Shown here one piece after another: positions 1 to 64,000 of a DNA stretch of 64,000 nucleotides; positions within the stretch are counted from its first letter, which is position 1, and every line of letters starts with the position of its first letter. Location of the stretch: the NCBI GenBank assembly GCA_965226055.1, contig CBDDCA010000006.1, positions 224,001 to 288,000 of the forward strand, in the 5' to 3' direction. This DNA is from Spirochaetia bacterium. Lineage in GTDB: Bacteria > Spirochaetota > Spirochaetia > WTKD01 > G963693115. The notes beneath the pieces are model-generated. The model was not told where the DNA came from, searched no databases, and worked only from the letters and a program-made list of their open reading frames with translations. Position numbers and translations under genes: made by a program.

Positions 1-54
1 ATGTGCTTCTGAGTCTGCGGTGCATTCATGTGCATAAAATAAAATGCAGTTCAT
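1..54 (-). CDS. Possible 5' end of a gene running off the window (MNCILFYAHE..., perhaps RsmE-like)
   Basis: AAGGAG immediately before ATG at 54; frame open to the window edge; only 18 codons visible. Confidence 0.25.
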   Translation of the reverse strand, partial: MNCILFYAHECTADSEAH

Positions 55-144
55 CTCCTTACTGTAGAGTACAACAGGTAGGTGTTAGCATGAAACACTT
101 GTGCTGTTACTATACCTATACTATACCTACTATCCTAATAGCCA

Positions 145-495
145 CTATCCCGGAGGCCAGTGGAGTTGTCGACCAGCAAGTATATGAGCGTGCAAATAAA
201 ATACTGTTTGTGCTGCTGAAGCACCATTGTTTATCACTACTCGATACCCGTCTTTTTCCAGTTTCAAAGCCCGTGCAGTCAAAGCTACTCCCTGAAGAAA
301 ATGCCCCATATATGTAGCATCATGTTCGGGACATTCACTTATAAAAGCGAGTTTCTTTTTCGGTATCACTAGCACATGCACTGGTGCTTGTGGTTGAATG
401 TCAGTAAAGGCAAGGACATATTCATTTTCAAATACTACATCAGCAGAGATTTCCTTGTTGAGTATTTTCTCAAACAGAGTTGGTTGTGTTTCCAT
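145..495 (-). CDS. hinT: HIT (histidine triad) nucleotide-binding protein, HinT-like
   Basis: TLFEKI, AFTDIQPQAPVHVLVIPK, QTVFYLHAHILAGR and C-terminal WPPG motifs; first His of HxHxH is Tyr. Confidence 0.9.
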   Translation of the reverse strand: METQPTLFEKILNKEISADVVFENEYVLAFTDIQPQAPVHVLVIPKKKLAFISECPEHDATYMGHFLQGVALTARALKLEKDGYRVVINNGASAAQTVFYLHAHILAGRQLHWPPG

Positions 496-500
496 ATGCT

Positions 501-1082
501 CTACGCTAAATCACAGGCTTCTGGTGGCATCCAATGTGCATCTTGTCCATCCCACTTTACATTACATCCTATAGGATTGGTAACTTCAATGCGTGGTTTT
601 TTTCCTGCTACAATATCTTCTAGTACCATATCAAGCGTATGCTCAGTAATTTTATCTACTTCTCTTGGGCTGTCCACTGCTCTGCCAGTATAGACAAGCT
701 CTCTTTGTGTATTAAACACATAAAAATGAGGCGTTCGTAACGCTCCATATTTTTTTGCAATCTCCTGTGTTTCATCTCTCAAGTAGATCCATGGAAAATG
801 CTGAGCTTGCATTCTTTCTTTCATCTTTTCAAAACTATCCTCAGGCTTTGTCTTTGCACTGTTAGAGTTAATACCGACAAACACCACTCCCTTGTCTTGG
901 TATGTTTCTACTGTCTTGCGTGTCAACTCATCAGAATTGATAACAAAGGGACAATGATTACAGGTAAAAAAGAGAACAAGAGTATTTGCATCTGCAAAAT
1001 CTGCCATACTGTATTCTTTTCCATCGGTAGCAGGTAATGAAAAATCAATAGCTTTTTCCCCTATTTGTAATGTAAACGCCAT
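501..1082 (-). CDS. Thioredoxin/peroxiredoxin-like family protein (AhpC/TSA, PRX-like1)
   Basis: FTCNHCPFV Cxx[17 protein letters not shown] and IGCNVKW motifs. Confidence 0.9.
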
Positions 1083-1285
1083 AAAGCCTCCTTATTGATA
1101 AAAGTATTATACTCTTATCATATTATTTTCTGTTTATTTTTTCGTGTTATTTTTTTGCTTTCTACACTATCTTTAGTATAATAGATGTAAGAGGAAATTG
1201 CAATTATATCACCTCAGCAAACTTAGGGTATCACAGCAATGTAGCAAGCCAATACAACAACAATAAATAGCACTATAGTTGTAAG

Positions 1286-1681
1286 CTACTCAAGAGAAGA
1301 TTCTTGAATGAAGCTATCGTACTCTGCTTGTGTCATACAGGTTTGTTGCAATAATTCTAGTGAGGGGAGTACTCCTTTTACAAACCAGCCTTTCGTCATA
1401 GGGTCTGAGTTTACTATACTCGGTTGTTCTTGTAATAGTTCATTTACTGCTTGTAAGGTGCAGTCACAGGGATAGTATATATCTGAGGCAATTTTAGAGG
1501 ATTCAATAACTGCTAATACCTCTCCTGTTACATATTCTATCTTGCTTTGCATAATATCTGCAAACACTAACTCACCAAAACTCTCTTGTCCATAGTCACT
1601 TATCCCAATACATACTGTCTTTGTTGCTACATCATCTATGCGTATCCATAAGTGTTCTTTTGTAAAATACAGTGTTTCCAT
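1286..1681 (-). CDS. gcvH: Glycine cleavage H-like lipoyl carrier protein
   Basis: YFTKEHLW, GISDYGQ, lipoyl motif IESSKIASDIY, VNSDP..GW. Confidence 0.85.
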   Translation of the reverse strand: METLYFTKEHLWIRIDDVATKTVCIGISDYGQESFGELVFADIMQSKIEYVTGEVLAVIESSKIASDIYYPCDCTLQAVNELLQEQPSIVNSDPMTKGWFVKGVLPSLELLQQTCMTQAEYDSFIQESSLE

Positions 1682-1713
1682 AATACTCCTTTGCCTTATT
1701 TTTTATAATGGCA

Positions 1714-4533
1714 TCACTTTGTTATCATAGTACGAAGTTCTTGCTCTATATGTATACTATTCTGTAATTGTTTTTCAATATCCTGTACTTCGCGAATAAT
1801 ACTCTCTCTATATTCTGGCTTTGCTTTTGATAGAAACTGCTCGCTTTCAAGCATCTTTTTCTTTGGAGCTAATGTGTTTTGTAGCTTTTTTTGTTTCCGT
1901 GCAATATTTATAAGCTCTTCTTGAATATCAATATGTTCTGCTATAAACACTGTACAGACAAACCCGCGTCCTGCAATGCCTATCCCTTGCTGCGAAGCGC
2001 TTTCTGATTCTATGCTCGTCTCATCAGCTCCACATAGATGATGTATAATGTGCCTTTGTTCTTGTATATACTGCAGTTGTTCTGCACTCTCTACTTGTAC
2101 ATGAAAACCAATACGCAGCTTAGGAGAAAGATTAAATTCACTACGAAGAGTACGCACTCCTCGCACTAGCTCTTGCAACAAAGCAAAATTTCTAGCATTT
2201 ATTTCTAAGGCTTTTTGTTTAGCTGCAGAGATACCAGACAGATCATCCGAAGTATATGATAGACTACATTGTTTTTCTGATATACTATCAAGTAGAGAAT
2301 CATGCACCAGCTTCCCCGATAAGAGAGCAGATTGTGTTGGATGTATTGTTTTTAATTGTTGATAAATTTCCTCTGTAATAAACGGCATAAACGGATGGAG
2401 TAAGGCTATATTCTCTTCAAGTATCCATACCAAAAAACTTGCTACTCTGTCTTTTTCCGCAATAGTCTCAATAGTATGCTTAGTATGCTTGCTATTGTCC
2501 AGTGATTCATCTGTAGTGTTGCTTGCCGTGTCCTGTTTCTGTTGCAAGCCTATTTTACTTATTTCAATGTACCAGTCACAAAAATCCCACCAAAAATACT
2601 CATACGCAATATGAGCAGCGTCATCAATACGATATTGTTTCATAGCTCGCTGTATATTATGTTGTGCCTGATGCAATTTATATACTATCCATTGTTCTGC
2701 ACTGCGAAACGATATATGCTTACAATCATGTATGGTACAGTCTTTCACATTCATAAGAAGATACCGTGATGCATTCCATACTTTGTTAGCAAAACGACTT
2801 CCAAGCTGAAAACTATCCTTATTGAGTGGAAGATCGCCTCCTAGTTTGCATAAAAACGCAAGCGTAAATTTTAGTGAATCTGCTCCAAATTCACTGATAA
2901 TCTCAAGAGGGTCAATACCGTTCCCCAGTGATTTACTCATCTTTCTTCCTTTATCATCACGTACAATACCATGAATAAAAATATGCTTAAAAGGAACAGT
3001 GTGAGTAAACTCCAGTCCTGCCATCACCATGCGTGCTACCCAAAAGAAAATAATATCATAGGCAGTTACCAATGTTGTAGTAGGATAAAAATGAGCAAGT
3101 TCATCTGTTTTCTGTGGCCATCCAAGTACTGTAAAAGGCCAGAGCCATGAAGAAAACCATGTGTCAAGTACATCCGTATCTTGTCGCAAATTACGCCCTT
3201 GATTTTCGGGCAATGTAGTAGGATCTTCTCGTGATACAAGCATTTCACCAGAATCATCGTCATACCATACAGGAATACGATGTCCCCACCATAATTGACG
3301 AGAAATACACCAATCACGAATATGTTTCATCCAATGTATGTAGGTATTTTCCCAATGTTTCGGATAAAAGTGTATATCTCCATTGTACAGTGCATCCAAT
3401 GCTTTTTTTGCCAAAGTCTTCATACGAACAAACCATTGTGTAGAAAGCAATGGTTCTATAGGTACGCCTGTACGATAACAATGTCCTACCTGATGCACAT
3501 GTTCCTGTGTTTTTTGTAAAAACCCTTGTTCTGCGAGATCTTGTGCTACTATATTTCGTGCCTTATGTACTGAGATACCTTGGTATTTTTCTGGTACCTC
3601 TTCATTTAAGCTCCCATCAAGATTAAGAATATTCACGCATTCTATAGTATGTCTCTTAGATATTTCATAATCGTCCATAGAATGCCCAGGAGTAACTTTT
3701 AATGCTCCTGTACCAAATTCGGCATCTACATGCTCATCAGCAATGATAGGAATTTTTTTATCAGTGAGAGGAAGATATACCTGTTTTCCCACCATAGCAG
3801 CATAGCGTGTATCAGCAGGATGTACCGCTATAGCGGTATCACCAAACATTGTTTCAGGACGAGTGGTAGCAACAGTAATACCTCCCTCTCCTTCAACATA
3901 TGGGTATGTTATCCAATAGAGCTTTCCTTGTACTTCTTTGTATTCCACTTCGTCATCACTTAACGCTGTTCCTGCACCTACTGACCAGTTTACAAGATAA
4001 CTACTCCTATAGATAAGCCCTTTCTCGTATAATTGTACAAATACCTCACGTACTGCTGTTGATAATGAATCATCTAAGGTAAAACATTCACGACTCCAAT
4101 CGCAAGAAATACCAAGACTCCGTAATTGCTGTATAATTTTTTTCTTATTTGTATGGGCTACCTTCCAAGTACGCTCTATAAATGCTTCTCTGCCTATATC
4201 GTTACGATGTTTGCCTTCCTTTGCAAGCTGTCGTTCAACGACTTGCTGTGTAGCAATTCCAGCATGGTCGCTGCCTGGCACCCACAAAGCACGGTGTCCT
4301 TGCATACGATAATAGCGCAGCAGTATATCTTGGATGCTATTGTTAAGTGCATGCCCCATATGCAACACTCCCGTAACATTTGGAGGAGGCATAACTACTA
4401 CAAAAGGAGGCTTTTGTTCCTGTAACGGAGAGTGTGCATCCTTATCATGATATTCAGGACGAAATACCTGTGCATCATCCCACAAGGCATGAATTTTTTC
4501 TTCAAAATCCCTAAAATTATATGTTTTTTCCAT
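1714..4533 (-). CDS. valS: Valine--tRNA ligase
   Basis: PPPNVTGVLHMGHA (HIGH), DWCISRQLWWGHRIP, KMSKS, C-terminal coiled coil. Confidence 0.98.
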   Translation of the reverse strand: MEKTYNFRDFEEKIHALWDDAQVFRPEYHDKDAHSPLQEQKPPFVVVMPPPNVTGVLHMGHALNNSIQDILLRYYRMQGHRALWVPGSDHAGIATQQVVERQLAKEGKHRNDIGREAFIERTWKVAHTNKKKIIQQLRSLGISCDWSRECFTLDDSLSTAVREVFVQLYEKGLIYRSSYLVNWSVGAGTALSDDEVEYKEVQGKLYWITYPYVEGEGGITVATTRPETMFGDTAIAVHPADTRYAAMVGKQVYLPLTDKKIPIIADEHVDAEFGTGALKVTPGHSMDDYEISKRHTIECVNILNLDGSLNEEVPEKYQGISVHKARNIVAQDLAEQGFLQKTQEHVHQVGHCYRTGVPIEPLLSTQWFVRMKTLAKKALDALYNGDIHFYPKHWENTYIHWMKHIRDWCISRQLWWGHRIPVWYDDDSGEMLVSREDPTTLPENQGRNLRQDTDVLDTWFSSWLWPFTVLGWPQKTDELAHFYPTTTLVTAYDIIFFWVARMVMAGLEFTHTVPFKHIFIHGIVRDDKGRKMSKSLGNGIDPLEIISEFGADSLKFTLAFLCKLGGDLPLNKDSFQLGSRFANKVWNASRYLLMNVKDCTIHDCKHISFRSAEQWIVYKLHQAQHNIQRAMKQYRIDDAAHIAYEYFWWDFCDWYIEISKIGLQQKQDTASNTTDESLDNSKHTKHTIETIAEKDRVASFLVWILEENIALLHPFMPFITEEIYQQLKTIHPTQSALLSGKLVHDSLLDSISEKQCSLSYTSDDLSGISAAKQKALEINARNFALLQELVRGVRTLRSEFNLSPKLRIGFHVQVESAEQLQYIQEQRHIIHHLCGADETSIESESASQQGIGIAGRGFVCTVFIAEHIDIQEELINIARKQKKLQNTLAPKKKMLESEQFLSKAKPEYRESIIREVQDIEKQLQNSIHIEQELRTMITK

Positions 4534-4707
4534 AATATATTACTATTCTCAGTATTGCTTACTATTTACTGTAGCATGTATACTTATTATAACAGGTTTT
4601 TGTTCTATAGATGGTATTGTTATAGTAGGAGAATACATTATACTTTCCACACTCTCTTTTACTGTGTATGTCTGATACATCCCCTTTGTAAATACTACAA
4701 TAATCAA

Positions 4708-4721
4708 AAAAAACTTGTATT
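4708..4721. repeat. Target-site duplication, left copy AAAAAACTTGTATT (right copy 5937-5950)
   Basis: Identical 14-mer abutting both terminal inverted repeats. Confidence 0.85.
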
Positions 4722-4759
4722 TGGAGTTTTACTATTTCGTATGAACCCTTTTGATAAAA

Positions 4760-5839
4760 TCAGTATACCGTAAAATTTCTATTATGCCAAGTGTGTAAAG
4801 TTCGTGTTGTAAGGAAAGTATCAACAATAAGAGGGCGCAGAGTAAGTACACAAGGATCCAGAGAGGGACTTTTTTCTTTGAGTAATACAGCAGGAGAGCC
4901 GTGTTTATAAGAGTTATAGCGTTGATGATTAAAGCTATATTGATACTCACTACTTAAGTGTAAAAAAGTACTGAGAGTAGGATTCTGCATTTTTGCATAG
5001 CATTCAGTTTCAATAAGTTTATGAGAAGCCTCGACATCAGAATTGTAAGTAGGAGAAGCATATGGGATAGTAGTATGGCGTGCCTCGTATGCCGCAAGAG
5101 AAGCAACAAAAGCAGACTGTTTTGTACTAAAAGCCCCTGAGATAAACTCAGAGCCATTATCAGTTTGAATAGTAATAGAGGAAGTATCAACGTGAAAAGA
5201 AGCAAGATGAGTAAGCAGATATTCAATAAACAAAGCGGTATGAGAAGAGCTTTTTTGAGTGGCAAAGCATATCCATAAAGCCCCCGTAGCGACATCACGT
5301 GCGGTGATTTGATACTTTGGGAGACAAAACTTGCGTAATGAGAAGTATAATTCGGGGATATCAGTAAGATATTTAATGTCTACTTGTATTTTGTGACAAA
5401 ATTGAAGTAGTGTTTTCCATAGGCGTACTTCTTGGTTTCTTTGTGCTTTTTGCTTTTTACTTGTCTTATAATACCCCATCTTTCTTAGATACTTAATAAT
5501 AGTTTTTATGGAATAAGGAATGGTATACTCTCGTTTTATATGAGAGGCAATACATCGTTGATGATAGTGCTGTAATGTTTCGCATATCTCTTTGAGTTTT
5601 AACTGATAGTAAAGTATCATAGTATCTGGATGCTCTACTGAAGCAGGACGTCTATCATAGAGCATAGCTTTAGGCTTCTCTTTGTATCTTTGCAACCACT
5701 TGCGTACGGTATTAGGAGATACATGAAAGATACGAGCAGTACTTTTGATACCGTGTTCTTTCGCAGAAAGTGCTATAGCTAAGCGTACCTTATGCAGTTC
5801 TTTTTGATTTCTTGTATTATAAAGTGTAGAGTATATCAT
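4760..5839 (-). CDS. IS481-family transposase (N-terminal HTH plus rve integrase core)
   Basis: HTH GIKSTARIFHVSPNTVRKWLQRY; DDE motifs IQVDIKY, IQTDNGSEF, NSDVEASH. Confidence 0.88.
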   Translation of the reverse strand: MIYSTLYNTRNQKELHKVRLAIALSAKEHGIKSTARIFHVSPNTVRKWLQRYKEKPKAMLYDRRPASVEHPDTMILYYQLKLKEICETLQHYHQRCIASHIKREYTIPYSIKTIIKYLRKMGYYKTSKKQKAQRNQEVRLWKTLLQFCHKIQVDIKYLTDIPELYFSLRKFCLPKYQITARDVATGALWICFATQKSSSHTALFIEYLLTHLASFHVDTSSITIQTDNGSEFISGAFSTKQSAFVASLAAYEARHTTIPYASPTYNSDVEASHKLIETECYAKMQNPTLSTFLHLSSEYQYSFNHQRYNSYKHGSPAVLLKEKSPSLDPCVLTLRPLIVDTFLTTRTLHTWHNRNFTVY

Positions 5840-5875
5840 GTACTCACCCCCTTTTTTTTGTTTTTGTTTATTATT

Positions 5876-5903
5876 TCCATGATAGTATAATTACTATCAT
5901 GGA
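5876..5903. other. Perfect 12-bp stem hairpin inside the IS upstream of the transposase
   Basis: TCCATGATAGTA-TAAT-TACTATCATGGA. Confidence 0.75.
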
Positions 5904-5954
5904 TTTTGGGGGTTCACACAAGATGGTAAAAGTACAAAAAAACTTGTATTTCTA

Positions 5955-5984
5955 TTGACAAACAAAGGATGAAAAGAATACAAT
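5955..5984 (+). promoter_or_regulatory. Sigma70-type promoter of nrdAB
   Basis: TTGACA (5955-5960), 18-bp spacer, TACAAT (5979-5984). Confidence 0.7.
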
Positions 5985-5999
5985 AAACAAAGCAATACC

Positions 6000-6047
6000 C
6001 CCCTATATGTAGTGTATAAGCCTAGCACATAACACTATATGTATGGT
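6000..6047. promoter_or_regulatory. Tandem NrdR boxes
   Basis: CCCCTATATGTAGTGT (6000-6015) and ACACTATATGTATGGT (6032-6047) fit the acaCwAtATaTwGtgt consensus, are 32 bp apart and lie upstream of nrdA. Confidence 0.8.
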
Positions 6048-6096
6048 CACGGTGCAATAACACAATTTTTATATTTAAGCAAGGGAGGAGGCCATA

Positions 6097-9000
6097 ATGC
6101 TTTTAGAAAATAACACACCAAAACACCCCCCTACGATACAGAAAGAAAGTTCATCATTGTTTACTCATGTTATAAAACGAACAGGAGAACCCCAACCATA
6201 TAACAATCAGCATATTAGTACTGCTATTCACAAAGCGTTTGTTGCCAACAATGTTCAAATTTCTCATAAAGATATTGAAGGACTTACCCACGAAGTAGAG
6301 CAAACACTTGCTACATTCCATAAAGATACAGTGCATATAGAAAAAATACAAGATACTATTGAAGAAATACTCATGAAGCACCATTTCTTTCAAGTGGCAA
6401 AACGCTTTATTATCTATCGACAAAAACATGCCGAAGAACGTCTCAATCAATCGCTTAAGAATCAAAAAAAAATACATACTCTTTCGGTAAAAAAAAGAGA
6501 TGGAACAAATGTATCGTTTGATAGTAATAAAATTATCAACACATTAAAACGAGTAAGTAAGGATATTGATATAGACACAGTATCTTTATCTGTTATTACC
6601 CATGAACTAGAACGAAATATATTTGATGGTATACACACATCAGAGTTAGAAGAAGCCCTTATTTTATCATGTGTTGCATTTATAGAACGAAACCCCAGTT
6701 ATGATACTATTGCAAAACGCTTACTCTTACAAAAAGTATATAAGAAAGTCATACCTACCATATCTCAAAAACAGAGAACAGAAGCTATACAAGCATCATT
6801 TATCACACAAATAAAAAAAGGGGTAGAGTATGGATACTTTACAAAACAATTATTAGAGTTTGATTTAGAAACTATTGCAAACGCAATAGACCCAAAACGA
6901 GATGAAGAATTTAAGTATTTAGGATTACAGACATTATGCGACCGATACTTTGTATCGCACAATAGAACATACATAGAAACCCCTCAAGCATTTTGGATGA
7001 GGGTAGCCATGGGGCTTGCTTTACATGAAGAACAAAAAGAAGAGCAAGCTATAAAATTTTATAATCTCATTTCTCAGTTATACTACATCCCTTCCACTCC
7101 AACCTTATTTCATTCGGGGATGGCACACCCACAGCTTAGCTCCTGTTATATTAGTACTATATCTGATAATCTTCAGAACATATTTAAGTGTATTGGAGAC
7201 AATGCACAGATGGCTAAGTGGTCAGGAGGAATTGGAAACGACTGGACACCCATACGTGCCACTAATGCTCTTATTAAAAGCACAAATGTAGAAAGTCAAG
7301 GAGTCATCCCGTTCTTAAAGATTGCAAACGATACTACTCTTGCAATAAATCGTAGTGGAAAAAGACGCGGTGCTACCTGTGCGTATCTTGAGACATGGCA
7401 TTTAGATATTGAAGATTTTCTTGATCTACGAAGAAATACTGGAGATGAACGTAGAAGAACACACGATATGAATACTGCGGTATGGATTCCTGATTTATTT
7501 ATGAAACGAGTATTGGAAGAAAAAGAATGGACATTGTTTTCACCAGATGATGTACCTGATCTTCATGATAGTTATGGAAAAGATTTTGAATACAAATATG
7601 CTCATTATGAAGAAAAAACACGTACAGGTGAACTCCCCCATTGTAAGAAAGTACCAGCACTTACGCTTTGGCGAAAAATTCTTTCTCGTCTTTTTGAAAC
7701 TGGGCATCCTTGGATAACATTTAAGGATCCCTGTAACATACGCAGCCCTCAAGATCATGTAGGAGTAGTACATAGCAGTAACCTTTGTACAGAAATTACC
7801 CTTAACAACTCAGAAGAAGAAACTGCAGTATGTAATTTAGGATCGATAAACCTTAAAAAGCACTGTGATGTAGATGGTATAAACCAGTATCTCTTATCAG
7901 AGACAATAAAAACGGCCATACGGATGCTTGATAATGTCATAGATATTAATTTTTATCCTACAAAAGAGGCAAAAAACAGTAATCTTAAACATAGACCTAT
8001 AGGGTTGGGACTTATGGGGATACAGGACGCATTGTTTACTCTGCGCATCCCTTTTGATTCTCCTAAAGCATTGGATTTTGTCGATTCTACAATGGAATAT
8101 ATATCATATAATGCTATACTTTCCTCTTCTGAGCTTGCAAAAGAAAGAGGAGCATATGAAACTTTTAAGGGATCAAAGTGGGATAGAGGCTTACTTCCTC
8201 ATGATACCGTAGCATTACTAGAAGAAGAACGTGGAATGCCCATAGAGGTAAATCGTAATTCATATCTCAACTGGGAACCAGTACGAGCGAGTATTACACA
8301 ATATGGAATGAGAAACAGTAATACTATGGCTATTGCTCCTACTGCCACTATATCTAATATTGCAGGATGCTTTCCTTGTATTGAGCCTATTTATAAAAAT
8401 ATATATGTAAAATCAAATATGAGTGGTGAATTTACCATACTTAATAGTTATCTCGTACAAGATATTCAACAAAGAGGATTATGGTCCCAAACCATGCTTG
8501 ACAAAATAAAATATTATGATGGAAATATTGATTTTATTGATGAAATTCCACAGGAATTAAAATCTCTCTACAAAGAAGTATTTGATATAGACCCCTTAAC
8601 ACTGCTAAAACTTACTGCGACACGAAGTAAATGGATAGATCAAAGTCAATCTCATAATGTATTTATCAAAGGAGTATCAGGAAAACGCCTTCATGACACG
8701 TATATAGCAGCATGGAAAATGGGATTAAAAACTACCTATTATTTGCGTTCTTTAGCAGCGACACAAATAGAAAAATCGACTCTTGATGCAAAAGAATATG
8801 GATATACGCAAAAAAGAAAATATATTACTACAGCCGATACTTCAACTGAAACAGCACCCTCTTCGCCCTCTCCTACTGCAACGCAAGACAGTACAGAAAT
8901 ACATACACAGGACACTGTTACGGCAAAAAATAATACTACAAGCAACGATATGGTACAGCGCATTATACAACAAGCAAATCAATCATCACAGCATACTATA

Positions 9001-9135
9001 CCATCTCAAACAGAAACTAAACAAGAAGAAAATAACCAATGGTTACCGAAAGAACAGCAAATTAACAGTAGTTCAATGATTTCACCAAATGCTATCTGCA
9101 GTCTTTTAGATCCTTCCTGTGAATCATGCCAATAA
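6097..9135 (+). CDS. nrdA: Ribonucleoside-diphosphate reductase alpha subunit with two N-terminal ATP cones
   Basis: VIKRTG and VKKRDG ATP cones, PQLSSCY, SSNLCTEI, APTATIS, KTTYYLRS, C-terminal CSLLDPSCESCQ. Confidence 0.97.
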   Translation: MLLENNTPKHPPTIQKESSSLFTHVIKRTGEPQPYNNQHISTAIHKAFVANNVQISHKDIEGLTHEVEQTLATFHKDTVHIEKIQDTIEEILMKHHFFQVAKRFIIYRQKHAEERLNQSLKNQKKIHTLSVKKRDGTNVSFDSNKIINTLKRVSKDIDIDTVSLSVITHELERNIFDGIHTSELEEALILSCVAFIERNPSYDTIAKRLLLQKVYKKVIPTISQKQRTEAIQASFITQIKKGVEYGYFTKQLLEFDLETIANAIDPKRDEEFKYLGLQTLCDRYFVSHNRTYIETPQAFWMRVAMGLALHEEQKEEQAIKFYNLISQLYYIPSTPTLFHSGMAHPQLSSCYISTISDNLQNIFKCIGDNAQMAKWSGGIGNDWTPIRATNALIKSTNVESQGVIPFLKIANDTTLAINRSGKRRGATCAYLETWHLDIEDFLDLRRNTGDERRRTHDMNTAVWIPDLFMKRVLEEKEWTLFSPDDVPDLHDSYGKDFEYKYAHYEEKTRTGELPHCKKVPALTLWRKILSRLFETGHPWITFKDPCNIRSPQDHVGVVHSSNLCTEITLNNSEEETAVCNLGSINLKKHCDVDGINQYLLSETIKTAIRMLDNVIDINFYPTKEAKNSNLKHRPIGLGLMGIQDALFTLRIPFDSPKALDFVDSTMEYISYNAILSSSELAKERGAYETFKGSKWDRGLLPHDTVALLEEERGMPIEVNRNSYLNWEPVRASITQYGMRNSNTMAIAPTATISNIAGCFPCIEPIYKNIYVKSNMSGEFTILNSYLVQDIQQRGLWSQTMLDKIKYYDGNIDFIDEIPQELKSLYKEVFDIDPLTLLKLTATRSKWIDQSQSHNVFIKGVSGKRLHDTYIAAWKMGLKTTYYLRSLAATQIEKSTLDAKEYGYTQKRKYITTADTSTETAPSSPSPTATQDSTEIHTQDTVTAKNNTTSNDMVQRIIQQANQSSQHTIPSQTETKQEENNQWLPKEQQINSSSMISPNAICSLLDPSCESCQ

Positions 9136-9166
9136 AAAATAGAAAAAAATAAAAAAAGGAGCATAT

Positions 9167-10165
9167 ATGCCTATTATCAATAATAATAAAACTGACCCTA
9201 ATAAAATTCTCCCTATGACCTATCATTGGGCAAGAGAACACTATAAAGAAGGAGTAGCCAATAATTGGACTCCTGAAGAAATTCCTATGCAACAAGATAT
9301 TGAACAATGGAAATCTTCAAATGTATTAAGCGATACCGAACGCAGATTGATATTATGGAACATAGGCTTTTTTTCAACAGCAGAATCCCTTACTGCAAAC
9401 AATATTGTATTAGCAATGTACACTCATATAACGAATCCTGAATGTCGTCAATATATGCTACGCCAAGCATACGAAGAAGCAATACATACTGATACTTTCA
9501 TTTATTGCTGTGATTCACTTGGACTTGACCCTGATACTATTTTTGGTATGTATGAAACAATACCTTCCATAAAAGAGAAGGATGATTTTGTTGTAGAACT
9601 CACAAAAAACGTATTTTCTCCTAACTTTACTACTGTAGGAGATGAAAACATACAACGCTTTGTACACGATCTTATAGGATATTATATTATTATGGAAGGC
9701 ATTTATTTTTATGCTGGATTTGCTATGATGTTAGCATTAAAACGCCAAAATAAAATGATAGGGGTAGGAGAACAGTTTGAGTATATTATGAGAGACGAAA
9801 GTATACACCTTGCATTTGGAGCAAATCTTATCAATACAATTGTTGCAGAAAACCCACAGATATGGACAGAACCATTTAAGCAAGAAATACTCTCTCTTAT
9901 TTCACAAGCAGTAGTACTTGAAAAACAATATGCTGTTGACGCCTGTCCTGAAGGAATACTCGGAATAAATGCTGATCAGTTTTGCAATTATGTTGAACAT
10001 ATTGCAGATAGACGCCTCGAAAGAATACATCTTCCTACACTATACAACAAAGAAAATCCATTTCCATGGATGAGCCAATCTACTGATTTATCAAAAGAGA
10101 AAAATTTCTTTGAAACTCGCGTAACAGAATATCAAGTGGGACAAAAACTAGAATGGGATGAATAA
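9167..10165 (+). CDS. nrdB: Ribonucleotide reductase beta subunit, class Ic (R2c) signature
   Basis: GFFSTAESL, EEAIHTDTFIY (Phe at the radical-Tyr site), MEGIYFYAGF, RDESIH, KEKNFFETRVTEYQ. Confidence 0.95.
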   Translation: MPIINNNKTDPNKILPMTYHWAREHYKEGVANNWTPEEIPMQQDIEQWKSSNVLSDTERRLILWNIGFFSTAESLTANNIVLAMYTHITNPECRQYMLRQAYEEAIHTDTFIYCCDSLGLDPDTIFGMYETIPSIKEKDDFVVELTKNVFSPNFTTVGDENIQRFVHDLIGYYIIMEGIYFYAGFAMMLALKRQNKMIGVGEQFEYIMRDESIHLAFGANLINTIVAENPQIWTEPFKQEILSLISQAVVLEKQYAVDACPEGILGINADQFCNYVEHIADRRLERIHLPTLYNKENPFPWMSQSTDLSKEKNFFETRVTEYQVGQKLEWDE

Positions 10166-10174
10166 TACATAGCA

Positions 10175-11263
10175 CTACCCTACAGTGTTCTTGTACCACT
10201 CATAGGTAGCACTAATCCCTTCTTCAATACTTGTGGTAGGTGTCCATCCAAAAGTTTGCATTCTTTCTATATCTGATAGTTTGACAAGAGTACCATCAGG
10301 TTTCGATATATCGTACCTAAACTCACCAGTATACCCTACCTGCTCTTTTATACATTCTGCTAACTCTGTAATACTATAATCAGTCCCTGAGCCAATATTA
10401 AGATGCGTGTTGCGAATCTCTGTTGTATTGTCTTTCGTATTGATTTTTGTATTGGGATGGCCTCTCTTATGTACTATCATCGAAAAATCAATATGCTTCA
10501 TAATATGAAGACATGCCTGTGCCATGTCCTCAATATAGAGTAAATCACGACGCGGTTTTCCACTACCCCATATTTCTACTGTATCTTTATGTACCCCTAT
10601 GGAGCTAAGTATTTCCTGTGCTTGCTCTTTCTTTATAGCCCCTACATTGTTTTGTATAGCATCCCACTTATTGTGTTGCAATAAATATGCTAAATATATT
10701 TTGCGTAACAAAGCAGGCAATACATGTGATGTCTTAAAATCAAAATTATCGTGTGGACCATACAGATTAGTGGGCATAGCAGTAACAAAATTAGTACCAT
10801 ACTGTATGTTATAGCTTTCACACATTTTTATACCAGCAATTTTTGCTATAGCATAGGGTTCATTTGTATACTCTAAGGGGGCCGTAAGTAAATATTCTTC
10901 CTTAATTGGTTGTAAGGTCTGTTTTGGATAAATACAGGTACTGCCTAAGAGCAGTAATTTTTTCACTCCTACTGCATAACATTGTTCAATAACATTACTT
11001 TGAATCATAATGTTTTTATAGATAAAATCAGCTCGATATATGTTGTTTGCTAAAATGCCTCCCACCTTTGCTGCAGCAAGAAAGACATACTCAGGCTTTT
11101 CTTTTTCAAAGAATTTCCGTGTTGCTTGCTGATTACATAAATCAAGCTCTTGGTGTGTTTTTACAATAATGTTTGTATACCCCTGCTGTTGCAAAGCAAT
11201 ATACAAAGCACTTCCCACTAATCCTCTGTGTCCTGCTATATAAATTTTACTTGTCTTTTCCAT
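10175..11263 (-). CDS. fcl: GDP-L-fucose synthase
   Basis: AGHRGLVGSA, AAAKVGGILAN, GSTCIYPK, TNEPYAIAK, MPTNLYGP. Confidence 0.95.
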   Translation of the reverse strand: MEKTSKIYIAGHRGLVGSALYIALQQQGYTNIIVKTHQELDLCNQQATRKFFEKEKPEYVFLAAAKVGGILANNIYRADFIYKNIMIQSNVIEQCYAVGVKKLLLLGSTCIYPKQTLQPIKEEYLLTAPLEYTNEPYAIAKIAGIKMCESYNIQYGTNFVTAMPTNLYGPHDNFDFKTSHVLPALLRKIYLAYLLQHNKWDAIQNNVGAIKKEQAQEILSSIGVHKDTVEIWGSGKPRRDLLYIEDMAQACLHIMKHIDFSMIVHKRGHPNTKINTKDNTTEIRNTHLNIGSGTDYSITELAECIKEQVGYTGEFRYDISKPDGTLVKLSDIERMQTFGWTPTTSIEEGISATYEWYKNTVG

Positions 11264-11344
11264 GCTATTCTACTATCTACATGTATGTATTTTTATGATA
11301 CCTATACATAGCCATTGTATTTCTCTTACTCATAATCATATATA

Positions 11345-12484
11345 TCATTCATAAAAATTACGAATAGAATACCCTCCATCTTTAATAAAGAGTTCTTTTT
11401 TCATAAGATTTATATCATACTCCATCATTTCATTGATTAAATCTTGCATATTGTACTCTGGATACCATCCAAGCTCATTATTTGCTTTTGAAGGATCTCC
11501 TAACAACAACTCTACTTCGGTTGGACGATAATATCGCTTATCGACTTTAATGACTACATCCCCTCTTGCAAGCTGAAACTCGGACTGAAGAGTAAGCTCG
11601 TCTACTCTCTGCGTATCTATATGAGCTACTACCGCAGTTTCTTCCTCTCCTTTTCCTTCAAAGGCAAGTTCTACTCCTACATATGCAAAAGCAAGTTTCA
11701 AAAAATCGCGTACCGAACATGTTTTTCCTGTGGCAACAACCCAATCATCAGGAGATGAATGCTGCATCATCATCCACATAGCACGAACATAATCTTTTGC
11801 ATGCCCCCAATCTCTTTTTGCATCAAGGTTTCCTAAATAACAGCATTTTTGCAATCCTAATATGATACGTGCTATTGCTCGTGTTATTTTTCGTGTAACA
11901 AATACCTCACCTCGCCTAGGACTCTCATGATTAAAGAGTATTCCATTACAAGCAAACATATTGTACGCTTCACGATAGTTTACGGTAATCCAATAGGCAT
12001 ATAGCTTTGCAACTCCGTAGGGAGATCGCGGATAAAATGGAGTACTTTCTTTCTGTGGCACTTCTTGTACCAGACCATACAACTCACTTGTACTTGCTTG
12101 ATAAAACTTACTTTGCAGACCTAACGATCGTATAGCTTCCAACATACGCAAAGTACCTAAAGCGTCCGCATTTGCAGTATATTCTGGTGTTTCAAAACTA
12201 ACCTTCACATGGCTTTGAGCAGCAAGATTATATATTTCATCGGGCTGTACTTGCTGTAAGATGTTAGTGATATTAAGGCTATCAGTCATATCTCCATAAT
12301 GGAGTATAAATCTTCTATTATCGACATGAGGATCTTTATATAAATAATCTATTCTCTCTGTATTGATTTGCGAAGATCGTCTCTTTATTCCATGAACAAC
12401 ATACTCTTTTTTCAACAAAAAATCTGCAAGATAGGACCCGTCTTGTCCTGTAATTCCAGTGATGATAGCAATTTTTTTACTCAC
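11345..12484 (-). CDS. gmd: GDP-mannose 4,6-dehydratase
   Basis: [46 protein letters not shown]; GTG start. Confidence 0.97.
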
Positions 12485-12546
12485 CTTATTAGTGTACTAT
12501 ATGCTATATTTAAGAGCAATATGTGTGTTTCCACATCATAAGATAA

Positions 12547-13059
12547 CTATTTATTTTGTAATCCCAGACGATAAATCATTGCTTTTTTAGAAACTTCAAA
12601 TGTATCAGCTAGATAAGGAATTACAATATCTTGATTTTGTATGAGCTCTAATTTCAGATTTTTTATTTTCTCTAAATATTCATGTATTTTATGTGTAGGC
12701 ATAATAATATTACTTGCTAATCTATTAGCTTCTAATTCTATTTCATTAGAAAGCCCACTCCTATATAAAGCATTTTCATTTATTCCATCTCCAATTTCTT
12801 TTCTATGTAAGAAATAATGAGCTAACTCATGAGCTAGAGTAAACCGCTGTCTTGTATGTGGGTGTAATACACTAACAATTATCTCATAGTCGTTGTCTTC
12901 TCTTCTTATAATTTTTCCTGACAAGCTATCTATATACTTATAGAAAACTTTTATTCCATAATAATCTGCTATTTCTTCTAAATTTACTGGAGTAGAATCT
13001 AATAATGAATCTTTTTTTAACAGTTCTAATATTTCTCTCATTTCTTTTATTTTATTCAT
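12547..13059 (-). CDS. ImmA/IrrE-family metallo-endopeptidase (peptidase M78)
   Basis: RQRFTLAHELAH (HExxH), ELEANRLASNIIMP, LADTFEVS. Confidence 0.9.
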   Translation of the reverse strand: MNKIKEMREILELLKKDSLLDSTPVNLEEIADYYGIKVFYKYIDSLSGKIIRREDNDYEIIVSVLHPHTRQRFTLAHELAHYFLHRKEIGDGINENALYRSGLSNEIELEANRLASNIIMPTHKIHEYLEKIKNLKLELIQNQDIVIPYLADTFEVSKKAMIYRLGLQNK

Positions 13060-13111
13060 TGAAGTAAACCTCCTAAATAATTATATATCAGAATTCATCA
13101 TCATTGCAGTT

Positions 13112-13552
13112 CTATATATCCCCAAAACCTTCATATACGCTGGCATTTATTTTTTCTCTTTGGTTATATTTTTTTTCTATTTTATTGTTTAGATCTTTTT
13201 CAATTCTTTTTCGCATTTCTTCTGTATCTTTTGCAATTCTTTTTTGCATTTCTCCTAATACTTTCATGCTTACTGATGTTTCTATTCTGTTATGTATTTC
13301 TTTCCATCCTATAATACCAAGTGCACCTATGCCTAAAGCAAAAGAACCTATAAGTATTTGTAATAAGGTTATTTGTAAACTTATTGCATCAACACTATTA
13401 AAATCATCATAATTACTATTATCAAAATGATCATATGCAGTTTTTATAGTGAAATAGAACATTCCTACCAAACTTAAGAAAAGTATTATTATCGCTATAC
13501 TAACAATAAAAGAAATTCCATTTTGTTTTTCATCTTTATTTTCTATACTCAT
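13112..13552 (-). CDS. Hypothetical membrane protein (two TM segments plus coiled-coil tail)
   Basis: 146-aa ORF with GGGAGA RBS, two hydrophobic stretches and a charged C-terminus. Confidence 0.7.
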   Translation of the reverse strand: MSIENKDEKQNGISFIVSIAIIILFLSLVGMFYFTIKTAYDHFDNSNYDDFNSVDAISLQITLLQILIGSFALGIGALGIIGWKEIHNRIETSVSMKVLGEMQKRIAKDTEEMRKRIEKDLNNKIEKKYNQREKINASVYEGFGDI

Positions 13553-13924
13553 ATTATATTTATTCTCCCGTTATCTCTAAATCACAAAAAACCAAGTAAA
13601 TAAGTAAATAACATAATATTCTCTCATTCTATATTAATATTGTAACATAGTTGTAAGTAAAATGTAATTAAAAATCTTATTTTTTTTGTATCAACACAGA
13701 GAGATAGCTTAAGATTTTAATTATATACTTAGGTTTATCCGTATAAAGAATACTTGAATTTGCATAACTTTGATTGCATATTTGTGCTGAACATAATAGA
13801 TTTTTTATAAATTACTCTAGTCTGCTTTTATACATAATTCCTGTATTTATAAAGTTGGAGTATTACTCTCTTGTATACTCTATCAAAAATGCCTTAGAAA
13901 CACTTTTTTACTACTCTTGAGGTT

Positions 13925-13960
13925 CTATAGCAAGAAAGGAGCTATCCTTTCTTGCTATAG
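13925..13960. terminator. Perfect 16-bp stem-loop downstream of the 1571-aa lipoprotein gene
   Basis: CTATAGCAAGAAAGGA-GCTA-TCCTTTCTTGCTATAG, 20 bp after the stop; no clear U-tract. Confidence 0.6.
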
Positions 13961-13979
13961 GTTGTATTGCTACACTATG

Positions 13980-16900
13980 CTATGATGTACATGCTGGATC
14001 ATTTTTACCAGCTAATGCCTGCGGGTACTGGCTTGTTTTGCCTGCCATAGCTGAACCTTGGAAATCAATGGCAAATAATTTTCCTATTTTACATAATTCC
14101 CATGATGATAAATCTTGATCAAATGCACTAGCGTTACCAAACATAGCACCCACAGAAGTAACATTCTTTACATTCCAGTTGCTTATGTCTTGATTAAAAG
14201 CAGTAGCATTACCAAACATAACAGTCATAAATGCAACTTTGCTCACATTCCAGTTTCCTATATCTTTATTAAAGGTACTTGCATTCAAAAACATATTACT
14301 CATAGTAGTAACACTACTTACATCCCAGTTTCCTATGTCTTGATTAAAAGCAGCAGCTTTGAAAAACATAGTATCCATACTCGTTACGCTACTTGTATTC
14401 CACTGTGTTATGTCTCCATTAAAAGTACTATCACTATCAAATAATTGAATCATATCAGTAATGGCACTCGTATCTATCATGTTGAGGTTGGGGCTAGGGT
14501 TACTGTTTCCTCCTGAACCTTGCCTTGTCTTTTCTTCACTGATAATAGTTTGTAGTGCTGATTTTGTTGTTGGTCTGTAATAGGCTTCTGCTTTTCCTGA
14601 TGGTGCTGTTCTTAGCTCTGTCTGTATAACGATAGTTGCTGGTACTTTTTTCTTTGAAGCAGTAAGGGTACACTGTGCTACATCATAGCTATACTCAGTA
14701 ATATTAGGATCACGTATATTGGATTTGTTTGCTATGCCTGTTATGGTAACTGTTTTGCTGTTCTGATCAAACGATACTGTAAGGCCTGTTTCTTGTTTGA
14801 TTTTCTTTGCATCTGCCTCTAGTATGTTTGCATCACAGGTAAAAGCATTGCCACTGGGTGTGCTTGCCAGTACTCTTGTAGTATTTGATGCTAGTGCTGT
14901 GCCTACTTCTGCTGATACTATGCTAGTGTTTCCTATAGATATTCCTCTTGCTTCAAACTCGTGGCGTTCTCCTGTTGATACTTTTGTGTCATCAGTGCTG
15001 TTTACTGCTTGTACTACTATTTCGTAGGTCGTTCCGTTTGTCAAGTTTGTCAGGGTAGTGTTTGTTGTTCCTGCTGCTATATTTTTTGTTGCTGTATTAG
15101 CATTTGCTTTTATCTGTGCTACGCTTCTCGTTGTATCACCACTTTTGGCAATGCTATATACCTTATACGATACCTGTGCTGCTGTTAGGGTAGCTCCTTT
15201 ATTTGTTTTGTGACTTGCACTGAGGCTGGGAGCTGTCCACGATACTCTCATACCTGTTTGGGCTACTCTCGTCTGTATGCTTGTTACTTCTGCAGGGGCA
15301 GTTGCCTGCGATGCGGTTGTTACGCTTGCTACTGTTGAGGAGGCCACTTTTTTGCTTGGGTCTGTTTTTACTGCTACTTCTACCACAAAGTAGTACTTTG
15401 TCGCTCCTTTTATTGCTACTACTGGTGCTGTGTCTGATGACAAGCCTAAACTGGCAAGGGCTGGTACTGTGTACACTCCACTTGTTGCACTGCCTAGGTT
15501 TACTTTTCTGCCTGCAAGTACTTCTGCTACGGTAGCTGTGCCGTCTTTCTGTAAGCCATATACTGTGTATACTAGCTTATCATTTGCTGTTATGCTTGTA
15601 CCATCGTAGTCTTTTGCTCCTGTAAATGTATTTAGCTCGGTAAGTACCAGCTTTATTGTTCCTGCTGTGTTTGTTGACGGTGATACTACTAGCTTTCCTG
15701 TCAGTAATGACTGATTTGGTGCCACTGCTTTGGAAGTATAGATTTCCTTTATTTCTGTTACATCGGTGTAAAAGCCTGCAGGAAAGAGCTTGTCGCTATT
15801 TGTTGCATCGTAATTGGGTGATGTTGTGTTGACTATCCTTACCCCTATGTAGTAATCCTTTGCTGTTTCTATGGGCGTTACTCCTGCATTGCTTCCACTG
15901 GTGCTGTCTACTATTGCTATGGATATTGTGTCTTGAGTTGTTCCTGTTGCTTTTGTGTATTTTGCTACCTTTACACTGCTTTTCTCTATCGCCCACAGAG
16001 CTGATACGCTGGCAGGCTTTCCTGTGGTATCTTCTTTCTTGAGGTATAGCACATAGTACGCAAGGTCTGTCGCTGCAAGAGGAGTACTATCCGCTTTGCT
16101 CACTCCTGCTATAGCTGAGGCGTTTACTTGCACTGTTATGACTTTTTTCCCTCTATTGCTTCCTGTTGTAGGTACTGCAAATACCACTGCATTATTTGTA
16201 GTATAGGTTGTTACTTTTGGTGTGCTTGGGGGAGCAGTAAGTGTTGCTTTCTTTATTGTTACTGATGCTCCTATACTATAGGCGGGATTGAGGCTGTTTA
16301 TTGCTTCTACTCCTGCAGTGTATGTTGCAGCTTTCTTTCCTATAAATCTTACTTGTAAGGTACTGTCTCCTGCTATATTCTGTGTTTGTACTCCTGCAAG
16401 GCCTTTTATTGCCTCTAGTGTTTTTGTGCTGTGGTCTCCTTCTGCTATGTATACTTTGTACTGTATTTGTGCCTGTGTAAGTTTGCTTCCACTGGGTGCT
16501 TTGTTAGTATCAGTAATGTCTCCTGCACTAAATGTATAGACTGCTGTTGCTGTTACTTGTGTTACTGATTCTACAGAGAGCTTTGCATCTTTTGCAGCGG
16601 GCGGTGCTGTTGAGGTACTATCGTATACTGCCACAGTATCGGAAAGAGTAGTTACAGGACTTACTATGTTATTTGCTATTGTCAAAAAGGTAAAGCGATA
16701 ATTCTTGGCATTTGCTTGTACCTTAGGTACTTCTAAGCCATCTGCTATCCCAAAAGTAATGGCTGTTACACTTCCTGTTATGCTTTTTTCTGCTACCAGT
16801 GTAGCTCCATCGTACATACGCAAGGTATAGTATCGTCCTATGCCTGGAGCTTGCTTAAAGGTTGCTTTTATTTGTATTGCTCCTGTTGTGTCTAAGCTAG

Positions 16901-18695
16901 GCTTGTTTTGAAAAAGATCTTCTGACGGAGCTGTGGGTTGCGGAGTAGTTATGTCTTTTGTTGCTTGTGTGCTTTTGTTTCCTGCATAGTCTATTGCTTG
17001 TATTGTTATGGTGTATGTTTTTCCTTGTGTGAGTTCTTCTACAGAGAGCGATGTTATGGGATAGGGTATTTTCTTCTCGCTCAGTACTGTGGTGCTTGTG
17101 CCTTTTTCTGCTATGCTCACGCTGTATTCTTTTATGTCTTTGTTATTGGCTTTTGTTGTATCGGGGGCTGTCCATGTTATCTGTGTGCCTATCTTTGTGG
17201 GTGATACAAAAGGATAGCTTGCTTGTATGCTTGTTACTGCATCGGGGGCGGTGCCATCATCTACTGTGGTGGTGGTTGCTGTTATTTTTGCTCCTTTGTT
17301 GCCTGTGTAATCTTGTGACTGTACTGCTATGCTGTATTCAGTGGTAGCTTTTAGTCCTGTTATCTGCGTGTTTCTTAGTGTTCTCTCTGTTATTGTTACT
17401 GTCTTTGCTGTTGTTGTTGTGCTGTCTTTTTCTGTTACTGTTATAGTCACTCCTGCATAGTCTCTTACATCGGGGGCTTGCCAGCCTACTACTATGCTTG
17501 TTGCTCCTCCTACTGCACTCACATTGCTTACAGGCTCTGTGCTTTTGTCTGTTGTTGCTTGTTCTTTTGACACTGCAGTGGAGTACTTTCCATTTTTAGA
17601 AACATACACTTCTACTTTGTAAGTAAGCGTGCCGTAGAGTTTTGTGAGGGCTATGCCATCTTTTGCTACATACACAGTGGCGTACTCTTGGTTGTCTGCA
17701 CTTGCAGAGCTGAGTTTGGCTGTACTGCTATTGCTCACTGTTTCGTATGCTATGAGAGTATTTGTTGCTGTTGCTATCACGCGTACTTGCAGACTTTTGT
17801 CTGTAAAGGTAAAGCTCCCCCACTGAATAAGCAGGCTTTCATCGGCTGGGCTATTGCTTTTATCGTTTGCTGTTACTGTAAGGTCTGATGCGGAAAGTGG
17901 CGTTACTGTCTGTGAGAGTGCTGATGGCACTATGCCTCTGAGTGCTTGCTTTGCCGTGCTTTCGTTGCCATTGCTATCTCTGTATACTACCACTACATCA
18001 TAGCTTATGCCGTCTATAGTAGGGACAGCAATAGTTACTTCTCCTTGTGTTACATCTTGTACTGTTACTTCTTTTTTTACATTAGTGGTGCTTTCTATCA
18101 CCTGTACTATGGCTTCGGCTATGTCTGTTTTGCCTGACGAGAGCAGTGCTTTGTCCCATGTTATCTTTATGCCATTTGTTGCTTTCGTCACTGCTACCTT
18201 GTTGAAGGTATCTTGAGGTTTCGTTGTATCTGTCAATGTTGTCACAGAGCGGGTTGTTTTTGGTGATACTTCTGTATCTGACTTCTGGGCTTCTATCTCT
18301 ACAGTATAATCGGTAGTGGCATGCAAGCCTCTGAGTACATAGGGTCTGTTTTGTTGAAACAATGTACGATATTCTATTGCAGGAACACGCACCTGTATAG
18401 ATTGTGCTGGTGTTGTTGATGTAGCTTTTACAACTACATGCGTAGCATCGCTGGGAGCTTCCCAGCGTAACGAGAGCGTCCCATCGTTGCCTGCTGCTTG
18501 TATCTGCACATTGGACACTGATGCAAGTGTCGGGGTTATTGGTGTCCCCCCTCCGCCTGAGGAACTACTGCTACTCTCTGCACATCCTACGAGTACGAGG
18601 GTAGTTATTGCTAGCACTAAAAATAGTGCAACAACTATAAATATGTTCAGCTTACTATTTATCTGATAGTTTAGTTTTTCATTACTTTTTTTCAT
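13980..18695 (-). CDS. Large surface lipoprotein: multiple FN3-like domains plus C-terminal DUF285 (BspA-like) repeats
   Basis: Lipobox LVLVG-C then Ser/Gly tether; W-x-AP...Y-x-V/I-x-V/I-x-A FN3 patterns; FNQDIGNWDVSSVTTMSNMF repeats; AAGGAG RBS. Confidence 0.9.
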   Translation of the reverse strand: MKKSNEKLNYQINSKLNIFIVVALFLVLAITTLVLVGCAESSSSSSGGGGTPITPTLASVSNVQIQAAGNDGTLSLRWEAPSDATHVVVKATSTTPAQSIQVRVPAIEYRTLFQQNRPYVLRGLHATTDYTVEIEAQKSDTEVSPKTTRSVTTLTDTTKPQDTFNKVAVTKATNGIKITWDKALLSSGKTDIAEAIVQVIESTTNVKKEVTVQDVTQGEVTIAVPTIDGISYDVVVVYRDSNGNESTAKQALRGIVPSALSQTVTPLSASDLTVTANDKSNSPADESLLIQWGSFTFTDKSLQVRVIATATNTLIAYETVSNSSTAKLSSASADNQEYATVYVAKDGIALTKLYGTLTYKVEVYVSKNGKYSTAVSKEQATTDKSTEPVSNVSAVGGATSIVVGWQAPDVRDYAGVTITVTEKDSTTTTAKTVTITERTLRNTQITGLKATTEYSIAVQSQDYTGNKGAKITATTTTVDDGTAPDAVTSIQASYPFVSPTKIGTQITWTAPDTTKANNKDIKEYSVSIAEKGTSTTVLSEKKIPYPITSLSVEELTQGKTYTITIQAIDYAGNKSTQATKDITTPQPTAPSEDLFQNKPSLDTTGAIQIKATFKQAPGIGRYYTLRMYDGATLVAEKSITGSVTAITFGIADGLEVPKVQANAKNYRFTFLTIANNIVSPVTTLSDTVAVYDSTSTAPPAAKDAKLSVESVTQVTATAVYTFSAGDITDTNKAPSGSKLTQAQIQYKVYIAEGDHSTKTLEAIKGLAGVQTQNIAGDSTLQVRFIGKKAATYTAGVEAINSLNPAYSIGASVTIKKATLTAPPSTPKVTTYTTNNAVVFAVPTTGSNRGKKVITVQVNASAIAGVSKADSTPLAATDLAYYVLYLKKEDTTGKPASVSALWAIEKSSVKVAKYTKATGTTQDTISIAIVDSTSGSNAGVTPIETAKDYYIGVRIVNTTSPNYDATNSDKLFPAGFYTDVTEIKEIYTSKAVAPNQSLLTGKLVVSPSTNTAGTIKLVLTELNTFTGAKDYDGTSITANDKLVYTVYGLQKDGTATVAEVLAGRKVNLGSATSGVYTVPALASLGLSSDTAPVVAIKGATKYYFVVEVAVKTDPSKKVASSTVASVTTASQATAPAEVTSIQTRVAQTGMRVSWTAPSLSASHKTNKGATLTAAQVSYKVYSIAKSGDTTRSVAQIKANANTATKNIAAGTTNTTLTNLTNGTTYEIVVQAVNSTDDTKVSTGERHEFEARGISIGNTSIVSAEVGTALASNTTRVLASTPSGNAFTCDANILEADAKKIKQETGLTVSFDQNSKTVTITGIANKSNIRDPNITEYSYDVAQCTLTASKKKVPATIVIQTELRTAPSGKAEAYYRPTTKSALQTIISEEKTRQGSGGNSNPSPNLNMIDTSAITDMIQLFDSDSTFNGDITQWNTSSVTSMDTMFFKAAAFNQDIGNWDVSSVTTMSNMFLNASTFNKDIGNWNVSKVAFMTVMFGNATAFNQDISNWNVKNVTSVGAMFGNASAFDQDLSSWELCKIGKLFAIDFQGSAMAGKTSQYPQALAGKNDPACTS

Positions 18696-18976
18696 AATGT
18701 TCTCCTTATAATTATCTATTTATTGTATAATTGCCATTATACACAGTACACAAGTATCATTATAGCAAAAATACTATTTTTTGTGTTATGTCTGAAAATT
18801 AAAAAAAAAAAAAATACACTGGATTACACAAAAATGCATAGCAAAAAGTGATAATAATGCTACAATAGAGATGCTATGAACAAAAAGGAAAGCACACAAA
18901 CTGCACGAATTCAAGGAACAAAAAAGAGCAAGGAAAATAAAAATTAGTCCTTGAATCTGCGGGATATGGTATCTGT

Positions 18977-20774
18977 TCAAAAAGATCGTTTTTCTTCTTC
19001 TGTTAATTTTGAAAATTCAATATTAAAATACTTTCCTTTTTGAGGTTTTGCTTGAAAGAAGCATATTTTATCTTTATTTCCATTTTCGGTATTTAAAAGT
19101 TTACAAAGTAACTTTTTATCTTTAGATGATGTTTTTAGTCCAAAAATAATTTTTGTCACAGATAACAATCCTTCTTTAAACTTCCCGTTACTATCCTGGG
19201 GCTTATTTTTACTAAAAAGTATAAAACGTCCTTCATTTTCATATTTCCATTGTTTGTCTTTAATAGCAAAAATGTCTTCTAGTTTGTTATCTATCTTATC
19301 ATTACTATACTTTACAGGAGCATATAAGATATAGTCTTTTTCTTTTCCTTCTTCTGATAATACTTTATCAATTTTATCTTTATCAATCATCATTTCATAC
19401 TCTATACATATTCCTCTATGATTATCAGCATAGTGGCTAAACAGTAATGTATTATTTACTATCTCATCTGGCTTATATTCAAATTCTTTTGTTTGCTTTG
19501 AAACTGTAAATGAAAGTATGTATGGCGTAAAAGATTTATCTTCAAATATAGACTCATACATAGGACATTCCAATGGATCATTAAGTGATGCAATATCACT
19601 AAAATATACTTGCTTATTGACAAGCATCTCTATTGTATTTTTATTGATAGGTCTAAATTTATAATATCTTGCTTTTCCATATCCATCTTTGATATTCTTA
19701 CATTTTGTTTTTATCGCTTTTTCATAATCTTCTTTCGCCTCTGCTTTTGCTTCTTCATATTGCCCAAAAAAATACTTTACTTGTCCTCTGTTATAGTATG
19801 CTTCTGCATACTCTCTATCAATTTCTATCGCTTCATCATAATCCTTTATCGCTTCTTCATATCGCTCCAAAGCATACTTTGCTCGCCCTCTGTTATAATA
19901 TGCTTCTGCATACTGTTTATCACATTTTATCGCCTCATCATAATCTTTTATCGCTTCTTCATATCGCTCCAAAGCATACTTTGCTCGCCCTCTGTTATAA
20001 TATGCTTCTGCATACTGTTTATCACATTTTATCGCCTCATCATAATCTTTTATCGCTTCTTCATATTGCCCCAAAGCATACTTTGCTTGCCCTATATCAT
20101 AATATGCTTCTGCTTGCTGTACATTATCCTTGTATCGCTTCATCATAATCCTTTATCGCTTCTTCATATCGCTCCAAAGCATACTTTGCTCGCCCTCTGT
20201 TATGATATGCTTCTACATACTCTTCATCATATTTTATCGCCTTGTCATAATCTTTTATCGCTTCTTCATATTGCTCCAAAGCATACTTTGCTCGCCCTCT
20301 GTTATAATATGCTTCTACATACTCTTCATCATATTTTATCGCCTCATCATAATCTTTTATCGCTTCTTCATATCGCTCCAAAGCATACTTTACTCGCCCT
20401 CTGCCATAATATGCTTTTGCATACTGTCTATTCAGTTTTATCGCTTCACCATAATCTTTTATCGCTTCTTCATATTGCTCCAAATCATACTTTTCTTGCC
20501 CTTTATTATAATATGCTTTTGCATACTGTTTATTCAGTTTTATCGCTTCACCATAATCTTTTATCGCTTCTTCATAATCTTCTTCTGCGTTATTTAAGTC
20601 TATCTTCTTTGCTTCGTCATAATCTTTCTTTGCTTCTTCTAATTTACCTAAAGACTCTAATAATAATGCTCTTTTAATATATGCATCTTTTTTACTCCCT
20701 TTCGTTACGTTATGTTGCTCAATAACATTAGTATAAAAAGATATATATTGATCGTACTCTTTTTGTTCTGACAT
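18977..20774 (-). pseudogene. TPR-repeat protein with C-terminal DUF2971-like domain, split by a +1 frameshift near 20125-20132
   Basis: ORFs 20124-20774 and 18977-20146 carry the same 34-aa AYYNRGRAKYALERYEEAIKDYDEAIK repeat; the junction unit is 1 nt longer than the others; C-terminus has SLNDPLEC, FSHYADNHRGICIEY, KQWKYENEGR. Confidence 0.8.
19750..20590. repeat. 102-bp tandem repeats encoding TPR units (about 8 near-identical copies; ends approximate)
   Basis: Recurrent ATAATCTTTTATCGCTTCTTCATATCGCTCCAAAGCATACTTTGCTCGCCCTCTGTT unit. Confidence 0.85.
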
Positions 20775-21039
20775 ACATTAACTCCTATAATCATTTAATA
20801 TTATATCACCTCTAAAGAGATTATGTTACAATAAATATGGTTAATTTATGAACTCAAGTAATAAACACAACAAGGGAAAAGCAATACAAAAAAAGAAAAT
20901 ATCTTCGTAGCCCATTATTGATAAAAATCTGAATTTTCATCTGCCTATTCATAAATTTTGAAAAATTAGTATAATTATATTGTTAGTATGTATAATAAAT
21001 TATTATACATACTAAGCCTAAGTTAAGGAGAAAACTATA

Positions 21040-21393
21040 ATGGAAGAAGAAACACAAGAAATAACTCCATTGGAAACTAATCTACCAAGTAATAATAGCA
21101 ATACATTGAGTGATACACTATTGGGGGTAACTGGTGTGCTAATGAATGCATGGGTGCAACACAACATCGCAAAAGAACAGTTATACATTTGGAAACAATT
21201 CCAACAAGAACAACTTCTAAAAGAGCAAGAATTTAAGGAAAGATTACGACAAGAAAAATTAAGACTAAAACAAACCAGAGAGGAAAATAAGCATAAGCAA
21301 AAACAACTGGACACTATAGTAGATGCTATCAAATCACTAGAAGACGAAGAAGTTAAAAAAATACTCATAGAAAAAATTATGAAAGATATGTAG
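21040..21393 (+). CDS. Hypothetical coiled-coil protein
   Basis: 117-aa ORF, AAGGAG RBS, Q/E/K-rich helix. Confidence 0.7.
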   Translation: MEEETQEITPLETNLPSNNSNTLSDTLLGVTGVLMNAWVQHNIAKEQLYIWKQFQQEQLLKEQEFKERLRQEKLRLKQTREENKHKQKQLDTIVDAIKSLEDEEVKKILIEKIMKDM

Positions 21394-21561
21394 CTCAATG
21401 ATCGATTATAACACCAAAGATTTCAGCAATATTCAAAAAAATGAAGGTATTTTCTTAGACTATTGTTATTAATCATTTATGGTTGTAGTTTATATGATAT
21501 AATTATACTTGTACATATACCTAGATATAGATTACAAAACTATATAAGGAGCATAACAGTC

Positions 21562-22173
21562 ATGAGTAAAATAGATTATAAAAAAGAGTGGTCTCACCTG
21601 TACCGACCGTCTACAAAAGAGGCGAGTATAGTCAATGTCCCTGCTATGAACTATTTAATGATCGACGGTGAAGGAAATCCGAACATAGTGCAGTCTTTTC
21701 AAGATGCAGTGAATGTGTTGTTTCCACTTTCGTACACGCTAAAATTTATGGCAAAGAACGGAACGCTTGGCAAGGACTATGCAGTGATGCCGTTAGAAGG
21801 ACTGTGGTGGTCTGAGGATATATCTTCATTTAGTATGGAAAACAAAGGTGATTGGAAATGGACTTTGATGATTATGCAGCCGCCATTTATTAGCTTGAAA
21901 ATGATTGAAGAAGCAAAAGAGCAAATTCAAATAAAAAAGAATCCTAGTGCCTTACCTTTGGTGTATTTTGAATCCTTAGAAGAAGGCAAAGCCGCACAGA
22001 TAATGCACTTAGGCCCCTTTTCTACAGAAGGATCAACGGTGGCAAAACTCCATGATTTTATTGAACATAGCGGACATCAAAGACGAGATAAGCACCATGA
22101 AATATATCTAAAGGATATGAGAAAATCTGTGCCAGAAAACTGGACAACCATTATCCGTCATCCGATAGTATAG
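21562..22173 (+). CDS. GyrI-like small-molecule-binding domain protein
   Basis: KIDYKKE, YLMIDGEGNPN, VMPLEGLWW, WKWTLMIMQP, MHLGPF, HHEIYL; start at ATG 21562 after AAGGAG. Confidence 0.9.
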   Translation: MSKIDYKKEWSHLYRPSTKEASIVNVPAMNYLMIDGEGNPNIVQSFQDAVNVLFPLSYTLKFMAKNGTLGKDYAVMPLEGLWWSEDISSFSMENKGDWKWTLMIMQPPFISLKMIEEAKEQIQIKKNPSALPLVYFESLEEGKAAQIMHLGPFSTEGSTVAKLHDFIEHSGHQRRDKHHEIYLKDMRKSVPENWTTIIRHPIV

Positions 22174-22398
22174 TACTGATTCAAGCATTACATATGACAA
22201 AGGAGAAAAAGAACAGAAAAATAAAAAACTAAAAATAAGTATAATTATTCTATGAAACGCTACATAATAGGTACTATACTTTTTTTTATGACATTTATAC
22301 TGTTTTATTATGCTAATAAGCTAGTTATGGGATTACTCATAGAGTAAATACTCAAACTATGTCAATACATTTCTCTCTTATAGTTATAATATAATTAT

Positions 22399-23490
22399 AT
22401 GAAAACATTAAAAAATTCTATTGATACAAAAATACTAGAAACACGTAACAAAGAACGCTTAAAAGACAAAAATGATCCTCGTGGGATGTATTTTAGAGAT
22501 GCCACTGCTATTATTCATAGCACCCCTTTTCGAAGATTAAAGAAAAAAACACAAGTTTTTTTTGCTCCTAGTAATGACCACATTTGCACTCGATTAGAAC
22601 ATGTGTTACATGTTGCTACTATTGCTGTATCTATCTGTAAAGGACTTCACTTAAATAGTGACTTAGCGTGGGCAATAGGATTAGGACATGATCTAGGACA
22701 TACCCCTTTTGGACATCTCGGAGAATCAATACTGAACGATTTTAGCACCCACTCTTTTTGTCATGAACTTCATTCTTTACGGGTAGTTGACACATTATAC
22801 GCACTAAATCTCTGTTATGCAGTTCGTGATGGTATAGTAAGTCATTGCGGAGAAAAATTTGAACAAAAAATCAACCCTACGCATCAAGCAAACGATATAG
22901 CAGCGTATCAAGACAGAAGTCATTATCCTGCAACCTACGAAGGATGTATAGTACGCATGGCAGATAAAATAGCGTACCTTGGAAGAGATTATGAAGATGC
23001 AATAAAACTCGGCATCATCCCATCAAATACACTCCCTGTTAATGTTACCCGCATTTTTGATCATGAAAATAACTCCAATATTATCAATACTTTCGCAAAA
23101 GATCTTATACAATACACACGTCAAACTGGAGAAGTAGGATTTTCCAACGAAGTATTTGAAGCACTTGTTTCCTTTAAGGAATTTAATTACACACGCATCT
23201 ATAAAAGTGACTATATTCTTGAACAACGAGAAAAAGTCACTCACCTTCTAAAAGTTATACTTGCATTTCTTATTGAAGAAGTCACAAAAAATACCTCCAA
23301 CGAATCTGCGTACCTTAACTCAAAATTGCATATCATAAAAGGACTAGGAAACCATCTTATAAAGTATGGAAATCTCTATAACCTCGACAATACAGAAGAG
23401 CAAAAAATTTTTATTATTGATTATGTAGCAAGTATGACTGATGATTATGTAATAAAAACAAGTAAAGAAGTACTATACCCTCTTACCTAA
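22399..23490 (+). CDS. HD-domain dNTP triphosphohydrolase (dGTPase-like)
   Basis: FRRLKKKTQVF, TRLEH, GHDLGHTPFGHLGE, ADKIAY, DYVASMTD. Confidence 0.92.
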   Translation: MKTLKNSIDTKILETRNKERLKDKNDPRGMYFRDATAIIHSTPFRRLKKKTQVFFAPSNDHICTRLEHVLHVATIAVSICKGLHLNSDLAWAIGLGHDLGHTPFGHLGESILNDFSTHSFCHELHSLRVVDTLYALNLCYAVRDGIVSHCGEKFEQKINPTHQANDIAAYQDRSHYPATYEGCIVRMADKIAYLGRDYEDAIKLGIIPSNTLPVNVTRIFDHENNSNIINTFAKDLIQYTRQTGEVGFSNEVFEALVSFKEFNYTRIYKSDYILEQREKVTHLLKVILAFLIEEVTKNTSNESAYLNSKLHIIKGLGNHLIKYGNLYNLDNTEEQKIFIIDYVASMTDDYVIKTSKEVLYPLT

Positions 23491-24483
23491 ATGTAAAAAA
23501 CGCTTATACTGTCTCCTCTTTAGTACATGCAACTGATAGAGATTATATAAAAATAAGCTCAATAAAAATTCACTTGATATAGCAAAAGATTCTCGTATCT
23601 CTGCCTCACAATTTACAGCAAGCACAAATATATCTTGCATTATTTGCAAACTCATATCTTCAAGAAACAGCTTAAATGGTTCTTGACGTGATATACCTCG
23701 TATATTTAGTGAATCACAGGCTTGCTTAAACCCTATTCCTTGTTCCTTTTTGAGCATAATTTGTAAAGCATTTTTTAGCTGATATAAAATTCCTCCAAAT
23801 ATACTCTGACTTTTTTCTCCTGCTTCAATCATGGTTTTTATATCATTACATGCATTATTATAATCTCGTTTTGCTATAGCATGAAATAAAGTAAAAGCAT
23901 TTTCTTTCTTATAATGAGTAAACCAAGATTCAATATGAGTAGAACGAATAGGATTAGTAGGATGTTGTTGTACAAAATTATAAATTTGCTGTAAAAAATT
24001 ATCCAGTTCAGCAAGATTTTCAGCAACAAAATATTGCAGTACATCAATAGCATCGCGTGTAAAATGTAACCCTTTATCTTGAATGTTTTTTATCAGATAC
24101 CGAAAATACTCATCATCACGTAAAGGCCAAAAAATTTTCTTTTGCGTTGTATCAACAATATCTAAATCACGATGAATCTTTACTTCATCTGAGATCATTA
24201 TAATAAAACAATCTACACTTTTTTGTAAATGCTGGCCTAGTATGCGAGCATCATTGACAGAAAGCTCATTTATTTGCTTTATCACTATCCCTCGTTCACT
24301 TTCAAACAAAGAGGGAGTGGAGATATAATCACATATCTGTTCAATAGTATCAAAGCCACAAATAAATAGCTTAAAGCGATCTATATTCTTATTTTTTCTT
24401 ATAATCAGAGATTTTAAGTTTTGAAAAAATTCATTTTTTTTCCCTAGTTCTGGCCCTAACAGCAACCAAATATTATTCTTCAT
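23473..24483 (-). CDS. holA: DNA polymerase III delta subunit
   Basis: WLLLGPELGKK N-terminus, PSLF, KKIFW, ENAFTLF; start placed at ATG 24483. Confidence 0.8.
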   Translation of the reverse strand: MKNNIWLLLGPELGKKNEFFQNLKSLIIRKNKNIDRFKLFICGFDTIEQICDYISTPSLFESERGIVIKQINELSVNDARILGQHLQKSVDCFIIMISDEVKIHRDLDIVDTTQKKIFWPLRDDEYFRYLIKNIQDKGLHFTRDAIDVLQYFVAENLAELDNFLQQIYNFVQQHPTNPIRSTHIESWFTHYKKENAFTLFHAIAKRDYNNACNDIKTMIEAGEKSQSIFGGILYQLKNALQIMLKKEQGIGFKQACDSLNIRGISRQEPFKLFLEDMSLQIMQDIFVLAVNCEAEIRESFAISSEFLLSLFLYNLYQLHVLKRRQYKRFLHLGKRV

Positions 24484-24742
24484 TTGCAAATTTATTATCA
24501 AATAATAACGCTAGCTTTTCTGTTACCTGTGCTTCATCTTCTCCTACCGCTTGAATAATAAGCTCTGTGCCAAAACCAGCTCCTAATGTGAGTACTCCCA
24601 TAATTGATTTTGCATTTATCAAATTACCTTCTCTTCCGATATACACTTCAGAGTTGTATATTGCACATGTCTTCACAATGAGAGAAGATGGTCTCGCATG
24701 AAGCCCTGCTTTATTTTTAACTGTAACTGTTATTTTTACCAT
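24473..24742 (-). CDS. ptsH: Phosphocarrier protein HPr
   Basis: GLHARPSS (His15) and NAKSIMG (Ser46). Confidence 0.95.
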   Translation of the reverse strand: MVKITVTVKNKAGLHARPSSLIVKTCAIYNSEVYIGREGNLINAKSIMGVLTLGAGFGTELIIQAVGEDEAQVTEKLALLFDNKFANEE

Positions 24743-25680
24743 AAAAATGGATCCTCTTTTCCATGATACCCCATTAGGCGTATTCTGTGTTGTAAAGTAG
24801 CAACTTCTATAAGCATAGAAATATTACGACCAGGTTTTACTATCATTTCTATATTCGGTAGCGAAATCCCTAAAATATCAACAGTCTTATTTTCTCCCAA
24901 CCTATCAACTTTTTTTTCATAACTAAAACCTACACTTTGATCAAGCAATGTTATAACCAAACTCAGTACCTTTTTATCAATAGTTGAGCTTATACCAAAA
25001 ATCTGTGCAATATTTATGATACCTATCCCTCGTATTTCAATATGATGTTTATACTGGCTTGAAGTTTTAATAGCTTGTCCTTGTATATAATTTCCTTCAA
25101 TCTTCTGTAACTCCACCACATCATCTGCAACTAACCGATGCGAATCTTTTTCAAGCAATTCCAATGCTACTTCACTTTTTCCAACACCACTTTTCCCTTG
25201 AATAAGTACTCCTATATCAAACACTTCAAGAAAAGTACCATGCACATGTTTTTTTTCAGAAAAAAGAATAGTAAGAATTCTAAATAACACAACATTTAGC
25301 TCATATGTCAATAAATCACTTAGTAGAAGGGGACAATTATGTTCTTCACAAATATCTATAAAGGTCTGTGGTATAGATACATTCTTAGCATTTGGCACAA
25401 TACAACAAGGAATAGTATGCTGAAACAATGCATCAAGCACCTTGCGTATCATTCCTTTGCTCTCCATATCTCGCAAATATGCAATTTCTCCCCTTCCAAA
25501 CAGTTGTATTCTCTGCTCTCCAAACTCATAGAAATTCTGAGTTAACGAAAGGCCAGGACGATTGATTGCATTTACTACTTCGTTATGCAACCCTTTATGA
25601 CCAGATATACAAATAAGAGACAAATTAAACTCTTTTTTCGGAGCTTCTCGTAAAATATCAATAACTCTTGGATTAGTCAT
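24736..25680 (-). CDS. hprK: HPr(Ser) kinase/phosphorylase
   Basis: INRPGL, Walker A GKSGVGKSE, LVADD, EIRGIGII, PGRN; start probably ATG 25680 overlapping the rpoN stop. Confidence 0.93.
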   Translation of the reverse strand: MTNPRVIDILREAPKKEFNLSLICISGHKGLHNEVVNAINRPGLSLTQNFYEFGEQRIQLFGRGEIAYLRDMESKGMIRKVLDALFQHTIPCCIVPNAKNVSIPQTFIDICEEHNCPLLLSDLLTYELNVVLFRILTILFSEKKHVHGTFLEVFDIGVLIQGKSGVGKSEVALELLEKDSHRLVADDVVELQKIEGNYIQGQAIKTSSQYKHHIEIRGIGIINIAQIFGISSTIDKKVLSLVITLLDQSVGFSYEKKVDRLGENKTVDILGISLPNIEMIVKPGRNISMLIEVATLQHRIRLMGYHGKEDPFLW

Positions 25681-26986
25681 TTTGTAATAATTTCCTGTAT
25701 TTTGCAACTGTTCTTCTTGCTACAACAAGACCTTGTTTTTCTAACTGTTCACTTATCATCCTATCAGATAAATGTTTTTTTCCTTTATATTGTGCTACTA
25801 TATTCGCAATACTTTCAATAACTTTAGAAGAAAATACTTTTTGTACTTCATCTCGCTGTGTAAAAAACTTTTGCAAAGGAAGCAATCCTTGTGGAGTTTC
25901 AACAAATTTACGCCCCACTATACGAGACACAGTAGATATATGTACCTGCAATATCTCTGCAACCTCCTTTTGAGAAAGTGGGAGTAAATCTTTTGTTTTA
26001 GAAAGCAAAAAATCTTTTTGCATATTTACTACATATATTACTACTTTTTCAAAAATATATTCTCTATACCGCAACCCTTCTATAAATTGTTCGGCATTTC
26101 TTATCATTTCTTCTGCTGCTTTTTTGGTTTCTTTATCCTCTTTTGTTGTCAATCTACTGATATCTTCACTCACAGTGAGGACTGGAATAATATCATTGTT
26201 TACTTCTACTCGGAGAGTTTCTCCTTCTACCCTCACAACTGCATCTGGTACAATAGCATCATGTATTTTATACGATTGATGCATATAAATATATCCAGGA
26301 TAAGGAGTTACATAATGAAGTACTTGTTGAAGTATCTTATCATTTTGAAATTTCTGTACAAAATCTTGCTCTATGGAAGGATTCATATTTTGATGATATA
26401 ACAAAGCACAATACTCTTCTAATTTCTGTTTTTCTTCATCACTAAGAGATAACTGCTCTGCTTGTAATAAAATACTTTCACTTTCGTTCCAGACAGCACA
26501 ACCAACAGGGCTTAACAGCTGAACAATTTTCTGCACCTTAGTAATATTAGTTTCATTCGCTCCATCAATCACCCGACACAGAAACAATGGATCATCACAC
26601 AAAAAACCACGATCGTCTAAATTATCAATGATCATCTCACCTATCTCTATGGCAGTATCATCTAAATTTTCCATATGCAGCTGCCATTTTAAGTGTTCTG
26701 CAAGCGTTTTAGGGGCTTCCAGTAAGTTCTCAAGTTCAATGGTAAATGAATTTCCCGTTGTCGAAATTATTGTTGGGCCATTAAATTTTTCACTTTCAAG
26801 ATATTCAAGACTTGTATACTGAGGTTCTAGCTCTATATCAAGTGCAGGATTGTTCTGAACCTCTTTTAAGATTTCTTCTCGTAATTGTAAAACAGGGTAA
26901 GTAAGCAAAGACAATTTTTGAAGCATCACCGAAGACATTACCATGCCCTGTGATAATTTCTGTGATTGCTGTAATGTATGTTCCAT
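25673..26986 (-). CDS. rpoN: RNA polymerase sigma-54 factor
   Basis: NPALD, LDDRGFL, STVSR, RpoN box ARRTVAKYR. Confidence 0.93.
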   Translation of the reverse strand: MEHTLQQSQKLSQGMVMSSVMLQKLSLLTYPVLQLREEILKEVQNNPALDIELEPQYTSLEYLESEKFNGPTIISTTGNSFTIELENLLEAPKTLAEHLKWQLHMENLDDTAIEIGEMIIDNLDDRGFLCDDPLFLCRVIDGANETNITKVQKIVQLLSPVGCAVWNESESILLQAEQLSLSDEEKQKLEEYCALLYHQNMNPSIEQDFVQKFQNDKILQQVLHYVTPYPGYIYMHQSYKIHDAIVPDAVVRVEGETLRVEVNNDIIPVLTVSEDISRLTTKEDKETKKAAEEMIRNAEQFIEGLRYREYIFEKVVIYVVNMQKDFLLSKTKDLLPLSQKEVAEILQVHISTVSRIVGRKFVETPQGLLPLQKFFTQRDEVQKVFSSKVIESIANIVAQYKGKKHLSDRMISEQLEKQGLVVARRTVAKYRKLLQND

Positions 26987-27017
26987 TAATGTTTCCTATA
27001 ATGCTTATATTTCAAAA

Positions 27018-28103
27018 CTACTGCAACGACGCTTCTCCAGTCATATACCATGTTACTTGATCCTTAAACGATTCCTGTGTCGGACGAAACTTAATTCCTA
27101 AAGTTTCTTGTATTTTACTTGAATTTACCCGTAAACAACTTCGCAATACTTTCACTGATCCTGTCGTAAATATAGGATGTCCTCCAAAGCACATTGACCA
27201 AAACTCAAATACAATACCTATTCCATACATAATCCATAAAGGTATCTTAAAAAACGGCTTCGGTATATTGCTTACTTCTTGTAATGTTTTCATCATAGTA
27301 TGCACAGAAACATACTCCCCTGCCGCTATATAATAATTACTATCTTCTCGTTTATTTACTAACATAATTGTAGCATTCGCAACATCCCTAACATCAACAA
27401 AACAAAATCCTCCTTTCGCTGGATATGCTCCTAACCTTCTTTTAAGATACATTTTTACCATATTCCCTATATCCGATGTTCCTTCATCAAAAGGACCTAT
27501 AATCCCTCCAGGACTAACAATGCTGACAGAACATTCATGCTCTTGTTTATACAATGCACCAAAAGAATATACCATTTGTGATGCAATAGCCTTACTTTTT
27601 CCATAAGGAATAAGTGCACACTCAGGATGAAATCCCTCCATTTCATCATGCACTCCTTCGTGTACCTTTCCCATAGCTTCTACTGAGCTAATATAGACTA
27701 ACTTTTTTATCCCCAACTTTTTACACACAGTAAGGACATTCTTCGTGCCTTCTATATTTACTTTAGCCAACTGCTTTTTTTGATAATTTACAATAGAAAC
27801 AAATGATGCCGCATGTATTATTCCATCAACTCCCTCACATAAACGCTCTACATCTTCAATCACACTAACATCACCATCAACAATACTGATATATTTATCA
27901 GCTTGAAACAACTCTCTATTTCTAGAAGAATGACGTAGAAGACGCACATAATAATTTTGTTCCCTCAGCTTTCTTACAATTACCGAACCTAAAAAACCAA
28001 AGCCTCCTGTTACTGCAATACACTTTTTTTTATTTTTTGTTGCTGATTTTTTTGTAGTATGTGTGCTACTCGTTTTAGCATTTTTTATTTCTTTTGTTCT
28101 CAT
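27018..28103 (-). CDS. Extended SDR, NAD-dependent epimerase/dehydratase (3beta-HSD/DFR-like)
   Basis: VTGGFGFLG, HAAS, VNIEGTKNV, YISS, YGKSK catalytic motif. Confidence 0.85.
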   Translation of the reverse strand: MRTKEIKNAKTSSTHTTKKSATKNKKKCIAVTGGFGFLGSVIVRKLREQNYYVRLLRHSSRNRELFQADKYISIVDGDVSVIEDVERLCEGVDGIIHAASFVSIVNYQKKQLAKVNIEGTKNVLTVCKKLGIKKLVYISSVEAMGKVHEGVHDEMEGFHPECALIPYGKSKAIASQMVYSFGALYKQEHECSVSIVSPGGIIGPFDEGTSDIGNMVKMYLKRRLGAYPAKGGFCFVDVRDVANATIMLVNKREDSNYYIAAGEYVSVHTMMKTLQEVSNIPKPFFKIPLWIMYGIGIVFEFWSMCFGGHPIFTTGSVKVLRSCLRVNSSKIQETLGIKFRPTQESFKDQVTWYMTGEASLQ

Positions 28104-28143
28104 ATGTATGAAAATACCTCTTTACTTTCATTGTACACCATAA

Positions 28144-29025
28144 CTACATAATAAATGGAATAATTGCTTTTCGATTTTTTGGATAATCAGAAAAAGTATT
28201 GCGATACCATGTAAGATTAGCAAAAGCACGTGGCACTAAATTTGCCATAGTAAACAGTGCAAAAGCTACTCCAGCAATAGACCATGTCAATAAAGCCCAT
28301 CCCCACCATTGTAGTATCTCACCAAAATAATTTGGTGAAGCTACATATGTATGTAAAAATCGTTGTGGAATTCCATACCCATTATGTGAAACTTTTTTCA
28401 TCCGTCTCAGTTCTCTATCACTTTGTACATGTATATAAAATCCAATAAAAAACAACACTATTCCCACGATCGATGTAGGAGAAACAAGAAAAGAATATAT
28501 GAGGTTTGCATCCACAAGAAACTGAGGGCTTTGAGATGATCTCTGAAAAAACAGAAACCATCCATTTATGTACCCATTTATTATATTAAACAATAATCCC
28601 ATAAAAGGAACATAGAATCTAAATTCATTTTTTTTATTATCAAACAAATATGTGAAAATAAAAGTCCTATAGAGATAATGAAATTCCCAAATAAAAATAA
28701 AAATAGCAAAGCCTAAAAATACAAGCATATCAACACGCCCAGTAACAAGCCCAATAATACCTACATCACTTATACACCACAAAATAAAAATAGTAAGTAC
28801 AGCAGGAATTTCCATAATAAGCCATCCTGTCCTTTTCGATAACAATGGAAATGAGAGTTTTTTTGACATACTCTTTTGTACCTGTGCTTTCCCTCCCTTT
28901 AAGGGCAGTGTATGTACATGCCTTCCGTACGGAGCGGTTATAAAAAACAATGAAATAAAAATAACAGGAGAAAGAATAAACATACTATGTAACAATACAG
29001 AGGCAATTACATCAAACATACTCAT
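28144..29025 (-). CDS. 3-oxo-5-alpha-steroid 4-dehydrogenase (steroid 5-alpha-reductase, SRD5A-like)
   Basis: APYGRH, GWLIMEIPA, HYLYRTFIF, HVQSD, YGIP, SPNYFGEILQW, NLVPRA, YPKNRKAIIPF; multiple TM segments. Confidence 0.9.
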   Translation of the reverse strand: MSMFDVIASVLLHSMFILSPVIFISLFFITAPYGRHVHTLPLKGGKAQVQKSMSKKLSFPLLSKRTGWLIMEIPAVLTIFILWCISDVGIIGLVTGRVDMLVFLGFAIFIFIWEFHYLYRTFIFTYLFDNKKNEFRFYVPFMGLLFNIINGYINGWFLFFQRSSQSPQFLVDANLIYSFLVSPTSIVGIVLFFIGFYIHVQSDRELRRMKKVSHNGYGIPQRFLHTYVASPNYFGEILQWWGWALLTWSIAGVAFALFTMANLVPRAFANLTWYRNTFSDYPKNRKAIIPFIM

Positions 29026-29033
29026 ACTACAAT

Positions 29034-30215
29034 TTACAAAACTTCTTCATTTATATACGATAAATACTGTGTATTAGACTTAAAAAAAGTATCTCTTAAC
29101 TCTTTTGCTTTTCTTAATGATACATTACTTCTTTGTAGATACAACATTTCTTCTTCTATCTTTTGCATACGATTTTCACTTACCGATTGTTTTATTAGAT
29201 CTTGAGCATATTCTTCTTGTAAACATAACAGCAAAGCAATATCACTGTCAGTATATGCTTGAAATATCGTTTGAAGAATACTGCTTGGCAACTTAAACAG
29301 TAGCTTCCAGTTCATAATTTTTTCTTCAATACCCATCTTTAATTCTTTGTCTTGTATAGTATCTATAAGCTGTTTTTGTTGTGAAAAAGGCATATGCGAT
29401 AAAATTTCCATCAACGCATCCACTCCACCTGTACTGACAGTGGTCTTCTTATGTTCTTCATTTTTCTTTAGTTTATCCTTTAGTACATTTCGAATAGTTT
29501 GACAGGCTTGAATATTAGGGAGCTTTCGTTTCGCAATATAGAGTATTACTTCACCCCTCTGCTCTTCGGACAGCATAGTCAAAAGAGCTGCAGATTTTGA
29601 TGATTCCATAACTTCCATTACAAAACTGATAATAGGGACGCTTTCAGTATTGATAACCGCATAAATTTCTTTTGTTGTGTACCTGTGCAAAAAAGAAAAA
29701 TCATCAGATAACTGTGAATGAACAAGCTTACGCATAAGATATGCTGCTTTTTTATCACCATATGCAGTACGATAGAGCGCTTTGATAACCTCAAGACTTG
29801 AATGATCATCAGCTATAATACGCAAAAAAGACTCCGATTCCATTTTTTCTGATGAAGGATTTAGTGATACAGTATCAGTACCCAAACCATGCAGTAGAGT
29901 GTCAGTGTGCATATCTTTCTGCTTCTGTACACGAGAAAGAATCTGTGGCGAAGCATGAGGATGTGATTGCTTATATGCATCAATAAAACGAGATATATCT
30001 TTTTCAGTAACAGTAGTATCATTATTTTTTTGAGATACCGACAGATCTTTTTTAAGTATCTGAGACAAATTAAAACGTATATGCCCATACTGACATAATG
30101 CTTCTCCTACTTTTAATGCTTGATACTCATTAAGATGTTTCAATACCTCTGCTGCTTTCATAGGTGATAGAGAAAGAAATGTTGCTGCTATTTTCTGTTT
30201 CGTAAGCGTATCCAT
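29034..30215 (-). CDS. fliG: Divergent FliG-like flagellar switch protein (FliG1-type)
   Basis: QKIAATFLSL..KAAEVLKHL N-terminus, ESVPIIS, GGVDALMEILSHM, C-terminal domain pattern. Confidence 0.7.
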   Translation of the reverse strand: MDTLTKQKIAATFLSLSPMKAAEVLKHLNEYQALKVGEALCQYGHIRFNLSQILKKDLSVSQKNNDTTVTEKDISRFIDAYKQSHPHASPQILSRVQKQKDMHTDTLLHGLGTDTVSLNPSSEKMESESFLRIIADDHSSLEVIKALYRTAYGDKKAAYLMRKLVHSQLSDDFSFLHRYTTKEIYAVINTESVPIISFVMEVMESSKSAALLTMLSEEQRGEVILYIAKRKLPNIQACQTIRNVLKDKLKKNEEHKKTTVSTGGVDALMEILSHMPFSQQKQLIDTIQDKELKMGIEEKIMNWKLLFKLPSSILQTIFQAYTDSDIALLLCLQEEYAQDLIKQSVSENRMQKIEEEMLYLQRSNVSLRKAKELRDTFFKSNTQYLSYINEEVL

Positions 30216-30268
30216 GGTAGTGTTATAATTAGTATAACAAAATTATTTATTTGAAGTATACTAAACAT

Positions 30269-31609
30269 ATGAAAAAGATAACCATTAGTATGATAGGAGC
30301 AGGATCCACTATCTTTATGAAAAATGTCTTAGGAGATATATTGCTCACGCAAGATATAGGAGCAGTTCATTTTAAGTTACAAGACATAGATACTACTCGG
30401 CTAGAAGAATCTGCATTTGTATTACAAAAAATGCTTGATACCCTTAACAGAAACGATAGCTCTTTTGAAACAACAACAGATCAGAAAAAAGCCATTGAAA
30501 ATGCACAGTATGTTATCGTTTGTTTTCAAATTGGAGGATATCACCCTTCTACTATTATAGATTTTGAAATACCAAAAAAATATGGACTACGTCAAACAAT
30601 AGCCGATACCTTAGGAATAGGAGGAATAATGCGTGCAGTGCGTACCATTCCTCATTTACTCAGTATTTGTAACGATATAGAAACTATAAGCCCTCACGCA
30701 CTCATGCTTAACTATGTAAACCCTATGTGCATGAACACATGGGCAATGTATACATTAGCACCAAAAGTACAGCAAGTAGGATTATGTCATTCAGTACAAG
30801 GAACACATGAATTACTTGCAAAAGAAATGGGAATCAGTCCAGATAGAGTACGATTTCTCTCTGCTGGCATCAATCATATGAGTTTTTTCCTGCATTTTGA
30901 AGAAATATGTAATGACGGTAGCTACAAAAACCTCTATCCTGCATTAAGAGAAAAATATCTTTCGGGCAAAGCTCCAGAATTTATGGATATGTGTCCAAAC
31001 TACACCCGATTTGAATTATTTAAGCACTTTGGATATTTTGTAACCGAATCATCAGAACATCTTAGTGAATATGTTCCTTGGTTTATAAAAACTGGACGTC
31101 AAGATTTAATCAACACATTTGAAATTCCTCTTGATGAATATATACACAGATGTGAAAATCAAATACAAGAATGGAACAGTCGTGTACAAGATCTTAAACA
31201 ATCAAATACCATAGAGATTACTAAATCTCATGAATACGCTAGTACCATTATCAAAAGCAAAGAAACAGGACAAGCAAATGTTGTATACTGTAACGTAAAA
31301 AACAATGCTCTTATAAACAATCTTCCACAAGATGCTTGCGTTGAAGTTCCTTGTGTTGTCGATGCAAATGGAGTACAAGCTACCGCTGTAGGAACTATTC
31401 CTGAACATCTTGCTGCACTTATGCGAACTAACATCAATGTACAATCACTGGTAGTAGAAGCTATCAAACACGAAAATAAAGAACATCTCTATCACGCAGC
31501 TATGCTAGACCCACATACTGCAGCAGAGCTTGATTTAGAACAAATTCATAATTTGGTAGATGATCTTATTACTGCACATGGTGATATGCTTCCTCAGTGG
31601 ACCCATTAG
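30269..31609 (+). CDS. melA: GH4 alpha-galactosidase (MelA-like)
   Basis: IGAGS, QTIADTLGIGG, NYVNPM, GLCHSVQGT, AGINHM, TESSEH, DPHTAAEL. Confidence 0.92.
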   Translation: MKKITISMIGAGSTIFMKNVLGDILLTQDIGAVHFKLQDIDTTRLEESAFVLQKMLDTLNRNDSSFETTTDQKKAIENAQYVIVCFQIGGYHPSTIIDFEIPKKYGLRQTIADTLGIGGIMRAVRTIPHLLSICNDIETISPHALMLNYVNPMCMNTWAMYTLAPKVQQVGLCHSVQGTHELLAKEMGISPDRVRFLSAGINHMSFFLHFEEICNDGSYKNLYPALREKYLSGKAPEFMDMCPNYTRFELFKHFGYFVTESSEHLSEYVPWFIKTGRQDLINTFEIPLDEYIHRCENQIQEWNSRVQDLKQSNTIEITKSHEYASTIIKSKETGQANVVYCNVKNNALINNLPQDACVEVPCVVDANGVQATAVGTIPEHLAALMRTNINVQSLVVEAIKHENKEHLYHAAMLDPHTAAELDLEQIHNLVDDLITAHGDMLPQWTH

Positions 31610-31643
31610 CATACATATCTATACATACACTATAAAAATAATC

Positions 31644-32459
31644 ATGTCACTATTAGTAATTGATATTGGAAACTCAACCATAGCAGTAAGCGTGTGTACA
31701 AAAGAGGAAGTTCCAAGTACTTACAACACAAAAATTCATACACAGCATGCACATGGTTCAAAACAAACATGGCTTCCTATACAAACATTTTCCACTCAAA
31801 AAGCACTCTCAGAACACACTTCTCTACAAGATATAGAAACCTTGTTATTCTATGATTCTCTCAATATCACCTGTATTGCAATAAGCTCAGTAGTCCCGCA
31901 TCTCACCTCTCGTATTGAAACAGTAGCAAAAAAACACTACTCATGTCCTGTATATACTATACAAACAACTATGCCTTCCCCGTTACAAGCACCTATTGTG
32001 AAAGAACTAGGAACTGACTTATTTGCTAACGCAGTATCTGCATATACAAAAAGTAACGGAAAAGCATCTATTACGGTAGATTTTGGTACTGCTCTTAGCT
32101 TTATAGCAGTACATGGAAACGGAAAGATTGCAGGCGTTGCCATTGCCCCTGGTGTACATACTAGCTTACACTCTTTAGTAAAAAATACCGCTTTATTACA
32201 CAATATTCCCTTACAATACCCTACAAGTGTACTAGGACAAGATACCGAACATGCATTACAAAGTGGAATACTAATAGGAAACGAACAGTTAGTATTTGGT
32301 ATATGCAATCGTATGAAACAAGAACTACACACACCATGCTATAGTTATGCTACAGGAGGCAGCACTGCACTTTTCCACACCCTCAAACACTATTTTGATG
32401 AAATAGACAGCTACCATACAATGAAAGGAATAGCACACATAGCATCCTATAAAGAATAA
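31644..32459 (+). CDS. coaX: Type III pantothenate kinase
   Basis: IDIGNS, SSVVP, LGTD, VDFGTA, GVAIAPG, ATGG; start placed at ATG 31644. Confidence 0.92.
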   Translation: MSLLVIDIGNSTIAVSVCTKEEVPSTYNTKIHTQHAHGSKQTWLPIQTFSTQKALSEHTSLQDIETLLFYDSLNITCIAISSVVPHLTSRIETVAKKHYSCPVYTIQTTMPSPLQAPIVKELGTDLFANAVSAYTKSNGKASITVDFGTALSFIAVHGNGKIAGVAIAPGVHTSLHSLVKNTALLHNIPLQYPTSVLGQDTEHALQSGILIGNEQLVFGICNRMKQELHTPCYSYATGGSTALFHTLKHYFDEIDSYHTMKGIAHIASYKE

Positions 32460-32500
32460 ACACTGGAAGAGAGGCAGTCTGTAATACTAGCCATTACAAG

Positions 32501-34045
32501 TCAAGTAATATACATCTCTTGTATGTATCTCATAAAATCATCCGTTGTTAGCGGTAACAATTCCGAAGGAAATTTACTTGCTCCATATTGATGTATAGCT
32601 TCTTTTAGCCATTCTTTCATTTCTCTCATACTTCCTTGCTGCATACAATGTTCATATTCAGGAAACTCTTGCTTCATTGTATAAAAAAGCTGAGCAGAAT
32701 AAAGATTTCCTAAAGAATAGCTAGGAAAATAGCCAAAGTATCCCTCTGACCAATGAACATCCTGTAATACTCCTTCAGTATAACTTTTTGGTTCAATACC
32801 AAGATATTCCTTATACTTACTGTTCCATGCACTCGGTAACTCATCTACTCCTATGTCACCTTCAATAAGAGCCTTTTCAAGTTCAAAACGTACAATAATA
32901 TGTAAAGTATACCCTATCTCATCTGATTCAACGCGTATCGGTTGTTTCTCTACTTTTTTTAGATGAGCAAAAAATGTCTCTATAGGCATATCACTAAATG
33001 CAGGTACATATTGACATAAAATAGGATACCAATATTCCCAAAACAACGGATGTTTTCCTATCATGTTCTCAAAAAAGCGAGATTGTGATTCATGGATGCC
33101 ATACGATGCTCCCTCATCACACACGGTCTCCTTAAATAGAGCAGATATCCCTAAATCATAAAACGCATGCCCCATCTCATGCATAACAGACGATATTGCC
33201 GATAAAGGATTATGTTCTAAATAGCGTGTAGTAATACGAGCATCGTCTATCCCAAGCCCTACAGAAAAAGGATGTGCAGATACTCCAAGATACCCTATAT
33301 CTTTTGTAAACCCTAGCCCTTCACATAAAGCAGCAACAAAATTTTGCTGTTGTGTACGAGAAACATATGGTAATGCTGGTAATTGCAATGACTTATTTTT
33401 ATCACATAACAGCGTATAGTACTGTATTATTTCATGCTTAAAAGATGAAAATAACTTCGATATATCCTCTGCGGTTGTATGTGGCTCAAACTGATCAATT
33501 AAAGCATCATAACGACTGTATTGCTTTCCTTCCTTATATCCTAAACAGTCAGCGATATTTTGATTAAACGAAATAACTTTCTGCAAACTATCCTTAAACA
33601 CAGTATAATCATTTTTTTCACGTGCTTCTTTCCATGCCAGAGAAGCCAGAGCCGTTTCCTTTTTGAAATCTGATACAAGCTGTGGAGGGATACTTGAGGC
33701 TTTTTTCCATTCTCTATACTTTGTACGTAACCAATGCCGAACCTCTTGTGGCAACTGCTTATTTCCTAGCTGATTCTCCTCTTGTACCTCACATACATAA
33801 AGCAACTCACTGACTGTATGTTGAGTAATCGATTCATGTATTTTCAGTTCAATATAAGCTAACTGTTCTGCACGACTTTTTACTGCAGCTTGAGGCATAT
33901 TAAGTGCCTGATCCCACGATAACAATGCTGATATTCGCTTTAAGAAATAAGTTTCTTTATCAATAGCCAATAAGTCTAACACAGCTTTTTTTACAGTTGT
34001 GTTGACATCATTTTTTTCAAGTAACGATTGCATTGTCATCCCCAT
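32501..34045 (-). CDS. Carboxypeptidase M32 (Taq-like)
   Basis: HPF, DARITTRY, HEMGH, HESQ, IRVESDE, QDVHW, GYFPSYSLGN. Confidence 0.95.
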   Translation of the reverse strand: MGMTMQSLLEKNDVNTTVKKAVLDLLAIDKETYFLKRISALLSWDQALNMPQAAVKSRAEQLAYIELKIHESITQHTVSELLYVCEVQEENQLGNKQLPQEVRHWLRTKYREWKKASSIPPQLVSDFKKETALASLAWKEAREKNDYTVFKDSLQKVISFNQNIADCLGYKEGKQYSRYDALIDQFEPHTTAEDISKLFSSFKHEIIQYYTLLCDKNKSLQLPALPYVSRTQQQNFVAALCEGLGFTKDIGYLGVSAHPFSVGLGIDDARITTRYLEHNPLSAISSVMHEMGHAFYDLGISALFKETVCDEGASYGIHESQSRFFENMIGKHPLFWEYWYPILCQYVPAFSDMPIETFFAHLKKVEKQPIRVESDEIGYTLHIIVRFELEKALIEGDIGVDELPSAWNSKYKEYLGIEPKSYTEGVLQDVHWSEGYFGYFPSYSLGNLYSAQLFYTMKQEFPEYEHCMQQGSMREMKEWLKEAIHQYGASKFPSELLPLTTDDFMRYIQEMYIT

Positions 34046-34073
34046 ATTTCATCTATAATTTGTAATACTAAAT

Positions 34074-35861
34074 TTATAATACTGCTTTATGACGTATTTT
34101 TTCTTGTATAAATGTGATAAAGTCATCTATAGAAAATTCCCCTATTTGATCTCCTTTTCTTGTACGACATGCTACTGTCCCTTTCTCTGCTTCTTTTTGT
34201 CCTATTACTAACATATAAGGAATTTTATCTAACTGTGCTTTTCGTATCTTTGCACCAAGCCGTTCATTATCATTATTTATCGAAGCAAAAATATTATTCG
34301 CCTGTAGCTTTTGCCTATACTCTTCAGCAACATCTCTATACTGTTCTACAATAGGAATAATAACTACCTGTTCAGGAGCAAGCCATACAGGAAAAGCTCC
34401 CGAGTAATGCTCTATCAATACACCAAAAAATCGTTCCAAAGATCCCAGCAACGCACGATGAATCATATAAGGACGCTTTTTTTCTCCATCTTTATCAATA
34501 AAACTCATGTTAAATCGCTCAGGCAAATTAAAATCAAATTGAATAGTCGTCATTTGCCATTCTCTTCCTAGCGCATCCTTAATTTTAAAATCTATTTTAG
34601 GACCATAGAAGGCCCCTCCTCCTTCGTCTATCTCATATTCAATATGTTCTTCTTCTACTGCTTTCTTTAATGCGTCTGTAACCCTTTGCCAGTCATCATC
34701 CTTGCCTACCGCTTTTTTTGGTTTTGTTGCCAAAAAAGCCTTAATATCAGAGAATCCTAAATCTTTCCAAATAGAATAAGAAAATCGTAACACTTCTTTT
34801 ATCTCATTTTCTACTTGATCGGGAGTACAAAAGATATGAGCATCATCCTGTGTAAAACCACGAACACGTAATAATCCATGCAATACTCCTCCTTTCTCAT
34901 ATCGATATACAGTACCAAGCTCTGCCCAACGTAATGGAAGCTCACGATACGATCGCATCTTATTTTGATATATCAGTATATGAAAAGGACAGTTCATAGG
35001 TTTCGCATAATAATCGCTTGCATCTAACTCCATAGGAGAATACATATTCTCTTTGTAAAATTCAAGATGTCCACTTTTTTCCCATAACCAGCTTTTTCCT
35101 ACATGTGGCGTAAACAGTATATCATAACCATTGTGAAGATGTCTTTCACGCCAATAATCCTCCACAGTCACACGAATGCGAGCTCCTTTTGGATGCCAAT
35201 AAATCAACCCTGCTCCTGCCTCTTCATGAATACTAAATAAATCAAGCTCTTTACCAATCTTCCTATGATCTCTTTTTTCTACTTCTTTTAACCACTCTAA
35301 ATGCTGACGTAGCTCTTTTGGTTGAGTCCATGCAGTAGCGTATATCCTTTGTAACATAGGACGCTTTTCATCTCCACGCCAATACGCTCCTGCTACAGAA
35401 AGTAACTTACACGCCTTTGCATTCAAATACTTAGTACTAGGAACATGAGGCCCCTTACATACATCAACAAAATCGTATACTGTATAGGTACTCAACTCAG
35501 CATCATCATGAAACCCACTGATAAGCTCTTGCTTATATGGTTGCTGTTCATACAACTTCATAATATCATCACGAGTATGTACCTGTTTTGTAAATACAGA
35601 TTCTTCTTTTAGTATCTCACCCATAGTATCTTCTATCCGTACTAAATCAGCTTCAGTAAGCGAATGAGGGAGATCAAAATCATAGTAAAAGCCATTTTCT
35701 ATGGGCGGACCAATAGCAGTCTTTGCCTCTGGAAACAGCTGTAGCACTGCTTTTGCCATAACATGAGCAAAACTATGGCGTATACGATACAATTGTTCTT
35801 CTATAGATAATTTTTTATATTCTGATTCATTTATGTTTTCTTCCATAGTAACCTCTTCCAT
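34074..35861 (-). CDS. thrS: Threonine--tRNA ligase
   Basis: RHSFAH, CKGPHV, RDHRKIG, KPMNCP, RVRGFTQDD, FYGPKID, HRALLGS. Confidence 0.98.
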   Translation of the reverse strand: MEEVTMEENINESEYKKLSIEEQLYRIRHSFAHVMAKAVLQLFPEAKTAIGPPIENGFYYDFDLPHSLTEADLVRIEDTMGEILKEESVFTKQVHTRDDIMKLYEQQPYKQELISGFHDDAELSTYTVYDFVDVCKGPHVPSTKYLNAKACKLLSVAGAYWRGDEKRPMLQRIYATAWTQPKELRQHLEWLKEVEKRDHRKIGKELDLFSIHEEAGAGLIYWHPKGARIRVTVEDYWRERHLHNGYDILFTPHVGKSWLWEKSGHLEFYKENMYSPMELDASDYYAKPMNCPFHILIYQNKMRSYRELPLRWAELGTVYRYEKGGVLHGLLRVRGFTQDDAHIFCTPDQVENEIKEVLRFSYSIWKDLGFSDIKAFLATKPKKAVGKDDDWQRVTDALKKAVEEEHIEYEIDEGGGAFYGPKIDFKIKDALGREWQMTTIQFDFNLPERFNMSFIDKDGEKKRPYMIHRALLGSLERFFGVLIEHYSGAFPVWLAPEQVVIIPIVEQYRDVAEEYRQKLQANNIFASINNDNERLGAKIRKAQLDKIPYMLVIGQKEAEKGTVACRTRKGDQIGEFSIDDFITFIQEKIRHKAVL

Positions 35862-35925
35862 TCAATATATATTTATTGTATAGTACTCTTTACAATATTA
35901 CCATACCCTACTGTTCTATATTGGA

Positions 35926-36017
35926 AATTATAGACTGATAGTAAATATGTATAAAATGTTGTATAATTGAGTAAAGGAGGCTGGGCTAATCTAATTTTGC
36001 TTATCCTTGCCAACCCC
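35926..36017 (+). repeat. Isolated copy of the IS1595-like element 3' end (direct repeat of 39086-39180)
   Basis: AATTATAGACTGATAG...TAAAGGAGGCTGGGCTAATCTAATTTTGCTTATCCTTGCCAACCCC aligns with AATTATAGACCGATAG...TAAAGGAGGCAGGGTTAGTCTAATTTTGCTTATATCCATGCCAACCCC. Confidence 0.8.
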
Positions 36018-36040
36018 TAAAATTATTAAAAGAGGTATAT

Positions 36041-38293
36041 ATGAAGTTAAATATATTCTATTTATTTTTTATATTTCTTGTGTTTTCACTTTTTACTTGT
36101 GAAGATATAAAGGTTAATAGTAAGGAAAAAGCCACCGCACCAGCAGAGGCACGCAGTGTTACAGCAAGCCACACCGATACAAGTATAACTATATCATGGC
36201 AAGCCCCTACCCTTACAAGCATACACACAAAAGCAAATGGAGAAAGGCTTACAACGACAGATGTATCGTACAAAGTATACAGAGTAGCAAAAGGAAGTGA
36301 TGCCCGAAGTATAGCCCAGATTAAAACAGCAGACACGAACCCGATAGCAGTAGCAAAAGGAACAACAAGCACAACTATAAGTAACCTTACTGAAAATACC
36401 ACCTATGAAATAGTAGTACAATCAGTCAATGCAACAGATAGTACACAAGTCTCTACAGGCATGCGAATAGAAGTTACTACCCTTGCTACTAATCAAGCAA
36501 CCGCACCAGCAGAGGCACGCAGTGTTACGGGAAGTCCTACCGATACCAGTATAGGCATATCATGGCAAGCACCTGCCCTTACAAGCACACACAAAAAAGC
36601 AGATGGAGAAAGGCTCACAACAGCAGATGTATCGTACAAAGTATACAGAGTAGCAAAAGGAAGCAAAGCCCGCACAATAGCCCAGATTAAAACAGCAGAC
36701 ACAAACCCGATAGCAGTAGCAAAAGGAACAACAAGCACAACTATAAGTAACCTTACTATAAATACTACCTATGAAATAGTAGTACAATCAGTCAATGCCA
36801 CTGACCCAACAAAAATCTCTACAGGTACACTAATAGAAGTAACTACCAATAGTCAAGCAACTGCACCAGCAGAGGCACGCAGTGTTACAGCAAACCACAC
36901 CGATACCAGTACAACTATATCATGGCAACCCCCAATACTTACAAGCACACACAAAAAAGCAGATGGAGAAAGGCTCACAACGGCAGATGTATCGTATAAA
37001 GTATACAGAGTAGCAAAAGGAAAGAATGCCCGCACAATAGCCCAGATTAAAACAGCAGACACAAACCCAATAGCAGTTGCAAAAGGAATAACAAGCACAA
37101 CTATAAGTAACCTTACTGGAAATACTCCCTATGAAATAGTAGTACAATCAGTCAATGCCACCGACCCAACAAAAACCTCTACAGGAGTACAAATAGAAAT
37201 AACTACCAATAGTCAAGCAACTGCACCAGACGAGACACACAGTGTTACAGCAAGCCACACCGATACCAGTACAACTATATCATGGCAAGCCCCTACCCTT
37301 ACAAGCAGTCACAAGAAAGCAGATGGAAGATGGCTCACAACAGCAGATGTATCGTACAAAGTATACAGAGTAGCAAAAGGAAAGAATGCTCGCACAATAG
37401 CCCAAATTAAAACAGCAGACACGAACCCGATAGCAGTAGCAAAAGGAACAACAAGCACAACTATAAGTAACCTTACTGGAAATACCACCTATGAAATAGT
37501 AGTACAATCAGTCAATGCTACCGACCCAACAAAAACCTCTACAGGAGTACAAATAGAAATAACCACCCCAAGCCAAGCTACCATACCAGAAGAAATCCGC
37601 TTTTTAGGAAGAAGTCGAACCGATGACAGTATATCCCTATCATGGATATATATTTATATTACTCCAGGCAAGAAAGCAACTGGACAAAAGCTTACAGCGG
37701 CAGATATATCGTATAAAATATATAGAGTAGCAAAAGGAAAGAATGCCCGCACAGTAGCCCAGATTAAAACAGCAGACACAAACCCGATAACAGTAGCAAA
37801 AGGAATAACAAGCACAACTATAAGTAACCTTACTATAAATACTACCTATGAAATAGTAGTACAATCAGTCAATGAAACGGACACTACAAAAGTATCTACA
37901 GGAGTACGAATAGAAGCAAATACCGATAGTCAGGCAACCGCACCAGAAGATACACAAAGTGTTGGAGTAGATACGACCACCGATGACAGTATAAGAATAT
38001 CATGGGAAGCCCCTACCCTTACAAGCACACACAAAAAAGCAGATGGAGGAAGGCTCACAACAGCAGATGTATCATATAAAGTATACAGAGTAGCAAAAGG
38101 AAGGTATCCCCGCACAATAGCCCAGATTAAAACAGCAGACACGAACCCGATAACAGTAGCAAAAGGAATAACCCACGCAACTATAAGTAACCTTAATGGA
38201 AATACTACCTATGAAATAGTAATACAATCAGTGAATGCAACGGACACTACAAAAGTATCTACAGGAATACGATTAGAAGTAAATACCAAATAA
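36041..38293 (+). CDS. Lipoprotein made of six tandem ~120-aa FN3-like repeats
   Basis: Signal ending FSLFT-C; six ATAP...ISWQAP...YKVYRVAKG...YEIVVQSVN units. Confidence 0.9.
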   Translation: MKLNIFYLFFIFLVFSLFTCEDIKVNSKEKATAPAEARSVTASHTDTSITISWQAPTLTSIHTKANGERLTTTDVSYKVYRVAKGSDARSIAQIKTADTNPIAVAKGTTSTTISNLTENTTYEIVVQSVNATDSTQVSTGMRIEVTTLATNQATAPAEARSVTGSPTDTSIGISWQAPALTSTHKKADGERLTTADVSYKVYRVAKGSKARTIAQIKTADTNPIAVAKGTTSTTISNLTINTTYEIVVQSVNATDPTKISTGTLIEVTTNSQATAPAEARSVTANHTDTSTTISWQPPILTSTHKKADGERLTTADVSYKVYRVAKGKNARTIAQIKTADTNPIAVAKGITSTTISNLTGNTPYEIVVQSVNATDPTKTSTGVQIEITTNSQATAPDETHSVTASHTDTSTTISWQAPTLTSSHKKADGRWLTTADVSYKVYRVAKGKNARTIAQIKTADTNPIAVAKGTTSTTISNLTGNTTYEIVVQSVNATDPTKTSTGVQIEITTPSQATIPEEIRFLGRSRTDDSISLSWIYIYITPGKKATGQKLTAADISYKIYRVAKGKNARTVAQIKTADTNPITVAKGITSTTISNLTINTTYEIVVQSVNETDTTKVSTGVRIEANTDSQATAPEDTQSVGVDTTTDDSIRISWEAPTLTSTHKKADGGRLTTADVSYKVYRVAKGRYPRTIAQIKTADTNPITVAKGITHATISNLNGNTTYEIVIQSVNATDTTKVSTGIRLEVNTK
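36131..38290. repeat. Six ~360-bp near-identical tandem repeats
   Basis: Units start near 36131, 36494, 36854, 37214, 37574 and 37931. Confidence 0.9.
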
Positions 38294-38645
38294 GTAGGAA
38301 TAATGAAAATACTAATAAGTAATTGCATAAAGGTAAAATATTCTAAACGATATACAGAAAGAACACATCCCAAGAACCATATACCGAGAGTAATATAGTG
38401 CGACATTTCACCAGTAAAATATTGAAAGAGGTAGAGTATCAAGTAACCGAATACTTAAAAAGTATAGGAGTAAAAAATGATAGAGAAAAAAGACAGTTTT
38501 AGAGATGGAATGAAAAAAGCAGATAAAAGCGAAGACACTAAAGTTATAGAACAGATATTAAATGAAGTAGGTAACTATTTAGTACAATTCGTTATGTGAA
38601 GTAAGTTGAGAAACAGCAACAAAATGGTATCATATATTTCGAGTA

Positions 38646-39180
38646 ATGATAGCAAAAAAACTCACAGTATATGAAGTATTGATAAAAAGAGAAATAGATG
38701 AAAGTTATTTCGGAGGAAAAAGAAAAGGAAAACGAGGAAGAGGAGCAACAGAAAAAACAATAGTGCTTAGATTGTATAAAAGGAGTGACCATGTGCATAC
38801 ACTCACAATAAGTAATACAACGACTTGCAACTCTATAGTATCATACAGAAAAAATAGCTCCTCAGAGTAGTATCTATACAGACACCTCTCCGAGTGATAA
38901 TATACTTGCTGTATCAGACTTTCAGCACTATCGCATAAATCATGCAAAGGAATTTGCACACAAGCAAAATCATATAAACGAGATAGAGAATTTTTGGAAT
39001 CCAATCAAAGAGACATCTGAGAAGATACAATGGAATACAAAAAAACCATTTTGAATTATACTTAAAAGAATATGAATTTCGGTTTAATTATAGACCGATA
39101 GCAAACATGTATATATGTGTTGTAAAATTGGATAAAGGAGGCAGGGTTAGTCTAATTTTGCTTATATCCATGCCAACCCC
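38646..39180 (+). mobile_element. Degenerate IS1595-family (IS1016-like) transposase remnant with right end
   Basis: EIDESYFGGKRKGKRGRGA motif; downstream frames give HINEIENFW and KRHLRRYNGI..HFELYLKEYEFRFNYR; several frameshifts/stops; end reads GGGGTTGGCA on the minus strand. Confidence 0.85.
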
Positions 39181-39218
39181 ATATTATATTTTCGCCTATA
39201 CAGTTATAATTTTTAGCA

Positions 39219-39252
39219 TTTCTGCTTATCTCTTAAAAGAGAAAAGCAGAAA
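39219..39252. terminator. Stem-loop downstream of the ribose-type ABC operon
   Basis: TTTCTGCTTATCTCTT-AA-AAGAGAAAAGCAGAAA (15 of 16 positions paired). Confidence 0.6.
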
Positions 39253-39283
39253 CATGTGTATATGCATTAACAATGCATGAGAA

Positions 39284-40243
39284 TTACTGTAATGGGTATA
39301 GTAGCTTTTGCACTTCGGGAGTATCGATATTTTCAAGGCTTACATACGTAGCACCTGTATCGATTCTTGGATTTACGCTTTTTCCTTGTAGAGCATCGTA
39401 TACTGACATAACGCCTTTATATCCCATTTGAAATGGATTTTGTACAACAAAGCCATTAATAACTCCACTTTGAAGCAAAGCTATTTCTTGCTCACTAGAA
39501 TCAAATCCAACAAGAATAATATCCTCTCTTCCAATTTCCTGCAATCCTAATGCCGCTCCTACCGCAGAACCTTCGTTTGCTGCAAAAATAGCTTTAAGAT
39601 CTGGATTAGCTCGTACCATATCAACGATAAGATTAGCAGATTTATCATGATCTCCTGCACCGTACACTGGCTCAAGAACAGTTATACCAGAATACTTTTT
39701 TAATTCCTGTAAAGCTCCATCTCTTCTGTCTATCCCTGTAGAACTAGTTGCATCATGAACAATAACGCCTACTTTTCCTTCTTCACCAATAAGAGTAGCA
39801 AGCTCTTTTGCTCCTATCGCTGCAGCATTTGCATTATCAGTAGCAACAAAACTCAATGGAATGTCACTATCTACTCCAGAATCAAACATAACTACTGGAA
39901 TACCTGCTGTATTTGCTTTTTCCACATACGGAATAAGAGCTTCCTTATCTAAAGCAGCAAGCAACAGACCATCAACTCTTGATGTAATAGCATTTTCTAC
40001 CATATTGATTTGTACATCAATCATTGATTCGGTAGCAGGCCCCTCAAAAGTAACTCTAATGCCAAGTTCTTCTGCCGCAGTATCAGCTCCCAGCTTTACT
40101 GTTTGCCAAAATTCATGCTGAAACCCTTTACTGATAACAGCAATATATGTGTCATCATCAGACACAGACTCTTGATTTCCACCAGCAAAAAGCATACCAG
40201 TGAACACCAACAATAAAATAGTTGAAATAATGATTTTTTTCAT
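39284..40243 (-). CDS. Monosaccharide ABC transporter substrate-binding protein (RbsB-like)
   Basis: FAGGNQE signal, SKGFQHEFW, GIPVVMFDS, ATDN, VGFDS, VQNPFQMGY. Confidence 0.93.
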   Translation of the reverse strand: MKKIIISTILLLVFTGMLFAGGNQESVSDDDTYIAVISKGFQHEFWQTVKLGADTAAEELGIRVTFEGPATESMIDVQINMVENAITSRVDGLLLAALDKEALIPYVEKANTAGIPVVMFDSGVDSDIPLSFVATDNANAAAIGAKELATLIGEEGKVGVIVHDATSSTGIDRRDGALQELKKYSGITVLEPVYGAGDHDKSANLIVDMVRANPDLKAIFAANEGSAVGAALGLQEIGREDIILVGFDSSEQEIALLQSGVINGFVVQNPFQMGYKGVMSVYDALQGKSVNPRIDTGATYVSLENIDTPEVQKLLYPLQ

Positions 40244-40264
40244 TATAACCTCCTTATATTATTT

Positions 40265-41248
40265 TTATTTATTGTTCATCCCTCGTTTTATACGCTGATT
40301 ATCAAGATAGACCGCTAGTATTACTACTAAGCCTATAATAATCTGCTGCCAAAATTGATTCACCTGCATAAGATTAAGCCCATTCCGTAACACACTCATA
40401 ATCAAAGCTCCTATGACTGTCCCTAGTATAGTCCCTACTCCTCCCGATAAACTTGCTCCTCCTATTACTGCAGCAGCAATTGCATCAAGCTCTAATCCTG
40501 TAGCAATAGATGGTTGCCCCGAATTCAAACGTGCAGCCATAATGATCCCTGCAAATCCACACATAGCTCCTGAGAAAGTATATACAAAAAACTTCACTAA
40601 TTTTACAGAAATTCCCGAAAGCCTCGCTGCTTCTTCGTTGCTTCCAAGTGCGAAAATATATCTTCCTACTACCGTTTTTGATAATAGTAAATGAGCTATC
40701 ACTGCAAACACAGCAAGATAAATAACAGGCATAGGTAATATACCGTACATATCATAATTATATAACAGCTTAAAATTCTGTTGTTGATTAAAATATATTG
40801 GTCTGCCACCACTCAACACTAAAGCAAACCCTCTCGCACTTATCATAACCCCAAGGGTAGCAATAAAAGGAGGCAATTCTAAATGTGCCACTACTACACC
40901 GCTAAAAGCACCACATAGTATACCAGATATAACTCCAATGACAAGTGCTGGAGCTATAGCCATGCCAGATCTTAAAAGAAGAGCTACAATGACCCCCGAA
41001 ACAGCGACAATAGAACCAACAGAAAGATCAATACCTGCAGTAATAATAACTATAGTAATACCAATAGCCACAATACCAGTTACTGCAGTTTGTTTAATTA
41101 CTGTTATGATATTATCATATTTTAAGAAATAAGGACTTGCAAAAGAGAAAAATATTACAAGTAACAATAAACTTGCAAATATAGCTAATTTTTGAATAGT
41201 ACTAGAATTTATCATCGATTTTTTACAGACAATTTCTTTTTGTGACAT
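40265..41248 (-). CDS. Monosaccharide ABC transporter permease (RbsC-like)
   Basis: GIDLSVGS, PPFIATLG, GSNEEAARLSG, ELDAIAAAVIGGASL. Confidence 0.95.
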   Translation of the reverse strand: MSQKEIVCKKSMINSSTIQKLAIFASLLLLVIFFSFASPYFLKYDNIITVIKQTAVTGIVAIGITIVIITAGIDLSVGSIVAVSGVIVALLLRSGMAIAPALVIGVISGILCGAFSGVVVAHLELPPFIATLGVMISARGFALVLSGGRPIYFNQQQNFKLLYNYDMYGILPMPVIYLAVFAVIAHLLLSKTVVGRYIFALGSNEEAARLSGISVKLVKFFVYTFSGAMCGFAGIIMAARLNSGQPSIATGLELDAIAAAVIGGASLSGGVGTILGTVIGALIMSVLRNGLNLMQVNQFWQQIIIGLVVILAVYLDNQRIKRGMNNK

Positions 41249-41276
41249 TATAATAACTCCTATTTATAATACATAT

Positions 41277-42797
41277 CTAATTTTCATGTTGCATATGACC
41301 AGTAGCATATAACATAATTTTTTCCTGTGTAATATCTTGTTTTTCTAATATACCTGATACTTCTCCCGAACACATTACCAATACTCTATCACTCATCCCA
41401 ACAATTTCACTTAAATCTGAAGATACCATTATGATAGAAAGCCCAGTATCAGTTAAAGAAGTAATAAGATCGTATATTTCACGTCTTGCTCCAACATCAA
41501 TACCTCTTGTAGGCTCATCAAAAATCAAAACATCGCATTGCGTACACAACCACCGAGCAATAATCACTTTTTGCTGATTTCCTCCACTTAAATAGCGTAC
41601 AATCTGAGTTAAAGAAGGAGTTTTTATACGTAAAGAATCTACAAATTCTGTACAATGCTCTCTTGCAATATTTTTGTTAATGATCCCTATCTTTTTAGAA
41701 TGTTCCTTTATGGTAGCAAGGATTATGTTTTCTTGTACATTGAGATTAAGAGCAAGTCCATTTTTTTTCCTATCTTCAGTCAGATATCCAATACCATGCC
41801 TTATTGCATCACGCGGAGTATTGATAGCAACTTCTTTAGAATGAACAAATACTTTACCACTATCCTTCGGATCTGCACCAAAGATAGCTCTCATTAACTC
41901 AGTACGACCAGCTCCCACTAAACCAGACACTCCTAGTATTTCTCCCTTACACAAAGAGAACGATATATTCTTTAAGTCAGGATTACGCTGTATATTTTCT
42001 ACACGCAAAATTTCCTCTCCTCTATGAGGATGCCTCGTAGGAAACATATCAGTAAGCTCTCTTCCTACCATAAGATGTATAAGATGTTCAGTAGTAGTAT
42101 CCGCATAGTGCAAAGTATCAATATACTGACCATCTCGAAATACAGTTACTCTGTCCGCAATTTCTTCCAGCTCCTTCAATTTATGAGAGATAAAAATAAT
42201 TCCTTTTCCTTGCTCTTTTAGTCTACGTACTGTACTAAACAATACTTCTGTTTCTGCTTCACTTAATGTTGCTGTTGGCTCATCCATAATGAGAATATCA
42301 CAAGACACTGAGATAGCTTTAGCAATCTCTACCATTTGCTGTTCTGCAACACTTAAAGTACTTACTTTTGCATATACATCAATACTATAATTAAGTAACT
42401 GCAATATTCTATTTGCTTCTTCATTTAATTTTTTCTCATTAAGCACATACCGAGCATAGCGTGGTTCTCTCCCAATAAATATATTTTGTGCAACAGTAAG
42501 ATGGGAGAAAAGATTGAATTCTTGATGAATAATACTAATACCAATTTCCTGTGCTACATGAGGATTAAGCACTTCAATTTTCTTACCACGATATATAATA
42601 TCTCCTTTATCTGGTTGATATACTCCAGTAAGAATTTTCATAAGAGTAGATTTGCCTGCCCCATTTTCACCTAAAATAGCATGTACTTCCCCTGCCTTTA
42701 CATCTAAAGACACATTTTGCAACGCCTTTACTCCAGGAAAAAATTTAGATACATCTTGTACCTTCAACAGCATATCGCTTTTATTTTGTGCCATCAT
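41277..42797 (-). CDS. Monosaccharide ABC transporter ATP-binding protein (RbsA-like, two NBDs)
   Basis: GENGAGKST, MDEPT, LSGGNQQK, DEPTRGIDVGA. Confidence 0.96.
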   Translation of the reverse strand: MMAQNKSDMLLKVQDVSKFFPGVKALQNVSLDVKAGEVHAILGENGAGKSTLMKILTGVYQPDKGDIIYRGKKIEVLNPHVAQEIGISIIHQEFNLFSHLTVAQNIFIGREPRYARYVLNEKKLNEEANRILQLLNYSIDVYAKVSTLSVAEQQMVEIAKAISVSCDILIMDEPTATLSEAETEVLFSTVRRLKEQGKGIIFISHKLKELEEIADRVTVFRDGQYIDTLHYADTTTEHLIHLMVGRELTDMFPTRHPHRGEEILRVENIQRNPDLKNISFSLCKGEILGVSGLVGAGRTELMRAIFGADPKDSGKVFVHSKEVAINTPRDAIRHGIGYLTEDRKKNGLALNLNVQENIILATIKEHSKKIGIINKNIAREHCTEFVDSLRIKTPSLTQIVRYLSGGNQQKVIIARWLCTQCDVLIFDEPTRGIDVGARREIYDLITSLTDTGLSIIMVSSDLSEIVGMSDRVLVMCSGEVSGILEKQDITQEKIMLYATGHMQHEN

Positions 42798-42899
42798 TCA
42801 TACCTACATACATTATCTCAAGAATACTAAATGAATTACTCTTTTTACAATGTTTTAATATAAAAATGCACTGCAAAACAAAGAATATCCTTCCTAATA

Positions 42900-43892
42900 C
42901 TATTTACTTGTGTATTTTATAGAAACCCATATCCGAAACGAACTACTTTTTCCGTTATATTTACCACTTCCTTGAAAGCTAATTGTATACAATTTCTGTA
43001 ATAGCTTCCCTTTTGCTTTACCACTTATTGTACCAGAGCTAGTATCAAAACCTAATCCTGTCTCATCGTTAATATCAGGAGAAATAGCATAGCGACCAGA
43101 TATATCACTGGGATTTGCATCAAAACTCACCGATATATCAGTATCTTTGTCAGCAATAGCCATAATGAACGGTAAGCCATTATACGGTTCTATGGTAACA
43201 GCATCATTCCCGCTTGGAGTAAATACATAGCTCCAGCCAGGAAGTTTTACACTCGTAACACCTGAATTATCAAATATACCTTCTACTCTAATAGTATCTT
43301 GTATATCCCATTCCTCTAAATCATGCTTAAACCCAGTGGCTCCCTTAAACATATTAATCATATTATTGATAGTATTGTTTACTTTCCACGTTGATATATC
43401 TTGATTAAACTGTGTCGCTCCTGCAAACATACTGTTCATATTTTTCACTTTCTCTACTTTCCACACTGATATGTCTTGATCAAACTGTGTTGCTCCTGCA
43501 AACATACCACTCATATCGGTAACATTACTGACATTCCAGCTTGATATATCTCCATTAAAATGAGTATTTCCCTTAAACATATTGCTCATATCGGTAACAT
43601 TACTGACATTCCAGCTCGATATATCTCCATTAAAATTAGCTAAATCTCCATCACTACTAAATAAACCACTCAAATCTGTCATATTACTTATATCTATATT
43701 TGAGAGATCTGTTTCCCATCCATGAAATGAAACTTCACGTTTTATATTATTAGCTAGTACTTGTTTATCCGATGGATGATAGACAAAAGACAAGTCTGTA
43801 GATTCCTGACTACAACTAAAAAGCAGTAGCAATCCCATTCCTATCATCCATAGAAAATAATACTTATATGCTTGAGCATTACATTGTCTCAT
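42900..43892 (-). CDS. DUF285 (BspA-like) lipoprotein with one Ig-like domain
   Basis: LLLFS-C lipobox, FNGDISSWNVSNVTDMS repeats, GLGFDTSSGTISG. Confidence 0.88.
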   Translation of the reverse strand: MRQCNAQAYKYYFLWMIGMGLLLLFSCSQESTDLSFVYHPSDKQVLANNIKREVSFHGWETDLSNIDISNMTDLSGLFSSDGDLANFNGDISSWNVSNVTDMSNMFKGNTHFNGDISSWNVSNVTDMSGMFAGATQFDQDISVWKVEKVKNMNSMFAGATQFNQDISTWKVNNTINNMINMFKGATGFKHDLEEWDIQDTIRVEGIFDNSGVTSVKLPGWSYVFTPSGNDAVTIEPYNGLPFIMAIADKDTDISVSFDANPSDISGRYAISPDINDETGLGFDTSSGTISGKAKGKLLQKLYTISFQGSGKYNGKSSSFRIWVSIKYTSK

Positions 43893-44030
43893 AACTATTA
43901 CACCAAATATACATTGATTACTACAGCTTGTACTTTAACTATAATTATTTTTACTAAATCTTACAGAGTAAAAAAACAATATGCTATTATTATACACTAT
44001 ATTAAAAAAATATGCAAAAATAGGTAATAA

Positions 44031-44135
44031 GTTGCCACGAGTTCAAGTATTAAATGTGACAAAGGAGCAAAAAAAGCGAAAATATAAAAAATACTGAATG
44101 TATCTCTTGCCTTTATTTCTTGAATTTGTAGCAGC
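44031..44135. repeat. Most complete copy of a dispersed imperfect-palindrome element (MITE/REP-like)
   Basis: Arms GTTGCCACGAGTTCAAG and CTTGAATTTGTAGCAGC; related copies at 61117-61151, 22180-22208, 18904-18962, 20847-20880 and 13749-13768 (minus). Confidence 0.7.
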
Positions 44136-44180
44136 TATCTTTTCTGTATAACTGTGAGTAAGGTATTTTATAAGTGGCAA

Positions 44181-44786
44181 TTATATTCTACTGAATAAGA
44201 TACTGAACAAAATACCAAATCCTGACAACATGATAGTCATTTGAATTCCAAAAAACCAGTACATAATAGTACTGTTTGTTTTTATCGATTCTTTCATAGA
44301 TTTTATTTCTGTTGTCAAATTTTCCCGTACACTATTTATTTCTGTTGTCAAATTTTCCCGTACACTGCTTATCTCTGTTGTTAAGTTCTCCCGTATGCTG
44401 TTTATTTCTGTTGTTAAGTTCTCCCGTACACTGTTTATTTCTGTTGTTAATTTCTTCTCTACACTGTTTATTTCTGTTGTCAAATTTTCCCGTACACTGC
44501 TTATCTCTGTTGTCAAATTCTCTCGTACGCTGTTTATTTCTGTTGTCAAATTTTCCCGTACACTATTTATTTCTATTGTCAAATTTTCCCGTACACTGCT
44601 TATCTCTGCTGTTAAGTTCTCCCGTACACTGCTTATCTCTGCTGTTAAGTTCTCCCGTACGCTGTTTATTTCTGTTGTTAATTTCTTCTCTACACTGTTT
44701 ATTTTTTCTAATAAAAAATCATATTGTGTAATTGGAGTTGCAAGCATTCCATCTTCATTTGTAATTTTCTCTTGTACTGCTCTCAT
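44181..44786 (-). CDS. Bdr-like protein: 11-aa (hendecad) repeat coiled coil with C-terminal membrane anchor
   Basis: 12 repeats of EINSVRENLTT/KINSVEKKLTT followed by hydrophobic MYWFFGIQMTIMLSGFGILFSILF. Confidence 0.8.
   Translation of the reverse strand: MRAVQEKITNEDGMLATPITQYDFLLEKINSVEKKLTTEINSVRENLTAEISSVRENLTAEISSVRENLTIEINSVRENLTTEINSVRENLTTEISSVRENLTTEINSVEKKLTTEINSVRENLTTEINSIRENLTTEISSVRENLTTEINSVRENLTTEIKSMKESIKTNSTIMYWFFGIQMTIMLSGFGILFSILFSRI
44310..44705. repeat. Twelve 33-bp tandem repeats
   Basis: Recurrent TTTATTTCTGTTGTCAAATTTTCCCGTACAC-type unit. Confidence 0.9.
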
Positions 44787-44854
44787 AATTTTATTATATC
44801 ATATTATTATCATTGAGTAAGTATGTAATCATTTGTAAGGTTGCAAATAAACAA

Positions 44855-47800
44855 CTAGCGACAATTCCCCGCTGGAAGACACCATCCAGGCAAGTTTTTT
44901 ACAGCTGTACCCTTAAACATATCTGTTTTTATCACACTGTTTGCTACATTCCAGTTACTCAAATTCTGATTAAAAACACTAGCATCAGCAAACATACTGC
45001 TCATATCGGTAACATTACTTACATTCCAATTCCCTATATCTTGATTAAAAACATCAGCATCATAAAACATATACCTCATATTGGCAACATTACTTACATT
45101 CCAATTCCCTATATCCTGATTAAAAGCTTCAGCATCATAAAACATACTGTTCATATTGGTAACTTTACCTACATTCCATTTTGATATATCTCCATTGAAA
45201 AATTCTGTTTGATTAAACATATTGCTCATATCGGTAACTTTACTTACATTCCATAACGATACATCTCCATTAAAGTATTGTTTATCATAAAATAGCCCTC
45301 CCATGTCTGTTATGTTACTTGTATCTATCATGTTTAAGTTAGGGGCAAATCCTTGTGCTTTTATCTCTGCTTCTATGGCTTCCTCTAACTTTTTTTTGTT
45401 TTGAGGAGTGTACTTGTATTCTATCGTAACTGATATTGTTTTTGATCTACTGGCATCAGTATATGTATGTATTGCTTTCCCATCGCTCTTTTTACTGGTA
45501 AACTCTATAGTATAGGTCTTTGAAGCTGCTTTGGTAGGAGTACCTGATATCTTCCCAGTATCAGCATCAAAGCTCAACCCTGTATCTGCTGTTATATCCG
45601 GACTTATACTAAAAATTCCTGCTATAGCGGGTGTTTTAGTAAGTGTTACTTCTTTATCTTTCGTTAATGGTACTCCTACATATGCCTTTACACTACCTCC
45701 TATACTAGCTCTACTTGCACTTATATTAAAATACCATGTAGGGAGTATTACTACAGCTGTATGCTCAAACATATTTGTTTTACTCACAGTTTTATCCACA
45801 TTCCATGTTTCAAGTTCTTTATTAAATACACTTGCTCCCTTAAACATATTGCTCATATCGGTAACTTTACTGACATTCCACCCTGTTATATCTTGATTAA
45901 ACTTACTTGCATTAATAAACATACTACGCATATCGGTAACTTTACTGACATTCCACCCTGTTATATCTTGATTAAACTCACTTGCCTTAAAAAACATACT
46001 GCTCATATTGGTAACGCTACTGACATTCCATCTTGATATATTTCCATTAAAATTAACTTCACTGGAAAATAGACTACTCATATCTTTTATTTTACTTGTA
46101 TCTATCATAGTGAGATCGGGGGTATTTCCTTGTACAGTTATCTCTGTATTTATAGCCTGCTGTAATTCTGCTTTATTATTAGGAATATGCTTATACTCTT
46201 TAATAGTAACTAACACTTTTATAGTCCGCCTATCATCAATATATTTATGTATGAGTGTTTTATCAGCCTCTTCACTTCTAAACTGTATGGTATACTCAGT
46301 CTGTGAAGTTACTGTGGTGGGAGTACCTGATATTATGCCAGTACTAGTATCAAAGTTCAACCCTGTATTTGTTGTTATATTTGGACTTATACTAAAACTC
46401 CCTGTTATAACGGGCGTTTTGGTAAGTATTATTTTTTGACTGTCTAGGAGTGATAAATCTCTATAGACACTTATAGTAGTACTATTTGCACTTATACTAA
46501 AATACCATGTAGGCAACTTTTTTACTGCTGAAGCAAGAAACATATCTGTTTTTGTCACACCGCTATCTACATTCCAACTTTCAAGATCTTGGTTAAATGC
46601 ATTTGCGTTATTAAACATAAAAAACATATTCGTAACACTACTGACATTCCAATTTGATATATCCCCATTAAATTTTTGTGCTCCTGCAAATATACTGCTC
46701 ATATTGGTAACTTTACTTACATCCCATTTCGATACATTTCCATTAAAATGATCTTTACTGGAAAATATATTACTCATATCTGTTATAGCACTCGTATCTA
46801 TTATGTTTAGATTAGCGGTATTTCCTTGTGCATTTATCTCATCATCTACAGCCTTCTGTAATTCTGTTTTATCACTGGGCGTATACTTATACTGACTTAT
46901 AGTTACATGTATCTCTATTGTCCGATCAGTATATGTATGTATTGTTTTCCCATTCTTTTCACTGGTAAACTGTATAGTATACTTAGTTTGTGAAGCTAAT
47001 ATAGTGGGAGTACCCGATATTGAGCCAGTGTTAGTATCAAAGTTCAACCCTGTATTTGTTGTTATATTTGGACTTATACTAAAACTCCCTGTTACATTAG
47101 ACGTTTTAGTGAGTGTTATTGTTTCAGTGTTACTTAGCGATAAATCTTTGTATCCAGTTATAGTAGTTCTGTTTGCATTTATACTAAAATACCATGTAGG
47201 CAACTTCTTTACTACTGTACTTTCAAACATATTTGTTTTTATTACACTGCTTTTTACATTCCAGTTTTCCAGATTTGCACTAAACTTTGATGCAAAATTG
47301 AACATAGTTTCCATATTTGTAACTTTACTTACAGTCCAATTTTTTATATCTTGGTTAAAGCTTTGTGCAGATAGAAACATAGCTCTCATATTTATAACTT
47401 TACTTACAGTCCAATTTTTTATATCTTGGTTAAAGGCATGTGCTCCAGCAAATAAACTCTCCATATTTGTAACAGCACTTACATTCCATCCTGATATATC
47501 TCCATTAAATTTATTCGCATTCAAAAACATATTGCTCATATTTGTAACTTTACTTACATTCCATTTTGATATATCTCCATTGAAATTAGCTTTATCCTCA
47601 AATAGATTACTCATATCTGTTATAACACTTGTGTCTATTATGTTGAGATTAGCAGTATCTCCTTGTGCAGCTATCTCATCATCTACAGCTTTCTGTAACT
47701 CTGTTTTATTACTAGGAGTATGCTTATAACTTGTGGTAACTGATATTTTTATTGTTCTATCAGTATATTTATGTGTCGCTGGATTACCTTTACTATCAGT

Positions 47801-50800
47801 AAAGCTACTGGTAAACTCTATAGTATAATCAGTCTTTGAAGCTGCTTTAGTAGGAGTTCCTGATATTGTGCCAGTGCTAGTATTAAAATCTAACCCTGTA
47901 TTTACTGTTATATCTGGACTTATACTAAAACTTCCTGTTATATCAGGCGTTTTGGTAAAAGTTATTTCTTTATTTTTTGCAAGTGGAACATTTACATATG
48001 TATTTATACTACGATTACTTGCACTTATATTAAAATACCATGTAGGCAACTTTGCTACTGCGGTATTCTTAAACATATCTGTTTTTGTCACACCACTTGC
48101 TACATTCCAGCTTTCAAGATCTTTTTCAAATGCATTTGCTCCACTGAGCATACTACTCATATTGGTGACAGCATTTACATCCCATTCGGATATATCTCCA
48201 TTGAAAGTAATATTATCCTTAAATAGATCACTCATATCTGTTATTTTACTTGTATCTATTATGTTGAGATTAGCTTCGTTTCCTTGTACATTTATCTCTG
48301 TAGTTATAGCTTGCTTTAATTCTGTTTTATTATTAGGAGTATGCTTATACCTACGTATCTCTACCGATATTTTTATTGTCCTATCAGTATCAATATATTT
48401 ATGTATTACTGTTCCATCTGTCTTTTTACTTGTAAACTGTATGGTATATTCAGTCTTTGAGATTGCTGTAAGAGGAGTACCCGATATTTTACCAGTGCTA
48501 GGATCAAAATCTAAACCTGTATTTTTTGCTATATCTGGACTAACGCTAAAACTTCCTGTTATATTAGGTGTTTTGGTAAGGGTTATTTCTTTATCTGTTG
48601 CTAATGGTATGTTTTTATATGCAATTATCTTATTATCACTTGCACTTATGCTAAAATACCATGTAGGCAACTTTGCTACTGCGGTATTCTTAAATATATC
48701 TGTTTTTGTCACAGTCCCATCGCTTGCTACATTCCAATCTTCCAGATCTTGGTTAAATTTTGTCGCTCCCAAGAACATCTTGCCTATATCGGTAACGCTA
48801 CTTATATTCCAGCTTGATATATCTTGATTAAACGCTGCCGCTGACGAAAACATCTGATGCATATTCGTAACTTTTCCTACCTTCCAATTTGATATATCTT
48901 TATTAAAAATGGTTGCTCCCGAAAACATAGCTGTCATATTTGTAACTTTTCTTACATCCCAGCCCGACATATTGCTATTAAAATTTGCTGCTCCTAAAAA
49001 CATTCGATTCATATCCGTAACTGCCCCTACATTCCACCCCGATATATCTTTATTGAAACTGGTTGCTCCCGAAAACATATTCCCCATATCATTCACATTT
49101 TGTACCTTCCAATTTGATATATCTTGATTAAAACTTGTCGCATTCCAAAACATACCATTCATGTTAGTAACACTTTGTACCTTCCAGTTTGATATATCTT
49201 GATTAAAACTACCTGCATAATAAAACATACTGCTCATATCAATAACATTACTTACATTCCAACCAGAAATATCCCCATTAAATGCAGCAGCTTGATTAAA
49301 CATATGACTCATATCAGTAACATTACTTACATCCCACTCAGATATTTTACCATTAAAAGTAGTATTACTATTAAATAATCCACTCATATCATCAATCTTA
49401 CTAGTATCAATTATATTTAAGTCAGCAGTATTTCCTTGTAATCCTATCTCAGTATTTATATTGTTTATTAATTCTAATTTACCAGTAGGAGTATACTTAT
49501 GCCCTATAGTAACTGTTATCGTTATTGTCCTATCAGTATAGGCATATATTGTTTTCCCATTCTTTTCACTGGTAAACTGTATGGTGTAAGGAGTTTTTGA
49601 AGCTACCTTTGTAGGAGTACCCGATATTGTCCCAGAGCTAGAATCAAAACTCAAGCCTGTATTTGTTGTGATACTTGGACTTATACTAAAACTTCCTGCT
49701 ATACTAGGTGTTTTGGTAACTTTTATTTCTTCACTTGCTCCTAATTTTATACGTGCTTGCCCTGTCAGAGCAGACTTATTTGCACTTATACTAAAATACC
49801 ATGTAGGTAACTTTGCTACTGCGGTATTCTTAAACATATCTGTTTTTGTCACAGTCCCATCGCTTGCCACCTTCCAGCTTTCAAGATCTTTGTCAAATGC
49901 ACTTGCTCCTAAAAACATGCTACTCATATCAGCAACCTTGCTTACATTCCATCCCGATACATTTTGATTGAAACTTGTTGCTCCTGAAAACATATTACTC
50001 ATATCGGTAACGCTACTTACATCCCATCCCGATATATCTCCATTGAAATTAGCTTTATTCTCAAATATATTACTCATATCTGTTATATTACTTGTATTTA
50101 TTATGTTTAAGTTAGCAGTATTTCCTTGTACTTCTATCTCCTTTTTTATGTTTTCCAATAACTCTGTTTTGTTGTTAGGAGTATAAAGATAAGTATTTAT
50201 TGCTACTGATAGAGTGATGGATCTAGTATCGACATAAGTATATGTCGCTGGATTACCTGAGCTATCAGTAAAGCTACTGGTAAACTGTATGGTGTAAGAA
50301 GTTTGTGAAGCTGCCTCGGTAGGAGTACCCGATATTGTGCCAGTTCTAGTATCAAAATCTAACCCTGTATTTGCTTTGATATCTGGACTTATACTGAAAC
50401 TTCCTGCTATAAGGGGTGTCCTTGTCAGTATTATATCTGTTATTGGTACTTTTACTCCCTCATGTATACTATTGCTGCTTGCGCTTATACTAAAATACCA
50501 TGTAGGTAATTTTGCTACTGCAGTATTCGTAAACATATTTGTTTTTGTCTTAAGGCTTGCTATATTCCAGTTTTCAATATCTCCATTAAATTTTATCGCC
50601 CCACTCAACATATTTTCCATATCAGTGACTTTACTTACATTCCACTCGGATATATTTCCATTGAAAGTAGTGTTATCCTTAAATAGATCACTCATATCTG
50701 TTATGTTACTTGTATCTATTATGTTGAGATTAGCAGTATTTCCTTGTGCATTTATCTCTGTAGTTATAGCTTGCTTTAATTCTGCTATATTATTGGGAGT

Positions 50801-53323
50801 ATGCTTATATTTATGTATCTCTACTGATATTGTTATTGTTCTATCAGTATAGGTATGTGTTGCTAAAGCACCTGTACTACCAGTAAAGCTACTGGTAAAC
50901 TGTATGGTGTAAGAAGTTTGTGAAACTGCTTTGGTAGGAGTGCCTGATATTGTCCCAGTGCTAGTATTAAAACTCAACCCTGTATTTGCTGTTATATCTG
51001 GACTAATACTAAAATTTCCTGCTATATCAGGCGTTTTGCTAAGGGTTATTTCTTCATTTTTTGCTAGCGGTATTCCTCTATATACATCTATACTAGCACT
51101 ATTTGACTTTATGCTAAAATACCATGTAGGTAATTTTGCTACTGCGGTATTCTTAAATATATCTGTTTTTGTCACAGCGATTGCTACATTCCAGCCTTCA
51201 AGATCTTGTGTAAACTTAGAAGCACCAGAAAACATGCTACTCATATTGGTAACCTTGCTTACATTCCATCCCGACACATTTTGATTGAAACTTGTTGCTC
51301 CTAAAAACATACTGCTCATATCGGCAACTTTACTTACATTCCATCCCGATACATTTTGATTGAAACTTGTTGCTCCTAAAAACATACTGCTCATATCGGT
51401 AACTTTACTTACATTCCATTTCGATATGTCTCCATTAAAACTTGTTGCTCCTGAAAACATACTGCTCATATCGGTAACTTTACTTACATTCCATTTCGAT
51501 ATATCTCCATTGAAAGTAGTGTTATCCTTAAATAGCCTACTCATATCTGTTATAAGACTCGTATTTATTATGTTTAGATTAGCAGTATTTCCTTGCAATC
51601 CTACCTCTGTTTTTATAGCTTCCAATAATTCTGCTTTATTTTTTGGCTTATACTCTATAGTGAGCAATATTTCTATTGTCCTATCAGTATCAGTATAGGT
51701 ATGTATTTCTGTCCTATCAGAGGAGGTACTTGTAAATGTTATAATATACTCAGTCTCTGAGGCTACCTTTGTAGGAGTACCTGATATTGTGCCAGTACTA
51801 GTATCAAAACTCAACCCTATACTCGTTATATCTGGCTTTATACCAAATTTTCCTGTTATATCAGGCGTTTTGCTAAGAGTTATTTTTTCATTATCTGCTA
51901 GTGATACCCCTTTATATACAGTGAGCTCATCAACATTAGCACTTATGCTAAAATACCATGTAGGCAATTTTGCTACTGCGGTATTTGTAAACATATCTTT
52001 TTTTGTCACAGTGCTTGCTACATTCCAGCCTTCAAGATCTTTATCAAATGCACTTGCTCCTGAAAACATACCATCCATATCTGTAATATTACTTACCTTC
52101 CACTTTGATATGTCTCCATTGAAACTTGTTGCTCCTGCAAACATATTACTCATATCGGTAACATTGCTTACATCCCACAATGATATATCTCTATTAAAGG
52201 TAGTGTCATCCTTAAATAGATCATGCATATCTTTTACAGCACTTGTATTTATATAGTTAAAATTATCTACATCAGTATTTTTAATTGCTTCTATTAATTC
52301 GTTACGTGTTTTTACTATAGCAGTAAACACCGATACATATATAGAGAACTGGCTAGACTTTCCTAAGTAACTTCCATCCCCTGTAAAACGAATTGTATAT
52401 TTTCTTCGTATACCATTTTCTTTATCCTTCAATAACCTTATTGCAGTGCCATATATTTCTCCATTATTGTCCTTCATCTCCAATCCTGTATCTTCCGTAA
52501 GAGTTGTCGTTTTTCCATCAGTACTATTAAATTCAATACTCCATGTACCAGTAATTCCTGGAGGGCTTGTTGCAATATTGATTGGCATTAAAGGAACATT
52601 CAAGCTCGACTTGATTAACTGTTCATTATCATACCTATCTGTGATAGAGTTTCCATCACGCACAAGAGTAAATACATAATGCCAACTAGGAATACTTGTT
52701 GCAGGTACATTAGCTCCCTTAAATATATCTTGTATATTTACTGAATCTGCTACCTGCCATTTCTCTAAATCATACTGAAACACTGTTGCTTTATTAAACA
52801 TGTTACTCATATCGGTAACCTTGCTCACATTCCAGCCTGATATATCTTGATTAAAACTTGCTGCGGCTTCAAACATGTTACTCATATCGGTAACCTTGCT
52901 CACATTCCAGCCTGATATATTTTGATTAAAACTCGTTGCTCCCTTAAACAGATTACTCATATTAGTAACATTACTTACATTCCAGCCTGATATATTTCCA
53001 TTAAAGGTAGTATTTCCTTCAAACATACTGCTCATATCAGTAATATTGCTTACATCCCAACTTGATATATCACCTGAAAAATTGGAAAATTCACCATCAC
53101 CTTTGAATAAGCCGCTTATATCTTTTACTTTACTTGTATCTATAGTAGAGAGATCTGCTGCATTTCCGCGGGAGGCAATTTCTCGCTTAATGTTTTCAAT
53201 AAGCGATTCTCTACTATCAGGAGAGTAAATAAAGTCTAAACTTAAAGATTTTTCTGGATCACAACCAGATACCAAAAAAGCGAAACATAAAAATAGCCAA
53301 AATATAAAAAATTGATACTTCAT
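44855..53323 (-). CDS. Giant 2822-aa surface lipoprotein: 11 DUF285 (BspA-like) blocks alternating with 10 Ig-like (He_PIG-like) domains
   Basis: Lipobox FLVSG-C; NLNIIDTS...FNGDISxWNVSKVTDMS blocks; nine LPTWYF junctions; GLxFDTSTGTISGTPT Ig motif. Confidence 0.92.
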   Translation of the reverse strand: MKYQFFIFWLFLCFAFLVSGCDPEKSLSLDFIYSPDSRESLIENIKREIASRGNAADLSTIDTSKVKDISGLFKGDGEFSNFSGDISSWDVSNITDMSSMFEGNTTFNGNISGWNVSNVTNMSNLFKGATSFNQNISGWNVSKVTDMSNMFEAAASFNQDISGWNVSKVTDMSNMFNKATVFQYDLEKWQVADSVNIQDIFKGANVPATSIPSWHYVFTLVRDGNSITDRYDNEQLIKSSLNVPLMPINIATSPPGITGTWSIEFNSTDGKTTTLTEDTGLEMKDNNGEIYGTAIRLLKDKENGIRRKYTIRFTGDGSYLGKSSQFSIYVSVFTAIVKTRNELIEAIKNTDVDNFNYINTSAVKDMHDLFKDDTTFNRDISLWDVSNVTDMSNMFAGATSFNGDISKWKVSNITDMDGMFSGASAFDKDLEGWNVASTVTKKDMFTNTAVAKLPTWYFSISANVDELTVYKGVSLADNEKITLSKTPDITGKFGIKPDITSIGLSFDTSTGTISGTPTKVASETEYIITFTSTSSDRTEIHTYTDTDRTIEILLTIEYKPKNKAELLEAIKTEVGLQGNTANLNIINTSLITDMSRLFKDNTTFNGDISKWNVSKVTDMSSMFSGATSFNGDISKWNVSKVTDMSSMFLGATSFNQNVSGWNVSKVADMSSMFLGATSFNQNVSGWNVSKVTNMSSMFSGASKFTQDLEGWNVAIAVTKTDIFKNTAVAKLPTWYFSIKSNSASIDVYRGIPLAKNEEITLSKTPDIAGNFSISPDITANTGLSFNTSTGTISGTPTKAVSQTSYTIQFTSSFTGSTGALATHTYTDRTITISVEIHKYKHTPNNIAELKQAITTEINAQGNTANLNIIDTSNITDMSDLFKDNTTFNGNISEWNVSKVTDMENMLSGAIKFNGDIENWNIASLKTKTNMFTNTAVAKLPTWYFSISASSNSIHEGVKVPITDIILTRTPLIAGSFSISPDIKANTGLDFDTRTGTISGTPTEAASQTSYTIQFTSSFTDSSGNPATYTYVDTRSITLSVAINTYLYTPNNKTELLENIKKEIEVQGNTANLNIINTSNITDMSNIFENKANFNGDISGWDVSSVTDMSNMFSGATSFNQNVSGWNVSKVADMSSMFLGASAFDKDLESWKVASDGTVTKTDMFKNTAVAKLPTWYFSISANKSALTGQARIKLGASEEIKVTKTPSIAGSFSISPSITTNTGLSFDSSSGTISGTPTKVASKTPYTIQFTSEKNGKTIYAYTDRTITITVTIGHKYTPTGKLELINNINTEIGLQGNTADLNIIDTSKIDDMSGLFNSNTTFNGKISEWDVSNVTDMSHMFNQAAAFNGDISGWNVSNVIDMSSMFYYAGSFNQDISNWKVQSVTNMNGMFWNATSFNQDISNWKVQNVNDMGNMFSGATSFNKDISGWNVGAVTDMNRMFLGAANFNSNMSGWDVRKVTNMTAMFSGATIFNKDISNWKVGKVTNMHQMFSSAAAFNQDISSWNISSVTDIGKMFLGATKFNQDLEDWNVASDGTVTKTDIFKNTAVAKLPTWYFSISASDNKIIAYKNIPLATDKEITLTKTPNITGSFSVSPDIAKNTGLDFDPSTGKISGTPLTAISKTEYTIQFTSKKTDGTVIHKYIDTDRTIKISVEIRRYKHTPNNKTELKQAITTEINVQGNEANLNIIDTSKITDMSDLFKDNITFNGDISEWDVNAVTNMSSMLSGANAFEKDLESWNVASGVTKTDMFKNTAVAKLPTWYFNISASNRSINTYVNVPLAKNKEITFTKTPDITGSFSISPDITVNTGLDFNTSTGTISGTPTKAASKTDYTIEFTSSFTDSKGNPATHKYTDRTIKISVTTSYKHTPSNKTELQKAVDDEIAAQGDTANLNIIDTSVITDMSNLFEDKANFNGDISKWNVSKVTNMSNMFLNANKFNGDISGWNVSAVTNMESLFAGAHAFNQDIKNWTVSKVINMRAMFLSAQSFNQDIKNWTVSKVTNMETMFNFASKFSANLENWNVKSSVIKTNMFESTVVKKLPTWYFSINANRTTITGYKDLSLSNTETITLTKTSNVTGSFSISPNITTNTGLNFDTNTGSISGTPTILASQTKYTIQFTSEKNGKTIHTYTDRTIEIHVTISQYKYTPSDKTELQKAVDDEINAQGNTANLNIIDTSAITDMSNIFSSKDHFNGNVSKWDVSKVTNMSSIFAGAQKFNGDISNWNVSSVTNMFFMFNNANAFNQDLESWNVDSGVTKTDMFLASAVKKLPTWYFSISANSTTISVYRDLSLLDSQKIILTKTPVITGSFSISPNITTNTGLNFDTSTGIISGTPTTVTSQTEYTIQFRSEEADKTLIHKYIDDRRTIKVLVTIKEYKHIPNNKAELQQAINTEITVQGNTPDLTMIDTSKIKDMSSLFSSEVNFNGNISRWNVSSVTNMSSMFFKASEFNQDITGWNVSKVTDMRSMFINASKFNQDITGWNVSKVTDMSNMFKGASVFNKELETWNVDKTVSKTNMFEHTAVVILPTWYFNISASRASIGGSVKAYVGVPLTKDKEVTLTKTPAIAGIFSISPDITADTGLSFDADTGKISGTPTKAASKTYTIEFTSKKSDGKAIHTYTDASRSKTISVTIEYKYTPQNKKKLEEAIEAEIKAQGFAPNLNMIDTSNITDMGGLFYDKQYFNGDVSLWNVSKVTDMSNMFNQTEFFNGDISKWNVGKVTNMNSMFYDAEAFNQDIGNWNVSNVANMRYMFYDADVFNQDIGNWNVSNVTDMSSMFADASVFNQNLSNWNVANSVIKTDMFKGTAVKNLPGWCLPAGNCR

Positions 53324-53469
53324 ATAAATATATTCAATAATACGTACAAAAAAATAAATTTACTTAATATAAATTTAGTACATTTATACGATTTTTCAAC
53401 CTCTTATGTACATAATATATATTACTATATTTTATTGTCAATAATATCATTTTCCAATACTCCCAATAT

Positions 53470-53925
53470 TTATTTCTTACGTTTTGCTCGCGTACTCTTG
53501 GGTGTATTCTTCTGTTGTGTATCATTCTCATCATTCACCATGATAGTATTAAAATTGATAGGAGGCAGTAGTATTGGGGAAATGCCAGATTTTGCTGTTA
53601 ATGAAGAAATATATTCTCTTACATAAGGAAAAAGAACAGCAGGAGCATCTTTTTTTGAAAATTCTTTCAATAATGCTATATTTGGTTCTTCTGCATCTTC
53701 TTGAAACTGTCCTGCACAAATAATTTCAATATGTAACGAGTTTTCTTCATTTTGAATTGTAACCTTTAGTTCTACATATAGCATATTATTATCTTCATCT
53801 ATTGAAGATTTTGCTTCCATCTGCGGATCAATTTCAGATGATTGTATAGTAGCAGCTCTCTGGAATACTACATGAGGAAATATAATAGAATGTATTCTAA
53901 TACCAAGTGATTTATTTTTTTGCAT
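53470..53925 (-). CDS. secB: SecB-like chaperone
   Basis: APAVLFPYVREYISSLTAKSGISPILLPPINF, typical of the SecB C-terminal half. Confidence 0.8.
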   Translation of the reverse strand: MQKNKSLGIRIHSIIFPHVVFQRAATIQSSEIDPQMEAKSSIDEDNNMLYVELKVTIQNEENSLHIEIICAGQFQEDAEEPNIALLKEFSKKDAPAVLFPYVREYISSLTAKSGISPILLPPINFNTIMVNDENDTQQKNTPKSTRAKRKK

Positions 53926-54010
53926 AAAACTACCTACTCTCTACTTTACTATAAAATGCAATTTATTATTGCATCATAATATACTATTATATATTATCGC
54001 AACTGCAGCA

Positions 54011-56539
54011 TTATAACTTTATAGTGAGAAAAAAACTAATTTCTAGCTGACGTAGCCATTTGCTCGGACTAAAAGTGTATTCAATTTTTCTATTTGAAGG
54101 ATCCTTATTACTTGAACCTGCTGTTTCTTTATCTTTTATTTCTTTGTCATCTATTTGAAACCAAGCAAGAAAATCTCCTAAACTAAATCGGTATCCTAAC
54201 ACAACATTTTTATTATCAAGGAATTTGCCCGAGAAGGCAGGGACTAAACTCCATATTGGAGCATAACTACGTGCAGAATTGATCTCTGTTGTATCAAATC
54301 CTGTCCGAGGGTACACTGTAAGAGGAAACTCTGGTGATGGATGTTTTTCATATACAGTGGGAGTAAATGGAGTATCTATAGTGTATACATTGGTGAGAGA
54401 AAAATTAAACGCGGGGTTTACTTTGTACAAATAGCTTAATTTAATGGTGTGCCGATAATCATTAGAGGCAGGAAGCCATATATCATCCTTTGTCTTAAAA
54501 TATACAAACCCCAATGTGTATGAAATATCTAATATATGAAAATCGGTGGTATACTGATAACGAAATGTTGCTCCTGTACCAAATCCATGTTTTACAGGTA
54601 AATACGAAAAGCCTCTTATGTTTGAGTTTGCATAGTCAGGATCTGAAAAATCGGGAACGACATTATATTTGTATTGACTAAATATACCTTCAAAACCATA
54701 ATACCATCCAAAGTAGGGAGATACAGAGAGCTGATGATCGCCAAGCTGTATAAGATATTTCGCAAAAGACATTGTTCCATAGCTTGGATTGGTAAATGTT
54801 GTTTCATCGTACTGGTACTTAATAGTTTTTTCTAAAATTTTTCTATTGACATATTGTAATTCTTCTAAAAATGCAGGACTCCATCCTGTAAACAGGGAGA
54901 GTACATGTATATCGCTAAATGTTAGTGCATAGTCTGCTCGTACAGAAGGATACACTTTGCTAGGGTCTTGTGCTATCCAAGATATGCCAGGACTTACAGA
55001 AAATGACATTTCTCCTCTATCGTATAGTTCCTCATAATCGTATTGGAAAAATGCATAGGCTTTAAGATAGTCTTCGTTAATGGTGTACTTTGGCAGAGCA
55101 GCTTCTTTGTCTGTTTTATTCTCAGAATCGTTTGGATCTATATAATAAAATATATCTTCGTAATTTGATCTTAAGGTAACATAGTCCACTATTGATCCTA
55201 TGCTCATAACAACATTATCAAAAAACGACTGTGAATAGATATTTTTTATTCCTGTATTCCATACATTTGAATTTCCTTTATAGTAATATCCTGTATTATA
55301 CAGTTCTTGATCGAGTTCTATAATGTTTCTACGCGTTTCTCCTATATTTTTTCTTCTAAATTCTGAATTAACATTTGCTACATAATAATAACTATAGATA
55401 TCAAGCTCATTAAATGCACTTGCTCCAATTAATTTTGACCATTGTAGTCCTCCTCCAACAAAATAAGGGAAATTTTTAGATTCTAAAGTTACATCTTCAT
55501 TTGAGGCACTTACATCAATAGTATCATAATACGCAAGCGTTAATAGTTTTATTCTGTCTGCCCCTTTTGTGTATTCTAATGATAAAAAGAGATCTCCATA
55601 TAAATAGCGCTCTATGTTTGTTTGTGTTTCTCCTGCAGATTCCGCAATTAATTGTATAAGAGGAAACAGCGTATATTGAGAAATAGACTGCTTTGCCATA
55701 GTAAATAATGTTGTATGTTCATTTAAGTTAGTACGATAACTCAAAAAAGGATCAGTAATGCCTACCCCTATATCTAATTGATGAGATGTTACTGTTTCGG
55801 GATACACAACAGTGGTTCCTCCAAGTGATTGTCCGTACCGTCCTGGAGGGGGACCTTTTAGTGTTTTTACTGAGCTAATTGATTCTTTTGAGAGTATTGG
55901 CTTTGTATTATCTGATAAATGAGTGTTTGAAGGAATGGGCAAAAAATCAATATATGCTTGATTCCATGCAGAGTCTCCTCCAAATACCGAGAATAAAGAA
56001 CCATAAGAAAAAAAGGTGCCATTTTGTGGATCAATTAAAAAAGGAGAAGTAGCATTTTCTTTTTCATTTATAAATACCCCTGCTTCTGTAGTGATAATAT
56101 TAAATGGATCATTGTCTACTACAGGGAGATTGTCTATAAATTCAGCGTCATACTCCTCTTTGTTCGGTTCAATTTGTATCTTTCTTTCTGCGGTAACAAT
56201 AATCTCTTGTTCAAATTCTTCACTTATATCATCTAGTACAAATAGATACGGATCACGCTCCGAAGAAGAGACTGTTCCTATTTCAATGGTATAATCAAAT
56301 TCTTTTTCCTCTATTGTGATGATCTTTACTGTATAGATTCCTGCATCAATATCTTTGAATACAAAGTTGCCTTCTGTATCACTCACTTCAATAGCGTCCA
56401 GTTCTATAATAATGATCGTTACATCAGAGAGAGATGCGTCATTTGATGATGTACTGGAAACTACTTTTCCATAAAAATCTATTGCAAATACTGGCACACA
56501 AAGAAACAGAAACAAAATAGACACTATATACGGTTTCAT
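54011..56539 (-). CDS. TonB-dependent receptor-like outer-membrane protein with N-terminal carboxypeptidase-regulatory-like domain
   Basis: Signal peptide, FYGKVV...SDTEGNFVF...GIYTV, EIIVTAER, plug-like KGPPPGRYGQSLGG, aromatic beta-strand pattern; start placed at ATG 56539. Confidence 0.7.
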   Translation of the reverse strand: MKPYIVSILFLFLCVPVFAIDFYGKVVSSTSSNDASLSDVTIIIIELDAIEVSDTEGNFVFKDIDAGIYTVKIITIEEKEFDYTIEIGTVSSSERDPYLFVLDDISEEFEQEIIVTAERKIQIEPNKEEYDAEFIDNLPVVDNDPFNIITTEAGVFINEKENATSPFLIDPQNGTFFSYGSLFSVFGGDSAWNQAYIDFLPIPSNTHLSDNTKPILSKESISSVKTLKGPPPGRYGQSLGGTTVVYPETVTSHQLDIGVGITDPFLSYRTNLNEHTTLFTMAKQSISQYTLFPLIQLIAESAGETQTNIERYLYGDLFLSLEYTKGADRIKLLTLAYYDTIDVSASNEDVTLESKNFPYFVGGGLQWSKLIGASAFNELDIYSYYYVANVNSEFRRKNIGETRRNIIELDQELYNTGYYYKGNSNVWNTGIKNIYSQSFFDNVVMSIGSIVDYVTLRSNYEDIFYYIDPNDSENKTDKEAALPKYTINEDYLKAYAFFQYDYEELYDRGEMSFSVSPGISWIAQDPSKVYPSVRADYALTFSDIHVLSLFTGWSPAFLEELQYVNRKILEKTIKYQYDETTFTNPSYGTMSFAKYLIQLGDHQLSVSPYFGWYYGFEGIFSQYKYNVVPDFSDPDYANSNIRGFSYLPVKHGFGTGATFRYQYTTDFHILDISYTLGFVYFKTKDDIWLPASNDYRHTIKLSYLYKVNPAFNFSLTNVYTIDTPFTPTVYEKHPSPEFPLTVYPRTGFDTTEINSARSYAPIWSLVPAFSGKFLDNKNVVLGYRFSLGDFLAWFQIDDKEIKDKETAGSSNKDPSNRKIEYTFSPSKWLRQLEISFFLTIKL

Positions 56540-56614
56540 AAAAATACCCCTTAGTATTATATATACTATATCATAATACACTATATCATATTTATTTCAT
56601 TTCCTATTTTATAT

Positions 56615-57466
56615 CTACTTAATTGCTCCGCCTATCATGCCTCTGATGATATATCTTTGTGCAAAAATAAATAAAATAACAATGGGGATAAGTGATAGTA
56701 ATGCCGCAGTCAAAATGAGTTCCCATTGTTTGACATAGGCTCCTACAAAATTAGCAACAGCAAGAGGAATTGTTTGTATTTGATTTCCTTTTCCTAGTAC
56801 TAGAATAGGTAATAAAAAGTCATTCCATATCCATATACCATTTAATATCAATACGGTAACATATACAGGTTTGAGAATAGGAAACACAATATAGAAAAAA
56901 GTTTGAAATGGATTGCATCCATCAACCCGTGCAGCGTCTTCTAATTCTAGTGGTATCGCTTTAATAAATCCATGAAATAAAAATATAGAAAGTGGTGCAC
57001 CAAATCCAACATATGCAAATATAATGCCAGTATAAGAACGTAGCATCTTAATGCCAACAGTAGATCCAAATATTCTAAACCATGATATTAAGGGTAACAT
57101 CACTACTTGAAAAGGAATGACCATTGCACCAACAAAAATCAAAAATAATACTGCAGATATTTTGTTCTTTGTGCGTACTAGTACCCATGCAGCCATAGAA
57201 GAACTGGTGGTTATCAATAACAGAGATACTGTGGTAATAATAGAAGAGCTTATAAAAGAAGATATATACCGTATATTTTTATCACTAAGAATAAAGGCAA
57301 TATTATCAAAAATATTTGACCAATTTTCAGGAAATGATAAGGGGTTGTTTGTAATTTGAAAAGAAGATTTCGCTGAATTTATTATTACTAAGCCAAGAGG
57401 CAAGAAAACAGCAATACATAGCAGTAGGGTAATAGATTCTAATATACGTAATATTACTTTATTCAT
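56615..57466 (-). CDS. Carbohydrate ABC transporter permease (MalG-like)
   Basis: IPFQVVMLP, IPLELEDAARVDG (EAA loop), WNDFLLP. Confidence 0.93.
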   Translation of the reverse strand: MNKVILRILESITLLLCIAVFLPLGLVIINSAKSSFQITNNPLSFPENWSNIFDNIAFILSDKNIRYISSFISSSIITTVSLLLITTSSSMAAWVLVRTKNKISAVLFLIFVGAMVIPFQVVMLPLISWFRIFGSTVGIKMLRSYTGIIFAYVGFGAPLSIFLFHGFIKAIPLELEDAARVDGCNPFQTFFYIVFPILKPVYVTVLILNGIWIWNDFLLPILVLGKGNQIQTIPLAVANFVGAYVKQWELILTAALLSLIPIVILFIFAQRYIIRGMIGGAIK

Positions 57467-58359
57467 TACATTTCTACCTCACGTTTTTTATTAAAATATA
57501 CTTGAACAAGCGATATTACAAGTAATGCTACAAAAAATAGTACTGATTTAGATTGAGCTACTGCCATTTGACTTACTCCTTTTACTACTTTCTCTGATTC
57601 TTTTATGATATGCATTGATATTAGCTCAGTGCCTTGCATGGCTCTTCCCATAAACATGGTGGAAGGCCCTCCGTAAGTGAGGGAATAGTTTACATCGTAT
57701 TGCTTAAATGAATACAGGAGAGAGATAAATGTACATACTGTAAATGCAGGGGCTATCATAGGAATAGTAATTTTTCGAAATCTATCCCATGCACTTGCTC
57801 CATCAATCATGGCAGCTTCAAATAATGATTCAGGAATGCTCTGTAAGCCCGTGATATAAATTATCATAAGGTATCCTGCATATTGCCATACTCCCACTAT
57901 TACCAGTGCTACTGTTGCATAATTTCTATCGGATAACATGAGAAAATCGGTATTAAAAAAACTAGGAAAAAATCTACTAAAAATAAATTGCCAAATATAT
58001 CCTAGTATCAATCCTCCTATTAAATTAGGAAGAAAAAATCCTGCTCGATAAAAATTTCTAAATTTTAGTTTCTGTGTTACCAATAGTGCCAGTGATAAGG
58101 CACATACATTCATAAACACAATGTTAAGCGTACTGTATACTACAGTAATAATAATTGAGTAAAGAAATCGCGGATCCTCAGAAAACATTTTTCGATAATT
58201 TTCAAAGCCAAGAAATTCTTTTACACGAATGCCGTTCCAATCAGTAAACGAATAAAAGACTCCCATAAAAAATGGGATGATCATAACCATAATAAATGCA
58301 ATAAGAGCAGGGGCTAAAAATATCCAAAAATACATTGTATCGTTTTTTCTTCCTCTCAT
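57466..58359 (-). CDS. Carbohydrate ABC transporter permease (MalF-like)
   Basis: YSFTDWNG, GLQSIPESLFEAAMIDGA, LTYGGP. Confidence 0.93.
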   Translation of the reverse strand: MRGRKNDTMYFWIFLAPALIAFIMVMIIPFFMGVFYSFTDWNGIRVKEFLGFENYRKMFSEDPRFLYSIIITVVYSTLNIVFMNVCALSLALLVTQKLKFRNFYRAGFFLPNLIGGLILGYIWQFIFSRFFPSFFNTDFLMLSDRNYATVALVIVGVWQYAGYLMIIYITGLQSIPESLFEAAMIDGASAWDRFRKITIPMIAPAFTVCTFISLLYSFKQYDVNYSLTYGGPSTMFMGRAMQGTELISMHIIKESEKVVKGVSQMAVAQSKSVLFFVALLVISLVQVYFNKKREVEM

Positions 58360-58380
58360 AGTTTTTTCTCCTCACATATA

Positions 58381-59751
58381 TTATTGTAAATATTCTAAAT
58401 ACTCTTTTTGTACTTCTACCATCACCTCTACATATTCAGAGATATTTCTTGCTACATCTACTACTGGGTCTACAAGTAGTGCTTGTACTACTGATTGTTT
58501 TGATTTACTCATTATTGCATGAGCAGTCATGTCATGAATACCCACTTGATTACGCAGTATTCCAGCATACGCAGGGGGTAACGGGGGGAGTGCTATGCCT
58601 TGTACTCCATTTTTATTGATACGAGCAGGAACTTCTACTGCAATACATTCTGGTAACTCGCTTATATATTTTCCTCCATTACCGTCACTATTAGGAATAT
58701 TCACTGCTGCTTCTATGTAATCTACATCCTGTATGATACCATCGATAATAATAGCAATGCGTTCACTTATACGTTTCTCAATTTTATGTTTCTTCTGTAA
58801 CATATAGCGCTGATAGTACCGATAAAAATCAAGTATTCCACGATGATCGGCTACATCGTAGGCCCATCCAAGATATTCACCAAAATGACTATCGGAAGTA
58901 ATGGGCAAAAGCCCAAACTGTTCAAGAATAAACAAAAAAAGCCTGCGTTCTCCCCAAAAACGTGATGCAGATATATCTGCCATTTCAGTAGCTCCTTCTG
59001 TTTCAATAAATTCACCATGTTCCATAAGGTGCATCATATAATCACTATAGGTAGGGACTGTCTTAAAAAACTCTTTTGCTTTTGCACGAATATCAGGATA
59101 TACATCTTTTTTACTGTCTTTATAGTGTGCTTCCAGTAACACACTAAAGTGATTAAGTCCACCAGCTACAAGTTCTAAATTATCAAATGATGTATGAAGC
59201 ATACTAGGAAGATACCGCTCTAAAGACGCTATTTCATGACACAGTCCAATAAATTTTATATCAGGAAATTTTTTATGTACAGTGGTACATATTCTGCTCA
59301 TAGGATTGCTATAATTAAACACAAACGCATCTGGACAAATACGCTGTATGTCTTCACACATAGCAAGTATAGGAGGAACAATACGCAAAGAGTGAAACAA
59401 TCCTCCTGGTCCACCATTTTCTCCATATATTTGACGAATTCCATATTGTTGGGCAATAGTTCTATCTTGATCCCATAATACAAAACGGTCTCCTATTTCT
59501 ATGGAAATAATAACAAAATCAGCACCTTGTAATGCTTCCTCTCTATTGGTAGTTGCTTTAATGGTGAACTGAAGCGAAGTATCTTGTTCAAGAAATGCAA
59601 GGGTATGATCGTGCACTTCTTTCAATTTCTTTGCGTTAATATCAAGGAGTGTAATAGTACTGCCTTGTAGAGAGGGAGTACAAAAAATATCTCCTAAAGT
59701 TCCATATCCAAATTGATGACTTCCTGCACCGATAAGCACTATATTAGCCAT
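58381..59751 (-). CDS. GH4 glycoside hydrolase (alpha-galactosidase/glucosidase-like)
   Basis: IGAGS, GENGGPGG, NYSNPM, GLCHEI, GLNHF, DSHFGEY. Confidence 0.92.
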   Translation of the reverse strand: MANIVLIGAGSHQFGYGTLGDIFCTPSLQGSTITLLDINAKKLKEVHDHTLAFLEQDTSLQFTIKATTNREEALQGADFVIISIEIGDRFVLWDQDRTIAQQYGIRQIYGENGGPGGLFHSLRIVPPILAMCEDIQRICPDAFVFNYSNPMSRICTTVHKKFPDIKFIGLCHEIASLERYLPSMLHTSFDNLELVAGGLNHFSVLLEAHYKDSKKDVYPDIRAKAKEFFKTVPTYSDYMMHLMEHGEFIETEGATEMADISASRFWGERRLFLFILEQFGLLPITSDSHFGEYLGWAYDVADHRGILDFYRYYQRYMLQKKHKIEKRISERIAIIIDGIIQDVDYIEAAVNIPNSDGNGGKYISELPECIAVEVPARINKNGVQGIALPPLPPAYAGILRNQVGIHDMTAHAIMSKSKQSVVQALLVDPVVDVARNISEYVEVMVEVQKEYLEYLQ

Positions 59752-59796
59752 AGTATATTGTTCCTTTCTTTTTATTTTTTCTTATTATATATATTG

Positions 59797-61047
59797 TTAC
59801 TGTAATGTAGCAAAAGTTTCCGTAAGCTTTACAACAAACTGATCTTCGGTCAATTCTTTTTTTGCAAACTGTTCAAACAATGGGCCAAGTACATTGTCTC
59901 TAAAATCTCCGGGTAAATAGTATTGATTCCATGCATATGTTTTTCCTTCATTCACCCATTCCAGTAAAGATGCAGATAATGGCGCTTTTGGAGTAAGACT
60001 AACATTAGTAAAGGCAGGTATAGCTTGAATTTTATTTACCATATAATCATGGCCCTGTGGTGTTTCAGCCATAAATCGTAAGAACGCTTTTGCTTTACTT
60101 GCATTCCCGTACTTGTTGACTACATACCATGTTGGAGGATTCACAAACACTCCATCTGTATCTTCAAACGAAGAACCATGTGGAGCATATGCACGAGGAA
60201 ATGTCACGTTTGCATTTGCTAAGTTTGGTTCAATCCAATTTCCTTGATGAATAAATGCTGCTTTCTGAGTAGCAAAGGCATTGACTTGTGCATCATAGTC
60301 TCCTGCCACTAGCACTCGTTGATCAGAGTAATCAAATAATAGCTTTACCCACATTACATATTCTCTTAATCGTTCTTTTTCTACTTTTCCTTCAAGTGCT
60401 TTCTCTACAACAGAAAGATCATTTCTTGCTAAGCCATTCGAAAGGTACGAGTTTATATTATGATGAGATGTTACCCAATGCATACCAGAACCTGCAGTCA
60501 TAGATACTACACTGTCAAGACCTAATACTTCTTTCATATCATCAAGCTCTTCAAACGCAGCCTTGTATGCATGATAATTAGTGAGTAATGCAGGATCAAT
60601 GCCTGCCATATCAAGTATTTGTGCGTTATACCCCATGCCCCATCCCTCAATGGCTATGGGAAAACCAACAATTTTATCATCAACTTCAAATCCTACATCA
60701 GTGTATTGAGTCCACGATTCATCAGAAAGATCATCTATGTATTCTGACCATGTTTGGTATCCTTCTTTTCCATCAATGACAAATATATCTGGGGCTTCGC
60801 CTGCATTGATATCGGCTCGCAACTGAGTAGTGAGACTACAAGAATCACCTCCACATGTTTTGACCACTACTTTCATTCCTGTAGATTGCCTAAACACTTC
60901 AGCAAACTCTTTGAGCTGAGCATCAATTTCAACTTTGTTATGCATAATTATAATAGGACGATCTTTAGTATCTTCATTTGATCCTCCTGCCCACGCTACA
61001 GTACTGATGTATACTATCAGTAAAAAATATATACCTATTTTCTTCAT
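59797..61047 (-). CDS. Oligosaccharide ABC transporter substrate-binding protein
   Basis: AWAGGSNE signal, APDIF, GFPIAIEGWGMGYN, HQGNW. Confidence 0.9.
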   Translation of the reverse strand: MKKIGIYFLLIVYISTVAWAGGSNEDTKDRPIIIMHNKVEIDAQLKEFAEVFRQSTGMKVVVKTCGGDSCSLTTQLRADINAGEAPDIFVIDGKEGYQTWSEYIDDLSDESWTQYTDVGFEVDDKIVGFPIAIEGWGMGYNAQILDMAGIDPALLTNYHAYKAAFEELDDMKEVLGLDSVVSMTAGSGMHWVTSHHNINSYLSNGLARNDLSVVEKALEGKVEKERLREYVMWVKLLFDYSDQRVLVAGDYDAQVNAFATQKAAFIHQGNWIEPNLANANVTFPRAYAPHGSSFEDTDGVFVNPPTWYVVNKYGNASKAKAFLRFMAETPQGHDYMVNKIQAIPAFTNVSLTPKAPLSASLLEWVNEGKTYAWNQYYLPGDFRDNVLGPLFEQFAKKELTEDQFVVKLTETFATLQ

Positions 61048-61116
61048 AAATTACTCCTTTAATTATTATTAGTATATCATATATGTACATATTATATTTT
61101 TATAACAAGAAAATAT

Positions 61117-61151
61117 CACGAGTTCAAGGATTAAATGCGACAAAGGAGCAA
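61117..61151 (+). repeat. Partial copy of the dispersed palindromic element
   Basis: 33/35 identity to 44036-44070. Confidence 0.75.
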
Positions 61152-61297
61152 GAAACATAAAACAAGCATATTTTTTATTAGCTACTACATATAGTGTATA
61201 TTTAGTATATAATTTTCAATTTAAGCACTAGAGAAATTTGCTTTATTTTTATATTAATGCTATACTAAATGCAGAATAATAAGAGAACAATAACATT

Positions 61298-61531
61298 ATG
61301 AGTGTACAAGCAAAAACTGATACAAAAGAAACTACTTTAATTTTAAATAATACCGATAAGGAAAATTTGGAAAGATGTTTCTCGGAATGGAAATTCAAAG
61401 ATTATCAAAGCCTTATGAGGTTCGTATCATCTATTTTAATTGAGAGCGAAGATAAAATAACAATAGGCATTAAGAAAAGTGGAGTGCTAAAAGAATTTTC
61501 ACCAGCAGATCATTTACTAAAAGATTCATAA
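61298..61531 (+). CDS. Small hypothetical protein (possible ribbon-helix-helix)
   Basis: 77-aa ORF abutting the next ATG (TAA-ATG); strand-helix-helix pattern judged by eye. Confidence 0.6.
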   Translation: MSVQAKTDTKETTLILNNTDKENLERCFSEWKFKDYQSLMRFVSSILIESEDKITIGIKKSGVLKEFSPADHLLKDS

Positions 61532-61876
61532 ATGGCAGATAATCAAAACAATAAACCTAATGCTGAGTATAGCATTGAACATCAATTAAAGGAGTTAAAG
61601 CAAGATATAATTACCCCTCATAAATTTGCAAAGATATTTTCTGATGCTATGCGTGAATCAAAAGGTTTAGATGAAAGTATACAAAAATGCTTAAAAGAGC
61701 TTATAGCTAAAGATGATGATATTAAAAAGGAAATTTTTGAGAGAATAAAAGATTACATCAAAGAAGAAAGAAAGTTATTTAATACATCAGTATGGAAAAC
61801 ATCTAAAGACATTATTCTTTTAATTGTAGGTGCTGGAATATCGTTTTTATTTACATGGCTAGCAAAGTTTCTTTAA
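61532..61876 (+). CDS. Hypothetical helical protein with C-terminal TM segment
   Basis: 114-aa ORF ending IILLIVGAGISFLFTWLAKFL. Confidence 0.65.
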   Translation: MADNQNNKPNAEYSIEHQLKELKQDIITPHKFAKIFSDAMRESKGLDESIQKCLKELIAKDDDIKKEIFERIKDYIKEERKLFNTSVWKTSKDIILLIVGAGISFLFTWLAKFL

Positions 61877-61923
61877 GTAGCTAAAAAGAAGCTATACATT
61901 TGATACCGCACTTGATACCACGA

Positions 61924-62610
61924 CTACTCTCTCTGTAAGTGCTCTATAATCATTTCTTTTGCTTCTGAAATCTCTAATAACGATGTTATAAAATAGTGCA
62001 TATTCTCTTTTTGATGGAATTTTCTCTCATTGACTATCTCATCATAGTTAATACACAGTAAACTACACAGCTCTTCTCCTGTATATGCCTCATACTCATT
62101 TATCTTATTCTTGAAGCCTGTCACTATCTGTTTTTTGTCTGTTACATTAAAAGAACACATCACAGGAGTAACGGTAAACTGTATTTCTCGTGATATAAAA
62201 TTAATATATTCGTGTAAATGCCGTCTCTCTCCCGCTGATTTTTTAGTATCAAATTGATCTCCATCTTTTACTTCTATGACATAACAATTCTGCACATTCT
62301 GTTTTGTTTTTTGGAATGCTACAAAATCAGGCTCAAAAGATTTCTGAGCTATTAAGGATTTTTTTATTTGTTGTTTGTTCGCTACCCATATTCCTTCTGG
62401 ATAGGAATCTGACTTTAGATAAGAGTCAATATCTGTTATTTGATTACAACGCTCCCATATAATCTTTTCTAGTTCATTCCCTGCTGATATTACTGTAGCT
62501 TGTAACTTACTTATCAAGTTACCTAGCTTTTCATTCCCTACTATTCTTGTATAACCACTTGGAGACTGTTTCGTATCTCTTCCTTTTGCTTCACTGAGAA
62601 GAGCATTCAT
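61924..62610 (-). CDS. Putative type II restriction endonuclease (PD-(D/E)xK)
   Basis: EPDF...[15 protein letters not shown] motif; ATGA overlap with the methyltransferase. Confidence 0.7.
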
Positions 62611-63320
62611 GTTTCTATTATATCACATCCTAAAAAATTTCTGTTTGATTTTTTACATGCTTCAAATACAGAAAAACTACCGCTTGCAGGGTCTATTACT
62701 ATATCATCCTCATTTGTTACTGCTTCAATCAATGCTTTTTGTAGCTCTATTGGCTTGTTATGAGCATGATTTCTCTCTACTTTCTCATCCCATACATCTC
62801 TTATAGTATGAACAGTCCATACTCCCTTTGCTCTTTTAGGAGCTTTCTGAATAACATATACATATTCTGATACTCGCCTTGTTCTATACCCCATCCCTAT
62901 TCTTTGTTTATTCCATGTTATAAGATCCACTATTTCTAAATGAGTTTCTACTAACCACTTACTAATACCATTACACAAAATAAATTTGTCTACCCATAAA
63001 AAACAATGCCCCATAGGATGCAATACTCTATCTATCTCTTTTATAAACTTGTCTATTATTTTATCTGTCATCTGTGGCAAAATAGCTCTCGCTTTTTGCC
63101 GCTCCCCTTCATTTCCATATCCTTGCTTATCTAAGATTCCTCTATACTGAGGATCAAAAAATACTACTGGGAATGTATTACTATCCAACTTAGAAAGAAG
63201 ATCTAAGCCATCCATCTGCATTTTTGTGTTTAGTGTTAGTCCTTTCGCTAATGTTATATCTCCTTGCTTAATATCTCGCTTACTCGAATATACATTATTG
63301 GGATTATACTGTGCTTTCAT
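62607..63320 (-). CDS. Site-specific DNA methyltransferase (N6A/N4C, beta-class motif order)
   Basis: Motif [17 protein letters not shown], motif [18 protein letters not shown]. Confidence 0.9.
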
Positions 63321-64000
63321 GATAAGAGAGAATAGTAGCTTTGTAACACTGGATGAGGATCTCCTTTCAACAAAGTATGTGTTAGTACTTTTCCTAACTG
63401 CACCCCTTCTTGATCAAAAGAATTGATGTTCCATAAGAACCCTTGAAACATTACTTTATTTTCAAAGTGTGAAAGTAACGCACCAAGTGTGTACGGAGTT
63501 GCCATATCAGCATACAATACACTGGAAGGACGATTTCCTATAAACAGCTTATGTGCATTATCATTATCCTTTCCCATTGAAAACGCCACTATCTGTGCTG
63601 CTAAGTTTGCCAACAGCTTTTGTTGACTTGTAGAGCCTTCATAGGATATATCATGTTGCATCTGAGAATGAGTAAACGCTATAAACTGTAATGGTACAAT
63701 ATCAGTTCCCTGATGTAATAGCTGATAAAAACTATGCTGTCCGTTTGTCCCTGGTTCTCCAAACACTACCGGTCCAGTAGTATAGTCAATACGTTCCCCA
63801 AAACGATTTACTTGTTTTCCATTACTCTCCATATCAAGCTGTTGTAAATGAGCAGGAAAACGAGATAACGCCTGACTATACGGAAGCACTGCAGTGTAAG
63901 GATACTTAAGAACATTACGTTCGTACACACCAATAAGAGCATCTATCATTGCAGGATTTTGCATAACAGGAGCAGTATACGCTATCTTATCACTCTCATG
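63317..64000 (-). CDS. pgi: Glucose-6-phosphate isomerase (3' part; 5' end outside the window)
   Basis: [41 protein letters not shown]; frame open to the window edge. Confidence 0.96.

Follow-up and report, generated by a model that had tools for sequence, protein, structure and literature searches.

An SRD5A-like membrane reductase gene and an extended SDR gene form a conserved pair in a spirochaete: a candidate system for reduction of a steroid-like lipid

Organization of the locus

The window, that is the whole 64-kb stretch of DNA that was analysed, contains a gene for a membrane reductase of the SRD5A family followed by a gene for an extended SDR. Both are surrounded by genes of the cellular core (Table 1), and the Pfam matches of the two genes and of their neighbours are far beyond chance. 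As pointed out in a preliminary description of this DNA, the two genes lie inside a tightly packed fliG-like/rpoN/hprK/ptsH/holA run; the Pfam assignments and the coordinates agree with this view, with intergenic gaps of 8 bp (29026-29033), 40 bp (28104-28143) and 31 bp (26987-27017). The same description had seen no mobile-element signature. Consistently, the GC content at 26-30 kb (0.33-0.35) is that of the rest of the window and the pair is inherited within its family.

Table 1. Features of the reductase/SDR locus (positions in the window)
Feature	Position	Strand	Description
Divergent FliG-like protein gene, upstream neighbour of the reductase	29034..30215	-	393 aa; FliG_N/M/C domains (Pfam)
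SRD5A-family membrane reductase ORF	28144..29025	-	293 aa; PF02544
Reductase-SDR spacer	28104..28143	-	40 bp; contains AAAGAGG, 15 nt upstream of the SDR start codon
Extended SDR ORF	27018..28103	-	361 aa; PF01370/PF01073
Downstream neighbour run rpoN/hprK/ptsH/holA-like	23473..26986	-	Pfam
rpoN	25673-26986	-	sigma-54 (Pfam); rpoN equivalog 282 bits, cut-off 277.35
hprK	24736-25707	-	HPr kinase (Pfam)
ptsH	24473-24742	-	HPr (Pfam)
holA-like	23473-24501	-	DNA pol III delta (Pfam)

The reductase and SDR genes are probably co-transcribed as one unit. A terminator scan detected no terminator-like site in the spacer that separates them. The window has no excess of promoter-like or terminator-like sites over shuffled sequences, so that these sites neither oppose nor establish co-transcription. 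The FliG-like protein scores 72.8 bits against the fliG equivalog, for a cut-off of 226.7. Its gene is considered here as context, and its membership in the reductase/SDR unit is only putative.

The membrane reductase

Four motifs, GWLIMEIPA, HYLYRT, SPNYFGE and YPKNRKAIIPF, had led to the recognition of an SRD5A-like membrane reductase, and all four are present in the translation. The protein matches PF02544 (Steroid_dh) with an E-value of 2.1e-42 and 145.1 bits, above the Pfam gathering score of 22.6. Its similarity to PbSRD5A (PDB 7c83; E 2.8e-40) and to human SRD5A2 (PDB 7bw1; E 2.2e-28) is much stronger than its similarity to TECR (E 9.6e-9); the corresponding bit scores are 142 and 103 for the SRD5A1/2-type enzymes and 38 for TECR. 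The AF2 model (pLDDT 84.4) displays the seven-helix fold of the two solved structures. With TM-scores normalised to the target, it superimposes on 7c83 with a value of 0.88 (Foldseek E 3.2e-15, identity 31%) and on 7bw1 with a value of 0.84 (Foldseek E 3.0e-11, identity 26%).

The residues involved in catalysis were located by alignment to the solved SRD5A structures, with a chain numbering offset of +4 according to our own count. The proposed match to the E57 and Y91/R94 regions of SRD5A2 is borne out, since E72 aligns with the catalytic Glu, and H116-Y117-x-x-R120 with H-Y91-x-x-R94. These four residues (E72, H116, Y117 and R120) are invariant in the 15 aligned reductase homologues (15/15), and E72 and Y117 are invariant in all 76 sequences from the examined loci. 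In sequence and in fold, the reductase therefore resembles the SRD5A1/2 enzymes, whose catalytic Glu and Tyr it has; it also shares with PbSRD5A and SRD5A2 the Pfam family and the H-Y-x-x-R motif.

Differences from these two enzymes concern, besides the low identity, three insertions (about 40 residues; residues 40-56 are disordered and Lys-rich), three NADPH contacts and one signature residue. Met71 occupies the position of the signature Gln, so that the Q-E-Y of characterised steroid 5alpha-reductases becomes M-E-Y. The M-E dipeptide is found in 75 of the 76 prokaryotic homologues from the examined loci and in the 120 closest database homologues (120/120). The single Bacteroidota reductase among the examined loci has Q-E, not M-E, and so does PbSRD5A in the alignment. 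According to the available part of the structural study of these enzymes (PMC7815742), PbSRD5A reduces progesterone with NADPH, and the Q56A/L/R variants of human SRD5A2 lose activity, Q56 being required; the window reductase does not have this Gln of the Q-E-Y signature. The SRD5A2 residues in contact with NADPH given in the same part of that study are N160, D164, R171, N193, E197, R227, H231 and Y235. In our own mapping of these contacts, made from the structure alignment, five of the eight are identical in the window reductase (D203, N232, E236, R266, Y274) and three are substituted (N160 to H199, R171 to K210 and H231 to N270). The protein is predicted to be an NADPH enone reductase of an M71-E72...H116-Y117 type.

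The extended SDR

The second protein had been described as an extended SDR with a TGGFGFLG sequence and a Tyr/Lys motif. TGGFGFLG and YGKSK (YxxxK) are indeed both found in the translation, which thus contains an intact TGxxGxxG and a Ser-Tyr-Lys centre (S140, Y167 and K171), as well as a Lys/Thr-rich N-terminal tail of 27 residues. The Tyr and Lys of the centre are invariant in 35/35 reductase-linked SDRs. Beta-strand 2 is followed in these proteins by H or R, never by an acidic residue. This motif suggests NADP(H) as the cofactor and, hence, the reducing direction. The AF2 model has a pLDDT of 90. Its nearest solved fold is that of gox2253; sugar epimerases and cinnamoyl-CoA reductases come next, and the fold search gives no clue to the substrate.

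The 3beta-HSD-like character initially attributed to the SDR is not supported by the Pfam scores, since PF01370 (107.1 bits) outscores PF01073 (100.3 bits) and the match to the latter is confined to positions 1-205 of a 280-position model. Two other traits looked for in the 3beta-HSD/isomerase family, the Ser-Tyr-Lys centre and a Gly-rich dinucleotide motif, are present. The E-value with 3wj7 is 1.2e-30. The best NCBIfam match is HpnA (TIGR03466), the hopanoid-associated extended SDR, with 182.6 bits, below the cut-off of 367.65. The score against SdmB (NF052578), the dehydrogenase/decarboxylase/3-ketoreductase of sterol C-4 demethylation, is 156.1 bits, below the cut-off of 600.

Phylogenetic analysis groups the reductase-linked SDRs in a supported clade (97/85). 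In this first tree, the clade appeared as the sister of SdmB-like rows (98/95). A second tree included a true SdmB member (678 bits) and true HpnA members (514-518 bits), with five true sequences in the HpnA clade; there, the clade is again recovered (97/97) and the sister relationship gives way to a trichotomy. SdmB and HpnA are the nearest named clades, and the window SDR is outside both. The clade of the SDR is therefore a third one, sibling to those of HpnA and SdmB. It would have been a difficulty for the initial proposal if the SDR had fallen among HpnA/DFR-type enzymes and the pair had not been co-conserved; the SDR has its own clade, and the pair is co-conserved (see below).

Both nearest named relatives are tied to polycyclic triterpenoids, SdmB as a sterol C-3 dehydrogenase/ketoreductase and HpnA through hopanoids. 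The window SDR and SdmB belong to the same wider extended-SDR group and share the basic residue after beta-strand 2; SdmB is described as NADP-dependent in the available part of PMC10202945. The same source reports that SdmB enzymes oxidise and reduce the sterol C-3 position, and that Calothrix SdmB alone makes lanosterone. On the other hand, the partner of the window SDR is a membrane reductase instead of a Rieske oxygenase. Myxobacterial SdmB-like genes adjoin Rieske oxygenases, and no Rieske gene (SdmA) occurs near the SDR gene in the window or in the related loci. With HpnA, the window SDR shares its length and fold class. It differs from HpnA by its score below the cut-off, its position outside the clade and the genomic context, in which no squalene-hopene cyclase was matched.

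Conservation of the pairing

The synteny analysis confirms the two-gene module put forward in the preliminary description as a conserved pair, both in related genomes and in named loci of several phyla. A strong reductase match is found in 16 of 41 related genomes, and the SDR gene is adjacent in 8 of these 16. Among 80 named loci from at least seven phyla, distributed over Spirochaetota, Actinomycetota, Chloroflexota, Pseudomonadota, Acidobacteriota, Thermoplasmatota and unclassified organisms, the SDR gene lies within 400 bp of the reductase gene in 27. The arrangement in these 27 loci is SDR-then-reductase (14), convergent (11) or divergent (2); a fourth one, with the reductase gene before the SDR gene, is that of the window's family. 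Among neighbour clusters, the SDR alone is widely shared (30/90 loci; the next clusters reach at most 4 loci), and it is the only neighbour of the reductase conserved beyond close relatives. An SDR match with E <= 1.3e-27, a threshold chosen after the data had been seen, occurs in 12/16 reductase-positive and 3/25 reductase-negative genomes, all of them being kin.

Within the window's family, both genes are present in five of six genomes, the sixth (G003, 85% complete) having neither. The surroundings of the pair vary: it lies beside recA/scpAB in G002 and beside an ABC transporter and NIF3 in G004; in G005 and the window's genome, it is next to rpoN. G005 has the order reductase, SDR, rpoN, hprK, ptsH, holA, with the same downstream run as the window. 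No homology links the FliG-like gene to the gene that precedes the pair in the sister genomes (E 0.066), and there is thus no conserved third gene. Five long reductase ORFs in high-GC loci were considered as possible gene fusions; they carry no extra domain and are ORF-calling artefacts.

It may be asked whether the two genes are unrelated neighbours brought together by chance in a packed housekeeping operon. Such a view could invoke the unrelated core genes that surround the pair in the window, and the fact that the reductase gene stands alone in many genomes. Indeed, the SDR is missing beside it in 53 of the 80 named loci, where some contigs end near the gene, and in 19 of 22 loci of environmental Spirochaetota by our own count. 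However, the two genes are neighbours in several phyla and in four gene orders, no other neighbour is conserved, gain or loss of one goes with that of the other in the window's family, and the pair moves as a unit between the contexts listed above. Given this synteny, a chance association is very improbable and close to refuted. What is conserved here is a functional pair of genes, vertically inherited within the family.

Possible substrates and reactions

The window's genome (2.25 Mb, 89% complete) gives no match to SQHop_cyclase_C, and no squalene/oxidosqualene cyclase was seen in it. It has an operon with SQS_PSY and a polyprenyl synthase, and two Amino_oxidase genes. In the 41 relatives, SQS_PSY and the reductase occur together in 8 genomes, the reductase only in 8, SQS_PSY only in 9 and neither in 16. 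A link to the organism's own triterpenoid synthesis was therefore set aside, in view of the missing cyclase match and of SQS_PSY not tracking the reductase. A connection with rhodopsin and retinal was also considered: PF01036 has no match in the window's genome, but the control also matched nowhere. Finally, no gene for a sterol uptake system, sterol oxidase or sterol isomerase was found in the 64-kb window.

Considering these properties, we favour a model, with a probability of about one half, in which the pair carries out a two-step reduction, first of an enone and then of a ketone, on an externally acquired steroid-like lipid. The two enzymes would form a redox unit acting in turn on one hydrophobic carbonyl compound. 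The membrane reductase would transfer a hydride from NADPH to the beta-carbon of a C=C bond conjugated to the carbonyl, with Glu72 and Tyr117 serving, as their counterparts do in SRD5A2 and PbSRD5A, to polarise the carbonyl and to protonate the enolate. The peripheral SDR, with its Ser140/Tyr167/Lys171 centre and a probable dependence on NADP(H), would interconvert the neighbouring hydroxy/oxo group; in the reducing direction, it would convert the saturated ketone into an alcohol. The likeliest class of substrate would be a 3-oxo-delta4 steroid-like polycyclic lipid, transformed into a 5alpha-3-one and then into a 5alpha-3-ol. As no squalene/oxidosqualene cyclase is seen in the genome, this substrate would be taken up from the surroundings.

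The pair is common among prokaryotes living free in the sea, in soil and in sediment (SAR86, Chloroflexota, Actinomycetota, Thermoplasmatota). Remodelling of host sterols or steroids, the role initially imagined for the two genes, is therefore not a general explanation. For such free-living carriers, the plankton included, the supply of steroids is not obvious, which counts against a steroid substrate. The steroid reading is further tempered by M-E-Y in place of Q-E-Y, by the three substituted NADPH contacts, by the many loci in which the reductase stands without the SDR, by the higher score of the SDR on PF01370, its position outside the SdmB clade and its nearest solved folds, and by the window having given no sterol uptake, oxidase or isomerase gene.

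The main rival is that the same two-enzyme logic applies to a non-steroid lipid. The compound to be saturated would then be an acyclic isoprenoid or a fatty chain in the form of an allylic alcohol, an enal or an enone. Polyprenol could for instance be converted into polyprenal, dihydro-aldehyde and dihydro-alcohol, or a carotenoid-derived or fatty enal could be used. A precedent comes from a recent proposal for dolichol synthesis, in which the SDR DHRSX oxidises an allylic alcohol, the SRD5A-family enzyme SRD5A3 saturates the C=C bond and the SDR re-reduces the carbonyl; the three-step, two-enzyme logic is the same. The DHRSX/SRD5A3 system is eukaryotic and acts on polyprenol, DHRSX being a classical SDR and SRD5A3 a member of another subfamily. 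More generally, the chemistry of the reductase family is a 1,4-reduction open to any conjugated carbonyl, a relationship to TECR is detectable, and M-E-Y replaces Q-E-Y across the prokaryotic clade. The spread of the pair among free-living organisms, streamlined SAR86 included, the solved relatives of the SDR, among which are aldehyde and CoA-ester reductases (CCR, kavalactone reductase), and the isoprenoid genes of the window's own genome point in the same direction. Such a substrate is nevertheless doubtful, if conceivable: the reductase is much nearer to the SRD5A1/2-type than to TECR, the named clades nearest to the SDR are triterpenoid-linked, SQS_PSY does not follow the reductase in the relatives, and no isoprenoid gene is a conserved neighbour.

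The complete pathway envisaged at the outset is a special case of the favoured steroid-like model, to which it adds a first step. The SDR would act as a 3beta-HSD/delta5-4 isomerase converting a host delta5-sterol into a delta4-3-one, the reductase would give the 5alpha-stanone, and a membrane stanol would be formed by the SDR or by another enzyme. The PF01073 match, the ability of SdmB-type relatives to oxidise the sterol C-3 position (PMC10202945, in part), the cholesterol and cholestanol of Brachyspira membranes, as reported in the accessible part of PMC4683989, and the missing cyclase match all agree with this pathway. Against it stand the cofactor motif, which indicates NADP(H) and favours reduction, the early end of the PF01073 match and the mostly environmental distribution of the pair. 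Altogether, the full sequence of reactions seems improbable.

Comparison with known steroid-reducing systems

The 3beta-HSDH of Bacteroidetes is probably a classical short SDR, unlike the dehydrogenase of the present pair, an extended SDR from the HpnA/SdmB group. In the accounts available in part (bioRxiv 10.1101/2021.01.08.425963; review PMC12345280), this 3beta-HSDH was identified by its homology to Rumgna_00694, and the isoalloLCA cluster to which it belongs comprises a 5alpha-reductase, a 5beta-reductase and the 3beta-HSDH, the 5alpha-reductase acting before the 3beta-HSDH. As far as these accounts go, the resemblance with the proposal made here is clear, with an SRD5A homologue, a dehydrogenase reducing the leftover 3-ketone and the same order of action. 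The cluster as described there also has a BaiCD-like 5beta-reductase, whereas none is found in the window, where the FliG-like, SDR and rpoN genes adjoin, or in six related loci.

Treponema denticola offers a second point of comparison. Steroid 5alpha-reductase activity on progesterone, androstenedione and testosterone was reported in this organism (Clark and Soory 2005-2007, as cited in the available parts of PMC11301207 and PMC8511811). On that evidence, T. denticola is a spirochaete with steroid 5alpha-reduction, as is proposed here.

Concluding remarks

As judged from these partly available sources, both a steroid 5alpha-reductase activity in a spirochaete and the 5AR/3beta-HSDH cluster of Bacteroidetes are already in print. 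A literature search at the level of titles, abstracts and selected passages retrieved no published account of an SRD5A-type reductase paired with this SDR clade. Reduction of steroids by bacterial homologues of SRD5A is known, and the gut 5alpha-reductase/3beta-HSDH cluster makes an immunoactive bile acid. The pair discussed here is a different and far more widespread version, associating an M-E-Y reductase with an extended SDR related to SdmB and HpnA, and ranging from marine plankton to a small-genome spirochaete.

Identification of the substrate would settle whether environmental and host-associated microbes use this pair to saturate sterols and steroids or another isoprenoid lipid. It would also test whether Q-E-Y is really required for steroid 5alpha-reduction. 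Saturation of sterols by the pair would bear on stanol biomarkers and on the transformation of steroids by spirochaetes. In this context, it is tempting, although speculative and unlikely, to imagine that the M-E-Y reductase and its SDR are the enzymes behind the microbial hydrogenation of sterols to 5alpha-stanols, in anoxic sediments, in microbial mats and in sterol-scavenging spirochaetes (cholestanol in Brachyspira membranes, for example). If this were true, a classical geochemical proxy would find its explanation in one two-gene marker, present in Chloroflexota, Actinomycetota, Spirochaetota, SAR86 and some archaea, and spirochaetes could tune the sterols of their membranes.

A reductase and an extended SDR among core genes

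Two ORFs lie on the minus strand where the preliminary description had placed them, and all the motifs it quoted occur in their translations. The gaps of 8, 40 and 31 bp to and between neighbours are borne out, as is the core-gene setting, in which Pfam recognizes FliG-like, sigma-54, HPr kinase, HPr and DNA polymerase III delta-like proteins. GC content is even throughout the region. Judging from the short gaps, co-transcription of the pair is plausible; promoter-like and terminator-like sites around it are no more frequent than in shuffled sequence. The window's genes are devoted to housekeeping and sugar transport, with no steroid-related gene among them. The FliG paralogue scores 72.8 bits against a fliG equivalog cut-off of 226.7, and in sister genomes the gene in its position is unrelated to it (E 0.066).

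Coordinates of the features discussed (window positions unless a genome or locus is named; G000, the window's own genome; C, contig; L, extracted locus)
Feature	Location	Strand	Remarks
Reductase ORF	28144-29025	minus	293 aa; Pfam PF02544 Steroid_dh
Lys-rich segment of reductase	28858-28908		residues 40-56; loop
Extended SDR ORF	27018-28103	minus	361 aa; Pfam PF01370 and PF01073
Lys-rich segment of SDR	28023-28103		residues 1-27; N-terminal tail
Divergent FliG paralogue	29034-30215	minus	393 aa; weak FliG_N, M and C domains
GH4 glycosidase gene	30251		divergent; 35 bp from FliG paralogue start
SQS_PSY + polyprenyl synthetase, tandem	G000 C3:142.6-144.8 kb (L091:6632-8756)	minus	
Two Amino_oxidase-family genes	G000 C6:331913-333340 and C5:496416-497819		full-length
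Redox cluster of a class-level relative	L096 (G017:C1:599000-616000) 4977-10434	one strand	contains the pair
HMG-CoA reductase/SdmB-like SDR frame	L099:1399-3951 (G045, Sandaracinaceae)	minus	850 aa, one open frame

The reductase, an M-E-Y variant of the SRD5A family

The proposed SRD5A-like nature of the reductase agrees with its match to PF02544 (E 2.1e-42, 145.1 bits). Among solved structures, it retrieves PbSRD5A (7c83; E 2.8e-40, 142 bits), human SRD5A2 (7bw1; E 2.2e-28, 103 bits) and a TECR (E 9.6e-9, 38 bits). Superposition of its AlphaFold model (pLDDT 84.4) gives target-normalised TM-scores of 0.88 to 7c83 and 0.84 to 7bw1. E72 and Y117 stand for the catalytic Glu and Tyr and are invariant in 15/15 aligned homologues and in 76/76 homologues from the loci. 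As mapped from the structure-search alignment, five of the eight NADPH contacts enumerated for SRD5A2 (PMC7815742) are unchanged, while the other three have been replaced (N160 to H199, R171 to K210, H231 to N270). PbSRD5A, which reduces progesterone (PMC7815742), has Q-E, whereas the window reductase has Met in place of the Gln of the 'QEY' signature. Replacement of this Gln in SRD5A2 (Q56A/L/R) leads to loss of activity (PMC7815742). M-E is the rule in the reductase clade (75/76 loci, 120/120 closest database homologues). About 40 additional residues are spread over three loops, residues 40-56 being predicted to be disordered. On these grounds, we file the protein as a prokaryotic M-E-Y variant within the SRD5A family. 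It probably acts like a steroid 5α-reductase, though it departs from the characterised enzymes in one signature residue. Lys-rich, low-confidence segments occur in both this protein and the SDR; missing from most homologues, they are also carried by the closest metagenome relatives (reductase 69%, SDR 74% identical).

The SDR partner and its phylogeny

The partner is an extended SDR by its Pfam matches, and it has TGxxGxxG, Ser140, Tyr167 and Lys171. Its presumed 3β-HSD-like character fared less well, PF01370 being ahead of PF01073 (107.1 vs 100.3 bits). The NCBIfam ranking gives HpnA (182.6 bits, cut-off 367.65), then SdmB (156.1 bits, cut-off 600), and among solved structures gox2253 (3wj7) comes closest, followed by generic sugar epimerases and cinnamoyl-CoA reductases. 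From established SDR rules, we infer that linked SDRs, those adjacent to a reductase, use NADP(H), since the residue after β-strand 2 is His/Arg in 33 of 35 rows (Leu in one, truncated there in one) and never acidic.

A first tree, built from 52 rows, grouped 28 linked and six unlinked SDRs in one clade (97/85). Its sister (98/95) consisted of two SdmB-like genes from sterol-producing myxobacteria, both adjoining Rieske oxygenases. This sister relationship became a trichotomy in a second tree of 41 rows, to which true SdmB (678 bits) and five true HpnA (514-518 bits) were added and from which 18 rows were left out (near-duplicates, three long branches, one truncated row). Clustering with HpnA-type enzymes, considered in the preliminary description, was not found: the SDR falls in the reductase-linked clade (97/97), apart from HpnA (95/75) and SdmB (100/97). 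These three supported clades meet in a trichotomy, and the SDR thus belongs to a third sibling clade beside two triterpenoid-associated families. This position is suggestive, not decisive, of a polycyclic substrate. The linked SDRs of SAR86/SAR92 (L020, L064, L069, L083, L084) belong to none of these three clades but to a separate, very long-branched one, so that the reductase has recruited extended SDR partners on more than one occasion. The 850-aa frame of L099, adjacent to a Rieske/VanA_C oxygenase, is a true gene fusion or else an open frame that runs on because the DNA is GC-rich.

Conservation of the pairing

A strong reductase match occurs in 16 of 41 related genomes, and in eight of the 16 the SDR is adjacent. 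An SDR match at E <= 1.3e-27, a threshold picked afterwards and applied to genomes that are kin, occurs in 12/16 reductase-positive vs 3/25 reductase-negative relatives. Of 80 named loci, which represent at least seven phyla, 27 carry a homologue of the window SDR no more than 400 bp away from the reductase, in the orders SDR-then-reductase (14), convergent (11) or divergent (2); the window's family shows a fourth. The SDR is the sole widely shared neighbour in ORF clustering (30/90 loci), the next clusters comprising at most four loci of close kin. The proposal that the two genes belong together is thereby upheld. Their coupling is not universal, because 53 of the 80 named loci have the reductase alone; environmental spirochaete loci are linked in only 3/22.

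In the window's family, both genes are present in five genomes and neither was seen in one (85% complete). In G002 the pair follows recA-scpAB, in G004 it has an ABC transporter and NIF3 nearby, and in G005, as in the window, rpoN-hprK-ptsH-holA comes immediately after it; this last position is conserved in two genera. The pair shifts between genomic contexts as one unit, and we regard it as a true redox pair passed on by vertical inheritance. Spirochaete metagenome-assembled genomes supply the closest of the named loci. DNA near-identical to positions 27018-29025 occurs in nine public runs (X1-X9; share of sampled words 0.28-1.00) under five coded organism labels and from five to seven studies, none recorded as RNA. 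In L096, the pair sits in a larger cluster of aldo/keto reductase, thiamine-diphosphate enzyme, extended SDR, reductase and classical SDR.

Possible substrates

Domain search of the window's genome (89% complete) found no squalene/oxidosqualene cyclase. The genome carries SQS_PSY and polyprenyl synthase genes in one operon and, elsewhere, two genes of the amine-oxidase family; these could give a small-genome spirochaete a route to squalene or C30 carotenoids. SQS_PSY was rejected as a reductase-linked function, its distribution among relatives not following that of the reductase (both in 8, reductase only in 8, SQS_PSY only in 9, neither in 16).

The pair may instead act on a non-steroid isoprenoid or lipid carbonyl (compare the DHRSX/SRD5A3 route to dolichol); with PbSRD5A and SRD5A2 well ahead of TECR, and the SDR placed beside HpnA and SdmB, this main rival appears less likely than a steroid-like substrate. 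The fuller Δ5-sterol-to-stanol route of the preliminary description, a special case of the reading preferred here, is more doubtful still. Brachyspira reportedly converts cholesterol to cholestanol. Both sterols are present in Brachyspira membranes (PMC4683989), and in sediments bacteria turn sterols into stanols (PMC12362056).

Steroid reduction has precedents in bacteria: a DET2 homologue from Leifsonia complements the det2 mutant of Arabidopsis (PMC11131428), Treponema denticola 5α-reduces steroid hormones (cited in PMC11301207, PMC8511811), and Bacteroidetes make isoalloLCA by means of a three-gene cluster of 5α-reductase, 5β-reductase and 3β-HSDH (bioRxiv 10.1101/2021.01.08.425963; PMC12345280). 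The best reading, with a probability of about 0.5, is that the pair carries out the sequential reduction of a steroid-like 3-oxo-Δ4 compound. The reductase would saturate the double bond, the SDR would then act on the C-3 oxygen, and the substrate would be acquired from outside rather than made by the cell.
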